From Podarcis cretensis (taxonomy: Eukaryota), in NCBI GenBank assembly GCA_951804945.1, contig OX638160.1, forward strand, positions 21,080,001-21,144,000: a stretch of 64,000 nucleotides of DNA, in the 5' to 3' direction. This document shows, piece after piece, positions 1 through 64,000 of this stretch (its first letter is position 1; every line of letters begins with the position of its first letter). The notes beneath the pieces were generated by a model, which did not search any database, had not been told where the DNA came from, and saw only the letters and a list, made by a program, of their open reading frames with translations. The position numbers and the translations under genes were made by a program.

Positions 1-53
1 AATCCTAACTATGTTTACTCAGAAGTGAGCTCTGATGAATTCAGTGGTAGTTA

Positions 54-415
54 AGGTAAAGGTAAAGGTACCCCTGCCCATACGGGCCAGTCTTGACAGA
101 CTCCGGGGTTGTGCGCCCATCTCACTCAAGAGGCCAGGGGCCAGCGCTGTCCGGAGACACTTCCGGGTCACGTGGCCAGCGTGACATCGCTGCTCTGGCG
201 AGCCAGAGCCGCACACGGAAACGCCGTTTACCTTCCCGCTGGTAAGCGGTCCCTATTTATCTACTTGCACCCGGAGGTGCTTTCGAACTGCTAGGTTGGC
301 AGGCGCTGGGACCGAGCAGCGGGAGCGCACCCCGCCGCAGGGATTCGAACCGCCGACCTTTCGATCGGCAAGTCCTAGGCGCTGAGGCTTTAACCCACAG
401 CGCCACCTGCGTCCC
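54..415 (-). mobile_element. Sauria SINE (Squam1-type) full-length copy 1
   Basis: The reverse complement begins GGGACGCAGGTGGCGCTGTGG (box A), has GGTTCGAATCC (box B) and ends in an (ACCTTT)n tail. A 14-bp TSD TTCAGTGGTAGTTA lies at 40-53 and 416-429. Confidence 0.93.
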
Positions 416-3400
416 TTCAGTGGTAGTTACTCCCAGGCAAATGAGGTTAAGATTGCAACCTTGAGCTATAGCCTTTCCCATCTGCTTGGAAACATCTCTC
501 CATACCCCCCAAACCACAAGTTTTTTTAGAAATGTGGGGATGACAACACAATGCTAGTTCTTTCCCTCACTGCAGGATAAGTTGCTTGCATGCCCTATGA
601 TGCAGACATGGCCATGACTGTCCTGCCAGTCATGGAGTAACCCTCTACTTTCTTTCCAGCCATGAAATGAAAGTTGAAGGGGGAGGCAGGGATGCTTGCC
701 ATTTAGAACTCACCCACTCACCTCTTTCCCACTTCTGGATGACAATTTATATGAATAGAGGGTGTGGTGTGGTGGGGAAGATAATCTAAGAATCAGAATG
801 GAGACTGAGGAATCTGGATAATCTAGAAGTCCAGAATACTGACAGACTACACCCACCACAACATTACAGGACTGGTGGTAAACAAGTGATGGAACTAAGC
901 ACCGAGTTTTATGAAAAATAAAAATGGATTTCCCCCAAAATGAAAATTGTCTGAAAGCACTGTGAAAAAACAAGGAAAGGGGAAGAAAGATGGACCAAAC
1001 TAGACAGCATGGATGCAATCAGATGGTGATGGGGTTTTTTTTGTAAATGACCATCACATACACCTTCCTTATGCATATTAGAATAATGATTTGCTGGTTC
1101 TGTTGGTGCATTAGTTTTTTTTGCGTAAAGAACTACAGTTATTCTTTTTAAAAAGATAAGAATAATCATGTGACTTACTCTATTCCAGCAAGAGGGAATG
1201 CGCAACATTTCAAAGTCTTGGTTCTCAGTACTGGCAAAGTAATTAGAAGCTGGTTTTTCCAGTTGTCTTGAATGGGAGTGCCCCTCATGTTACAAGGAAA
1301 AGTAATGACTTGCCATTATAATGTGTTGCAATAACAAAAGATAGAGTCCATATTTATGTAACTGTGTTCCAAACATTGTCCTAAAATATCAACAAGGATT
1401 CAATATATACGGTAATCTTGAAAGGACAGTTTAAGGTCATGCCAGAGTAATAAGATGTTTGAATTCAAGCAGTCTGCATAGTGTTGACTACTTAATAATA
1501 ACAAAAATAATTAGTATTTACATAGTACTGCTGTGTGTTCAGAGTGATTCACATGCATTGCCTTGTAACCCTTACAACTGTATAATTATGCCCTTGGCAT
1601 AATTCTGATGTCATGTCATTTCTTAATTCTTTTTTCTTTGCAAAGCTTAACAATGGCTTGGTGTGGCATCGGAACTGGCAAACCATGATTTTTGTCACCC
1701 TTGACAGAGTTGAGAATGCCAAGTAAGAGAGAAAACAAACACATCTAAGTATCTTTTGCTAGTTTTCCTCAAAGTATGCTTTTCAACCTGCTCTCGCTGT
1801 TGGTTCCTTGAATCTGACTGCTTCCAATGCAAGATCAAGAGACCAACAATCCACCCTGTTGAAAGGCATATATTAGGACACAAAAGTAACCATGACAACA
1901 ACTGAAATACAAATCTCTACCTGCAGAGCTTTCATCTGCTGTGTTTATCCTGTAGCCCCACTTACCTAGTTTCCAAATACATAATGTTCCATATTGAGGA
2001 CAGCACATATTATGTCTCATGTATTTTGTGTGATCTCGGTATTTTCCTTGGTGGTCTTGATGCTTATTTGATAAATGCCCATCCCATTCTGGATTGCAAT
2101 GTAAAATGAGTTCAGCAACTTCACATAGTTATCCTTGGGTGTGCAGCAGATTTGGGATAGCCAAGGTATCCTGGATGTCTTGGAACTTTTGCTGCTTTCT
2201 TCCAGAATTCTTGGGCCTTGAAGGACAAGAATGCTGAACCATGGGCAGATAATAGAAACACATGTCTTTTGCCTGAGGAAAACTATACTTAGGATATTCC
2301 AGAATTTTCTGAAGGGAGCAGTTTTTAACCAGTTGCACTGCTAGGTTGCCTTTTACCAACTGTGACTGGTTCTACAGCTGCGACCATCCCTGGACTGGGA
2401 AAGTCTTGCCACAGTAGTTCATGTGTTGGTTACTTCAAGTGGATTTCTGAAAGGTGCTCCATGTGGAGCTTCCCTCACACTTGATCCGGAAGCTGCAGTT
2501 AGTGCAGAATGCTAGCTAGGATAAGATGTGTGAATTGGGGTTTGCCCCGGTACTTGATATGGTTAATGCAAACTATGATTACGTTTAACATCTGAATTGA
2601 GTTTCTGATCTAGCTCCATTCAATTTATTGACTTCTGAAACAGCATGGCTACCTTCTATTTTGGAAATTTAATTCTGTTACTGTTATATATGGGTGCTAG
2701 ATAAACATACATTGACATTCACAGTATGCATAATAAAATACAATAATTATGAAAATGTAACATGCTAATGAAAAACAGGATTAATAGGTAGAGCTAACAA
2801 AAAATCAAGTGATTTTTGTCTTTGCATTGGTATTGTTTCAGCAGTCAAGGCCACATTGCTTGAAACATTTTAATTTGTGGGAAATTTCTTCTGTTATATA
2901 GGCTGCAGAGTGAATTAACAATACCACCTGTATTTGACATGTGAAACCTTGTACTATGGAGTGTTGGATTGGCCCAGTCAAATGTGATGTGTGTCTTCTG
3001 TGTTGTAGCATAGTTCAGCTTATGCTAATTTTCTCTTGAATTTGATAGTAGTTATGATCATGTTCTGTCCTCTCAGTTGCTGTAGTCAAAGAAGTGTAAG
3101 TTGAACTGGTGCACAATGAAATAACAGGCAGCTCTGTTTATTCTTAGCTGTAAAATGCCCCTTACTAGAGAGAAAAGGGTTTATGCAAGAAACAGCTACA
3201 TAGTATTCTTTTGCCTTGAATTGTAAAGTTTTGATACTTTGTAAACTCTAGAAGGCTATATTATGAGGTGGAAAATTAATGAAAGCTTCAAGCTTTCTTT
3301 CTGCTCAACAGAATTTGGGCAATAAATATGTAGAGCCCTCATCTTACCAAGGTTGTCATACTAAAATTCCTAAAATGTGAATGAATGTTTAACTACCAAT

Positions 3401-6400
3401 TTAAAAGTCAATATGATAGTATTGCAGAAGCAGAATTAAGCTTTAGCTTGCTACTGGGAGATGTATGTTTTACTAAATGCTTGTTGTTCCTTGTCTGACT
3501 GATATTTAGAACAGCATGTAGAGAATATTGTATCTCACTGATATTCTGCTTCACGTTGGGAGCTGTAGGATGGCAATGAGCATAACTATGATTGGTCTGC
3601 TTTATACAGTATGGATATGGGTTAAATGTCTTTTGCAACTTGTATAAGATTTATTTTAATCCTCTCTTAACTCTCGAACTATTTCTTCCAATTTTTGTTG
3701 GAATGAAAATCTATGTTCTGATGCTCTCATTTTAAATAGGTTATTTGTGTTCTTTCATTTGTGTGGATTTTAACAGGCTGGATAACCTGCATGGTGCCTG
3801 CATGGATAATTTGTGGGCTACCTGCATGATATTAAGCAGTCGGGAAGATACAACAATTGTTGCTTCAGTTGCTTCTTCAAGCTACTGAAGAAATCTCTAA
3901 TCTAAAACGAATATTTGGAGTTACAATAGTACTGTAGCCCTGTTGTAAGGAGAATGTGTAATTTGCTTGATACTGGTTGTTACTGATCTTATGCTAATGA
4001 CTGTATGAATCTTGAGATGGGGAAGTTATAGGAACCATTGGTTTGGCTATTAGGGACCGTAATTGGAAGGACCTTGTCAGTATGCTGCACTTGGTAGTCT
4101 CTCTCCTCCCCGCTTCCCTGGTAAGGACTTCATACTGTTTCTCTAGTCAGAATACTTAGTTTTAGCTTGCTCTATGAAATGTTTTCACTTTCTGCTTGGA
4201 CTCTTAAAGATAAATTATTTTACTTACTTGAAATCAGGACGCAAAGTTCCCTTTTCTGATGTTATTTCCGATTGCACTGGGAGCAGTGCAGTGATAGTAG
4301 AAGTAGTCTATTTAAATTGATTAAGAGCTATATGGGATTATAATAGTTCCATCCCAATCTGACCTCCATCCTACTCAAGTTGTTTAGTACTGTAATTCAA
4401 CTGTTGACTGAAAAATGCTGGAATGGCTTTTTCCCCCTCCAGAGAATGGAGTGGGTGGTTTGTTTTCTCCACTGTTTTTTCAGCAAGTGTCAACTGATGA
4501 TAGATCCTTGGCAGCCTAGTTTGTCTCTACTCTCAAATAGCTATCTGCACATACAGCAAAGGTTTCTGTTGTATGCAAAGAAAAATGGTTGTTCTTCCTG
4601 TATTAGTATGAGATCCTGCCTATAAAATCTTTCATCTTTCCCACTACTGCATTTGTTGCCCACCCAATCCTGATCATGGCTAGATGCACCCTGCCAGGTT
4701 ACTAGGCTGCCTCCATGGTTGCCACCTCTTGTCTCCTATCCCTTGAAGCAAATTTCCCCCTTCCCAAAATCCATAGTTTACAGGAGAGGGAGGAAGAGAG
4801 TTGGCAACTGACTACTAGATAATTGAAATGCGTTGACAAGGACATGAAAGTTTTGAGAACATGGACATATACTCTTTTTACCCAGCTTTCAACATAAGGT
4901 ATTTGTTTCTTGCCTCTGTCATTCTAACAAAAGGTCAAAATGGTTGCAGTGGAACAACAAACTGAATTCTTACAGCATGATTGTAGATGGCATGTTGTAC
5001 TATATATTTATAAAGCATACAAAATTATTTGAGGTTTGTTGGTAGGATTTTAAGATTATCAGCTTTGGTGTTAATGACATTTGAAGGCAAGACCTCCAGA
5101 TAGCAAAATGGAATTTAATAATGAAGATCAGCCAAGTTGTGGTAAACTCTCAGTAACTGGACTCCTGCCAAATAAAAAGCAGAGATTAGAAAGTGAATAC
5201 GTTAACAGTGCATAGCCTCTTCACTATAACCTTTAAGATGGTCCACCCACAGAGACTTACGGAATCCAAGGGACTTTGGAATGCTCTGCATGATTTCTCA
5301 GGAGCCAGAGCTGGCAATCCTCTTAAGGCCTTGCTTTCACTATGGAATGGCAATATGTGTCAGGGAGCTCCAAACTGTGAAACAGGTCTGCTGCCCCTTC
5401 TTGTGGTAGGATGTTTATGAGGGTAGTGGCTATCCAGACACTCTGGGGGAAAATAGATTGTCTTGTCGTATTCTGGTCTGGGCTCAGACCTGGTTTTGAA
5501 ACAGAATCAGCCTTTATTGCTCTGATGAATGAACACTTTCAGTAGAGGGACAGGGGAGTGTAACCCTCTGCTCTTGATCTCTCTGTAACTTTCATTGCTG
5601 TTGATCATAGTCTCCTCCTGGAGAGTATTTGTGAGTTGGTTGCGCTGTGTGTTTTTTGAGGGGGGGCAGGTTGTGTAGCAGGATGCCACAATGCTATTTA
5701 ATACCTATATAGAGCTGCTTGGAGCAGTCATTAGAGGACTGGGGCATGGTGTCATCAGTATGCTAATGGCACCCATTTCTATTTCTCTGTTACCAGAATC
5801 AGGAAGCCTTACTGAATATGTCCTGCTCTCCTTGTGTCCTTAGTGCTATTTCCTTGCTCTCCTATCTTTTAAAGCTCCTTTTTAATCAGATCTGTGAGTG
5901 CTTTGTGATACTGACACATTGCATATAAACAGTCCAAGTTTTATGTGAAGCAAAGCTGAATCCTGTGACCTGGATAAATTATGCAAACGGAAAAAAATGC
6001 ATAATTTACTTTGTAAAAATTACATAATGATGCAATATTGCTCAATTTTGGGTTTGCTTATCAAGGTTAGAGGAAAAGTAGGATTGTGGGTACTAAAGCC
6101 CCATGCCCAGTCCCTAGAAATCATGTTCAACTGCCCTTTCTGACTTCAGGGAATTCATTATGTATTACACACTCTTAAGCGCTAGAGTTGTATGTGTATG
6201 CAAAACAGATTCTCAAGAACTGAATTATGTGCCCCAAACCATATTCTGTGTTCCCACATGCAGAAGCTCTTGCCTTGAGTAATTGGGTCAGTTCCCATTG
6301 AAATTTATTTCTAGTAGCAATTATTTACATTTCTGGGAAATTCTGAGCATTGACTCTAAGCCTGCTAACAATAAGTCTGCTATAATGCTTCATGTTCCCT

Positions 6401-6999
6401 CTGTATAACCCTGTCCTGAAATAGTTCTGTCGCTAATACTGCAAAACACTCACTGAACACTAGTAAATGCCTTCATATACTTGTATAATGCCTTGTACTC
6501 CCTGATGCTCTTTGTTCCTCAGCAATCATGGCTGAAAGGTAACCATAAAAATATTATTTGTGTTAGTCTGCACACTTAAAAAATACTATTTGGCGTAAGG
6601 GTGACTCAGTAAATACTTTGACACTGTTTCATGTTCTGATTTCAAGTATAGGAAGTGCATTACTGTTATGATGGGAGGGCTGCATAATTGCTTTACGTCT
6701 GGTGTACCACAGTGATTAAGAAGTGAGAGCCAGGTAGTTCTTGATTGAGAGAGCATTTTCTCCACAAACTCAGTGATGGCTTTTGACAAGCTGCTATGAT
6801 CTCAGACTCAGTTCCCCATCTGTAATTTGAGGATAATACGGGGCTTTTAAAAAGTTTAATGATGGTGTAATAGTAGCTCCCCCACCATGTTTAAGTGTTT
6901 GGGGAGTAGACTGCTGGATTATGCATCCCAATTCTATTTTAATCCTTATTCATGATTCATTGTCATGTGTCCTGATATATTATTACCCAGTGTATCTGA

Positions 7000-8040
7000 A
7001 GCAGTGTGAATGCTAAAAGTCTAGCTGTTTTACACCAAACTGAAGGGAATGTTGCTCTGGTTGCTCTTGTCTTCACTTGTTTCCAAGTGAGAAAAGGGTT
7101 ATGGTGTAGTGCTACCTAATGTTGTTCATTGAGGCTAGTTTATACCTGATTTATGCTCTGAGTGCCTATGAATAATTTCTGAATGATCCTGTCTTGTCAC
7201 AGCAAATTGAGGCTACTGTACATCTCCAGCATGACAGTGCTACATGCTCTGATTGGAACACTTCCTCTTAAGCCATCACCAGTTGTTACCTGGGATATTT
7301 GTTGGATATTTGTGTCCTGTTCATGGAAATCTGTTCAGCTGCAGTGAGAGACTGGTTGTGTGTAAAGGGTGAAGTGCAGGAGAAAGCCACCTGACCCACT
7401 CCAGGTGAGAGACAGGGAAGCATTTGCAACAGCTCAGGTAAGAGGTGAGGTGGTTTCTAGCTGGGATGGTTGTATCTCTTTATCACTGTGATTAGAGGTG
7501 GATTAAGGAATGCAGGTGTCTGGGCCAGGGGGGTAGGGATACCATTCCTGTGATGGTAGATAGGGGGAGGTATGGAGTTGGATGAAGGTATATGGGTGGA
7601 GGAGTACTAGTTACATCAAAGCCCTTGCCCTTCTGCTGCACCCTCAGTATCTCAGAATCTGGAGATGCCAACCAGTCAACTCTCTGGGCTTGTGGCTTTG
7701 CTGCTAAATGCCAGGTCTCTCCAGAATAAAACACCTATCATCCATGATTTGATTGTGGATAAGGAGATTGATTTGGCAGGTTGCTTACGACGATACCATC
7801 CTGAACACCCTGAGCACTCTGCATAGAGCTGCCCTTGAAGGTGACTTGAAAACTTCAATGGGTTCAAAATGCATTGGCCAGATTACTGGCCTGGTTGACT
7901 TGAGAATTTAAATAGCCCCTGTTCTGTTGGCTGCCTGTATGTTTCAGAACCCACCCTATTTCTGTGACTAATGTGTTTCCAATACTGATTTTAAATTGAC
8001 AAAGCCCATCCTGGGAGCTGCTAGTGAAGGACAGGTAATA
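7000..8040 (+). mobile_element. Degenerate L2-like LINE remnant
   Basis: Decayed segments resemble squamate L2-type RT 3' regions recalled from memory (e.g. GAGCTGCCCTTGAAGGTGACTTGAAAACTTCAATGGGTTCAAAATGCA). Boundaries are approximate. Confidence 0.4.
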
Positions 8041-11000
8041 AATTTATTATCATTATTACCATCAACAGCATGAACACCACCATTAGCAGCAGCATATGGC
8101 ACAAAGGTTCAATTGGTTTTTGTGAATTGCACTATTAATTTTATTCCCCTCTATAGAGGACCAGTAGTTCATTATTTGCCCCCTCACTCAAGTCATTTGG
8201 TATGCAGAGAGAACATGCAGTCAGCCTGACTTTCACCAGACTGAGAAGTGAGGGAGGCGTCAGTCTAATGAAGTGGCTGTCTGAAGAGGCTCATCTAGTG
8301 CACACATTAATCCCCTTTTGATGTCAGGAAAAACCTCCTTAAAAACTCTTTCTGGCCTTTAATCTTCTAATTTTTAAAGAGTCTTTTAATATCTTTTATT
8401 ATTGTAGTATTGTCTCTGCTGCTGCTGCCAGTAGTTGGTTGGTTCGTTCACTCATCTACGTGATTTAAGCATATTATAAAATTTGAGTTGTGATTACCAT
8501 TGTTTGGCTTTTAGTGTCAGTCTGTCAGATTTATGTGTGTGAATTTATGTTAATTGCAATAATATTATTATATGTTGAAGTTATTGCTTAACTTGCATTG
8601 CTGGAGAACTTAGAAGCTAATAAATGGGCAAATTCTTATCTTGTGCTAGACATCCTGTTTTTAAGTGTCTGACAGTCTTGTGCAGGGTGGGAAAGTATGC
8701 CATTGCTGGAATTTGATTCCTTCATATTTTTCCTACACAACGATCTTTTAAATCGACCTCCCTGGGTGCTCTTTATTGGGGTCCTTGTCTCCACAAAGGT
8801 ATTATCCTTCTTACTTATGGACTGGGCATCAATGCTCTGGCTTGGACACCAAATTTCTTTGTCCATAAACCATTTAGAAAGTTAGTGGCTCTGAGATTGC
8901 CACCTTGGAATCTGGAGACTTATCTGTATAAGAGTTTTAGATGATCATGCCATTATTGAACAGTTTTCCCCAGTATGGGTTTCATCATTCCCCCACAAAT
9001 TTGCTTAGTACATTACCTTGAAATCTTGGACACTTCTTTGATACTGGCTTTCATTTGTGTAATCTTCATGACAAGCTACCTTAAAGTCTATTGCACTATT
9101 TGGGGACCAGCTATTCCAATGTTTTTCATCTTCCCACTGTGCTAGGACTTAAATATTTGGCAGAGGTAACTAGTCAACTTGCTACAGGCACAGTGGATCA
9201 TGGTGCCAGTCAGATGTCACCTGTGATTGTGAGGACTTGCTATCCGAGACAGGCTTTAGAGAAATACAGCTTTATGTGCGAATGTGTTTAGGGAATTATG
9301 CTTCTCACAGAGTGTGGGCCCCCTCTTCTGGCCAAAAGAAACTACTGCTAAAATAGACCACTAGGGCATGACATTTACATTTCTCTCTACAGTGCTTCAG
9401 TTCTTTGATATTTTTAACAGTATGTAATATCCTATTTTCCATATTCAGTCTAGAGCATCGGGGTGAGCTGATGGCTCATTTTAATGCAGGTTATCAACAT
9501 GTGTGTATGGGGTATGTGTGTTGTGAGATCCTAGTGACTAAACCCTATAAAGTGGTATATCTACACAGATTATATATTGAATCTCCATTGAGAAATAAGG
9601 AATTACACTGCTTATAGCTTATAGTGGATAAGAAAATTTCTGTGTATAATTATTTATTTCTTTATTCAAAAGCAAGATATAATGTATATATATATATAGG
9701 GCTGGGAATGTCTGTTGCCAGAAATCCCAGAGATCTGATCCCAATCAATGTAAGCAATACCAAGATAGAGGGACCCTTGAACTCTTTCAGTAAAAGGTGT
9801 TTAGTGCTTTTGTGGTTCAGGAATTTGGAGCTCTCCCCCATTCCTATTGTCTTCTTAGAATATGATGGTGGCAAGAAAAATAGTCCCATTCATACAAATC
9901 AGTCTGGAAGAAAATGTAAAACTACTGGAATTTCTGCTTCAGGTGACCCGAGTCAAATTTTAAATATTTATTAATAACAGTAGGAGTTACAAGTGTAAGC
10001 CAAATTTAAGCAACAATTTTTTAAAAAGAAAACTTATATGCTTTATTTTAAGAAAGTCTACTAAATGGAGAGCGGGAGATTGCATACTTGGATTGCTCCC
10101 CTCACCCTCATAGTACTATTTTCTCTTATGAAATGTATACTGTGACTATACAGGATATGCAGGAGCTCCAAGTTAATGTTTGCATTTCCTGGCTTTTTGT
10201 TATTTCAGCAAAATGAACAATGCTGTATTGAAACCATTATGGACTTAGAAAAATTATTGTGCTGAATTAGATTTTCCTAGGAATACAGTAGGAAACTGTA
10301 TTATAAAAATTTTATGCTCTCAAATAGAAAAGGAGCAGAACTAAACACAAATGGAGCTCTTTGCCTTTCCATGAGTGTTTAAGCTCCCAGAACGGAATTG
10401 GGTCAGTAGCTCTGTGACCATGCTTAATACTTTTGGCTCTGAACCTGTAGACGTAAGGAAATATTCTGTTTCTGCATGAACAGGATGCTATTCACCACTT
10501 CTCTTGTTGAATTAATTCATGAAAAAGGCTTCGGCTTCAAATGAGCACTCTTGCTAAATTGTTAGACCTAATATAATTTTGCTTTCATATCAGTTTAAAA
10601 GCATTCAAAGCACTCTCTGTGAAATATATAGATATAACATTTGAAATGACTAAATTTAAATCAATTTTCTGTTTCATTCCCTCAAAATAAAACCCCCCTC
10701 AGAAAATGTATAAATTTAACAACGTAATTTAACAAAGTAGATGTTAAATGTCCTGTGGTGGAATTTAAATACTTAGGTCTCTGGGATTGTGTTAACAGAC
10801 TCTGTTAATCTCTCTGGTAGTACATAGAGTAAATTGTAAAATATGCATTGTGCCAAACTGTCCTCGCTTAAAACATATTGGAATTTGGAGGGTTCAAGTG
10901 AAATAGGGGGCAGTGTGAGTTTTCCAGAAGTTTTTCCTGTTTTTAGTAAAACAAAACTAAATACCTTGGCAAGCCTGCCTAATATTTATTTGTAATTGGC

Positions 11001-11506
11001 ACACATTCATTCTTAATGAACTTACATAACAGAAAAATTTCCACCCCATGTCATTTACTGAAGGGGAAGAAAAGTGTGAAAACAAACATTTTAGAACTTG
11101 ATTTCTGTTTTCACCACTTAGTAAAACATTGTGTTGCAGTTTTAAGTAGATGTTTGCTTTAGGCTTTTATCTTTGATTTGGGATTTTAGACTTTCTCAAA
11201 TAGAAGTAAGAATCATGTTTTGTAGCCTTGTTAAGGTGAGGTAAATATTGTGTGTCTGCCTTGGAAGTTGGATCTGCAAAGGTCAAACTTTATCAATTTT
11301 CTGATATGGAAATATAAAAGAATAAATTCCATCCTAATAAATAATTGTGACAATGGGAAATTCTAATAAATGGCTTTTCAAGCTTTGTTTCCCAGGTGCA
11401 GTTCAAGTACAGATTTATACATTTTAGAAGTTGGGAATAGTTTGAATACCATAAGCAGGACTTGTTGATTTTTGCTGCATCAAAATCTAGGCGCCCCAGA
11501 TGACAC

Positions 11507-11680
11507 ACATAAGAATCTTATGGCTCAGTTGAAAGACCCATCTAGTTCAGCATACTATTCTCATAGTAGCCAACCAGATGCCTGTTGGAAGCCCTTAAGC
11601 AGGACGTGAGTGCACTAGCATTCTCCTGTTTGTGAACCAAAGCAATTGGTGTTTCAGGGGCATAGTGTCTGTGGTACTGG
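11507..11680 (-). mobile_element. CR1-type LINE 3' remnant
   Basis: CATAAGAA...CCCATCTAGTTCAGCAT..TTCTCATAGTAGCCAACCAGATGCC. A related copy lies at about 56019-56175. Confidence 0.5.
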
Positions 11681-11910
11681 AGGTAGTTCACAACAGTTGA
11701 CAGGAAGAACTGAGAACAATGTATCTTTTCCCTGCTTCTTTGTAACATATAAATCAGCTGTTGTCTTCAAGCACAGATGTGTTCTGGAGCAGATTTTATA
11801 TTTAATACCAATTTAAAATTAGAGGAAAAGCTGACAAAAACTGTTCATATTTACTGATGTATGTAAAATTTCCACATTTCCCAAAGTTGTTCTGTACTTA
11901 GAGCAAACTA

Positions 11911-12320
11911 CCGTACTTTTCTGTGTATATTTTTTTACTCCAAAATCATGTTCAAAATTAGGGGGACATGGGATTGGTTGCTGCCATGAGTTGGAGATTG
12001 TTATTGGTGGTTGCGGCAAGGTCTGGTGTTGATTGGCTGTTGCTGCGGCAATTGGACGGGCGATGTGCACTTTTTTTCAGCGATGGGACAGAGGATAGGT
12101 TGCTTTGGCGATGAATGCGAGCAGCATTGTCAGTCTGACAGGTGAGCGATTTATTGCATTCCCCCCTAAGAAAAGCTCAACAACTCTGCCCCCCCAATAG
12201 CTCAACAATTCTGGGCAGTCCTCCCCTCCCAAAAAATCTCAACAACTTTGGGGAATCTCCCCCCTTTATTAATTTTGAGCCCCCCAAAATAGGGGGCACG
12301 TTATACACAGAAAAGTGTGG
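11911..12320. mobile_element. Tc1/mariner-superfamily non-autonomous element (MITE)
   Basis: Imperfect TIRs CCGTACTTTTCTGTGTATA / TATACACAGAAAAGTGTGG, flanked by TA on both sides. Confidence 0.7.
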
Positions 12321-15300
12321 TAATTCTGAAATGTCCTACAACGTACTAGAGTTACAAAATACAGCAGGGGAAAACAAGACGAGTCACTTTCAAACATGCC
12401 CTAAAAAGTCTTTTGTGATTGACAAGAAAAGACTTGCTGTTGTGTAGGAAAGCAGTATAAACTTCTCAAAGAGATGTAATTTTGCCCCAGTAATTCAGTG
12501 CTGTGATTACTTTGTGGTCTTGTATGTGTGTTATGTGCTGTGTGAAACAGTTTGCATGACTGAAGTAAATAACTATCCTGTTCATACTCTAAAATTTCAC
12601 TAATGTTCCCAAAATGATAGTAGCATAGTTGATAGAAGGCCTGAGCATTAGGTTCTGAAGTCAAACTTCAGCTTAGCTGTGATTAGTCTCTCATTGGTGA
12701 TATGGGGATAATGTTGACATACATATTGCTAGAGTTATTGCAAGGATTTTTGAGAAGGCATGTGAAATACCTGTGTGAAAAATATGTAGGAAGTGTGCTA
12801 TATACATTCAAATATAGAAGCTCATGTGTTGTAGCAAGAGCAGCTGTTGTTTATTGTAGAGGAATTGGCATATTATAGATTGGCTTCTTTAAGGTACATT
12901 GTCACTTTCAGATGTTGCGTTTTCTTAAGCTACCAAACATGTGTTTTATTTTTTGAAGAAGGGAATGAAGGGTCCTTATGTGTCATTAGATATTGTGAAT
13001 CAAAGCCACTGCACCATTCCACATAACCACTAGATGTCACAAGTATTACAGGAGCCTGAGAGGTTACTAAGGGCCTGGTGGAAATTCAACATGTCACTGA
13101 ACTTCACATATTTCACTGTTTCCACATGGTAGTTGCCAGAAGAATCTGATACAGTGTGATATAGAAGCAAGGTACAACTGGAATAATGAAATTTCAAAAA
13201 ATGAGCCTTTTTAAAGGGCTGGTTCTAACAGTCCTATTGGGCATTGTAAATGCCTCAGGTGCACTTGATACTCCTTTTACGTTCCTGGCTTTTGCTTGTG
13301 TTTTTATGGAAAGATGGATTGAACTTCAATTTAAGAATATTCGGTAATCCCTCTCAGGACATACTATAACAGCTGGTATTTCTGTGTTGCAGCAAATCGA
13401 TTCCATGCAGCAGACAGCAGTACTTATAGCTGGATTCTGATACAAAATTACAAAGCATTTTGAAACAAATTTAGCCAAAGCAAACATCACTGAAAAAAAT
13501 GTAACTTAATTTACAAGTTTTGGAGAAAAGAATCTTGTTTCATTCCAACAAAATATTAAGCTTTTAACTGGTAAAGATTTCACCAGGTCATTTATTTTCA
13601 CTAATATATACATAGAGATTCTGAGGGGAATAACTTCATACCACACAACCCTTTAGAATAAGGGTTTTTGAAAGTTAATATCAAGGAATTTAACCACAAT
13701 AAAGAAAAAATGAGGAATGGCATCCTCACTTGTTAATATTAAGTGTTTTATATATTTATTAAGGCTTTGGTCTTTAAACTTTAGTATCTGCAATCACAAT
13801 TAGTATTTTGCAACCTAGGTGTTTATTAATATAGATAATGCACTTTTGCTGTGGAATAAAAGGTTCAAGGAATATACCTAAAAAGCTAGTGGATGAACAA
13901 ATAAATAATATTTTTAAAAGACCTGGTTGGCTTCAATAACTAGTTTGATTCTGCGATAGCTTTGTGACTCTCTAGGCCCAGATCTTAAAATTTTATTTTT
14001 CAGCTTTGACTTGTGCATGTTACACTTGCACCAAGACAAACTGAATTGATGCTTTGCAAAACTTGTACAGTGTGTCCTTGGCCTGGCATCAAGTGCCTTA
14101 AAAAAAGTAAAAATCTGTGTGTAGATATTCTGCCTTCTTCTGTTTTAAGACTGAGTAAATAGAATTGTGCCAGAACACAATAACCGCAATGCAGTGCAGA
14201 GTTATATAGGCCCATAGATTTATCCCCAAACAGCCCATTTATCTATTGAATATTAATAATCAAACTCTCTAAAAAAATATCCTATGAAACATTTGAACTT
14301 CTGTCTTGGATATAACCCAGTTTTCTGTCTAACACTTTTGTAGGCTGTCAAACAAGCCTGTTAAAAAGCTGAAGTTAATTATGTGAAAATAAACAAATAA
14401 ATGGTGCTTTAGAATCAGCTTCAAATGAAGTTATTTCTTGCCAGCAGTAAATGATGGGTTTTAATTATAGTTCTTTGATTACTTTTCAGTAATCTTTTAG
14501 CATGTGATCATTTGTATATTAAAACATGTTTGCCTCTAGTTCCATTAATAGGAATGACAAAAATGACCTGATTAAAAACTTAAAATAAATGTTGTAGTTA
14601 TTGTAAACTATTATAGTGGACACAAAAATACATTTGAATATATCCATGGAAAAAGCTAAAGTCACTCTATGTTTATTACATTTTTTACAAGTTAAAATTA
14701 ACTCTCTTTCCTTCATCCTCTCCACTTGAGGACACTACTTGTTATGCCAGTCTTAATGCAGGGTGTGTTAATAATTGTGGCTTAATATTCAACATGATAA
14801 TCCTACAGAGAAGTGGTCATTCAGCATGTGGTAGAAGCACACAATAATCCTAATAACAAAAATTTCATTAAGTTAAAATTTTACAATTTCATATCTGCAT
14901 TTCTGGAGTTAGTACTGTCACCAAATACATTGGAATGGTTGAGAGATCCATACCATAGGGATGACTGTTAGGATGGTTATAGATATTTGTATTAGTGGAA
15001 AGTACTCAAACTGTAAAAGAAACAAAACAAAAACAACCCCACCAAAACATTTCTAATTGGCAAATGCTCAGTCTCCAGGTTTCTTTCGGAAATGGGTTTT
15101 TAGACATATTTTTCTTTAATAGACTATATTGGAAGTTGTTTTTGAAGTGATGTGGAATTCGAAAAGCAGTTTTGTATGCAGGGGGTGAGGATGTCAGTTG
15201 CTCATAGTAAAATAAATAAATAAATAAATAATAAATAATCTGCCAGGTTAGCACAAGTCCCTTACATCAACCCAAGCAACTGTTTGGTTTGTGGCTGTAA

Positions 15301-15476
15301 CTTACACATAGATTAAAGGAAACCCCATCTGGATAGTACATATTATTTTTAAGATCCTAAAATAACATAGTATGAAGAAATAGTTTTCAAGTTGCTAAAC
15401 TAGGTTAGATATACGTTGGCAAATTACAGCAACTTATAATTCTAATGATTATTTGTTATGTTTCTGTTCTTTCCAG

Positions 15477-15604
15477 GATTGCTTTGAAATTGCCTCAGTC
15501 TCGTAGAAAACTCAGCTGCATGTAATTGAACTGAAACTTTCTACCTCCTTCTGGCTCCAGCGCTGTTCTAGTGTGTGTCCTTGTTGCAGCTCACAGACTA
15601 AACC
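15477..15604 (+). other. MPP7: MPP7 5'UTR part of the first coding exon
   Basis: Polypyrimidine tract and ttccAG acceptor ending at 15476. An in-frame TAA (15599-15601) precedes the ATG. Confidence 0.75.
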
Positions 15605-15641
15605 ATGCCAGCTTTATCAACTGGATCTGGAGGTGACACAG
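15605..15641 (+). CDS. MPP7: MPP7 coding exon 1 (MPALSTGSGGDT-G)
   Basis: accATG context and a match to the MPP7 N-terminus. 37 nt, donor GTAGAT, phase 1. Confidence 0.93.
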
Positions 15642-17291
15642 GTAGATAAGCTCTGGGGTTGCTAATTTTCTGCAGTTTGTTAGATTTTACATTATGTGTA
15701 GATAGGGATATATTGTCCTGCTCCATCTACAGCGGCACATAAGAAATTGTGTGTGACTTGTACAGGCATCCCACCACTTGCATGTTTGTGCATGACTGCA
15801 CATGCACAGTGCTTTCCCACACGTCCTGCTTCCTGCTGGCCCCAGAGATTCAGTTCTACTTGTGGATATTTTTGGATATAGTATTTTTGGTATGGATTAA
15901 AGAGAGAGCAGCAGAGAGGGTGTTTAAGGGATGTTTAGAGGGTGCTCCCCACTTTATGCAATTTTTCTTATGCATGCAGGGGCCCGTAATGTAACTCCCA
16001 CATAAGTGGGGAGTTGCCTCTACTATAATATAGTAGGGAATGTACATTCCAATAAACGTGTTGAAGACAAATGCATGCTAATGGAACAACATCCATACTT
16101 GGATGCTATTTTAGATGCGTATCCAAGCCACGCCTGTAATTCCCAATCCAAGAAGTGATATGCACAGGCAGAAGCAAACTCCAACCTGTGGATCTCTTTA
16201 TCGGGGTTTGTATATGCTTTTAGGGGACTAACATAAGCTTTGTTGCAAATTAAAGAACTATGAATTGTATAACTATAGTAAAGGGAAACTGATGTGTAAT
16301 AGTTTCAGATATCAATAATTGCAGCAGGTTTTATAATCAGGTTTTATTGTAGTTTTTTTAACAACTGCATTCGACCTCCTTCACAAGGATATCAAGAATG
16401 TGTTTCATTTATGATGTATGCTGAAATTTCTCTATAAGGTAGCAAACAAATGTACATATCCTTAGTTTTGATTCTGCTAGCACAGTACAATTTCTCTGTT
16501 TAATTTTAGAAAAGCAAACTTTTAGACAAAACCTGAAGAATTTGCTTGATTCCTTGCTGTATTACCACTCTGTGGCAATTGAAACTGGAATCTTTGCTTT
16601 AGCTTCCTGCAAATGCTGTTAGTAATTCAAAGTGTAGAGACTCCTAAAATGATAAGGACCTTCCTAAGGTCTTCTGAAGTGAGTGTTATAAATTGGATTT
16701 GAGCCTAACATTCTTAGACTGACTTCTTGAGAGCAGCTCATGGCAAAAAAGAAAGAAAATAAAAAAGAAAGAAATACTTCTCTTTCACAGCTGACCAATA
16801 GAACAAAACTCCAGTTGCTATTCTTTTGAGGTAACATGATACTAGGCAAGAAGAGCCTTGTTAATTTGAATGAAGAAGGGTTGGCTATTCTTGAACTCCC
16901 TCACAATGTTACTGTAATATTGCCAAGCTGCTGTTGGCATACAAATCTTGACCGTATGCAAAAAACCATGATTTAAAAAACAATAAACATTAATGTACTC
17001 ATTTTAAAAATATCATTATTGTTCATTTCTAAAGTAATGACAGTTTTCATGTTTGTATTGTTGTAATACCTTCTGTGGGTAGTATTATTAAAACTTGATT
17101 ATGCAATCCTTACCATTGCACGTAGTAATCAGCTTTTTTAATTTACTTGGTTACTAATTGTCCATTATGTGCATAAACATATGTGATATTTTTACATATA
17201 TACAACCACTAAAATGGCTAAGTGAGTGAACCTTTTTCAGGTACTTGATACTGATCTTTAATTGCATTGTACAGTAGCAAATGTACAGTGT

Positions 17292-17542
17292 GGAGCCAGT
17301 GTGGTGTAGTGGTTAAGAGCGGTAGTCTCGTAATCTGGTGAACCGGGTTCGCGTCTCCATTCCTCTACATGCAGCTGCTGGGTGACCTTGGGCTAGTCAT
17401 ACTTCTCTGAAGTCTTTCAGCCTCACTCACCTCACAGAGTGTTTGATGTGGGGGAAGAGAAAGGAGAATGTTAGCAGCTTTGAGACTCCTTCGGGTAGTG
17501 ATAAAGCGGGATATCAAATCCAAACTCTTCTTCTTCTTCTTC
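17292..17542 (+). mobile_element. tRNA-derived SINE with (TTC)n tail (Squam3-like)
   Basis: Box A TGGTGTAGTGG, box B-like GGTTCGCGTCT, CORE-like GCTGGGTGACCTTGGGC and a 3' (CTT)n tail. The family name is from recall. Confidence 0.75.
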
Positions 17543-19575
17543 AGATGTCAGGATGCAGGTATCTTTGTTACTGAATATTAGTTCCATATAACAAAATGTT
17601 ATCCGATCCTTTTACAGAACTGTGAAATAATTTTTTGCTGTGAAAAATGTAAGCCTGTTAGAAATATCAATGAACAGTAATGATTATTCTACTTTTGTCA
17701 AAGTGGAAAAATTAAAGACTGGTGTGTTCTATTTTATTAATACAGTAAAATTTTACAGTGTTGTTCTGGGCTTAGGTGTATGTTCTTTAGTGTTTATTAC
17801 CCCTTAGTTACAATAAAATATTGAAGTTGTAGCTTGGCATTATGGTTCAGAATTCTGATGTAGTAAATTACTTAACAAATGAAGGTAAATGGACATCCAT
17901 TTGTCCTAATATTGATTTTAAAAATATCTCTGACAAGATTAGTTCTTTCTTGTAATATGTAAGAGTGATGGAACGCAGTGACCATATTTTTTTATCATTT
18001 AGTCCTACTTTATAGCTTCCACAGACTTGTTCTAATAATGAAGCTATGAAGGATATGACAAGAATGGTGATATTAAATTTCTCTAGACTAACAGTAAATT
18101 TTTCCACTCTGATGTCAAGAATGTTGAGCATCTGGACTCTGAGAGTGAGTAGTTTACCACGTGAGCACTTTCCCCAATTTCTTAGCCATTTATTCTTCTC
18201 CTAGGAACTAGCTGTCTTATGTAGAAAATAATAGTAACGGAAACTGCTCTCTAGAATTGGAAAAAGTTGTGTGCTGTTCATTTTCCATTATTTGTAAGAA
18301 TTATTTTATTACATTTTTCAGGTCTTTTAAAAATAAAATCACTGTTATGACAATGTATCCATGTATTCAATAAGATTAATAAAGTTTAGGAAAGCAGTAC
18401 CACGGATGTACTGTAGACACTGTTTACAAGTCCGTGCTACAATAATTGTTACTAGATTTTTATCCTCAGGGGCCTCCTTTAACGCAGTTTACCTTGTGAA
18501 ACTACTTCCATGAACAACCTATAGTTTTGGAATCATTCATTCCATCCACCTCTAAGAAGTCTTCCAAAGACTTTTGGATCAGGCATTGTTAGGAATGTTG
18601 GATTGATCTAAATATCAGTCCCAGATAAAGTAGGCTTTCATTCATGGAAAAACTATGTAATAGGTTTTGAACTTGTAATTCTGTTAACTGAGCTTCATGA
18701 ACAAAGTGATGTATAAATCAAAACCGGGATTAAAAATGCATACCACTACCCTGCTCTTCAATCAGATGGCCAGGTGTTTCAAATAAGCAGTCACTATATA
18801 TAAACATATATACATAATAAACTTTGAACAAGTAAGATGAAACTTCGCCTGTGTATAATAGCTGGGAAATCCTCTTCCATACCCCATTTCCAACTAGCAT
18901 TTTCAAAGATTTTCATCAGGCATGGAGACAAGGGAGATGCAGCTCAACTTAAGTGCAAGTGAAGTTGGGTGTAATAATAGTATTATTTCTTTCTTAATCT
19001 TCACTATTTTTAAAGCTCAGGTGTTAAAGGCCAGGATAAATAGCTGCATCTTCAGCATGTGATGGAAATTACATAATGAAGGTGCTAGATGCACCTCTGT
19101 GGGAGGGAATTCCACAATTTATAGGCTGCCACAGAGATTGCCCTCTCCTGGACAACCCCCTTGAACTTTGGAGGGCAGTCAAACCACCAAGAAGGCCTCC
19201 TCTACTTCTCTTAACACTTGGTGATCGCCTTTCCAATATTTGGTGCCTGAACAAAGCACTTAGTTTTCCTCATGTATTAGAAATTGGAAGTTCAGTTTGA
19301 AGACCAAGATGATGTTAGTATATGTGAAAGTTTATCATTTTGAATCTAAAATAGTACTAGTCTAGTATGAACCGATATTGCAGAATAATGGCCAGTTATA
19401 TAGGTTGTAAAATGTTCATGGGCTTCATTTTTACACGTGTGCGTTCGCGCACATGCACACACACACACACAAAATGTTCAATAAGTTCCTTAGTAGCAAT
19501 GAATGGATGCCAAATGAAAATGCAATATTAAGCAGGATTGGCAGTTTCAAAGTTTTTAGCTTTGTTTACTAAAGA

Positions 19576-19784
19576 CAGTGGTACCTCGGGTTACATACGC
19601 TTCAGGTTACAGACTTCGCTAACCCAGAAATATTACCTTGGGTTAAGAACTTTGCTTCAGGATGAGAACAGAAATCGTGCAGTGATGGCACAGCGGCAGC
19701 AGGAGGCCCCATTAGCTAAAGTGGTGCTTCAGGTTAAGAACAGACCTCCAGAACGAATTAAATACTTAACCTGAGGTACCACTG
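19576..19784. mobile_element. Tc1/mariner (pogo/Tigger-like) MITE
   Basis: TIRs CAGTGGTACCTCGGGTTA / TAACCTGAGGTACCACTG. TA on the right; the left flank is GA (mutated). Confidence 0.8.
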
Positions 19785-22312
19785 TACAGGTAACATGTAT
19801 TGGGGGGAGGTATAATCAGTGAAAATCACATTCCTGTCCTCACATTAACAAAGGCATTCAATAGATCAACATTTCTTCAGAGAACTGTGTAATTCCTTTT
19901 TGAGAACATCTCTAATAACAAAAACAAGCTTCTCTGATCATTTTGTACAATGTTCAGCTGCAGCATGGTGTTTGGGTGTCTTCTAGAATGCATTTTTCAG
20001 TCATGTAGGGCACAATGATGTCCAACAGGCCTAGCATATGCACTTTCTGAGTTAACTATGTACATAAGAACATGCCCCAATATTTTCAAAACACAGTAGT
20101 TCCAGAGGAGATAAGGCAATGGGTAAAACATGCCTGAAAGTTCAAAAACCGCTCCTGTAGCTATTTCAGTCTGCTTTTGAGCTGTTGCAGTCCACATGGT
20201 GGGGCGATGCCAGTGCTGCTGTAGCTTATATGAATGGAGCAGCAGAGATTATGCAGACACACTAGCAGGAGTGCTGTGTGAACTCCTCTGGTGTATCTCT
20301 GCAGCCCTTACCTTCTATAGTTCTACCCTGTTAAGTTAAGCTGCAGCAACATTGGTTTGGGGAAAACCACTCTAGGCTTCACCTCACCAGCTGCTGCTTT
20401 TTGAGCAAGGACAGTGCATGTGCAAAGCTGTTGAAAACTTGCCACCATCTTGCCTTAAGTGACCACCAAATATCTCTTCACTTTTTCTCTTAACTCTACT
20501 AATCTTTTGTGATGAAGGCTCTGGGTCATATTAAGTATAAAAACAAATCAGTGAGAAATGGAAATGGGACTATCCAACAATATTGTTTTAAATAAATGGT
20601 TATAATTTTCTACTTACTGTGGAATCCCAAATTGTTGGTTTTTAGAAGTGTTGGGCTAATTTTTCATTCACTTTCTATTCCTGTTTCAGCAGCATAATTT
20701 CTCTCTTACAGTCCCGTTTTGATAAAGTGTTTAATATTTACATTAAATCTCTTCTTTAAAAATGGGATGGAAAGAGATCTGGACAATACTCCTTAAAACT
20801 ATGTACCATATTCATTTTGATAAATGTTCAGACAGCCTCTACTGTATATAAATCTTATAAACTAGGTGCTTTGCTTCTGTTAATCCAACTACTGAACTTG
20901 TGATCTCTCTGTGTGAGTACGGCCCCTGATACAAGGTGTTGTTTTGTGTAAGTTCAATGCTTTTTATACTAGGAAAAATTGTAGTGATTTTAGTGTTACC
21001 CTGTTTTTATGTTTAAGAAATACTATAAATGAGAGTAGGTATAAAATAAAGCAAGATTTGAAATATGAACATTGCCTCCCAAAAGCCCATAGAAAATGAT
21101 GTCTGGAAAGAATGTTTTTTTCCAGCATACTTTAAATAATGCCAGGAAAGAGGGGAAAACATTAAATCAGTCCCCCAAGGTGCTGTATTTAATTTTAGAA
21201 GAGGCATACGATGCCTCCAAAGATCATGCAGTAGCAGTGACTTAAAATATGAAAACGAAGGATATAATCATCACATTGATAGATTACTAAGTAGCTTTAC
21301 AGAATATGCTTGAATGAAAATTATTTTGGAAAGCTGTTCTTGTGATGCAACAGCCCTTGGTCTGATCATAAACATTTTTACTCAGAAAAGTTCAGTGAAG
21401 TTTACATCCTAGGAAGTCTAGTCAGGATTGCAGCAATAGAATAAAAATCATAGTAGTGTCATACTATGGTGGGTTAGCCAGGAGGTTATCAGTGTTTTCA
21501 AAGACTATGGCAGGGAGAGACTTGTGTCGTCTTAACCCCCCCCCCAAAAAAAAAAATCCCACTGGAAAAACTAAACATATGCTATGGATTGATACCTGAT
21601 CATGCTAGGTTACCTCCTCTGGGAAGGCTGCTGCAAGTTCATGTTGCTATGTTTCTTGGACAGCAGCATGATGGATGGTTTTATGCTGTATGCTACTGTG
21701 AAAACACTGTGCTACTGTCTGCCCCTGGGAAATTGCTCTGAGATGTGCCACAAATAACTGGGAGCAGCCATTGCTTTAATCCCCGTGGAGAAGCCTGGAT
21801 AAATCCTATGCATGCACTCTCTCTTTAACAAAATATAACTTAATCGTACAAGGATTTTGCTCAAAGAATTGGCTCCTGAATAGCTAGCAATGAAGTATTC
21901 ATTTTTGTGCATCTATTACACCCAAGATCTTTTTTTAAAAAAAGCAATGTATTGGTGAGAAGTATTTAGAGAAACCACAAACTCTTTTTAATGGACCACC
22001 CTATCCATTTTCTGTTCTTATAAGGATGTTTTTCCTATTCATGACTCATTTCACTCTAACATCAAGGGAAATGGAATAACGATTAAGCAAAGGAATGCAT
22101 GTGTTTCTGGGTTTTGTCCCTTTCCAAAAAGCTTTATGAATTCTTGGTACAGTGTTAAGTAAATATATTGCTATAGAAGCTTTAGCAACTGTTAATAAAG
22201 TAAAAAGTACCCTGTTAGTAACTACTTTTTAAACCAAACTTCTGTTTCTGGTTCGTTAATGTTTTGCTGGCTACTTCCAATCCCACTACTTGCTTAATAT
22301 AAAATGGTGTAG

Positions 22313-22525
<213 letters not shown>

Positions 22526-24559
22526 TAAATGTTCATTCTTTTGTAGAAGCGCTTATGGAAAAACATTTTGAGCAGCCTCTAGTAAACCAGGAATCAAACT
22601 GTTTCTTTGTGAAAACAAAACAGCCTTGTTTCAACTCAGTGCTTCTGTGAGGGGTGGAAGTTGTTAAAAGGATTCTACCCAAAATACAGAGATGATTTCA
22701 TTTAATAGTGATGTTTTGGCAGTATACACTAATGTAACAAACATATGATGTTTGCCCTTGTTTAGAATGAGGTAGCACAAAATAGTAGCAGGAAATCTGA
22801 GACTCCTTCATGGTCAACATTCAAGGCCTGGAGTTTAGCTTAAACAAACAAATGTTCACAGCAAAAATTAGACGGGATATATTTTTGAGGTAAAAGATGG
22901 CAACAGTTCAGTAGCCACATTAATTTAAAATAATTTCCTTTAACAAAGTCAACTGAAATTCTAGTAAGACTCTTTAATTGGCTTGCATCCATTGAAAATT
23001 GTGTTCAGCATATAAATATATTCAAGTAGATCATGATAAAATAAACTTGGTAGAGTAATTCATGGATGTGTCCAGAGAAAAATGGTAAATATTCATGTAT
23101 ATAGTACTTTCTAACTTAAAAAATACTTTACAGTTTTAATGTCCATCATTGCAATCATGCCACTAGTATTACGATTTCACAGAGAGCTAACATTAAAAGC
23201 CACTTGCAAAAGGCAAGTCCTATAATTTGAACTTGTAATACATTGTTGGCTGGGCCTCTGGGTAGGAGAGGAGAGACTGTATGGGAAAGTGGGAAGTACA
23301 CTGGCTTCCCATTCCAGGAATAAAAGGTTCCTTTCCCAGAGGAAAGGAAAAGGCTTTTATTGAACTCTGTTGCAGTCCCTTAACACATTTGTGGCTGCAT
23401 TCCCGCCAAAAGAAATGTGCCCATAATCATTTGCAACATCACAAAAATAGGGTGTACTTGGCTTCTGAATCACTACTCAGGTTTTTAGCCTTTGGGTTAT
23501 TTTACATATGTAGCTGCTTCTCCAAGTTATGGAGATGTCTAGGAGCATTTCCCTACAACTTCTCCTGGTTGGATGACTCAACCCTATTTTCATCACTTAG
23601 AGTGGGGGTAGCCAACATGGAGCTTTCCAGGTATTGTTGGACTCCAGCTTCTATCTCTCCTGCTCAGCATGGCCAATAGTCAAGGGTAATGAGAGCTGTA
23701 GTCTATCAATGTTAAAGGGAGCACCAGGCTGGCTATCCCAGACCTAAGGCTAGACTGGGAATGGGGAACTTGTGGCCCTCAGTATGTTAGAATCTAATTA
23801 CATTTGGAGGGCCACAGAATCTCCCAACTAGACAGATATAATACAATATATAATATGTAGATAGCGTATGAGGCTTACCTGGAAGATAATTGAAAACCTT
23901 AGCTTATACAAACTTCAGTGGTTGCTTGCTTTGATTGGAGCATCATGCTGAGAGTCCATGGATTTGTCTAATCCTTTTAAAAATCCTCCTTTGCACCAAA
24001 CTAGATGACATAAAATGTCTAGTTGCAAATGTAAGATTTGGGGGAATGATTTCTTTAAGGATCACAGGAAGGAAGGAGAGATTAAACTCCCTGCTCACTG
24101 CCTCCCATGATCCCAATAATATCAGACATCTTCCCATGGCTGCCATTTACATTTAAAACAGGTGCATTAAATGCAAAGGTGTAGTTAGCATCTTTGTATT
24201 TGCATGTCTAGATTGACTCTAATCCCAGGATATAACCCAATGCCAGTTGAGAAAATAGATGGAATTGAAAATCTGGAACAGCCAAAATGGTGTGTTTTCT
24301 TTCAACCAGTGTTATATCTTCTGAATATTTTTTTTTGATAGATGTTGTTTAGTTTGGTCTTTTACCTTTATTTATGCAAGTTATGTTACATACACTGAAC
24401 ACAATGTAGTACCTTTTTATCTTAGATTGTGCTAAAGTTCCTGCGTTAATTTGACTCTAAGCCAGGGGGCATCCATGCATCTTGGGGCGGCTAATTCCTT
24501 TAATTATGCATTGTTTGAAGTACTTGGTTTTGTCTGTTCTGAATCTATTGCTATTAACT

Positions 24560-25060
24560 TCATTGGGAGATATATAGTTTTCTAAACTAAAAAGCCTTAA
24601 ACTTTTACCTTTCCTCGTGGGAAAGTTATTCCAATCTTTTGATAATTTTGGCTGCCCTTTTCCAGCTCTTTCATTGTTCTTTTTGAGATGAAGCAATCAG
24701 AATTATAGATATCATTCCAGATAGAGCCATTATGGTTTCAGTTGCTTTCCTAGTTACCTCTGGCATAAAACTAGATTATTATTTTTTTATAAATAAAAAC
24801 CCTACAGTTAAAGTTCTCTACTGTGATGACAGGGCCTCTGTCCTGGTTAGTCACTGCTAGTTCTTCCATCATTTTATATGTGAAGTTGGGATTTATTTAT
24901 TTATTGCTCCAATATGCAACTTAGACATTGGGTAACAAATTAGTAAGTAAGGTAGAGTCACCTAATTTTTAGGCATCTGGTTGGGGATCTTCACAGTCTG
25001 TTTGGGATTTCACCACCTTACATTTTGGGTGTTATCCTCAAATCTGGCCACCTTGCTGCT
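24560..25060 (-). mobile_element. Degenerate CR1 LINE fragment
   Basis: Decayed CR1-like antisense text (CTAAACTAAAAAGCC..., GATAATTTTGGCTGCCCTTTTCC..., GTGTTATCCTCAAATCTGGCCACCTTGCTGCT). Boundaries are approximate. Confidence 0.5.
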
Positions 25061-25980
25061 CTCTCTGTTTTGAAGTCCATATAACAAATAACTGAATAAC
25101 TTACAACATTTTATTAATAAACATCTGACAAGACCATCAGCATTTTCTCTTTTATCTGCTATTTATCATTTTTCTATCCTAACATAACATAAAATAAAAT
25201 GTAACAACAGCTAAAGCTGGCCATTTTGAGTGATAAAGAAAAGTAGGAGAGAATATTTGTATTAATTAGCAAGAAAATATCAATCTAAAGTGATTTTATA
25301 ACATATGTTTGGCCAGCAGGACTATGCAAATCAGAGGGACGTGTGACATACTTTCTGGTGATTCCCCGGAATCCATCAGTGGCAGAAATGTTAAAAATCT
25401 AGAAAAATATTTTTGGATCAGCTGTAGCTTTAGCCAACTCCCAAGTTGCTGCTGGGAGAGTTCCAAAGAGAAGCAGCAATGCAGCCAAAAAGAAATAGGA
25501 ATGGAGAATGCTTCATCCTTTAAGGAGAAATGATTTTTCAAAAGGGTAATATGTACATTTTTCAATAGACAGCTACTGATAATATAGAAATCCCAGTTCT
25601 TTGATCATGGCTCACTTTTCTTCTCTTAGATATTGTAAACATAGGTTCATCTGAAGGCTAATTAAGCAAAGTCCAACCTTTATATCATTAATACTTGACA
25701 GTGAATATGAGCATTGAAAAACTTACTTCTGTGATTCCTCTGAGAACAAAAAGATAAAAGATGACTTTAAAAAAAAGTTTATTTTGTTCTTGGATGGGGC
25801 TGCCAGTGGTTTCCCATTCAAGGGATGGATCAGATTAATTAATACTTGCTTAGCTTCTTCAGTGCTGCAGCATCAAGCATTTCTGTGACCTCCAATTTGA
25901 ATAGAACACTTCCTACATTCATTTGCTCTCTGGTTGTTGCCTTCAAAGAATTAGATTGTAACCCTGGAAAGATACTTATA

Positions 25981-26222
25981 CAGTCATACCTTGATGGACA
26001 ACCGCCTTGTGAGTCAAACATTTTGGCTCCCAAATGCCGCAAACCTGAAAGTGAGTGTTCTGGTTTGCGACCATTCTTTGGAACCCGAATGTCCGGTGTG
26101 GCTTCTGATTGGCTGCAGGAGCTTCCAGCAGCCAATCAGATGCTGCACCTTGGTTTCCGAACGTTTTGGAAGTCAAACTGACTTCTGGAACAGATTCCAT
26201 TCAAGCTTCCAAGGTACGACTG
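25981..26222. mobile_element. Tc1/mariner-type MITE
   Basis: TIRs CAGTCATACCTTG / CAAGGTACGACTG with TA TSD. Internal hairpin CTGATTGGCTG...CAGCCAATCAG. Confidence 0.8.
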
Positions 26223-29200
26223 TATCGGGGAGTGAAACTGCTGCTGACTTTATGCGTGCGCATAAGTATATACAGGGAAGTACAAGGACAATTTATTTAT
26301 TCATTTACGACATGTATAACTTTAGCCAAAAAAGGCTGTCAGAGTAGCTTATGTATCTTTACATATCTATATCTAGTGCACCACACCATCTTTAAGATAC
26401 AGACCTCTTCACTTGGTCTATGTTTTGAGTTATAAGTATGTGGCTCTCATGTTTATGTTCTCTTAATTTATAGTTGACATTCTTGTTAACAAAATTTTCT
26501 TAACCACAATGTTTTAAAATAGCTATTACTTTGTGGAACATGTTTGCTGTGCAGATGGCACAGTGTCGTTAGAAGTTATCTTCAAACAGAAATCTAATTC
26601 AGCTGCCAATTGTGACATGAGGCTGCAATCCTGTACCTAGTTTTCTGGGAATAAGTAACATTCATATCCATGGAACTTACATTTGAGTCAACTTTTGATA
26701 TGTTTGCACTGTACGTGTGGTGTCTGTTCTCTGTTTTAACATCTAACAAGGGGCTGAAGAACTGGAAATTGTAAAATCTCTTTGGTGGAATTCTGTATTT
26801 TACATGCACATGTTTTTTAATTGTTATGTTTTACACACACACCCCTTTCTGAATGTGATGCAAGAGGCACACCACCTTTTATATGGCCTTATATTATTTG
26901 AGGAGTTGGCTATGTCTGCCATTGGTGTGTGCCAAATTGCCATTTAAGAAAAAAAATCATCCTGTTTCAAATAGGAATGTTTAAGCACAAAGTTGCTGGA
27001 TTGAAAATTGTACAAAAATTGTGCATTGTTTTTGAAAGTGAGATACTAGTTAAAATAATTGTAACTACTTTTAAGCTGTAGTAAACTACACACAGACAAA
27101 CAGAGAGAGAGAGACAGAGAGAGAATTTTCAACACACTTTTAGCATTTGGATTGTTTAATTAATTTGGATTAATGTTTATAGTATTGCACCTTTGTTCTC
27201 CAATTATGGCCACTTTACAAAACCAGTAGCTCTTGGTTTCACAGATAAAGGTCGCTGCAGACAAGTATATATCACCTCCTCCTCTCTCACACACATAATG
27301 CATTGCAGCCATAGGTTCACATTTGCTCCGCATCTTCTAATGATTGCTGCTAATGACCAAACATAAATAGCATTGCGATGTGAAGCCAATTGTAGATTTC
27401 ATTGAAATGGAGATTGTAGAAGTAATCTGCTGTAGCCTAGAATAAAGGATAACATAATGGGTGTGCTTCAGGCTGCTGTTGAAAGAACCTTTGTGTGCAA
27501 GTTTCAAGGTTAAAAAGTCAAATAGAATTCATTTCTAGCTTTGATGCTATGTCAATAATAGTGTGTATGGAAGGAATCAGTGTACTCCAAGAGGGAAGAA
27601 GTCTTCAAGCAAATTCATTTTTTTAAAACTAAAAACAACAAAAATATGGTTTTACTAAAGATCTCTTGAGGGACCTCGGGCTTTAAAGGAGACAAGGTTT
27701 AGTAATGTTCTGTGTACAGTGCATGTATAAAAATAGGTTTATTGCTAAAGCGTCATGTTCTCATCTCAAATGGAAGAGATTAATTCAGCTTTCGAAATGT
27801 CCTGAAGAGTGTACAAGTTCTAAGAAACTTGAGCTTGAAGTGCGCAACAAAACCTCATCCAATTTTGGACATTCTTTCTGCAGTAGCTGAGCAGGGAGTT
27901 TGGCTCAAAAAGGGGCAGGGAAATTTATCTTGGAGGAAGGGTGACTTGTTTGGCTTTAAAGTGAATTTCCTCTACCCACTAAGGGGACCTCTTCCTATAA
28001 GCAAAGTCATCAAAACCTTTCCTTACTTACTGAACAAAAAAGTACACTTGAATGAAGTCTCTGAAATTTCAAATAATAGTTGCTTTATTGTGTTGTGTGA
28101 GGAACAAAGAAGTCAAAGTATAAAGTTGCTTTCAGAAATAATCAAAAAAGGAAAGGAAAAGAAACTGTGCGAGGAGTAAGGGGGGTTTATAGCCCATATT
28201 TAAACTATTCTGTTCAAATGGGCAAAAGTAGAATGCCTTTCTGCATTATAGTACTTTCCTATTAATTTGGATCTTGAAATATATTCTATGTTTGGATCTA
28301 CTGTCAGTAAGTAAAGCACATATATTGAAGCAGAAGGCAGAATCAAATAGTAATAAAACTAAATATGCATTTTGCATATTGAAACATGGTACAGTACTAA
28401 AGTTAATAATTCTTAGTTAATGTTGAAAGTGAAAGGTTAGTACAATTATTTTACTGACCTTTTAACCGCGGCTAACTAGAATTTCAAAGTCGTTTCATAC
28501 CCTAACTTCAAATCAAGATTAATAGGAAACCTTGGTTAGAATTTACTGTGGTTAAGTTTTGTGCTACCATAAGTTTTAATTACGGTACAGCCTGGTGAAG
28601 ATTTGGAGGGAGTAGTGGGGAAGGGAGTCGGTGATGCTACGCCTCCTCACAGATCCTTAACCCAGAATCTGCAAACTTTGACTTGCCAAATTACCAGGGA
28701 TTATTTATGACTCCTCCTATTCTCCAAGGCCTGTGGCTTGATGTCTGCTGCAAGTGGAGAGTTATTTTTTCTGTCTTAATGATGGGTTTTTATAGATTGC
28801 AACACAGTGCAAGGAGTTCCATCACCTATCTGGAGCTGAGATCATTCAGATTTCAAGAATACAACAAGAACAAGGATATACTGATCCATATCAGCAATGT
28901 ATCTAGAAAAGTGTATACAGATAGTCAGGAAGGCATGAGACCTGTGACTTCACTAAAAGGCATACAAGGTTTTAAACTGAGCAGGGGAAAAAATCTGTTG
29001 TCAGAATATGTCAGTGGAGAGAGACAAGGTAGCTTCACTAGTTGAGCAGACAAATTCTGAAAGATGCCAGTAGATGCTTCACTTGAGGTTGTTGCTTTGG
29101 GGATCCTGACTTATATTTGCTTCAGGAAAATGGCCCATACTTTTCTTCGCAATGTCTAGAGGTCTTTAGGTTGAGGATGAAAATGCTTAGCTAGCAACAA

Positions 29201-29793
29201 AAAGGATAGAAAGTGCTGGTATATGCCTCCCCTCCTTCCAGATGTTATCTAGGGTTGTCTTGAAGATATTGGAGCAGCAAGTGGAAGAAGTCCTCATGGT
29301 ACCTGGTTAATCCAGAAAGTTCAGAATACCAGTTCAACAACCTTGAAAGCTACTATTCCCTCCAGAGATTTTGATTCAAGCTTCAGTTGTGTTGTTTCCC
29401 TCTTTGCATTACTGCAGAAATACAGCCCTTCCTTTGTTTCCTTGATAAAAGTCTACTCCATACTAGTTCAGGGGTTGCCAACCTGATGCTCACAGGTGTC
29501 ATGGCATTTAAAAACAAATAAAACATAGGCACACATGTTCTAAGAATGATAAAATCAATGCAACAAACTAAAACAATTAAACCATCCATACAGACTTTAA
29601 AGACAATGAAAGAGTTTCATCAGATATAAAATTGATCTTCCATAGAAGACTTGAGTAAACCTCAAGAAAAAATTTCCTTTGATAAATGTTTTCAGTAAGC
29701 ACCGAAACATCATCACTCTAGGCACCTGTCTGATTTCAGCTGGTTATTGATTCCAGAGAGCTGGACCTGTAACACTAAGACCTTTTTCTAGTA

Positions 29794-30025
29794 CAGTGGA
29801 ACCTCCATTTTCGAGCGTCCTGGAAGCCAAACAATTTGGAACCTGAATGCCAAAAACCCAGAAGTAATTGCTTTCATTTTCGAATGTGCCTTGGAAGTCA
29901 AATGGCTTCTGCTGCGTGTTTTGCAATGGATTTTGCCAACTGCCCACTGATCCACGGTTTTTGAACGTTTCAGAAGTCGAACGGTCTTCCGGAACAGATT
30001 ACGTTCAAAACCCGAGGTTCCACTG
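29794..30025. mobile_element. Tc1/mariner-type MITE
   Basis: TIRs CAGTGGAACCTC / GAGGTTCCACTG with TA TSD. The sub-terminal sequence is related to the MITE at 25981. Confidence 0.82.
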
Positions 30026-30329
30026 TACAGATTAAGTGCACTGTGTTTTTTATAGAACAACTTACCTCGTGTAGCTTTGATGGTATGGTTAATGAAGACA
30101 TTTTTATGTTTGCTTATTTTGTATAGCCAGGTAGTTGACAGTTTTAAAATATTGTGTTTTATATGTACCTGTCTGTTGTGTTGTGTTTTGTTTTACTATA
30201 CTACTGTAAACAAAAATGAAAACAGAACAAAGTGCTAATTCCACCACTTCAGTCAAGGGATGTCAATAAACAATTACATAAGATGCTAAGATCTGAAGTG
30301 TTGATACATCACAAGTACTTTTTATTCTC

Positions 30330-30459
30330 NNNNNNNNNNNNNNNNNNNNNNNNNNNNNNNNNNNNNNNNNNNNNNNNNNNNNNNNNNNNNNNNNNNNNNN
30401 NNNNNNNNNNNNNNNNNNNNNNNNNNNNNNNNNNNNNNNNNNNNNNNNNNNNNNNNNNN
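30330..30459. other. Assembly gap (N run)
   Basis: Run of Ns abutting the 5' end of a SINE. Confidence 0.99.
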
Positions 30460-30825
30460 CAGGTGGCGCTGTGGGTTAAAGCCTCAGCTCCTAGGGCTTG
30501 CCGATCGAAAGGTCGGCGGTTCGAATCCCTGCGGCAGGGTGCGCTCCCGCTGCTCGGTCCCAGCGCCTGCCAACCTAGCAGCTCGAAAGCACCTCTGGGT
30601 GCAAGTAGATAAATAGGGACCGCTTACCAGCGGGAAGGTAAACGGCGTTTCCGTGTGCGGCTCTGGCTCTGGCTCTGGCCAGAGCAGTGATGTCACGCTG
30701 GCCACGTGACCCGGAAGTGTCTCCGGACAGCGCTGGCCCCTGGCCTCTTAAGTGAGATGGGCGCACAACCCCAGAGTCTGTCAAGACTGGCCCGTACGGG
30801 CAGGGGTACCTTTACCTTTACCTTT
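30460..30825 (+). mobile_element. Sauria SINE copy 2 (5' end clipped by the gap)
   Basis: Near-identical to the other copies. Internal (CTCTGG)3 and an (ACCTTT)n tail. Confidence 0.92.
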
Positions 30826-31580
30826 AATTTTTATTATCTTTAGAATTTTCTACAGAGATATTTTATGCATATAGTTTAGAGTCTATGTTTATTGAAAATG
30901 AATAAATGTGAATTATTTTTTATTTCTTTTAAATCGCAAGTCCTTAAGTATAAAGTGCTGGTGTAAAATATATAGAAGGCAACTCCACTGGTTGCAGCCA
31001 ACTGAATACATTAAGGATGAAATTTTATGCATATATACCTGAGATTAGGCTCCATTGAAAAAGTAGGACTTACTTATGAGTAAACATGCATGGGATTGCA
31101 CTCTTGTCTTTATGTTAAGGAAAAAATTGGGGTTATACAATGAAATTTTGCTTCATACAGGTAAAGGGAGTACTGTTTCATACAATCGATAATGAATTAA
31201 TAGATATTGTTGCCTTAAGGTGTGGTGATGGCTACATTTTTGAGTTGACTTAAAAATGGTTTGGGGCATATGGATTGAAAGAAAAGACGTAAATGATAAG
31301 GAAGGAAATATGTGAGAAATATAACTCCAGAAAACCTAAAAGAGGGAAAGAAATAGCAAATGTTTAACTTTTCTGTGGGTTTGTCTACATACTCAACATT
31401 TTTTCCATCTGACTTCATACTCTCAGTGCTTCACTAGAAGCTGATGATGAATTATATCTACATGTTCACTGCTAAATGCTTCCGTAAGTTTGTTTCTTTG
31501 CAAATGTTTCACTTGCCAACTTATGTTGTCAGACTCTACTTCTACTGCTAAGTAAACTGCTTTCTTCCATTATCTCCTAG

Positions 31581-31658
31581 ATCCATGAAAAACTGCATTA
31601 CTATGAAAAACAGAGCCCTGTGCCCATGTTGCACGGCGCATCAGCTTTGGCAGATGAT
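31581..31658 (+). CDS. MPP7: MPP7 coding exon 3 ([26 protein letters not shown])
   Basis: ctcctAG acceptor, GTAAGT donor, 78 nt, phase 0->0. Confidence 0.97.
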
Positions 31659-33589
31659 GTAAGTGTCCCTGATGAGACCATTGGCACCATATTTCCCCAA
31701 ACTGTCTGAAAGCAGAGTATAGAATCAGTATATGAATGGGACCGTGTGAGCTGGGTGTGCAAAGGTTTCCAGCGATTTGTCATCACAGGATTGCTAATGT
31801 TGTTTTGATTTTTATTAGACATGTTTCTTTTATAATAACACAGCATCTAGATAGAGTCTTGTTCAGCCTTGGTACCACAAAAGAAAAATGGCAGGTTAGA
31901 AGTCTACAGTGAAGGTGAAGCTGTTAGCTTCTGGTGTGTTATAAGAGTCATAGTCAAGAGGAATGTTTTCTAAAAATAAAGATAAATGATATAGCTGAAG
32001 TGCTGACAGAATAAGAAAAATGACTGATAATACTAAAAGAAATGAGGCTTATGAAAGATATAGGAAGGGGTTGTCAGAAAATAGCTGTTTAAAAAAGAAG
32101 CAGAGATTTATATATATTAAAGCTTTCCAAATTACTTTCATAACTAAAAACTAAAATCTAGACGGGTTGGCATTGATAGAGTATTTAATTTCCTGCTACT
32201 ATAATTTTTATTAATAAAAATCAAGCCTGCCTTTTCTGCATTATATGGTGAATTCTACAACCCTGATGAATTGTGTGCACACCTGTATAAACTATGACAG
32301 AGCTTGTGAGGTAGGCAGAATAAAAAGTAAGTTAAACTGATTTAAGTGAAACTCATGCATGCTTGACACAGTGGGAGCACACTCAAGGCTACAGTACAGG
32401 TTTTTTTACAGTACAATATTTGGTACAGTACAGTTTTTTTGTAAACAATCTATACATTGATGGTCTGTGTGGTTGCCCATTCTAATTTCTTGTAGGTAAT
32501 GGCACTCTAAAAATTTATTTGACATAATCATACACAGAATTGCTTCATGCCAGTAGAGATATAGACACAATTTTGCAGATTCACTTTCACTGTTGCTGGA
32601 AGTTCCATCATTGTGAGGTGTTGCAAAATTCAGAACAAGAATGTTTCAAACTGAGAGACTCTCTCCCGAGAACTTAAAATGTACCCTGTAATTTGTCCTT
32701 GCTTCCTTTATTCAAAAGCATGGATGGAGAATCTGTAGACCTCAAGATGATTTTAGAATCCAACTCCCCTCACCCCCAGCCAGCATGACTAGTGGTCAGG
32801 AATGAAGGGAATCATAGCCCAACAACATCTGGTGGAGTGTTAGATTCCTCATCTCTGTTCTAATCCTGTAGCAGGCATAACATGTTAAGCCTAAAACTAA
32901 TTTTCAGATGAGTTGAGTAATCCTGGCATTTGATTAACCTGTTGTATTTTCAGGGTAGTGTTTTGTGATATAGCCCATATATGATTGGGTTTCTTATTGA
33001 AGGTGATCTTTCAGCCTTTAGAATGCTTTTATATCTGGTAACCTAATACAAGCCATGTTCCTGTGATTAACTTGTCTGACATTTAACAAGCTACTTGTCT
33101 TGTGTATGTAAACATGATAAAGTTGATAATACTAGCACTCTGCTTCCTTATCCCAGCCCTAAACAGAATAGCTACTGTGGCAATTTGGAAGCAATGTGGA
33201 TTTCTCCACTTCATTCAGAAGCTGTTTTTTATAGACAGTGTCAGTGGTTGATCCAGTCATTTTTACAAGCAGCCCTTTGTCTGCACGCAAAGGACCATTC
33301 ACTCAGATGAAGTGCAGGGATTTGCCCTCATTGCTATAAATCAGAATGTGATCTGGGTGTGCTGGTGCCAGATATGATTACTTTAGTCAAACTCAGTTGA
33401 AAGACCTGGCCAGAATTTAGCATAAGGGCCAGAAGATGAAGAGTAATGATTGATAGTCTGTTTTTCTTCATGCTGAACACACTGGAAAGTAATAACCTTG
33501 AACAGGATTGATTCCTGGTTGTCACTGACACGCTGAGTAAAACAATGCTCTTGCTAATGTTCTTTGTGTCACTTCAATCCCCTTTGCAG

Positions 33590-33670
33590 CTGGCTGAAGA
33601 GCTGCAGAGCAAACCACTAAACAGTGAGATCAGAGAATTGTTGAAACTACTGTCAAAACCCAATCTCAAG
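33590..33670 (+). CDS. MPP7: MPP7 coding exon 4 (L27C: [27 protein letters not shown])
   Basis: ttgcAG acceptor, GTGAGG donor, 81 nt. Confidence 0.97.
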
Positions 33671-36600
33671 GTGAGGATGTGTTGCTTGCACCTGTTGAAA
33701 TGAACACATGGTTGCTTTGCTCAGCTTTCAAAGTCTGCTAAGGATTTTGCTGTATATTTATTGAGTCCATGTGGATATGCAAAACTGCAGGATTTCCTTA
33801 AGTAGTTTAAAAAGGGTTCTATCACACATTATGGTTAGTTATTGATATTTGCAAAACAATTGTAGTGTATGAGTGCAATTGGATATTCTGGTGGAAAAAA
33901 ATGAAGTCTGTGTTGCTTCATCAGCAGATAATCATACCTTGCATCTAAGCAGGCCTTTGGAGGAGTGCTAAGTCGAAGCAACTTCACAATTTTGTTGCAT
34001 GACAAATATGCCAAGAAGAAATATTTTGCTTGTTACCATTGTCTGCAAGACGCAGGTAGCAGCAGACTACATAGTTACAGGTAGCCTCCACTTGCTTGTA
34101 TTTGTAGCTAATTCCATTAAGACACATTTTGCACTTCTTCCTGTCCCTTGTTACTCTCTGTTCTGCTTTTTTTCTATAGGAGTGCAGAAACAAGGAGTGC
34201 TGGTAAACCGCTGTGGCACTCTTGGGAGAGAAAGTAAAATGGCATAAACAGTTGTACAGATCTAACATTGCCTGAATATGAAGGCAAGACATATGCTGCG
34301 TATAATACCTTAAGGCAGTCTCTCTTCCATACAGTTTTCTATCATAATGTACACACACACAAAAACCCCAACAACTGGGGAAACAGCCAAGTTCTTCCAT
34401 TCAATAAATTTATACTGATTAAAGATATACCTCTGTTAAATTTCAGTGTAAATTGTGCCAAGTTTAATTTTGTTTTAAAGCAAATTCCTTCTCAGTTACC
34501 ACTCTGAATAGATTTAATGAACATTTTAATAAAGCACCAAAGCTACTTTGCATATCAAATTCCATATATTCCTCAAAGGACTGTGTGCTGATATTACTTG
34601 CACCTGCCATTTCTAAGAATGGGGCAGCTCTTACAACCACTGCAGTCGCAGAGATAGCTGCTGCAGGCTATATCCCAGTAGAAGCTGGTTTACACAGAAG
34701 CCATTCCATACAATCCTGTGCATACTTCCATGGAAAGAAAATGAAGTTGTTTTGCATGTATGATGCAGCCAGAAGCTGAACTGAGTCTCCTTCTTTAAGA
34801 ATTGTCACAATAGGGTCAGCAGAGACACACATAGGTGTATTTGGCAGCTACTGCACAGTGTAGAACTCTTTGTTGCCTGGAGCCAGACAGTAAGACTTTT
34901 GGCTTTTGATAGGTAGAAATAGAGAGGGTGCAGTTCTATTGCCTCTTTAAATTGCAATTATTTATCCTTAAATCACTTGCTAGGAGTTGCAGATAAACAT
35001 ATTTACAAAGGCCCTTTATCCTCTTGCAACTCACCACCCTGGGAAATTTATCTAAATTAATTGCCTGAATATCTTAAACAGTGTTTGGGGTGGAAGCAAG
35101 TTAATTGGGCAAATTGTTGGGAAATATATTGGGGGGGGTATTTTTGTGTCCCCTAAGTGAATCCTGGGTAATCAATATGAACTGGGATTAAAATTCCAAA
35201 TAAACCATACCTTCACAGAACGACATCTAAGCCAAAGAATCTAGTGGATTTCAAAATACATGCCATCCTTTGCTGGATGATCTTCATGGTTAATTACAAG
35301 TTTTTGCTCCAAGCCAGGAAAATACTATTACACTATTGGCTTGTCTCCCCCTCAGTGGTTTCTTTTTGGCTTCAGTGGATTCATAAGAAACTTTGGGTAG
35401 ATTATTATAAGCATTAATTACAGGCCAAAGCAGAATGTTCCATGACATATTTGTTAATCATACCCTTATTTGAAACAAAGATATTACACTTTCATAGGAA
35501 GCAACTAAAATAGAAACATTATTCGTGTAAAATACACTTTGGCTGTACTGCTTAATACCAAAGAAGCCTATGGCCCTGATGCAGTAGTTGGCAAGGATAG
35601 AAGTGATCACAGTTTAACCTGCTGCAAAACCAATTATTTGTGGTTGCTGAGCTCATACGCAAAGTCTATTGAAATGCTTGTGGATTTCTGGATCTGGATG
35701 TTAATGAGGCTGGTGCATACCTGCCTGGAGGTTGTCACGAGTGTCGATAAAGTGGAAGTTGCATTGGTCTTCCCAGGATCAGTGGTCTGCCAGTGGGAGA
35801 ACTGCTCCTGCATTTGATTAGCTTTGCACTTCAGCTCCTTAAGTGTTCTACCATTATATATAAAAAGATGTTGTATGAAATGACGTACACTGTTTTGACC
35901 TGTCTCAGTTTGGTATATGAATTGCCTTTTGTGGAGTAAAACATAAGCTTCTTATGTCATATTTATTTATACATAAATAACTGGGTACTCATGGCGTGTC
36001 AGGTTGCTATGAGTGAATTTGAAAATCTGTGCACATAAATCAAGCAACAGATCTGTCTTTTTGAAAACTGTAAAGCCAGAAAACAACAAATCAAATATCT
36101 ATCTCAGATTGCTCAGGAAGGAAAAAGAAAATGACATAATTTTCCTCTTGGATGTTTTATTTTAAGAAATTAACCCTGAACTATGTACAGATCATTTAGA
36201 TGGAGCAGCAAAAATGATGTTCCCTTTATTGCAACATTTATATCTGTTACAGATTCAGGTGTCCTTTTTATTTTATATAATATCATAATTGCAGATACAA
36301 TTTGCATACAACCAGAGCAAAACAACTACAAGTAACCAAAATGCTCGTTTTCTCCTCGAAGCAATTTACAAGCCTGCAGAAATTGTCTGACTAGAGATCA
36401 TGGCAGCATATATGTCTGCTTCAGCTGTGAATGGCTCTATAATGTTATTGTTTAGGGTTTTGTTTTGTTTTATAAAAAGGAACTTGATAATTAAAGGACA
36501 GAGGATTTTATCATTGTCCCATTAGCACAATGGCCTCTACCTGTTCAACAGGGCTGCTCCCCGTCCCCCTTCAAATCTTCTCTGGAGGATTGGGAGAACC

Positions 36601-37267
36601 CTCAGAACAGCTTGGGGTGGGGGAGAAGAGAGAAAGAGAGGAAGTCTTACTGCACAGACAGAGGTCCTTTCCTTGTGCTTCGGGGATAATTTCATTGGAA
36701 ACTACCCAAAGCACCTGATGATTGAAAAACTCATTTTTATCCTTCTGAAAGAATGGAAAACTGAATTAGTAAAATGGTGGCAAGAGGTGCAGTCGGGAGG
36801 AATTTTAAACAGATGGCATGAAGTGTGAACTTTAAGAATAGCTAGACAGTCCAAAGTATCTCCTTAGGTTACTAGCCCTGAGCAGGAGGAAGCAGGAGTG
36901 TAAGAAGGCAAAAAGTCACTACTTTTGTGTTGACCATCTCTGTATGACTAACAGTTCTGACTGGTGGATGTAAAACATTCAAAATATTTTCAGGATGGGA
37001 AATTGCCTTTTTTTTGTTACAGGAAGTTACATGCAACAATAAAACTGAAATAGTTAAAGGAGAAAATAGCCTAATATGATTTCAAATAATATATATACAA
37101 ATATAAATATGCAGCTGAGTTACACTAGTGGCATTTTAATACCCCTAATCAGTATTCTTTTGACAGTATCAGGAGCAAGTAATAGCATTGGAGTGGAGTT
37201 ATTGTGACCATCCCCACTTTGTAAACTTCTGAATTAGAATTAGGAACAGGCATTTTAAATGTTTCAG

Positions 37268-37524
37268 AGAATTGTAGAGTTTGGAAGGGACAATAAGGGT
37301 CTTCTAGTCCAACCCCGCGGGACGCAGGTGGCGCTGTGGGTTAAAGCCTCAGCGCCTAGGGCTTGCCGATCGAAAGGTCGGCGGTTCGAATCCCTGCGGC
37401 GGGGTGCGCTCCCGCTGCTCGGTCCCAGCGCCTGCCAACCTAGCAGTTCGAAAGCACCTCCAGGTGCAAGTAGATAAATAGGGACCGCTTACCAGCGGGA
37501 AGGTAAACGGCGTTTCCGTGTGCG

Positions 37525-37561
<37 letters not shown>

Positions 37562-37796
37562 CCAGAGCAGCGATGTCACGCTGGCCACGTGACCCGGAAG
37601 TGTCTCCGGACAGCGCTGGCCCCTGGCCTCTTAAGTGAGATGGGCGCACAACCCCAGAGTCTGTCAAGACTGGCCCGTACGGGCAGGGGTACCTTTACCT
37701 TTTAGTCCAACCCCCTGCAGTGCTGGAATCCTTTGACCAAAAGTGGAGCTTGAACCTATTACCATGAGATTAAGAGTCTCATGCTCTACCAACTGC
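37268..37796 (-). mobile_element. tRNA-Lys-derived SINE with CR1-like 3' tail, interrupted by Sauria SINE copy 3
   Basis: The reverse complement gives GTTGGTAGAGCATGAGACTCTTAATCTC (tRNA-Lys-CTT-like) through GGGGTTGGACTAGA...TCCCTTCCAAACTCTACAATTCT. Same family as 58088-58220. Confidence 0.75.
37319..37702 (+). mobile_element. Sauria SINE copy 3
   Basis: Full length, with a 12-bp TSD TAGTCCAACCCC (37305-37316, 37703-37714) and internal (CTCTGG)6. Confidence 0.94.
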
Positions 37797-38574
37797 ATTA
37801 TTCTTCTTTACAGAACTATGCATTGTGAAATGATAAATGATCAGTGCTTTAATCTGAAAAATATTGTACCACATCTAGACATGGCAAGGTTTCTCAGTAC
37901 TCATCTCCAGCTAGATCATGTCAAAGAATTTAGTTGAACATCAATATTTATATTTAGGTAGTATAGGAATTTGAATCATACCTCCTTTAAAGTTCTAAAT
38001 ATGGAACATGTTTATATTAATGAATCATACACATAGAATTGTAGCTAAAACAAAATAACTTTTCCAGAGCTGCCTGTGTGAATATGATCTTACTTTTAGA
38101 TTGTGAAACTGGAAATGTAGAAGATTTTCCAATAGCATCCTCTGATGTAAAGACAAGTTGTAAGGTACACACAGTCTTTGTTCATGGAAAGAAAATGAAA
38201 AGATTAAAGACTTCAGCTTGCATGGGATAACTTCCTCTTTATTCATGCCTAAGGAATTTACAATTGTATTATAGTTTTGCCAAGTTTAATAAAAGGTGTC
38301 CTCCAAACCAAATGAAGGACAAGATGTAACAAATATGCTTTTGCTCTCTCCCTTCTATGTTCAAACAGTTTCAGGGTGTGTTTCCACTTTCTTTTCAAAT
38401 TGGTGTAGCTTACTCCAGCAGTAACTTAAGCAGACAAGTACTTCACTACTGTACTGTTCACACTTCCAGTTAAGAAAGAAAGTACTGTCCATAGGCTGAG
38501 ACAAGAACGTAGCACCAGACAAATGGTCAGATGTGAGCCCTGCAATAGTAATAGCAAAACTGCATAAGTGGTAA

Positions 38575-38778
<204 letters not shown>

Positions 38779-38984
38779 TAAAAAACCCCAATAACAATAA
38801 AATCATACCTGACACTCAAAAATATGAGCCGGTGTCATTGCACAGTTGTGCACAAATTATACACTAATAAGGGGGACTTTGAAATAACATTTCTGCATGT
38901 TGGAGGAAAGGTTATGAGTGTCTCTTGGAATGGGGTAGGAAATGTAGGAAATTGATGAGGTGCTAATAAATATGAGTGGTGCAC

Positions 38985-39580
38985 AAAATTTGTGCTCCAT
39001 CATGACCAGCAACCTCTTCATTGACACTGAGCTGAACAGACATATTGGTAAGGCAGCTACGGCAATGGCTTGCCTCTCCAAAAGGGTATGGGAGAATGTA
39101 ATGCAATGGCTAATACCAAGATTAAGATTGACCATGCTTACATATTAAGATCGACCATGCTTTATCGAAGTGAGTTGTGGTCAACTTATACCCTTCCAGG
39201 AGCGATGCCTCAACACTTTCCAAATACGCTGCATCAGGATGATTTTGGACATCACATGGCAGGACAGAATCTCAAAGATGTACTCTTCCAGGCCCCAATT
39301 CCCATTATGTTCACACTTCTGTCTCAGTGATATCAACCCTGGCCTGGTCATGACCACAGAATGGAAGATGGCAGGCTCCCAAGGATGTGCTTTATGGGGA
39401 GCTGGCTTCAGGCACCAGGTCCACTGGCAAATCAGCTCTGCCATATAAAGATGTCTGCAAATGTGACATGAAGGCTGGCAATTTTGTGTGGGAATCCCTT
39501 GCAGACAACTGCAGTGCCTGGAGACAGGCAGTCAGGTTGTGTATGCACAGCAGTGACCAGAGGGAGAATGACCACCAGGT
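38985..39580 (+). mobile_element. RTE-clade LINE 3' fragment (decayed RT C-terminus)
   Basis: Frameshifted peptides SNLFIDTELNRHIGKAATAM..LSKRVWEN, QERCLNTFQIRCIRMILDITWQDRI and LYGELASG..YKDVCKCDMK..WESLA...AWRQAV are typical of RTE elements. Confidence 0.85.
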
Positions 39581-40486
39581 AGTAGAAATTATTGCAGTTC
39601 AGAGATATATTCCAGCAGCTAGGGGAAAGCACTTCACCAAGGCTGGTTAGGTATATGGTCTGGGGAGAGAGGTGTGACCTGGGAAGAGTTCAGAAGGATA
39701 TATAGGGAGGCCTGGAGGGCTGCATTGGGTCTCTGAACCTGATATTCCCCACCCCTGGCTTACTGGCTCTCTGGGCTGATAGGAGATCTGATCAGATTTA
39801 GATTTCAAAATTCAGTTTCCATTTCAACCCATCTCTGTTGCCACAAATCACTGCAGAGAAAGCTTGGTGGTGGTAATTTGTAGTGTGAATGAAAGTAGTA
39901 ACTCATTCCTGTAGGCTTCCACACCAGCCATCTCCTACATATGTCTTTGTTCATGCTGCTGCACTTGTCTTGTACCTGTTTTATAATTGTAAAAACAGTT
40001 ACCGTAATGTAAGAAATATTCCACTTTTTAAAAACACTGAATCCTTCACCATGTGTTTTCCAAAGCAGTACTGAAATGTAGAATGGTTTTCAGGTCACTT
40101 AATTTTGCTTGGTGAAACTATCCAAGATTCCCCAAGATGCCTTAGTCCAAATAGTAATTACTGTGTTCTAAAGTGGGATGTTCTTTTAAGCACAGATAAT
40201 GTGGGAGATGTGGAAAACTCCTCTGAATGTAATCTTTTAAAACAAAAACAAAATCTGGCCTCTTGCAGTCTTCTATATGTAGTGTTAAGGTTTTCATTCT
40301 TCAGTACTCGAACACCTCACAAATACTTTAACACCCAGGGAATAGAGGGGTCCTGATAGCTTCATTTGTGAAGACAGGAATCTCAAATATAATTACCTTC
40401 CTCAAGTTACTGAAAGGTTGCTGGTAGAAAACTGTTCAGTGTAGCCCAGCATTAAATCATAATAATGTTTCAATTTATTTTTAAAG

Positions 40487-40568
40487 GGAGCTACTATTAA
40501 AAGGGATGAACAGACTGGAGCTGTTGTTGTGGCTCGAATAATGCGTGGAGGTGCTGCAGATAGAAGTG
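40487..40568 (+). CDS. MPP7: MPP7 coding exon 6 (PDZ: [28 protein letters not shown])
   Basis: AG / GTAAGA boundaries, 82 nt, phase 0->1. Confidence 0.97.
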
Positions 40569-41161
40569 GTAAGAATGTTTAAAAGTGTGATTGCTGGGAT
40601 GTGATGGCCAGCCTAGTGCTTCAAATGAATTCTAAATTGCTTGGTAAAAGTAGGTAATTGCATCCAGAAACCTTTTTGTGGTTTCTGCCATGTATATTAT
40701 GTTAGATTATTGTGATAGGATCTCTGATAGGATTTTGGTATTATGGATGCAATTTAGCAGTTTGAAAATTATCACGTTAGTGAAATACATTTAGAAACTC
40801 AGCAAGAAGGAAGGTATCAAATCAGCCTCTCTGTATCGCAGTTTCACAGTTGAGCACTGCTGTGCACTAAGCATTTATATTCTCTCCTGTAACAAAGATT
40901 CTCTGGGCAGAAAGATTAAAAACAATCACATTACAATAAAACTATAGTGATACTAAAATAAACAACTACAAACACAATTCTCTTTTGCCTTCCCAAAGAG
41001 AGACAGACAGAAAGACTTTGCTATAAAATTGCATTTGGGTAGAAGAGAAGTAGAAATCTGTTGTGCTTTGCGGAGTAGGAATGACCATGACTTGAAACAA
41101 CGTTAGATATGCACAATTGTATTGAACTTTAAAATGGTTATTCAATAAATATGCTCCACAG

Positions 41162-41247
41162 GTCTCATTCATGTTGGCGATGAACTTAAGGAAGTTAATG
41201 GAATTCCTGTAGCTGATAAAAAACCAGAAGAAATTATACAAATTCTG
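41162..41247 (+). CDS. MPP7: MPP7 coding exon 7 (PDZ: [28 protein letters not shown])
   Basis: ccacAG / GTAGGT boundaries, 86 nt, phase 1->0. Confidence 0.97.
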
Positions 41248-41747
41248 GTAGGTTACAAATGGAATAATTTAAGGCAGTTGATGATGAGCTTAATGGGTTG
41301 CGTTACAACCCCTGGCACATGATGGAGGCAGGAGCAAAGAACTCTGGGAGGCAGGCACAGTCCTCAGTTTTTTCCTCCTGCTTGACTTGGCCTTTCTTCT
41401 TGCATTGGTTATTTTTATATCCTTTATTTCTTGGTTCATTAACTCTTTGATGGAACAAGAGAGGCTATTTACTTCTTTATTTTATGGTTTTGTTTTTTAA
41501 AATCCATAACAATTTATACACCACTTGATTGTAAACCCTCTTAACAAACTTTTGCATAAATTATCAGAACATGTCTGTCTTTTAGGACAGAAGAGAATAT
41601 CGTAGCACAGCCTATTATAAAGAGGTACTAAGATGTTAATCACATCAAGTTTACTAGCACTACAAGTTACATTAGCTCTACCTTCCTTATTGTTTTTCTT
41701 TAACTTGTACTGAATGCTTTAATAATTTGTTTTTCACATCCTTTTAG

Positions 41748-41822
41748 TCCCAGTCGCAAGGAGCCATTACATTTAAAATTATACCCAGTATCAAAGAAGA
41801 AACTGCATCTAAAGAAGGAAAG
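41748..41822 (+). CDS. MPP7: MPP7 coding exon 8 ([25 protein letters not shown])
   Basis: ttttAG / GTAAGA boundaries, 75 nt. Confidence 0.96.
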
Positions 41823-42011
41823 GTAAGAGGTCCTTTACTTAGAAAAAGGGACTAACTGAGATTGCTGGCTGAAATATATTTTGTACCCATATGTAAATGT
41901 GTTTTACAATTGTATTTTTACACATGTTGTTTGTATGCCAATAAGCAATAAAAACGGAGACTGGGGGTTGTAATAAGACATTTAATTACAAATAAGGCCG
42001 CCTTCTTCCAG

Positions 42012-42208
42012 ATCTTCATGAAAGCTCTGTTTGACTATGATCCCAGTGAGGATAAAGCAATTCCCTGTAAAGAAGCTGGACTTCCTTTCAGAAAAGGTGA
42101 TATTCTTCAGATCATGAGCCAGGATGATGCAACTTGGTGGCAAGCCAAGCTTGAAGGTAATGCCAATCCCAGGGCAGGCTTAATTCCTTCAAAGCATTTC
42201 CAAGAAAG
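42012..42208 (+). CDS. MPP7: MPP7 coding exon 9 (SH3: [19 protein letters not shown]...WWQAK...[11 protein letters not shown])
   Basis: ttccAG / GTGAGC boundaries, 197 nt, phase 0->2. SH3 ALFDY and WW motifs are present. Confidence 0.98.
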
Positions 42209-42706
42209 GTGAGCAGTTTCTGATTTCTCTGATACTTAAAATGTGATCAGTATATCTTTGATATAATTGTTATGCCTGCACTTATGGATTATAAGGTCAA
42301 TAAACTTTCAAGTTTTGTCCTATGGTAAAATGTCTGAACTTTGTAAATTGTTGCCCAAGTAGTTTGGTTTTCTTTATTTGTCTATTCACATTAATAATGA
42401 CAAAACCGTATAGAATATTTGTGATCCACCTTGGAAAGGAAAAACATATGGAAAATAGTACTTTGGTATCTGTATCTTTATTGATGTACTATGCATGAAT
42501 AACAACTGCAGCTGTGTTTGGAGAACATAAAAAACCCTTCTAGAATTTAATTTCATAGACTTGTGAGTAGACTGTATTGTTTAGGAATATGTCTTCTAAA
42601 AATCAGGATACTTTGGAAAAGACTGATATGGAGTGTTAATCTCAAAATAGCTATGAAAATTATAAAGAGTTTTGCTTCTCTTCCCTTCCCCCAAATCATT
42701 TTATAG

Positions 42707-42771
42707 GAGGCTTGCACTAAGAAGATCAGATGTACAGGTTCAGCCCTTGAAAGTTTCCAATAGAAAATCAT
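42707..42771 (+). CDS. MPP7: MPP7 coding exon 10 (HOOK: RLALRRSDVQVQPLKVSNRKS-S)
   Basis: ttatAG / GTAAGT boundaries, 65 nt, phase 2->1. The last base is T. Confidence 0.95.
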
Positions 42772-43957
42772 GTAAGTCTGTTTAAAAATCATACTCCTTT
42801 GTTCACACAAATATGGCTTGTATCAGCTCTTTTTAAGATATGGCGCTGGTATCTTCAGATATATCAGCAGGCCAAAACCTGTGATGCTGTAGGAATGGGA
42901 TTTTCGTTAAAGAAAATGGCTTACCCCCGCTTCCGACATCAATACTTATGCAAAACCTATTCCCTACAGTGAATAAAATAATAAATATGGCAATCTCTAA
43001 TTATTGGAAAGGCATTCTTAATGACTCACTGGGTATTTAAATACTACACAAAGGGGACACATGTGAAGTCAGTGCTTTTTTCAGGTTCAACCATCTACTT
43101 TTGAAGCATAGTCCAACAATATCTGGAGGTTGAGTGAAGCTGCTTTGGAGTATGTTTTTAGAACATATCAATAAATATCAGGCTGATATATGATCTATTA
43201 CCACTCATATGCTTATCAAATTTTCTATCTGCTTTTCTTATTAGAACTGAATTGGACTTATAAGAAGTGGCATATATAAGGCATATGTTTTAAAATGTAG
43301 CAAGAATATTCTAGCAAGTACTTTTTCTGTGTGCCTAATTAGAATTATATCAAAAGCAAATGATGTGAAAGCCCAGTATCTCTCATCATGGACTAAAAAT
43401 AGCATGTTTGAAGGTTTCAGAGTTCTAGTTTTTTTAAAAACACAGTAGTTCATTTTTCTATAGAACAAAGACAGTAACATTACTCTAAACCAAATCATTT
43501 TATTGGTGTACTTGAAGTTGGACAGCAAGATGATGAGCCACTTTCTGTAAGGTTTTGGAAAATTAATATAAAATGGTTGCATGGAATTATGTGTGTGTGT
43601 TGCGGGTCAGGAGCATGGAGAAGCAGTCATTTATATTTGTGAACTAGCTCTATTTCTGACATAGGATAGCACTGGACTACATTTGCATGAAATTGGTGAC
43701 ATTTGTTATATGGTGTAACTTATGCACGTGTCCTTAAATTTGTCATTCATTTGATGTAATATGTCTTCAAAAGAGAGCATGAACCATCAGTAATTAAAAT
43801 CAGTTAGACTAATACTGGCCAAAACACCTTCTATCCAACAGAACCATGATTTTTACCATGGTAGTATGCTTTTATATTTAAGCTGTATCACATGTGTTCT
43901 CATTCATATGACTAATAATAATTTAATATTGTTAATCCATAATTAGCATTGTGTAAT

Positions 43958-44334
43958 GGACGCAGGTGGCGCTGTGGGTTAAAGCCTCAGCGCCTAGGGC
44001 TTGCCGATCGAAAGGTCGGCGGTTCGAATCCCTGCGGCGGGGTGCGCTCCCGCTGCTCGGTCCCAGCGCCTGCCAACCTAGCAGTTCGAAAGCACCTCCG
44101 GGTGCAAGTAGATAAATAGGGACCGCTTACCAGCGGGAAGGTAAACGGCGTTTCCGTGTGCGGCTCTGGCTCTGGCTCTGGCTCTGGCCAGAGCAGCGAT
44201 GTCACGCTGGCCACGTGACCCGGAAGTGTCTCCGGACAGCGCTGGCCCCTGGCCTCTTAAGTGAGATGGGCGCACAACCCCAGAGTCTGTCAAGACTGGC
44301 CCGTACGGGCAGGGGTACCTTTACCTTTACCTTT
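43958..44334 (+). mobile_element. Sauria SINE copy 4
   Basis: Full length, with internal (CTCTGG)4 and an (ACCTTT)n tail. Short direct repeat ATGGACG at 43956-43962 and 44336-44342. Confidence 0.93.
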
Positions 44335-46627
44335 CATGGACGGGGTGGTTAATCTCTGAAAGACCTGGTTAAGTGTATAACCAAAATAAAATAGTAATTT
44401 TGATATTAAATATAAACTGAATTATATACTTTTTAAAATTTTCACTAAGTGCGAGAGAAGAAATATTTAATCACTGTCAAATATATTTATCAATATCATG
44501 TGATTTAGTATGGTGTGCATTCAAGCAAGATGCAACCTATTTTATAATTTTGAGAATTAATTGTGCACAATTCAAATTTTTATGTGGCGCCCAAACACTG
44601 AAAGTAAAACTCATTTTGTCAAATTCTACACTGTAACTCCTTATAACACTATCTGTTTTGTCAGCAAGCCAAACACATCTTCACTCTTCTTTCAAACCTA
44701 GTATTCTTCCTGACATTTAGTGAGGAGTCTTCCTCTAATATTCTCTACTATTGCAAGGACAGCAGACTTTGACCTCACTTTTTATGACTATTTGCAGTCC
44801 TAAATTATATAAAGTCAGTGTCATCTTGTCTTGGGTCACTTGCTGCTGTGGTGACGGCATTAACACAGGCTTCATCTTTGCAGTTTGCTGTCTCATCAAA
44901 CCGAAGAGTGCATTTGATGAATTTCAGTATTTTTGCCTAAAAGTTATCCACTTTAAAAAATACATTAGCATTTTTTGTTTTTATACTTTCTCACGCAAAT
45001 CTTTTTACGTACAAATTTTGTTAAATATTTTCGGTATAGCTTGGAAATTCAATTTTATACCTTAAGATTTTCATATGTTCACGAAAATCTTAGTGATCCT
45101 GCTTATGATAGTTTGTCAATTGACGCTCATTTATAAAATGGAGCTGCTGTGCATTGTGATGCAGGCAAGTGACTGAACTGAATGACTCCTGCTTTCCCCC
45201 AAATATACTGGGTAGAGTTATGCATCTGTTGTGCATAGCAAATGGCAAACATTTAGAACCTTGTCGCAAAGCAGTTGCATGTTCAACTAATAATGAAACA
45301 GATCCTTGAGATCAATCATCAGTTGTGTTCCAATTTACTTTCAAGTAATTTGTGTTACTTCTTCAGCCCAGTTCTTTTGTCAGTTTCCTTTCTGTGCATC
45401 TTACAACCATATTTCTTTTGCATGCTTAATTTTTTCTTTATCCATTCTAACCAAACTTGCCTTTCCATCTTAGAAAAATATATAAGAAAGTGGAACCACA
45501 ATTATTATTATTTGTAGTGTGGCATGCTCCTGTTCAGTACACACATGTACACAGCCTTTTTTCCTCCACCCCCAGTCAGCCAAGATTTTGTTTCAGTCAC
45601 ATTTTAGTAATTTTTTATTGTATATTGTTTTAAAATCTACTGTTTATTTTATTTTACTCTTGTCAAGTTGCTTTGAGATTTTCAATAGAAAGTGACTGAA
45701 TATTCATTAACATAATATTGCTCATTGAGCATGCTCAGTCTTCAGTGTGCTGTTTTGTAGTTTCTTGGCTATTTCCTTCCATAATACCCCCCCAAATCTC
45801 CATTTTGTGCTGTTTTAGCTGTATAAGGGCTTGATATCTAAGAATTGAGATGGCTAACAGTATTTATAATTCATGCCAAATATAAGTAGGCTACGTTATG
45901 GAACTTAAATGTTGGATACATCAAAGTAGCAGGTACCCGCATCAGTAACTAATAATTATGCAACTTCATGGATTGTGCTCCATGCAGGAAGCTTTCCTGT
46001 TGATGTAGCCTCCAAAGGGGTCCAAGCATGCCAGTGGAAATCTTGTCTCTCCTTGTGAATGCGAGGGGCTTTCATGGTAATGATCTGGCCAAGTTTTGTG
46101 TTAACAGATCTCACACACTGCTCACTTCATAAATGCAACACCCTTAACAGTTCAGGTGGGAAAATTTATCCTCATTGAAAAAATAAATTCTGAAGGAGGC
46201 TTTTCTTCCCCAGTAAGCATTTGTCCTCCTCTTCATTTCTTTCTCAGCTAAGCAACTAAGCTCTTCCTGGGTTCAAAGAAGGTGGGCTATGACAAATTTA
46301 GCAGGAGCCTATAATTTAATTCTTTCTTAACAGCGCAATCCAAAGTGTTTGGATTTGGCAGATCTTGGGCTTTCTTGGCTGAGAAGATAATGGTATTGCT
46401 CTGTAAGAGCAACTCTCTCATAATACATTGTATCATTTGTAAAGAGCACATATATGAACTATTATTAGTCCTTTGCCTCTTAAGAACGCATTCAAGTAGG
46501 GGTGTCCTGCCCTTCCTTTGTGATTGTGACTTCCTTGTATTGTAAAGGGACAAGAATCTGAATAACTACATGCATGTGCCCTTTAAAACTGATATGCATG
46601 TGTGTTGTGCCCTGATATCTGTAACCA

Positions 46628-46675
46628 TAGTATGACATTTCATCAGTAAAGTAGTATGACATTTCATCAGTAAAG
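46628..46675. repeat. Perfect 24-bp tandem duplication
   Basis: TAGTATGACATTTCATCAGTAAAG x2. Confidence 0.95.
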
Positions 46676-46832
46676 TAATAATGATCAAGGAGCAATAAAA
46701 GTGGTACTAGCGGAAGTTGTGTCTTTGGTGGGAGGGGAGACTTTGATGGGCAAGCAGGCAGAGAAATGAGCCCAAAGAAAGTTTGTTCTACTGCATTGTA
46801 AGTTGTCTTTGGGATGTGTCTAATAAACTAGG

Positions 46833-46970
46833 GCAGGGGTGGGGAGCCTGTCGCCCCCATATGTCACTGAACTACAGCTCCCATTCTTCATGACCATTAG
46901 CCATGCTGGCTAGGGCTGATGGGAATCAGAGTCCAGCAACATCTGGAGAACCTCAGGTACCCTCATTCCG
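46833..46970. mobile_element. Short hairpin (hAT-like) MITE of a dispersed family
   Basis: Core ACTACAGCTCCCAT...GCTGGCTAGGGCTGATGGGA..AGTCCAGCAACATCTGGA. Related copies lie at about 23600-23740, 32720-32860, 49437-49672 and 61984-62080. Confidence 0.6.
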
Positions 46971-46978
46971 GGCTCAGA

Positions 46979-47171
46979 CAGAGCTTTCCAAACCGTGTGC
47001 CACGACACAGTGTGTAAGCTGCAGTGTGTAGGTGTGTCAAACAAACACTCCCTGTGCTCTTATAAGGGGTTAGTTTAACCTCTGGCTTGCTAGTAAAACT
47101 GAATTACTACGTCACAAAATGATGCATGTCTAAAAAGAGTGTCACCAATATGAAAAGTTTGGAAAGCTCTG
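46979..47171. mobile_element. hAT-superfamily MITE
   Basis: TIRs CAGAGCTTTCCAAAC / GTTTGGAAAGCTCTG. Degenerate 8-bp flanks GGCTCAGA / GGCTAGAG. Confidence 0.75.
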
Positions 47172-47617
47172 GGCTAGAGGAAGTCTCTGGATGAAAGCAA
47201 CAACCTGTAGACAACTTAACTTCGACTTAAGAGTGTAACCATTTCAAAATTACAATTGAAAACCCAGTGGCTCTTACTTATGATGCTAAGCAGAACATGA
47301 CTAGTTAATGTGTTGTTTTTTCATCCCAGGGCTGGTGCAAACCTTTCTGTCTCTTAAACAGTGTTAGGGGAATATAGCCTTTGCATACACACCAAAAAAC
47401 CTTACACATTTTGAAAGTGAGGTTCTGTCATTTCCTACTCCCATAAAAGAAATTGGGGTACAGGCTTTTGCAGCAAAATGTTGAACGTGCCGTGCATCAT
47501 ACTTCTGCAAAATATGCTCTTAACCTGTTCTTTATATTACTCAGCTCTGTTTTTCCCATTTTATTATGTGCTGAATATAATGTAAATTATGTCTGCTTGT
47601 CTTTTGGCTGTTCTAAG

Positions 47618-47638
47618 CTGAGGAAACAGTTGAGTGTG
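47618..47638 (+). CDS. MPP7: Candidate MPP7 alternative microexon A, 21 nt (S-EETVEC-)
   Basis: Pyrimidine-rich tract with TGC, ttctaAG acceptor and GTAGGT donor. Phase 1->1, matching the flanking exons. Confidence 0.65.
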
Positions 47639-47735
47639 GTAGGTGTTTTACCCCCCCCCCCTTTTATTCTTCCATTATGTCTTCAGTCCATGTAATCACT
47701 TTGCATCCTATTTTTCCCCCTTTTGCGCTTCTCAG

Positions 47736-47747
47736 AGGAAATTAAAG
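47736..47747 (+). CDS. MPP7: Candidate MPP7 alternative microexon B, 12 nt (E-EIK-)
   Basis: Long pyrimidine tract, ttttGCgcttctcAG acceptor (TGC close to the 3'ss) and AAG/GTACAT donor. Phase 1->1. Confidence 0.65.
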
Positions 47748-48444
47748 GTACATGTACAAGTTTCCCTGCTGGGCTGCAAGTGATGGCTTAAAAACTAAGT
47801 ATTCTAGGTCATCACTGACTTAGAGGCAATTAGAAAATAATCCATATAGATAGCAGTATATGTAGTCATAACAGCCAGTTGCTTTGTTGTTGCTGGAATT
47901 GTTGTTCCAGTCCTGAGAATCGTGGTAGCAGAAGACTGTGAACCTGTTGCTTTCTGCACGTAGTTCCTTCAGCACAGTACTGGCATGTGTGCATGAAGAT
48001 TCCTGTGGGGTAAGGCACAGGGATCCACATGTGTTATCCCATTGTCAGATGTGGTTTCTTCCTATGTATTTTTCCTTCTCACATAGCAGGAATTTTGGGG
48101 GCCCAACACAACAGATCTGCCTGTTTCTGCACATGGGTCAAGTATGCAGAACAGGAGTGAATGTGTGCTAAAACCTCTGAATGTTAGCAAAGTAACATAA
48201 CTGAACAAAGCAGATATGTTAACACAAGACATTTCCATGGAGCTAAAGATGATGTCAGTCCTATTGCATGGCTCTAATAGATTATCTTTCTTAAATTCAA
48301 ACTTTGACACTGAATAAAGTGGATCTTGTCCAGTCATTAGGGGTGCAGTTTTGGAACACAGCTTGACAGATGCTTTACTGCTGTGTCAATCTTTAGGGGA
48401 CTTTTCACTTGCAGCATACATTTAAACAGTTGTAGCTCATTGAT

Positions 48445-48605
48445 NNNNNNNNNNNNNNNNNNNNNNNNNNNNNNNNNNNNNNNNNNNNNNNNNNNNNNNN
48501 NNNNNNNNNNNNNNNNNNNNNNNNNNNNNNNNNNNNNNNNNNNNNNNNNNNNNNNNNNNNNNNNNNNNNNNNNNNNNNNNNNNNNNNNNNNNNNNNNNNN
48601 NNNNN
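48445..48605. other. Assembly gap (N run)
   Basis: Run of Ns lying between candidate exons B and C. Confidence 0.99.
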
Positions 48606-49078
48606 AGTATTTTGTTAGACATTTGGTATATTAAATAGGCACCAATACTATTTTATACCTAAGAAGTTATATTCATTAAAAATACCCTTTATGTCTGATC
48701 CATTGAGCCAAATAGAAAAACTCCAGATATTCTTTGTAGATTTCTTTACCTTTGTGTTTCAGCTGTTGAATTTTTTATCCTACATTAAAATATAAAGTAG
48801 AACATCTTTTAAAATCACTTCTTTATTTTCTGTCATGAATAAGGCAATAAAACAGTGAAAAGTTAAATATGCATGTTGCTGTACTCCAAAATCTCTTGCT
48901 CAACTTCAGAACAACACAGTGATTTATTTTTAAGCAGTAGCATATTGAAGGCTTTTTATGCTGTGCTTTCTGCAGTTGTCATTTTTAAGTAACTCTTCTT
49001 TTGCATTCATGGCTGGGCATCTAACTATTCTGCTTTATTTCTTGGCTTTTGTTCTGTACGCTTTTACACTTCATCCAG

Positions 49079-49120
49079 AGGAAGCTGAATGTGCTGGTCA
49101 CAACAGTGGAGCCCACATAG
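49079..49120 (+). CDS. MPP7: Candidate MPP7 alternative exon C, 42 nt (E-EAECAGHNSGAHI-A)
   Basis: CTAAC branch point at 49021, long pyrimidine tract, catccAG acceptor and TAG/GTGAGC donor. Phase 1->1 with an open frame. Confidence 0.75.
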   Translation, partial: RKLNVLVTTVEPT

Positions 49121-52100
49121 GTGAGCAGTTGCTTACAAAAGACTCTCTTTCTTTCTCAGCTTTTTCCTGGATGGCTACAGAGTTTGCAGGTAATGGGCAT
49201 CACTGCATGCAATGAATCTGCTAGATTAAAAAATGGCTCACTGGATTTGACACAAAGGATCTGCATCCTAACCGCAACATATGTTACTAACATTGAAATA
49301 TAGAATGCATTGAAATGCTACCTTGAATATGAGGAAATAATTTACTTGGGTAGAATTTGCAAATAAATTTAAATACTTGTCCTAGACAAAATGCTAGGCT
49401 GGCTATATTCCATCTGACTACATTATTTTTCTATCACAGTGTTCTTCAATCTTGGGTCCCAGATGATATTGAACTACAACTCCCATCAACCCTTATCATT
49501 GAATAAGCTGGTAGGAATGGTGAAAGTTGTAATCTCGTGACTTAGTGTAGGGATAGCCATTGTGGTACCTGACACATGTTGTGGGCTACAATTTTCATCA
49601 TCCCTGACCATTGGCCACTCTGACTTGAGTTGGTGGCTCCATAACATCTAGAGGGTACCACGTTGGCTATTGCTGACTTACAGGGAATTAAGTTAGTACT
49701 GTTGGATGGCTGGGGTTACTTTCTTGTCAATGAGCCAAGTAATGATACCACGGACTGGCTCATCTTTGCTCACCTATTCTTGAAGTGGTTTACTGGTAAT
49801 TCCTTAGAAGATGCTACATAAGAACCATTGTAAGTTGAACATACCATATCAGGTTTTCTTTATTCTTCAAGGAAGGGATGTGGGAAGAGGACACAAATTA
49901 TTGGTAAGAATTGGCCCATATTGGGGGATAAAATGGGGTAGAATAGGGAAGGAGGTTGAGATCATGGTGATGCAGGAACTACTCAGGGTAAATCAGCAGC
50001 ACAAGAGTAGGTGGAAACTAATTGAGGGCATGCTACATTATTAATATATCAATGTCACATGTTTTATTAAAGGGGAAGGTGGCACTGCAAATGGGTAGAC
50101 TGGTAGAGAGGTTTGTGTGTCACCATGCTTCCAGATAGATTTTAGAAGCTGTGCAGTAGCTGAATGATATTTTCTTCCCACTTACATTTATCTGTGCCTT
50201 GAAATAATCATCTGAAACGCTTCTCTGAGTACCCCTGCAAACTGAGGTGCAGAGAGAATAGTCATGAGCGAAAAGGCTTTCTGCTTGTGGAATGCCAGAG
50301 AGGCCCACCTGGCACACATTTTAATGCCTTTCTGGTGCCAGGCAAATAACTTTTCTTATTCATTTTCCCAGGCATTTTTAAATATTTCTAAATTGAAATA
50401 ATTAATTATTTAATCTTTGCATGCTGCTGTGATTTTAGCATGGTCATTTTAGTTCTGTGAAATTTATTTTGGGAGCTCTCTCTGTCTTACTGATTATTGA
50501 TGTGATTTCTAATCTTGTGGTCTCTATTTTATAGTTGTTTTATTCTCTTTAATGATTTCTTGTTTTGTTTAAATAGTTTTTGATCATTGACATCACTCAG
50601 GGAACTGCTGTTGGGAGACTGATAAAAAATAGCAGTACCACTGATGGCACTATTCAAATTAGCAACTTTAATGCCAGACCTTGCTAGTTGATCTCTTCAG
50701 TTGAAATATATGTTTTCTTTAACTTAGTAGAATTGAGTATGATGGATTATCAACCTTAACTCACACCTTTTGTCATACAGAATAAAATTGCATAACAATA
50801 AGTTTCAGATCAAGGAACTAGGTAGTTATCATAAGATTATTCCGAGTAGTTCATGGGATGTGTAGAGGTATGCCAGAATTCATTGGTAATGAGAGGGGGG
50901 GGGACTCCATCACTACTTTTGCCTTCCTCCTACATACCTCTACCAGCAGGGCTCTATGAGCCTCCATGTAGGTGATACTTACATACCCTGAGGTATCTGC
51001 AGTCAGCCTGTTCAGTTTGGTATCACTCTTGGCGCAGTATGTTCACTGATCTCCATTGTTCCAACCAGGATCTGAAGCAGGTTAGCAAGCATTAGTTTAG
51101 AAGGGAACCTTGTGAGTACCAATGCAGATGCACTCTAAGCTAAGGCTTGGAAGGAAACTTTTGCAGGAAAGTTGGAGGAAGAAGGGGAGACCATTGGGTC
51201 ACTCCCAGTTTCTTAACTGTGGATACAGGGTGGAAGTGTTATAGCTTCATTCGGTTTTCATGAAATGTTATTTCTGGGATTCATAATGTGAAACCACAGT
51301 GGTGTCAGACATACAGAATAAAAACTATTTAAAAGCCCTAGTCATATGTCAGGAATTGGGTGTACTGTTATAAGGTGGCCTCAGAAATGAACTTCCTACA
51401 GACTAGAGTTGTCCAGAAATAATTAACTATGTTTTTACTGTGCTAGTCAAGGATATGGTGCTGGTTTAGCAGAGAACTTGCTATTTGTCTATAATGTATG
51501 TCAAACTGTATTAAATTTGACACACAAAGCATGTATATCATCGTAGATTGTGGGCCTGTGGGCAGGGCTTTACCATTTATGTCTAAATGATACCTACTTT
51601 TGTGAGATGTTTGCTGTTGATACTTATTGGAAACAATGGCTTGTCTTTTTCTCTATATACATTGAAGACAAAGGGTTGTCTTCAATGTATATAGATAAAA
51701 AAGTGCATACAATTTTGAAAAACAGTGATTGGTATTAAATGGGCAGCAGTGAAGGACAGAAGTTGAACTAATTTTCATGTAGTTTAATGGTTCAAACCAT
51801 GTAGTTAAACTATTTTGTTGGTAGTAAACTGTTTGCATACTATTAAAAACAATAATTGGTTTCACCCTTTTGGAGAAAACTATTTAAATAGCTATTTACT
51901 AACATACTTAAAAACTCAATAAACTCAATATAAATACCGGTTTTAGACTCCAAGAAGAATGGTGTGAGCCATTACCAGAAGAGGGGGTGTTGCTCCCTTT
52001 TGTTTCTACAGCTAGTTGCTAGAAACATGTTCAGTGTGTAGCATTTCTAAAGTGGTTGATTGCACCTGGAATAGTCTAACACTTTAACCTGACCAGGAAG

Positions 52101-53088
52101 AGGGGATTAGCATTAGGGGGTGGGAAGTCCTGTTCAGTGTTTGCTAATTTGTTACAATCTAGTTTGACCATGAAATGGGATCGATGCAAAGGGTTCTGCA
52201 CCCAGGAGCTGGCTTAATTTTCAGTGCCCTTCACTGATGATCTGTGGAACAAAACAGAGGAAAGTTTTTGCTTTCCCTCAAGTATGTACTTCTAGAGGGG
52301 AGCCTAAACCTTTTGAGCAGCAGCTATTCTTTTGTAGAGTAAGGAGGGCATTCAGATACCCTCCAGGAGTGCCTCTCCCACCAGCAGGAAACAGGGTTAG
52401 CTTGCAAAGTTGACTCCTCTGTTGGAAGGAGCTATCAGGCTGCCATAAGCACCATGGAACCAGTGAAGGCCTTATTTGGTGCCCCCAGCTTTCATTTTTC
52501 AAAAGTACATGTCTCTACCCCTCCTAGGAAAAAAATATAATCAAAGTGTGCAGGTACCCTTCTAAGCACCAGTAATTTCTGTGAAATGATTAGCCAGTGA
52601 GTGAAGTGAGAGCTGTGATTGATAAGTGAGCTGTTTAGACACCAGGCAGTGGGAAAACTTGGGGCTCCAAATAGCTGTTGTCCCTCTTTAGTGCCCTTTT
52701 CCTGCTTCTGTCTTTTATCCTAGTCCTTGGATCCACCCAGTTGCTGCTCTGTTTCACTTTGCTTCCTGCCATCCATATAAAGCAGCTGCTTCAGAAACTG
52801 TTTGAAAATGTGGGAGATGAAATCTGGGGGTCCTTCCCATTGCTGCTTTGTTTGTTTTGCTGCCTATTGGAATGTAGAGTGGGTGGCTGCTTGATAGATG
52901 CCACAGTAGAATACTGGGGGGTGGGGGAAGGTTATGACAACCATTTGTTGTTTCTGCTGCATACCCTGCAATGGGGATTGTTCCAAAGTTGTTTGGGTGA
53001 GGGCAGTGCAGAGGCTTCATATTGATGGTGATAATAATTATCACATTTTTCCTGGTTCTTTTTTATGAGTGAGCAAGTGCATAAGTTT

Positions 53089-53124
<36 letters not shown>

Positions 53125-53148
53125 CACCACCACCACCACCACCACCAC
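53089..53148. repeat. Compound microsatellite (TAC)9(CAC)11
   Basis: Read directly. It explains the poly-Y/H/T/G/S ORFs in the track. Confidence 0.97.
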
Positions 53149-54987
53149 CTTTCTCCTGCTTGTTCTCAAGTGTTGTTGTTTTGCCAGGGGTGGGACATTT
53201 CCAAAGAATCATTCTCATCATCACCTTTTCCTCTTGTCTGTCACACATCAAGCATTGTTCCCAAGTTGTTTGGGAAAGGGAGTGCTCAGTGCAAAGGCAG
53301 AAACACTATTACTGTCATCTCTTCATACACCCCTTATTTCAACAGCTACTCTGATGAGTTTTTAAAATGACTTTCCTTTGCATTTTCCTTGCATTTCTAT
53401 TTGTTGTTGTTGTTTATTAAATTTGTATACCACCCTTCATCTGACAATCACAGCATTAAATTTTTCCCTATTCAGGTGTACTGCTGGCTGTAGTGATTCA
53501 GAATTATTCCTGCATTCAGTTATCTTTTAATTTCTAGCTCTGATCTACAGCAGCACGTCAGAAGTATTGTATTCTCTGGCAGATCAGCATGCTGGGATGC
53601 AGTTGTGATGGGAGTTCAGGGTGGGAGTGATAGAATTCTTAGATGTTTAACTGTGTAACTCATTCATTTAAGGGACAAGACATTCCTGTGGCTCTATTAA
53701 AAGCAGTCACTATTGACTCTGAGCACTACCATTTTGTCTCAATGCTGCTCCCATGGTGTTTATGAAGGTTCTGGTCATACCAATAGTGCACCAGAGGATG
53801 CAAAGTATTGAAACTTAAAGAAGTATCAAGTGGCTTGAATTAAAGGTGATCATACTGATACGTTGGGCTTTTCTAGGCAACATAAAAGGCAAGCAGATCT
53901 TGGTAAGGACAAGCAACAACTCAGTGAAGATCTGTCTCAGCAGGCAAGGAGGCATGAGATCTATTTCCCATCATAAGAAGCCTGTCCTGGATTGCTCAGA
54001 GTAGAACATCTGACTCAAGTGACAAACACGACTGTAGACTGGATGAGCTATGTCGTCTAATATATTGACTGTTTCTCCCCTTAATTATATTTTATCTTGT
54101 GCCCCATTTAATGATGTATGTGTTATCAGAACAAAGCATATTGGTGTTGCAATGATTAAAATTGATTTTTAATGTAATTCAAGACTGTGAAGCTACTAAT
54201 AGGCATAGCTGTCAACGTTTCCCTTTTTTAAAAGGGAAATTCCCTTATTCTGAATAGGATTCCTTGCAAGAAAAGGGAAAAGTTGACAGCTATGACTAAT
54301 AGGTTTTTAGAAACATTCATCGCTGTTGTTGACTTTCTTTGAACCAGTGTGGATGTCAAATATATGATCTCAGCTGGGAACGTATTTAGATAAAGAATGA
54401 GTGTCTTCTGTTGATTCTGCAAGCACTTATTAAAATATCAGTATCTGGGAGTTGTGGTAATTATCAGTATTTTGGGGGTAGGGATATCAGCAAATTTTGC
54501 AAGTCTGTATTACAAATGTGACATTTCCCCATATTTCTGTTCTCAGTGCTTAACAGAGATCTAGCCTGCTATACCAATATGATGTTGTTTTTTTAAAAAA
54601 TACATCATTCCTAATTTTCACCAGCAACCCATACACTTTGAAATTGGCACCTTTTGAATAAAAATATTTTGGTAATGTGATTAGGCCACAATCCTATCTA
54701 AAAACATAGGGGGACTTCAAAAGTAAACACAAAACAATGGAGATTAAAAAGACGTCAAATTTCACCCCATGTGGCTCCCATATGCCCTTGCATGAGCCTA
54801 ATCAAATATATATGGAAAACAATTTGGACTTTGAATTTGGTCCTTTCAAATATAAGGAAGAAAAACTACTAAGTAACAAAAGTAACAAATTCCCATATGA
54901 AGGAGTGTTTGTTACAGATGGGCTACTGGCTAGGCTGATGACAGTAACCCTTGCTTCTGCTTCTTTTTTTAAATCTCGTAACTACAG

Positions 54988-55158
54988 CTGGTTTCAGGAG
55001 GAGTTTCCGTCTCAGCAGAAAAGATAGAAAAACAAACAAGACTATGTATGAATGCAAGAAGAGTGATCAGTACGATACAGCAGATGTCCCAACTTACGAA
55101 GAAGTAGCAAAGTATAGACGACAGCCCAATGAGAAATACAGACTTGTTGTCTTGGTTG
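54988..55158 (+). CDS. MPP7: MPP7 coding exon 11 ([17 protein letters not shown]...[23 protein letters not shown])
   Basis: ctacAG / GTAAGT boundaries, 171 nt, phase 1->1. Covers the HOOK and the start of GUK. Confidence 0.97.
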
Positions 55159-58087
55159 GTAAGTTTTAATTATTTGAATTAGGAACCTAGGTTGTTTAAA
55201 TAAAGACTAAACTGTTTTGTTTCATGTTATCTTTTTGAACTTTAAAAATCATATGCCAAAGCAACCTGAAATGCTCAAAAGTCTCAGGAGGCTCATGTGG
55301 AAGCAGATGTTTCCTGAGGTCCATATATTCAAGTATATTTATAAGGAACCACAAGGGCAGGCAGGTACTGTACAAAGATAAAAATGTACATTAGTTGCTC
55401 TTTTGCCTCTGGCCTCATCCACCACTGGCATGTAAACCTCAGAAAGCTGATAGCTGAAAGATTCAGAGGTGCCCCAGCACAATGGCAGCTAGAGCATGTG
55501 TCTATATGCATATCTGAGAACAGTAAGCATCCAGCATAAAAGTCTCATGGACTTGTTTCATGTCGACCTAGCCATATTGGCCAGATTGCATGAATATTCA
55601 TCATATTTATCCTGGGCCTGAAAGCAAGAAGGATATGAGAAGGCTCTCCAGTATGTGAGGCCCAGAAGCAGAGAGAGTGAACTTCTGTCTTTACAGCTTC
55701 CATCATTCTTTTTCCTGGCCTGACAGCCTGTGCATTCACCTGCTGAAAAGATGATTTTCATCCCTTTTCAGTCACATACATTGTTTTCCCACATGGAAAA
55801 GGAGTACCTGGATGTTTAGCTTGTAGCCTTTCTGTAAAGTTTCTCTCCCTATCATGCAGATGTAATGTGTTTCAGTTCTTAGTTAAGGATTGTGATCTCC
55901 TCTTTGCCAAACACTTAAAACTTGACTCAGAATCTTGCCCGGTTGGGTGAATTACACTGCAGAGGGGAAGGCGTTATAAGCTTTATTCGGCTTTATTTTA
56001 CCTGTCTCAAAAAGACAACATAAGACGAAGCCTCCTGATTCAGGCCAAGGCTCACCTAGTCTAGCATCTTGTTCTCACAGTGGCCAACCACATACCTATA
56101 GGAAGCCCACAAGCAGGACATGAGTGCAATAGCACTCTCCCAAGTTGTAATTCCTGCCAACTGGTATTCAGGTCATAGTCAACAAATAGTCAACTTGTAT
56201 TCATAGTCAACAAATGCCTTGAGATGGTTCACAAGACATTTATTTAGCTAGCTAGCTAGCTAGCTCGCTCCCCTTTTCCTGTGCTCTTAAATCTCATCAC
56301 ACTGTAGGGATAGCTAATCACAAGCAGATCTGCAGTCATGGTGCAAGACTCTATTATTATTATTATTATTAAGTGTTTGACACATAGCCACAGCAGATTT
56401 CATCAGTTTTGCTTCCGTTTGCTTTAGAGTGCCATTCTATTTGACTCCAGGGTAAACCTGTCAGAGTTTTATTATTTGCCAGTAGCCAATAAAAAAATAC
56501 CCACTATTGCATCAATTATGAAGCTAAGGAACATAACTATGAAGCAATCAATATACCAAACACTGTTTGCTAATGTGTTACATAAACAAGCTACCCTTTA
56601 TTTGCAAACAGATTCCTAGTCTTCCTTAACTGTGTTTTATCAAAAATAAGTGGGGCCAATGTGGACTAGTAGCTGACTATAGTTGCAGGGTAGCCCAATC
56701 AAGTGTTCTGTTCTGTTCTGTTCTTGTGTTGGGTGATTCCTATATTACCTCAGCAGTTAATTCCATCATATGCTCAGGACTGGTCACTTGCAGAAACTTA
56801 AAATATGGTCCAGAACATAAAATAGGATGGGGTTATGGTCTGTGAATCTAGTCAGCAATCTCAATACTTGATAACCAATTTAGAGATCTTACAAAAGCCT
56901 TTTAGAAATATTTTCCAATATACTCCATTTACAATCCAACAATTGTAAATTGTTCTTGTACTTGTTGCACTACATTTTAGTTTCTTTTGCAGTAGTGTAT
57001 AGGCCAATGTTTCATTAGCAGAATTTCTTCCATTATAAAAAGTTGCAGACCAGAAGAAATATGACCCTCTATCAGGGACTGTTATGAACTGTAGAACTGC
57101 TGTTTTTATATAGCTCATATCCAAGGGAACACTTAAAATCAGTTTTTAATAAACAGCTTTGTCATTCTCTAACGCACAAGTTCAGGCACCTACTACTGTG
57201 AGCGAGAGATTGTGGGTTCTACACAGCAAGTAATAACATGCTTGAGTTGATTTTACACCTATATCAACAGAGTTCTGTGAAATGGGTGATAAGTAGACTT
57301 TTTATAACAAATCACATATGCTGGCTCTGAGGGATATCTAGAAATTTCGTTTTATTTTGGTGGTACTAAATCAAGTGAAGAAAGTGTGCTTTTACAGTAA
57401 CAAAAGCAGCTCACAAATTTATTGCAGACTTCAGTAATTTTGATGTTTTTCTCTTGGTATTAGAAGCAGCATAAGTCTGGCCAATATCATAAAAATGTCT
57501 TGGGTAAAATGTGGAAAAACTGGCACTGTTAATATAGGTACAGTAGAAATGATCAGATTTAAAAGCTTTGGACATGTTAGTAGTTGCATCCAATACGATG
57601 TGTGAAATACAATTTTGATGTTAGTGCCAGGAAATACAAGGACAAATAATTAAATTTTCACATAATTGGTTGTGGCAAAAATGTTCAGCTATAGTAACTG
57701 AAAACACAATTTATTATTGGAGTCTATTTAAAAAATAATTGGCTGCCAAGTAGATGTTTCACTTAAACTTACTTTAAATAAATGAATTCTAATTCACAGA
57801 ATATAAACTCGATGTAGAGTTTAGACTATCACTGGGATGCGATTCTCCTTTCTATCTAATCCCAGCTCCTGCACATTTGCTGCCATCTGCCTTTTTTCTC
57901 TCTCTTCTACCTAACAGGCCCAGATGGAGGCTCTAACCAGTTTTGGTTCACCCCAATAGATAATTTGGATAGTGAATGCTTATTTAGCTGCATTCTGGTC
58001 CCTAAAATAAAGTAGCCATTGTTTTTAGGTAAGTGGGCCCTGAGCTATGGGGTGGTATGTTAACCCACTGGAGAAAGCACAAGTCTT

Positions 58088-58220
58088 GAGCTTGAGACTC
58101 TAAATCTCAAGGTTGTGGGTTTGAGCCCCATGTTGGACAAAAGATTCCTGCATTGCCGGGGGTTGGGCTAGGTGACCCTAGTGGTCCCTTCCAACTCTAG
58201 AAGTCTGTGATTCTATGATT
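58088..58220 (+). mobile_element. tRNA-Lys-derived SINE with CR1-like 3' tail
   Basis: GAGCTTGAGACTCTAAATCTCAAGGTTGTGGGTTTGAGCCCCA...GGTCCCTTCCAACTCT...GATTCTATGATT. Confidence 0.75.
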
Positions 58221-58953
58221 GATTAACTGTTAGAAGTATTGATATTCAGAAGGGCATTGGAACTGATCGGCTGACAAAATAAAGGTAATGCTAGCCGGAA
58301 TGGTGCTTTGTCTAAGAGACAAGCAGGACTCCAAATGCTGCAGGTCTGAATTTAACAATACTGTACATATCCTGACTGACACTTGCTCCAGCACATAATG
58401 ATGAGCTGTGATCTCCCCTCCTCATTGCAGGGAATCAGGGAATCAGAAAGAGTATGGTGGCAGATTAGGCAGAATATGGATCACCAGCATTGGATTTACA
58501 GCAAGAGGGTTCCCCCCAGCTTGCAAACATCTTGCTTTAGTTGCAACTTGGATATAAACCATAAAATGATATCTCCTCAACAAGTATGGAACAAAAGGGG
58601 CAAAAGTAATTATTTAAACCTAGTAATGGTGTTTGTGGTAGGCAGCTGGAGATTTTTAATACACAAGTGGGATACACAGGGAAGGCTGAAATTAAGCCCT
58701 TAACACTCATTTCCTTTCTGGGAAATGTGTCGATTGATACTTCAGTGCAAAGGGTTTAATCTTGGCATGTTAGGAAAGATGACCAGTTTGTACAAGAAAA
58801 GCATCCATTTGGGTAAAACATTCTGCAGAATGTCAGGAAAAAAGCAGATGAATTTATTTGGGTTACAGATAGGTAGCCGTGTTGGTCTGCCATAGTCAAA
58901 ACAAAAAAAATTCCTTCCAGTAGCACCTTAAAGACCAACTAAGTTAGTTCTTG

Positions 58954-58991
58954 GTATGAGCTTTCGTGTGCATGCACACTTCTTCAGATAC
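58954..58991 (-). ncRNA. Minimal type I hammerhead ribozyme (copy in the inverted pLTR)
   Basis: Exact reverse complement of 60621-60658. Confidence 0.8.
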
Positions 58992-59114
58992 ACTGAAACA
59001 GAAGTTTCCAGACCCTTCTATATAGTGAGAAGGTGGGGAGGGGTATTACTCAGAAGGGTGGTGGGAATGGGTGATTGGCAGATAGCTGTGATGAGCCTGT
59101 TGACGACTCTTAAC

Positions 59115-60440
59115 GACGATGGTTTACAAGCTATAAAGAACACCATTTCAGATAAAACCACAGCGGACTTTGCCACCAAACTCTGCCAATTTGTTCTTAC
59201 CCACAACAACTTCAAATTCGGTGATGACCTGTTCCTTCAGATCAGCGGCACAGCTATGGGCACCCGCATGGCCCCACAGTATGCCAACATCTTCATGGCA
59301 GATTTAGAACAACGTTTCCTAAACTCCTACCCACTCAAACCTCTCTTGTACCTGTGATACATTGACGATATTTTTATCATCTGGACACATGGTCAACAGA
59401 CCCTGGACACCTTCCACCAGAAATTCAATGATTTTCACCCCACAATCAACCTAACAATGAATCAATCTATGCAAGAAATACATTTTTTGGACACTACTAT
59501 AAAAATACAGGATGGGCACATAGACACCACCTTATACCGTAAACCAACTGACCGACAAACATATCTACATGCCTCTAGCTACCATCCCAAACATACCAAA
59601 CAGTCCATTGTATATAGCCAGGCACTACGTTACAGCCGCATCTGTTCCAATTCTACAGACAGAGACTCTCACCTAAGAGATCTACAGCAAACCTTTTTAG
59701 AACTAAAATACCCAGCAGATGAAGTTAGACAACAGATCAACAGAGCCAGACTGATACCCAGAGAGAAGTTGCTGCAAGACAGACCCAAAAAAGAAAATAA
59801 CAGAACACCTCTAGTCATCACATACAGCTCCCAAGTTAAAACAGTACAACGCATCATCAGAGATCTACAACCTCTCCTGGACAATGACAGTTCTCTTTCT
59901 CAAGCTCTGGGAGGAAGACCTTTCATTGCCTACAGACAGCCACCCAATCTTAAACAACTCCTAACCCACAATAATACTACAACCAGACCTAACACGGACA
60001 CTGGCACCAGAGCCTGCAATAAACCCAGATGCCAACTTTGCTGCCACATACACCCGGACAACACCATTACTGGCCCCAACAACATCACACATACCATCTC
60101 GGGACTATTTAATTGCTCATCGTCTAACATTGTGTATGCAATCAAATGCCAACAGTGTCCTTCAGCTCTCTATATTGGACAAACAGGCCAGACCTTACGC
60201 CAAAGAATAAACGGACATAAATCAGACATCAGGAATCACAAGACAGAGAAACCAGTAGGAGAACACTTCAATCTCCCAGGACATTCTATACAAGATCTCA
60301 AAGTAGCTGTTTTACTACAAAGGAATTTCAGAAATAGACTGGAAAGAGAAGCTGCTGAATTGCAACTTATCACCAAACTTAAAAGCATGGAGAGTCCTGG
60401 TCTGAACAAAGACCTTGGATTCTTATCTCATTATACATGA
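59115..60440 (+). pseudogene. PLE ORF remnant: C-terminal RT + Cys-rich linker + GIY-YIG endonuclease, with one premature stop
   Basis: Single frame: QISGTAMGTRMAPQYANIFM, YL*YIDDIF (TGA at 59355-59357), LDTTI..TTLYRKPTD, CNKPRCQLC, VYAIKC..C..LYIGQT...R..GH, R...E...I..L......GLN. Confidence 0.93.
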
Positions 60441-60620
60441 CAAAGCCATTTTTCACCTTCTCACCCCTTGCTTTTTCCTGTAAGACCTATTGCAGTCGTT
60501 AAGAGTCGTCAACAGGCTCATCACAGCTATCTGCCAATCACCCATTCCCACCACCCTTCTGAGTAATACCCCTCCCCACCTTCTCACTATATAGAAGGGT
60601 CTGGAAACTTCTGTTTCAGT

Positions 60621-60658
60621 GTATCTGAAGAAGTGTGCATGCACACGAAAGCTCATAC
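60621..60658 (+). ncRNA. Minimal type I hammerhead ribozyme in the PLE terminal repeat
   Basis: GTAT-CTGAAGA-A-GTGTGCATGCACAC-GAAA-GC-TC-ATAC. It has the CUGANGA and GAAA cores, stem I GTAT/ATAC, a palindromic stem II and a vestigial stem III with the AGCT palindrome. Predicted cleavage is after C60654. Confidence 0.82.
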
Positions 60659-62595
60659 CAAGAACTAACTTAGTTGGTCTTTAAGGTGCTACTGGAAGGG
60701 ATTTTTTTTGTTTTGAATTTATTTGGGTTATTTTAAATTCTAATATCATAGTCCTGTGATCCCTGTATGTCATTTTATCCTTAGGTAAGGGAGAAGTAGG
60801 AAATTGTGTAGAATACCTTAATAGAGGATCTTGATTCAGAGTAGTGGCGGGAGGAGTCTGAAGTGGACCTTTACATGAAAAGTTAAAATGATTGAACCAA
60901 CTAGTTGTTTAAATATTATGGCTTGGGTCCTAATTTTGGGGTCTGCGAATGGAAGGAGAGTTGGAATCATGGGAGCGGTTCTTCTGTATGCTCAACTCTT
61001 TCTGTGAAGCAAAAAGTGAAGCAAAAAAGTTTGGATCCAAGCCAATAAATTTTCCTGAGTTTTATTTCAGATACAGCTGTTCAAACCAAAAATAAAATTA
61101 GATGAAGTAAGCTGTTACAGATGCCTTGCCATGGTTGCTGATCATCTAGATACTCAAAGCACTGAAGACCGTTCATATAGCATTGATTCAGTTAAAATTT
61201 CCAAAATGGTTGGATTTCAAGGCAAAACAATACAGCAGAGCAACAAAACAATACAACAATCATTTTCAAACACCTTGAATGTTTCACAAACCTTGTGAGG
61301 AAGACCATGAATAAGTGGAAATCAAATATGTTTTCATAGCTGTGCAGAGCTTTGATACTACCTTTATAGAAGGCTTTATTCCTAGTGCTCATGAAAAACC
61401 AGTTTTCAACCTACCAGTAACCATTCCGTTTCCATAGAGATAAGATTGTAATTTACTTTCATATAAGTCACTGTTGTCTGGAGATGCATAATTGTAAGAA
61501 TGGTAATACAAGAACAAAAATCTAATGCTGATAGTTTCACAGTCATTTTTAATTTTCAGACTGCGCCAACAAATTTTGTTTACATTTTAGACATTCATCT
61601 GCAGTAATAAATTATAGTTCATGCAAAGCAAAGATGAAACTTGCCATGCCATTTCTTGCTTAAGTGCACATGGTGTAAATTCAGCAACAGCTTGGCTTTT
61701 CTGGAGAATCTATAGTTTGGAAATAATGAAAAGTATTTGGCCTTCATTAGTACTTCTTTACTGCGCATATGGGTTGGGGTGCAACTAGTCAAATCTGAAT
61801 ATTTAATAACTGTGATGGGTCTGAATATATTAAACTTCAGAAAATTTATAAATGGCTCACACCCTGACCTGGCCCCTTCTATATCAAATTATATGATCTG
61901 GAGCTGAGAAGAGAAACGCTAATCACTTAAGTGTCTCTTTCAGCTTTTCCATCTATGCAGAAGATGGGCTGAACATAATACACCAGGCTCCCTCAACCTT
62001 GGTCCTCCAGATGTTTTTGGCCTACAACTCCCATGATCACTAGCTAGCAGGACCCAGTGGTCAGGGGTGATGGGAATTGATGAGGAAGCCTGAAATACAC
62101 CTTTCAATTTTGTGTGTCTTGTCTTGAGAAAGCTAAGAAGATGAAACAAAGTCACATGAAATTGCTGCCTGTATTCAAAGTACAGTGGATCCTAAATATG
62201 TTGGTGGGAAGATGGATATCCAGTCATGATTCTTGGGTATCTCCAATAATCTCTGCTCTGTCAGATTCATATTTTTGTATATTTAGTAACTCTGTGTGTA
62301 TATCATTCTTTGACAAAACTGGCAGCGGGTTGTTCATTTTCCAGGTAATGTAGAACTGCAGTTCCTGAAGCCCACAGGTCACAAGAATGAACAACCTGCT
62401 GCCTATTTTGCCAGATAATGATATACACAGAGAGTTACTTGATGTAAGGACAATCTCTTTATCTCTGCCTAGAGAATGCGGATGGTGCTGAAGTTACACA
62501 TCTTGTTCTGGCCTTGTGTCTTTTAAATTTCACATCATAACGTGTTGCATGATTGAAATAGTAATCAAAGAATAATTGATTACAATGCATTTTAA

Positions 62596-62688
<93 letters not shown>

Positions 62689-63929
62689 TGACAATCAGTT
62701 CTGTATAAAATTCAGTTTTACTTAATCTGGCATAAGGTGAACATGTTTGAACATATAGGGTATGCCTTTTAGGAGTGCTCACCTTGAATAAGAATGTAAA
62801 GGCTGTGCTTTTTTCTTGCTGTCACTAAACACTTTAGAACATAAAAGCTCTCAGTTAAAATCTCTGTGAGAGATGGGCTAGGTACTCTTCCAACATTGTG
62901 GAGCTTTGTGCAACCTGTAGAAGTTGTGCCACAAATGGCACAGAGAGTAGGGATTTGTGGCCCTACTGGACAGAATTGGAGTGCCCAGGGGCCTGTTACG
63001 CCATAGTCGGGTTTGCACTCCCATCTGCACCTTTAATGCTGACTTGGTGCTTCCACATCCCTTCCCAACTTGCTAGAGTAGAGGCAAAACCATTCCAAGG
63101 GATGACTAGAACTGATCCATATTTGATATCCTTGCTGTGTTAACAAATTTGAGCAAGCCACCCATTTGCTGAGTGTTGGTGCAGCTGACTGACAGGAATG
63201 AGTACTTTAATTATTTTAGAGGTAGGGAGGGAGCATGCAGGCTTAAGGCTCAAAACAAACCTTGTTGCATCTGAGCAAGGCCTGAATCTGCTCTAACTGT
63301 TGAGAAAATAAAAAATAAAGTTATCTATAGCGACAAATGAAACACTGAATTCAGTAGCACAGGAAGTAAATAAGGAACTATTGAAGCAGGGATTAAAGCA
63401 CTTTTTTTCAATATAACTTGAAAGCTTATTGAAACTCTCACAAAATTTTATGAATGAAATGTGTGTGGTACAGCACATGTGTAATACCAATGCTTTAATG
63501 TGACTGTTTTTATTTGGTATATTGCTCAGATGTTACAAAAAAGAATAAGCAGTATTGGCACAAAGTTTTGCAAGCGTTCTAATTTTTAGGATGTAGTTTT
63601 TTCATGAATTGCAACAAAGATATCAACTGGAAGGATGTCCAAAAACTGAATTAATTCCGTGCCATGAGATCAATAATGGTTCTTGGACACACATGCTTTC
63701 TCATATGTCCTTCTGAATATTGAAACCACTAGAGAAAGGAGATTTGATATCCTGGGTTGCTTTCAAAAACTCTGGGAACACTTCTGTATGTTATGAAGGG
63801 AACACGAATGAGGAGAGAATGCATGGAACCTAAGCCAATTCCTGATCTTCATCAGAGGAGGGAGGAGCTTTTGTGTTATATTCCCCCCTCCACTCTCATT
63901 GCAACAATGTCTTAGTAATTAACATCAAG

Positions 63930-64000
63930 CTGATAGCATGAGACTCTTAATCTCAGGGTCATGGGTTTGAGTTCCATGTTGTGCAAAAGATTCTTGTATT
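63930..64000 (+). mobile_element. tRNA-Lys-derived SINE, 5' part (cut by the window end)
   Basis: AGCATGAGACTCTTAATCTCAGGGTCATGGGTTTGAGTTCCATGTTG..CAAAAGATTC. Same family as 58088. Confidence 0.7.

Follow-up and report, generated by a model that had tools for sequence, protein, structure and literature searches.

A stop codon split across an exon junction and the optional linker exons of MPP7 in a lacertid lizard

Does a stop codon formed at an exon junction make one microexon obligatory for the use of others? The MPP7 gene in a 64,000-nucleotide stretch of the Podarcis cretensis genome (hereafter the window) raises this question, as a sequence-only reading of the locus had proposed that microexon A is an obligatory gatekeeper for exons B and C, forming a splicing AND-gate coupled to nonsense-mediated decay (NMD).

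The MPP7 locus and its junction codons

The window carries the MPP7 gene of a lacertid lizard, as judged by tblastn and by identity to MPP7 records, and the gene combines this identity with the L27-PDZ-SH3-GUK architecture. Searching the window and the next 40 kb by tblastn located exons 13–16 past the window end, and the coding-exon count agrees with the number given to exon 10. The features are as follows.

42012..42208, + strand: MPP7 coding exon 9 (SH3 domain), found by tblastn, with spliced joints on both sides in four of four RNA runs
42707..42771, + strand: MPP7 coding exon 10, 65 nt, its final T being the first base of the split codon for residue 318; spliced to exon 9 in four of four runs and to A in one of four
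47618..47638, + strand: microexon A, 21 nt, beginning CT and ending G, with an AAG acceptor; RNA contig joint 42771->47618 in run X13
47736..47747, + strand: microexon B, 12 nt, beginning AG and ending G, 97 nt after A; a stop when joined to exon 10; from the sequence, with its peptide in other tetrapods' records
48997..49078, + strand: highly conserved intron segment before C, from read-through translation compared with mis-predicted gene models
49079..49120, + strand: cassette exon C, 42 nt, beginning AG and ending G; a stop when joined to exon 10; from the sequence and the A+C form in squamate records
49082..49084, + strand: in-frame AAG 6 nt inside C, a possible bypass acceptor with an open frame; the exon would start at 49085, giving T|CT = Ser
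49160..49189, + strand: cassette exon D, 30 nt, beginning CT and ending G, 39 nt after C; open without A; from 10 lacertid records and the computed frame
54988..55158, + strand: MPP7 coding exon 11, beginning CT, with the remaining SH3-GUK linker and the start of GUK; 100% identical to Podarcis and gecko MPP7 records
62596..62682, + strand: MPP7 coding exon 12 (approximate limits), from tblastn on the window and the next 40 kb

Exons 10, A, B, C and 11 all have AG/GT ends, with a GT donor directly after the final T of exon 10. The terminal bases on which the proposed gate depends can be read directly in the sequence: exon 10 ends in T, A and exon 11 begin with CT, B and C begin with AG, and A, B and C end in G. 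Translating all eight inclusion combinations reproduced the predicted division: the frame stays open with no insert, A, AB, AC or ABC, whereas B, C or BC in the absence of A puts a TAG across the junction with exon 10. This stop is codon 318 of 576, between the SH3 domain (to about 295) and GUK (from 368). Exon 11 is followed by five more exons (12–16), and the last exon junction lies more than 50 nt beyond the stop, so that a T|AG stop would satisfy the 50-nt NMD rule.

Acceptors shifted by 2 nt at B and C also produce stops. Around the C acceptor of the window, AG occurs at +0, +2 and +6 and not at +3, and the window has no NAGNAG (two AG acceptors 3 nt apart) at C. The inner AAG of C scores –5.3 versus 3.8 for the main acceptor on a crude scale of approximate weights. 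Exon D and this open in-frame AAG had both been missed by the sequence-only reading.

The intron segment preceding C, read through as protein, matches mis-predicted gene models at 27/27 residues in a rattlesnake, 24/27 in a turtle and 19/27 in a finch. Rfam gave no match in 42000–55200.

Exon use in RNA and protein records

RNA contigs from four runs, which lose rare splice forms, were compared with positions 41700–47721 only, a stretch that ends short of B, C, D and exon 11. All four runs were spliced across this stretch, and a contig from one of them (X13) contained the exon10|A junction 42771->47618. The main X13 contig extends three letters beyond exon 10 (1016+67+3 = 1086). Because A and exon 11 both start with CTG, these letters are a weak hint of a fork between A and exon 11 rather than at the end of exon 10.

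Peptides of A, B and C occur in MPP7 records from frogs to primates. Together with the RNA junction, these tetrapod records establish the three as real exons and not chance matches. The B peptide was found in frog, bird, turtle, crocodilian, mammal and gecko records and was absent from all lacertid records retrieved; the A+C form was found in Podarcis, Anolis, Pogona, snake and gecko records. D occurs in 10 records, from Podarcis muralis, P. raffonei, Zootoca vivipara and Lacerta agilis, and is probably a lacertid-only, ungated cassette exon.

The MPP7 records come from automated gene prediction, are not independent of one another and carry a bias from the choice of queries, and the counts that follow are to be read in that light. 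About 38 of 110 squamate records have A or AC without B and four more are ABC-type; by class, we counted 5 with A, 31 with AC and 4 ABC-type. The A-only form is present in 5/110 squamate versus 0/205 other records. Conversely, C joined without A, with Tyr at the junction, is present in 37/205 non-squamate versus 0/110 squamate records, and is seen in birds, turtles, crocodilians, platypus and a newt, which use a shorter acceptor. As protein databases cannot contain stop-bearing forms, 0/110 in squamates is expected whether or not stop transcripts arise. Entry into C at the inner AAG (49085) was likewise seen in 0/110 squamate records, though it is coding.

The junction residue was Ser or Tyr in 310/310 parsed records, and the residue before it varied (S 290, I 12, T 6, A 1, L 1). 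The Glu that decides the gate on B was present in 105/105 records. In unique ABC inserts the junction Glu was conserved in 28/28, and three internal Glu positions equally in 28/28; since Glu residues away from the junction are as invariant as the junction Glu, this conservation does not establish selection for the stop. Deduced from proteins, a stop junction free of any coding bypass seems conserved at B; at C it seems so in squamate records (0/110) but not outside squamates, where 37/205 records bypass the stop.

Another G-ending exon always lying upstream would have opened the gate. No insert from such an exon between exon 10 and A was found in 110 squamate records. A splice-site scan, crude in its approximate weights and with thresholds that missed A, B and C themselves, gave five candidates for an unseen exon, namely D and frame-shifting, stop-containing or repeat-borne ones.

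These counts divide the original proposal. Within this sequence the gating argument stands at the main acceptors of B and C, but A is not obligatory for C across amniotes. The predicted coupling to NMD finds support in the junction logic, the 50-nt rule and a predicted NMD event in MPP3 (below), but the gate on C is leaky outside squamates. As far as sequence records can tell, the gate is older and leakier than first proposed: the C gate appears closed in squamates only, where a weak +6 acceptor may bypass it even so. The distribution suggests that the bypass was kept in birds, turtles and crocodiles and lost in lizards and snakes.

MPP3, MPP4 and known routes to NMD

In the same genome, MPP3 has a 65-nt exon ending in T, then a 21-nt and then a 42-nt exon. 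The 42-nt exon has three tandem acceptors, of which the middle one gives a T|AA stop and the outer ones Ser and Tyr; MPP3 of this genome thus has a NAGNAG acceptor with a stop indel. Both MPP3 bypasses appear in protein records (2 and 5 of 77 parsed). We deduce from protein records that C probably also has a NAGNAG in non-squamate and gecko MPP7. The corresponding exon of MPP4 in the same genome ends in C, so the family can manage without the stop. A search of proteins clustered at 50% returned one MPP4-like record with longer acidic inserts.

The MPP3 21-nt exon, flanked by 65- and 42-nt exons in human and mouse, is flagged NMD_ex at human chr17:43816676-43816697 and mouse chr11:102010206-102010227 (PMC13078869 Tables S2a, S4a). 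Thus, as in MPP7, the trio measures 65/21/42 nt, and NMD is the predicted result of leaving out a 21-nt exon that keeps the frame. In that source the event is predicted, developmentally dynamic in human and mouse brain, flagged as conserved NMD and given a long-read flag at E14.5; under cycloheximide its delta-PSI is 0, with no P value, in human induced neurons and 0 in the mouse column, so that the listed event is predicted but shows no response to cycloheximide. MPP3 appears there in supplement rows only, unmentioned in the main text, and MPP7 is not among the matches listed in the AS-NMD event tables. Among 90 human NMD_ex rows, MPP3 is the single one whose length preserves frame; the 90 are rows 1–60 and 701–730 of 1,361 in Table S4a, a non-random sample known beforehand to include MPP3.

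The paralogues also differ. The stop in the lizard's own MPP3 arises from a T|AA junction and that of MPP7 from T|AG; MPP7 has the extra exon B and lost the tandem bypass at C in squamates. The MPP3 counterparts of A and C together form the commonest type in records, so skipping the A counterpart is unproductive, whereas MPP7 has the no-insert form as its reference.

Tandem splice sites (NAGNAG, GYNGYN) are known to insert or delete stop codons (PMC1779574), as in CFTR E831X (PMC2951375), and NAGNAGs are made and lost by point mutation and drive exon-boundary evolution (PMC3250501). The MPP7 bypass resembles them in that a 3-nt acceptor shift gains or loses a stop. In MPP7, by contrast, the identity of the preceding exon decides whether a stop forms, and C in the window has lost the NAGNAG at its acceptor. 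The Biosurfer study (PMC12047184) found that residue-changing split codons ("ragged" codons) flank 17% of internal isoform changes. Classical AS-NMD exons, such as the NMD_ex exons of DLG4 and PTBP2 in PMC13078869 Table S4a, share NMD upon skipping, a common regulatory mode; they act through a frameshift or an exon-internal stop, whereas no cassette exon of MPP7 shifts the frame and it is the ragged codon that spells the stop.

Annotated RefSeq/Ensembl isoforms already include these exons (Podarcis XP_028607220 with A+C and XP_053266580 with D; ABC in chicken, Xenopus, dog and baboon). Neither these annotations nor PMC8395343 mention a stop at the junction or a bypass that differs between clades, and no description of the MPP7 stop was found in the literature searched; subscription papers, VastDB and bioRxiv supplements, outside that scope, may list it.

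Origin of the junction stop

A UGC motif close upstream of the acceptor is a feature of SRRM3/4-type neural microexons. It lies at –12 for B and –24 for A, C has none within 40 nt, and constitutive exons 10 and 11 also carry it at –30 to –36. A (21 nt), B (12 nt) and D (30 nt) preserve frame and fall within the 3–30 nt microexon range (PMC8395343 section 2.3); C, at 42 nt, exceeds it. Mouse Mpp7 has a 21-nt microexon classed as NEURAL-UP (PMC8395343 Table S2), which, from its length only, would be A; Mpp7 was not found in the supplements of PMC4801060.

We favor, at a probability of about 50%, a reading in which A, B and C form an ancient optional cassette whose T|AG stop probably arises as a by-product of coding and would act as a passive decay filter on mis-combined transcripts. 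The three exons would be tissue-regulated and place an acidic peptide in the linker from SH3 to the guanylate-kinase domain. Judging from protein records, the T of exon 10 would be needed for Ser in the skip form and Tyr or Ser in the A form, and the AR start for Glu at the A|B, A|C and B|C joints; coding for Ser/Tyr and Glu alone can account for the stop. Most tetrapods would evade the C stop through a tandem acceptor at +3 nt (T|AY = Tyr). An Asp-to-Glu change in squamates, where both gecko acceptors appear to start with AR and this lizard lacks an AG at +3, would have abolished this Tyr bypass. Lizards probably still sometimes join exon 10 to C, and removal of such transcripts by NMD would leave nested protein isoforms: none, A, AC, ABC and the lacertid D.

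Several observations pull against a passive filter, among them the delta-PSI of 0 for MPP3 under cycloheximide. T is not the consensus last base of an exon; its retention in two paralogues and the rarity of frame-preserving NMD_ex events both fit selection for the stop, and the confinement of A-only records to the clade with the closed gate could reflect co-evolution. These bring into view a selected AS-NMD switch, which we regard as a tentative possibility, in which A, regulated apart from B and C, sets the output of MPP7 and MPP3, with loss of the Tyr bypass making the gate tighter in squamates. The layout common to both genes, the strongly conserved intron before C and the developmental dynamics and conserved-NMD flag of the MPP3 event argue for it, but most tetrapods, and MPP3, retain and use bypass acceptors, the junction Glu is conserved no better than its neighbours, and in PMC13078869 one table gives MPP3 no cycloheximide response and MPP7 is not among the AS-NMD matches listed. 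Alternatively, the stop junctions might almost never be made because one SRRM3/4-type regulator co-includes A, B and C, with A the easiest, leaving a gate on paper only. The 97 nt between A and B, adjacent exons often being co-included (PMC11610585), the UGC 12 nt before B and the nested A, AC and ABC squamate records would suit such a scheme; we consider it doubtful, as C is independently spliceable in the records that have it without A, lies 1.3 kb from B and lacks a nearby UGC.

Two further outcomes would undo the gate or its decay. Lizards might bypass the stop at the inner AAG, as other tetrapods do at +3, leaving C ungated; the resulting junction is open and A itself enters at an RNA-confirmed AAG acceptor, but the empty squamate count for a coding form and the poor crude score make this improbable. 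The sequence-only reading had also offered a truncated MPP7 without GUK. Transcripts escaping decay would yield a 317-residue L27-L27-PDZ-SH3 protein, since codon 318 falls after SH3 and before the guanylate-kinase domain, yet the five exon junctions after exon 11 are a strong NMD context and no truncated isoform was noticed among 325 records, in searches aimed at other forms; we rate it the least likely outcome, at very long odds.

More conjecturally, a split-codon poison junction gating the linker inserts of MPP3 and MPP7 might predate their duplication, with the squamate Asp-to-Glu change making it a hard AND-gate that forced A-first order, and lacertids then gaining the ungated D.

The inserts sit in the SH3-HOOK (D5) region, which a review links to MPP7 recruitment via MPP5 to the Crumbs complex (PMC7662862). 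Skipping frame-preserving exons is usually assumed to be harmless; at MPP7 the outcome hinges on a split codon, a rare route to NMD in the sampled rows of PMC13078869. The same exons with the bypass open in birds, turtles and crocodilians and closed in squamates form a natural experiment, through which a selected gate and a passenger stop become testable against each other.

Junction codons and cassette exons of MPP7

The gene is identified as MPP7 by a window exon (54988-55158) whose identity to MPP7 records from lizards is 100%. A Podarcis record of 576 residues maps to 12 coding exons inside the window and to another 4 in the 5 kb of genome that follow it. This protein has L27 and PDZ domains, an SH3 domain that extends to about residue 295 and a guanylate kinase domain that starts at 368; the cassette site, the 12.2-kb intron separating coding exon 10 from exon 11, lies in the SH3-GUK linker (HOOK).

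Features of the cassette intron (window coordinates)
42771: T at the 3' end of exon 10
43958-44334: GC-rich repeat of very high copy number; contig depth exceeds 40,000 in each of the four runs
46627-46678: short tandem duplication, ~25 nt, where run contigs differ from the window
~46820-47330: second interspersed repeat region, depth hundreds to thousands
47618-47638: exon A, starts CT, ends G
47736-47747: exon B, starts AG, ends G
49079-49120: exon C, starts AG, ends G
49160-49189: exon D, 30 nt, starts CT, absent from the sequence-only reading
54988-55158: exon 11, starts CT

The sequence-only reading had proposed that exons B and C, joined directly to exon 10, create a stop; the terminal T, the CT and AG starts, the G ends and the resulting open and stop combinations were all present. 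Frames are open for none, A, AB, AC and ABC, and in B, C and BC alike the junction codon, number 318 of 576, becomes TAG. Exons A, B and C are real. Contigs from 4/4 RNA runs spliced exons 8-9-10, and those of 1/4 (X13, from a related organism) contained the 42771->47618 junction of exon 10 with A; exon B had no match in any lacertid MPP7 record retrieved. Section 2.3 and Table S2 of a mouse islet study class a 21-nt Mpp7 microexon as NEURAL-UP (PMC8395343), which from its length we infer to be exon A.

Exon D is present in 10 records, which come from four lacertid species, and in no other lineage; it leaves the frame open with or without A, and looks young. It begins 39 nt after C, and minimum intron size argues against an intron that short, so the gap is likely too small for C and D to share a transcript; no classified record contained both. 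The C acceptor with the D donor gives a 111-nt exon with an open frame. The ~80 nt of intron before C (48997-49078) are strongly conserved: translated in read-through gene models, they are near-identical (snake 27/27, turtle 24/27, finch 19/27 residues), and this segment is likely a splicing-regulatory element.

The repeat at 43958-44334 terminates in short ACCTTT-like repeats and presumably resembles a Sauria SINE. The second repeat region lies a few hundred bases upstream of exon A, and the difference at 46627-46678 is probably a polymorphism.

Insert classes and the bypass at exon C

We classified inserts in all 325 proteins from two MPP7 searches and two cluster look-ups (14 unparsed). Because these records are mostly automated gene models, are non-independent and were retrieved in part with an ABC insert as query, the counts indicate presence, not frequency.

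Insert classes in MPP7 protein records (presence, not frequency)
Named non-squamate, n=205: none 63, ABC 91, C alone 37, AB 6, AC 3, unparsed 5
Non-squamate ABC, n=91: long C 59, short C 27, extra rodent exon 5
Non-squamate AB, n=6: 2 with an extra Xenopus exon
Squamate, n=110: none 53, AC 31, D alone 10, A alone 5, ABC 4, other 1, unparsed 6
Squamate AC, n=31: short C in 2, both geckos
Squamate ABC, n=4: all from one gecko species

The lineage-specific extra exons follow C in rodents and B in Xenopus.

The gate on B is general, with Glu at the A|B junction in 105/105 records. The gate on C does not hold across amniotes: in 37/205 non-squamate records (birds, turtles, crocodilians, platypus and a newt), C, one codon shorter, joins exon 10 directly with Tyr at the junction. 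After B, C is likewise long or short (Glu-Asp versus Asp), a pattern that indicates a pair of acceptors separated by 3 nt, as deduced from the proteins. Every squamate record with C has this Asp replaced by Glu. Geckos keep long and short forms, but the first bases of each now complete a Glu codon, and therefore either yields a stop after T. The first codon of exon A changed from Tyr to Ser in squamates, and A-only forms are confined to them (5/110 versus 0/205). Bypass thus appears to differ between clades: given the squamate-only loss of the Tyr bypass, the sequence-only reading would have described a tight, squamate-specific version of a leakier ancestral arrangement.

Paralogues and published precedents

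Paralogous loci in the same genome (G000; C13 and C1 are contigs)
G000:C13:20532433-20532441 (L013): MPP3 triple tandem acceptor (AAG, CAG, AAG)
G000:C1 ~130089900-130105600 (L015-L016), minus strand: likely MPP4, exon matching exon 10 ends in C

In MPP3, a 65-nt exon with a terminal T is followed by one of 21 nt and then by one of 42 nt, which carries the three acceptors. When the 21-nt exon is skipped, the choice of acceptor decides between Ser, a TAA stop and Tyr. Both bypasses are recorded (2 Podarcis and 5 bird records among 77 parsed of 120). The paralogy with MPP3 is clear, and the cassette layout predates MPP7. At the likely MPP4 locus, the terminal C precludes a junction stop of the MPP7 kind; the interval also contains a 21-nt exon similar to A.

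Tables of PMC13078869 list the MPP3 21-nt exon of human and mouse (flanks 65 and 42 nt) as NMD_ex among brain-development-regulated events, a status predicted by the 50-nt rule; in mouse the event carries a long-read flag at E14.5. In human induced neurons with cycloheximide, its delta-PSI was 0 and no P value is given. MPP7 does not occur among the events in the part of those tables that was covered. Only MPP3 had a frame-preserving length among 90 NMD_ex rows of Table S4a (1-60 and 701-730 of 1,361), a non-random set known beforehand to include it. Published work describes indels of stop codons arising from tandem splice sites (PMC1779574; PMC2951375), NAGNAG turnover (PMC3250501) and split codons altering a residue (PMC12047184); the literature searched held no account of the MPP7 junction-stop logic, which subscription sources might contain.

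Selected stop or by-product

The junction residue was Ser or Tyr in 310/310 parsed records while the preceding residue varied, and the terminal T of exon 10 is therefore firmly kept. Such a T is expected both under protein constraint and under selection for the stop, the latter making the junction a selected switch, which we consider unlikely. The junction Glu is invariant among 28 unique ABC inserts, as are three internal Glu positions, and protein records show bypass acceptors kept and used in most lineages. Because the T is explicable either way, the internal Glu is equally invariant and the bypasses are retained, we favor over each rival a by-product serving as a passive NMD filter (probability about 0.5).

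Under this by-product reading, stop junctions would be made and then decayed; that they are never made seems less probable still than a selected switch. Window exon C lacks an AG at +3. At +6 it contains an AAG in frame that would give Ser, but this acceptor scores poorly in a crude splice-site model and its product appears in 0/110 squamate records, making this bypass improbable. Five more junctions lie downstream of exon 11, after the TAG-bearing site, and a truncated protein from stop-junction transcripts is the most doubtful alternative. The MPP7 junction-stop arrangement is real and ancient and would be of the AS-NMD type, with a putative function.

Follow-up and report, generated by a model that had tools for sequence, protein, structure and literature searches.

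A described counterpart of the locus analysed here is the HOOK region of DLG1/SAP97, in which the alternatively spliced short exons I2, I3, I4 and I5, situated in the disordered segment that connects SH3 to GUK in this MAGUK, change the binding of 4.1 and of calmodulin and also affect localisation (PMC9307800). In the MPP family the D5/HOOK region is described as a FERM/4.1-binding site in a review that leaves HOOK isoforms of MPP7 unmentioned (PMC7662862). Our literature search for MPP7 HOOK, splice variants or microexons returned only one paper, on mouse islets, whose supplement lists an alternative 21-nt Mpp7 microexon (mm10 chr18:7430395-7430415) that is labelled NEURAL-UP, with PSI values of 0.13 vs 0.40 (PMC8395343).

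The stretch of Podarcis cretensis DNA that we analysed (64,000 nt, the window in what follows) carries the MPP7 gene. Twelve MPP7 coding exons were mapped in order on the + strand between 15605 and 62682 by tblastn with Podarcis MPP7, and their approximate starts are 15605, 22391, 31584, 33587, 38629, 40487, 41158, 41748, 42009, 42707, 54988 and 62596. The HOOK intron, which separates coding exons 10 and 11, contains three short exons, here called m1, m2 and m3, and one assembly gap:

42707 to 42771, + strand: MPP7 coding exon 10, encoding RLALRRSDVQVQPLKVSNRKS, its final T left over in phase 1 after ...NRKS; donor gtaagt; located by tblastn with Podarcis MPP7
47618 to 47638, + strand: m1, a 21-nt cassette exon read as S-EETVEC-(E), with boundaries ..ctaag/CTGAGG..GTGTG/gtaggt; annotated in Podarcis isoform X1
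47736 to 47747, + strand: m2, a 12-nt microexon read as (E)EIK(E), between ..tctcag and gtacat; its consensus pattern is unique in the window
48445 to 48605, no strand: assembly gap of 161 N inside the intron between m2 and m3, touching no exon
49079 to 49120, + strand: m3, a 42-nt cassette exon read as (E)EAECAGHNSGAHI(A), with boundaries ..atccag/AGGAAG..CATAG/gtgagc; located by tblastn and annotated in Podarcis isoform X1
54988 to 55158, + strand: MPP7 coding exon 11, beginning CT GGT TTC AGG AGG... and encoding GFRRSFRL, the basic HOOK motif, and the first part of the GUK domain

All three short exons have lengths divisible by three, run from phase 1 to phase 1 and are flanked by canonical splice sites, with a pyrimidine-rich tract at each acceptor AG, and the codons completed at the successive junctions from exon 10 through m1, m2 and m3 to exon 11 are T+CT=S, G+AG=E, G+AG=E and G+CT=A. 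A sequence-only reading of this region had proposed three AG..GT-bounded phase-1 segments, each with a pyrimidine-rich tract; all of its coordinates match the window sequence, and the insert peptide that it gave is rebuilt exactly from the translations of m1, m2 and m3 together with the junction codons. Splicing of exon 10 straight to m2 or to m3 would generate a TAG stop and the remaining combinations are open, so that in-frame products with the acceptors listed above need m1. The gap at 48445-48605 is 697 nt away from the m2 donor and 473 nt away from the m3 acceptor; since it is wholly intronic, no reading frame crosses it, and the order of m1, m3 and exon 11 agrees with the annotated Podarcis proteins, which supports the collinearity of its two sides. 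A second assembly gap, of 130 N, is found at 30330-30459 between coding exons 2 and 3.

We also observed that m3 starts with AGGAAG/CT, in which the second AG (49083-49084) is a possible in-frame acceptor 6 nt downstream. Joined to it, exon 10 reads T+CT=S followed by ECAGHN..., in frame and free of the TAG. Use of this acceptor would parallel the 589-aa isoforms of other amniotes that contain m3 alone through a shifted acceptor, and would weaken the view of m1 as an obligatory gatekeeper.

When exon 10, m1, m3 and exon 11 are joined, they give, residue for residue, the HOOK of the 597-aa MPP7 isoform X1 of two Podarcis species, P. muralis (XP_028607220, UniProt A0A670J7G2) and P. raffonei (XP_053266571); exon 11 is 100% identical to residues 339-396 of Podarcis MPP7 (tblastn). 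Both 597-aa proteins are without the 12-nt m2, and outside the HOOK the MPP7 of the window departs from both at a small number of residues (IPVADKK; S226), which shows it to come from a third, closely related lacertid. In Podarcis X1, Pfam assigns the SH3 domain to residues 232-295 and the GUK domain to 389-581; the insert, at 318-339, sits between the two and thus belongs to the HOOK linker. When the exon-11 peptide was used as a phmmer query, some of the MPP7 proteins retrieved had an insert at precisely this position and others had none, and further MPP7 relatives were collected through word-index searches using database proteins and through cluster look-ups. The sequence-only reading was correct in that the 576-aa canonical form of MPP7 does not contain m1, m2 and m3, but its description of the cluster as hidden does not hold, as m1 and m3 are part of the annotated Podarcis X1 and all three exons appear in the annotation of dozens of other species.

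We consider m1, m2 and m3 to be genuine alternative cassette exons of the MPP7 HOOK, with m1 and m3 together giving rise to the 597-aa form, m2 being the ortholog of a 12-nt exon of other species, and the module as a whole being older than the split between MPP3 and MPP7; we put the probability of this reading at roughly 0.88. Within it, m2 would still be spliced in lacertids and the insert may modulate the basic motif beside it. The annotated isoforms on which the comparison draws are to be read with the caveat that RefSeq models can rest partly on cross-species protein evidence. The exons are already known, m1 and m3 from the main annotated isoform of the genus and all three across tetrapods, and their discovery value is therefore little: they stand in public annotation, and one of them has probably been catalogued as a mouse neural microexon.

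Among the MPP7 proteins that we fetched, 20 carry no extra residues in the HOOK (+0), a single one contains only m1 (+7), and five contain m1 and m2 (+11). Another 40 contain m3 without the other two, by way of a 3-nt shift of the acceptor (+13), 27 contain m1 with m3 (+20/21), and 46 contain all three exons (+24 to +26), while four show +31 with a fourth, DAVCAK-type piece that is present in some mammals. The three exons together lead to MPP7 isoforms of 600/601 aa, and are found in Myotis, Canis, Cavia, Ovis, Mus, Gallus, Tyto, Chelydra, Gopherus, Dermochelys, Crocodylus, Rana, Xenopus and isoform X2 of the gecko Sphaerodactylus; an equivalent of m2 is also annotated in Athene, Cervus, Mus pahari and Mus musculus X6. 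The 601-aa X1 isoforms of mammals, birds and turtles, like the gecko X2, contain the same pieces in the same order and at the same place (YEETVEC-EEIK/E-EDAEcAGxNSGTYI-AGFRRS), and the 600-aa X2 of Sphaerodactylus townsendi reads SEETVECEEIEEEAECAG... in this region. Squamates differ from other amniotes in the first junction codon, which is S instead of Y, and m3 ends with AHI in Podarcis as opposed to TYI/L in the 601-aa isoforms. The 589-aa form with m3 alone through the shifted acceptor is found in many non-squamates. Outside squamates, RNA-level support comes from salamander proteins with all three exons, which derive from transcript-sized Logan contigs (~5.8 kb).

The fourth piece, 18 nt long and encoding six residues (DAVCAK, DAVCAT or DAVCGT), is located between m3 and exon 11 in some mammalian MPP7 models; no counterpart of DAVCAK was found in the lizard intron at 49121-54987. 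The two cysteines of the insert are poorly conserved, the first position being C, S, Y or W and the second C, Y, S or H, and because these positions vary across species the cysteines are unlikely to be the key feature.

Of the three exons, m2 is the one whose present use in lacertids is most debatable. A degenerate pattern built from the m2 consensus of other species plus the flanking AG and GT has an expected number of 2.4e-5 occurrences in the stretch from m1 to m3. Both strands of the 64-kb window together gave a single occurrence, at m2, which is therefore the true ortholog, with splice sites and frame intact. Its EIK matches the EEIK of mammals and the EEIE of gecko, birds and turtles. 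We did not find m2 in any of the fetched MPP7 models of Podarcis, Anolis, Pogona, Phrynocephalus, Crotalus or Paroedura. Its absence from every non-gecko squamate model retrieved, from pipelines that did recover it in gecko, birds, turtles and mammals, speaks for a situation in which only m1 and m3 are used and m2 is an undecayed ancestral relic that is no longer spliced in lacertids; the donor AAG/gtacat, at 0.6 bits in our crude score, is weak and points in the same direction. What speaks against a relic is that the splice dinucleotides, the frame and the EIK are intact and that the polypyrimidine tract is very strong, the acceptor reaching 8.9 on the same crude scale, the best of all exons scored. 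Chance preservation of the full pattern would amount to about 2e-5, and Podarcis and gecko belong to squamate lineages that have been separate for long. Moreover, annotation often misses 12-nt exons with tissue-restricted inclusion. We consider the relic a serious contender whose chances fall somewhat short of even, and m2 may still be spliced in lacertids at roughly even odds, or a little better. That lacertid annotations appear to be without a 12-nt exon in spite of its intact sequence is of modest value. The more far-reaching proposal that m2 is a live, tissue-restricted microexon of lacertids missed by annotation, and that at the same time the whole acidic module serves, under the control of splicing, to mask the basic HOOK motif within the same molecule, is one we put forward tentatively and regard as rather doubtful in its combined form.

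One might suspect that the squamate isoforms with an insert are annotation artefacts carried over from the proteins of other species, as RefSeq and Ensembl models can draw on cross-species protein alignments. But the squamate models have traits of their own, with S replacing Y at the junction of exon 10 and m1 and with m2 lacking, and such lineage-specific differences look like transcript evidence rather than projection. In addition, the gecko displays seven HOOK combinations, including a tandem-acceptor pair, and the salamander insert is contained in the transcript-sized Logan contigs, so that we judge an artefact to be very improbable.

A crude PWM scan with loose thresholds yielded 10 open, phase-1, AG..GT-bounded candidates in the 12.2-kb HOOK intron, and splice sites and frame alone are thus not beyond chance; it is homology, as judged by comparison of sequences, that lifts m1, m2 and m3 above it. 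In spite of these ten candidates, the reading of the three exons as chance open AG..GT-bounded stretches of a long intron has next to no probability and is refuted by the protein matches, as m1 and m3 agree with annotated Podarcis proteins at every residue, all three correspond to a module whose conservation extends from amphibians to mammals, and no other acidic candidates came up in the scan of the whole window.

The occurrence of the module in amphibians, turtles, crocodilians, birds, mammals and squamates bears out the earlier suggestion that the insert is ancestral, and the likeness to MPP3 that the sequence-only reading had named was recovered as well: isoform X2 of kakapo MPP3 has a homologous acidic piece, YDQSSDKEDCDCEGYFNGQYIAGLRRSFRL, at the same position in the HOOK, before GLRRSFRL. 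This acidic or Cys-rich piece belongs to a paralogous gene, is about 4 residues shorter, has no middle piece of the EEIK type and has diverged in sequence. Another MPP3 model is without the acidic piece. An MPP7-like protein of Conger conger contains an m3-like segment, ...EADYGAISGIHIAGQRRSFRL. The homologous piece in MPP3 and in the MPP7-like protein of Conger indicates that the module predates the split of MPP3 and MPP7.

With respect to tissue regulation, which had also been proposed for this insert, the mouse islet microexon and m1 reside in the same gene and have the same length, and mouse RefSeq X6 reads EETVEC-EEIK-DTGHDGNNSGTYI. Going by length, the mouse 21-nt microexon is probably the ortholog of m1, and its NEURAL-UP behaviour lends only indirect support to tissue regulation of the MPP7 HOOK insert. 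The 3-27 nt range of microexons of the SRRM4/nSR100 type includes m1 (21 nt) and m2 (12 nt), and m3 (42 nt) falls outside of it. As for the UGC motif that such microexons have shortly before their 3' splice site, inspection by eye shows a TGC that precedes m1 by about 20 nt and one that precedes m2 by about 10-12 nt, with none near m3, although this triplet is common by chance.

At its longest the insert has 25 residues and carries a net charge of about -7, and the 26 residues of the basic stretch that follows it directly have a net charge of about +7 (both by charge count). The insert belongs to the linker that runs from the SH3 core to TYEEV, the strand preceding the GUK domain. Taking DLG1 and the FERM-binding HOOK of other MPPs as a guide, we propose that combinatorial inclusion of m1, m2 and m3 would grade both the charge and the length of the HOOK. 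The acidic insert may thereby modulate the adjoining basic HOOK motif, whose counterparts in other MPPs and in DLG1 bind 4.1/FERM proteins or calmodulin, probably through electrostatic masking or through spacing, and altered binding of partners or an altered closure of SH3 on GUK could follow from a basic motif masked or spaced in this way. The HOOK inserts of DLG1/SAP97 are most plausibly what the MPP7 module works like, with the difference that a 4.1 site is created by the basic I3 of DLG1, while the acidic MPP7 insert adjoins a basic motif that already exists; no sequence relationship is claimed between the two. No characterisation of this deeply conserved acidic HOOK insert was found in the MPP7 and MPP papers that we consulted, and a comparison of binding with and without the insert could inform how scaffolds of the MPP family are regulated.

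A search of the PDB gave only PALS1/MPP5, with 4WSI/7M4R as the nearest structures, from constructs without the HOOK. For isoform X2 of the gecko, AlphaFold2 modelling from an alignment of 51 sequences reached a mean pLDDT of 42, which is too poor to be used for the insert.

Elsewhere in the gene, isoform X2 of Podarcis, with 595 aa, lacks the VK of ...SLVK/IHEK and is otherwise the same as X1. The lost residues are at the boundary of coding exons 2 (22391-22516) and 3 (31584-31664), which suggests a 6-nt alternative splice site there. Finally, each of 12 sequencing runs of one organism (~100 million letters each, their kind guessed to be RNA) contains 0.30-0.35 of the sampled words of 48606-55200. 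An even share of this size across a mostly intronic region suggests either a sister species that has diverged by a few percent or a repeat.
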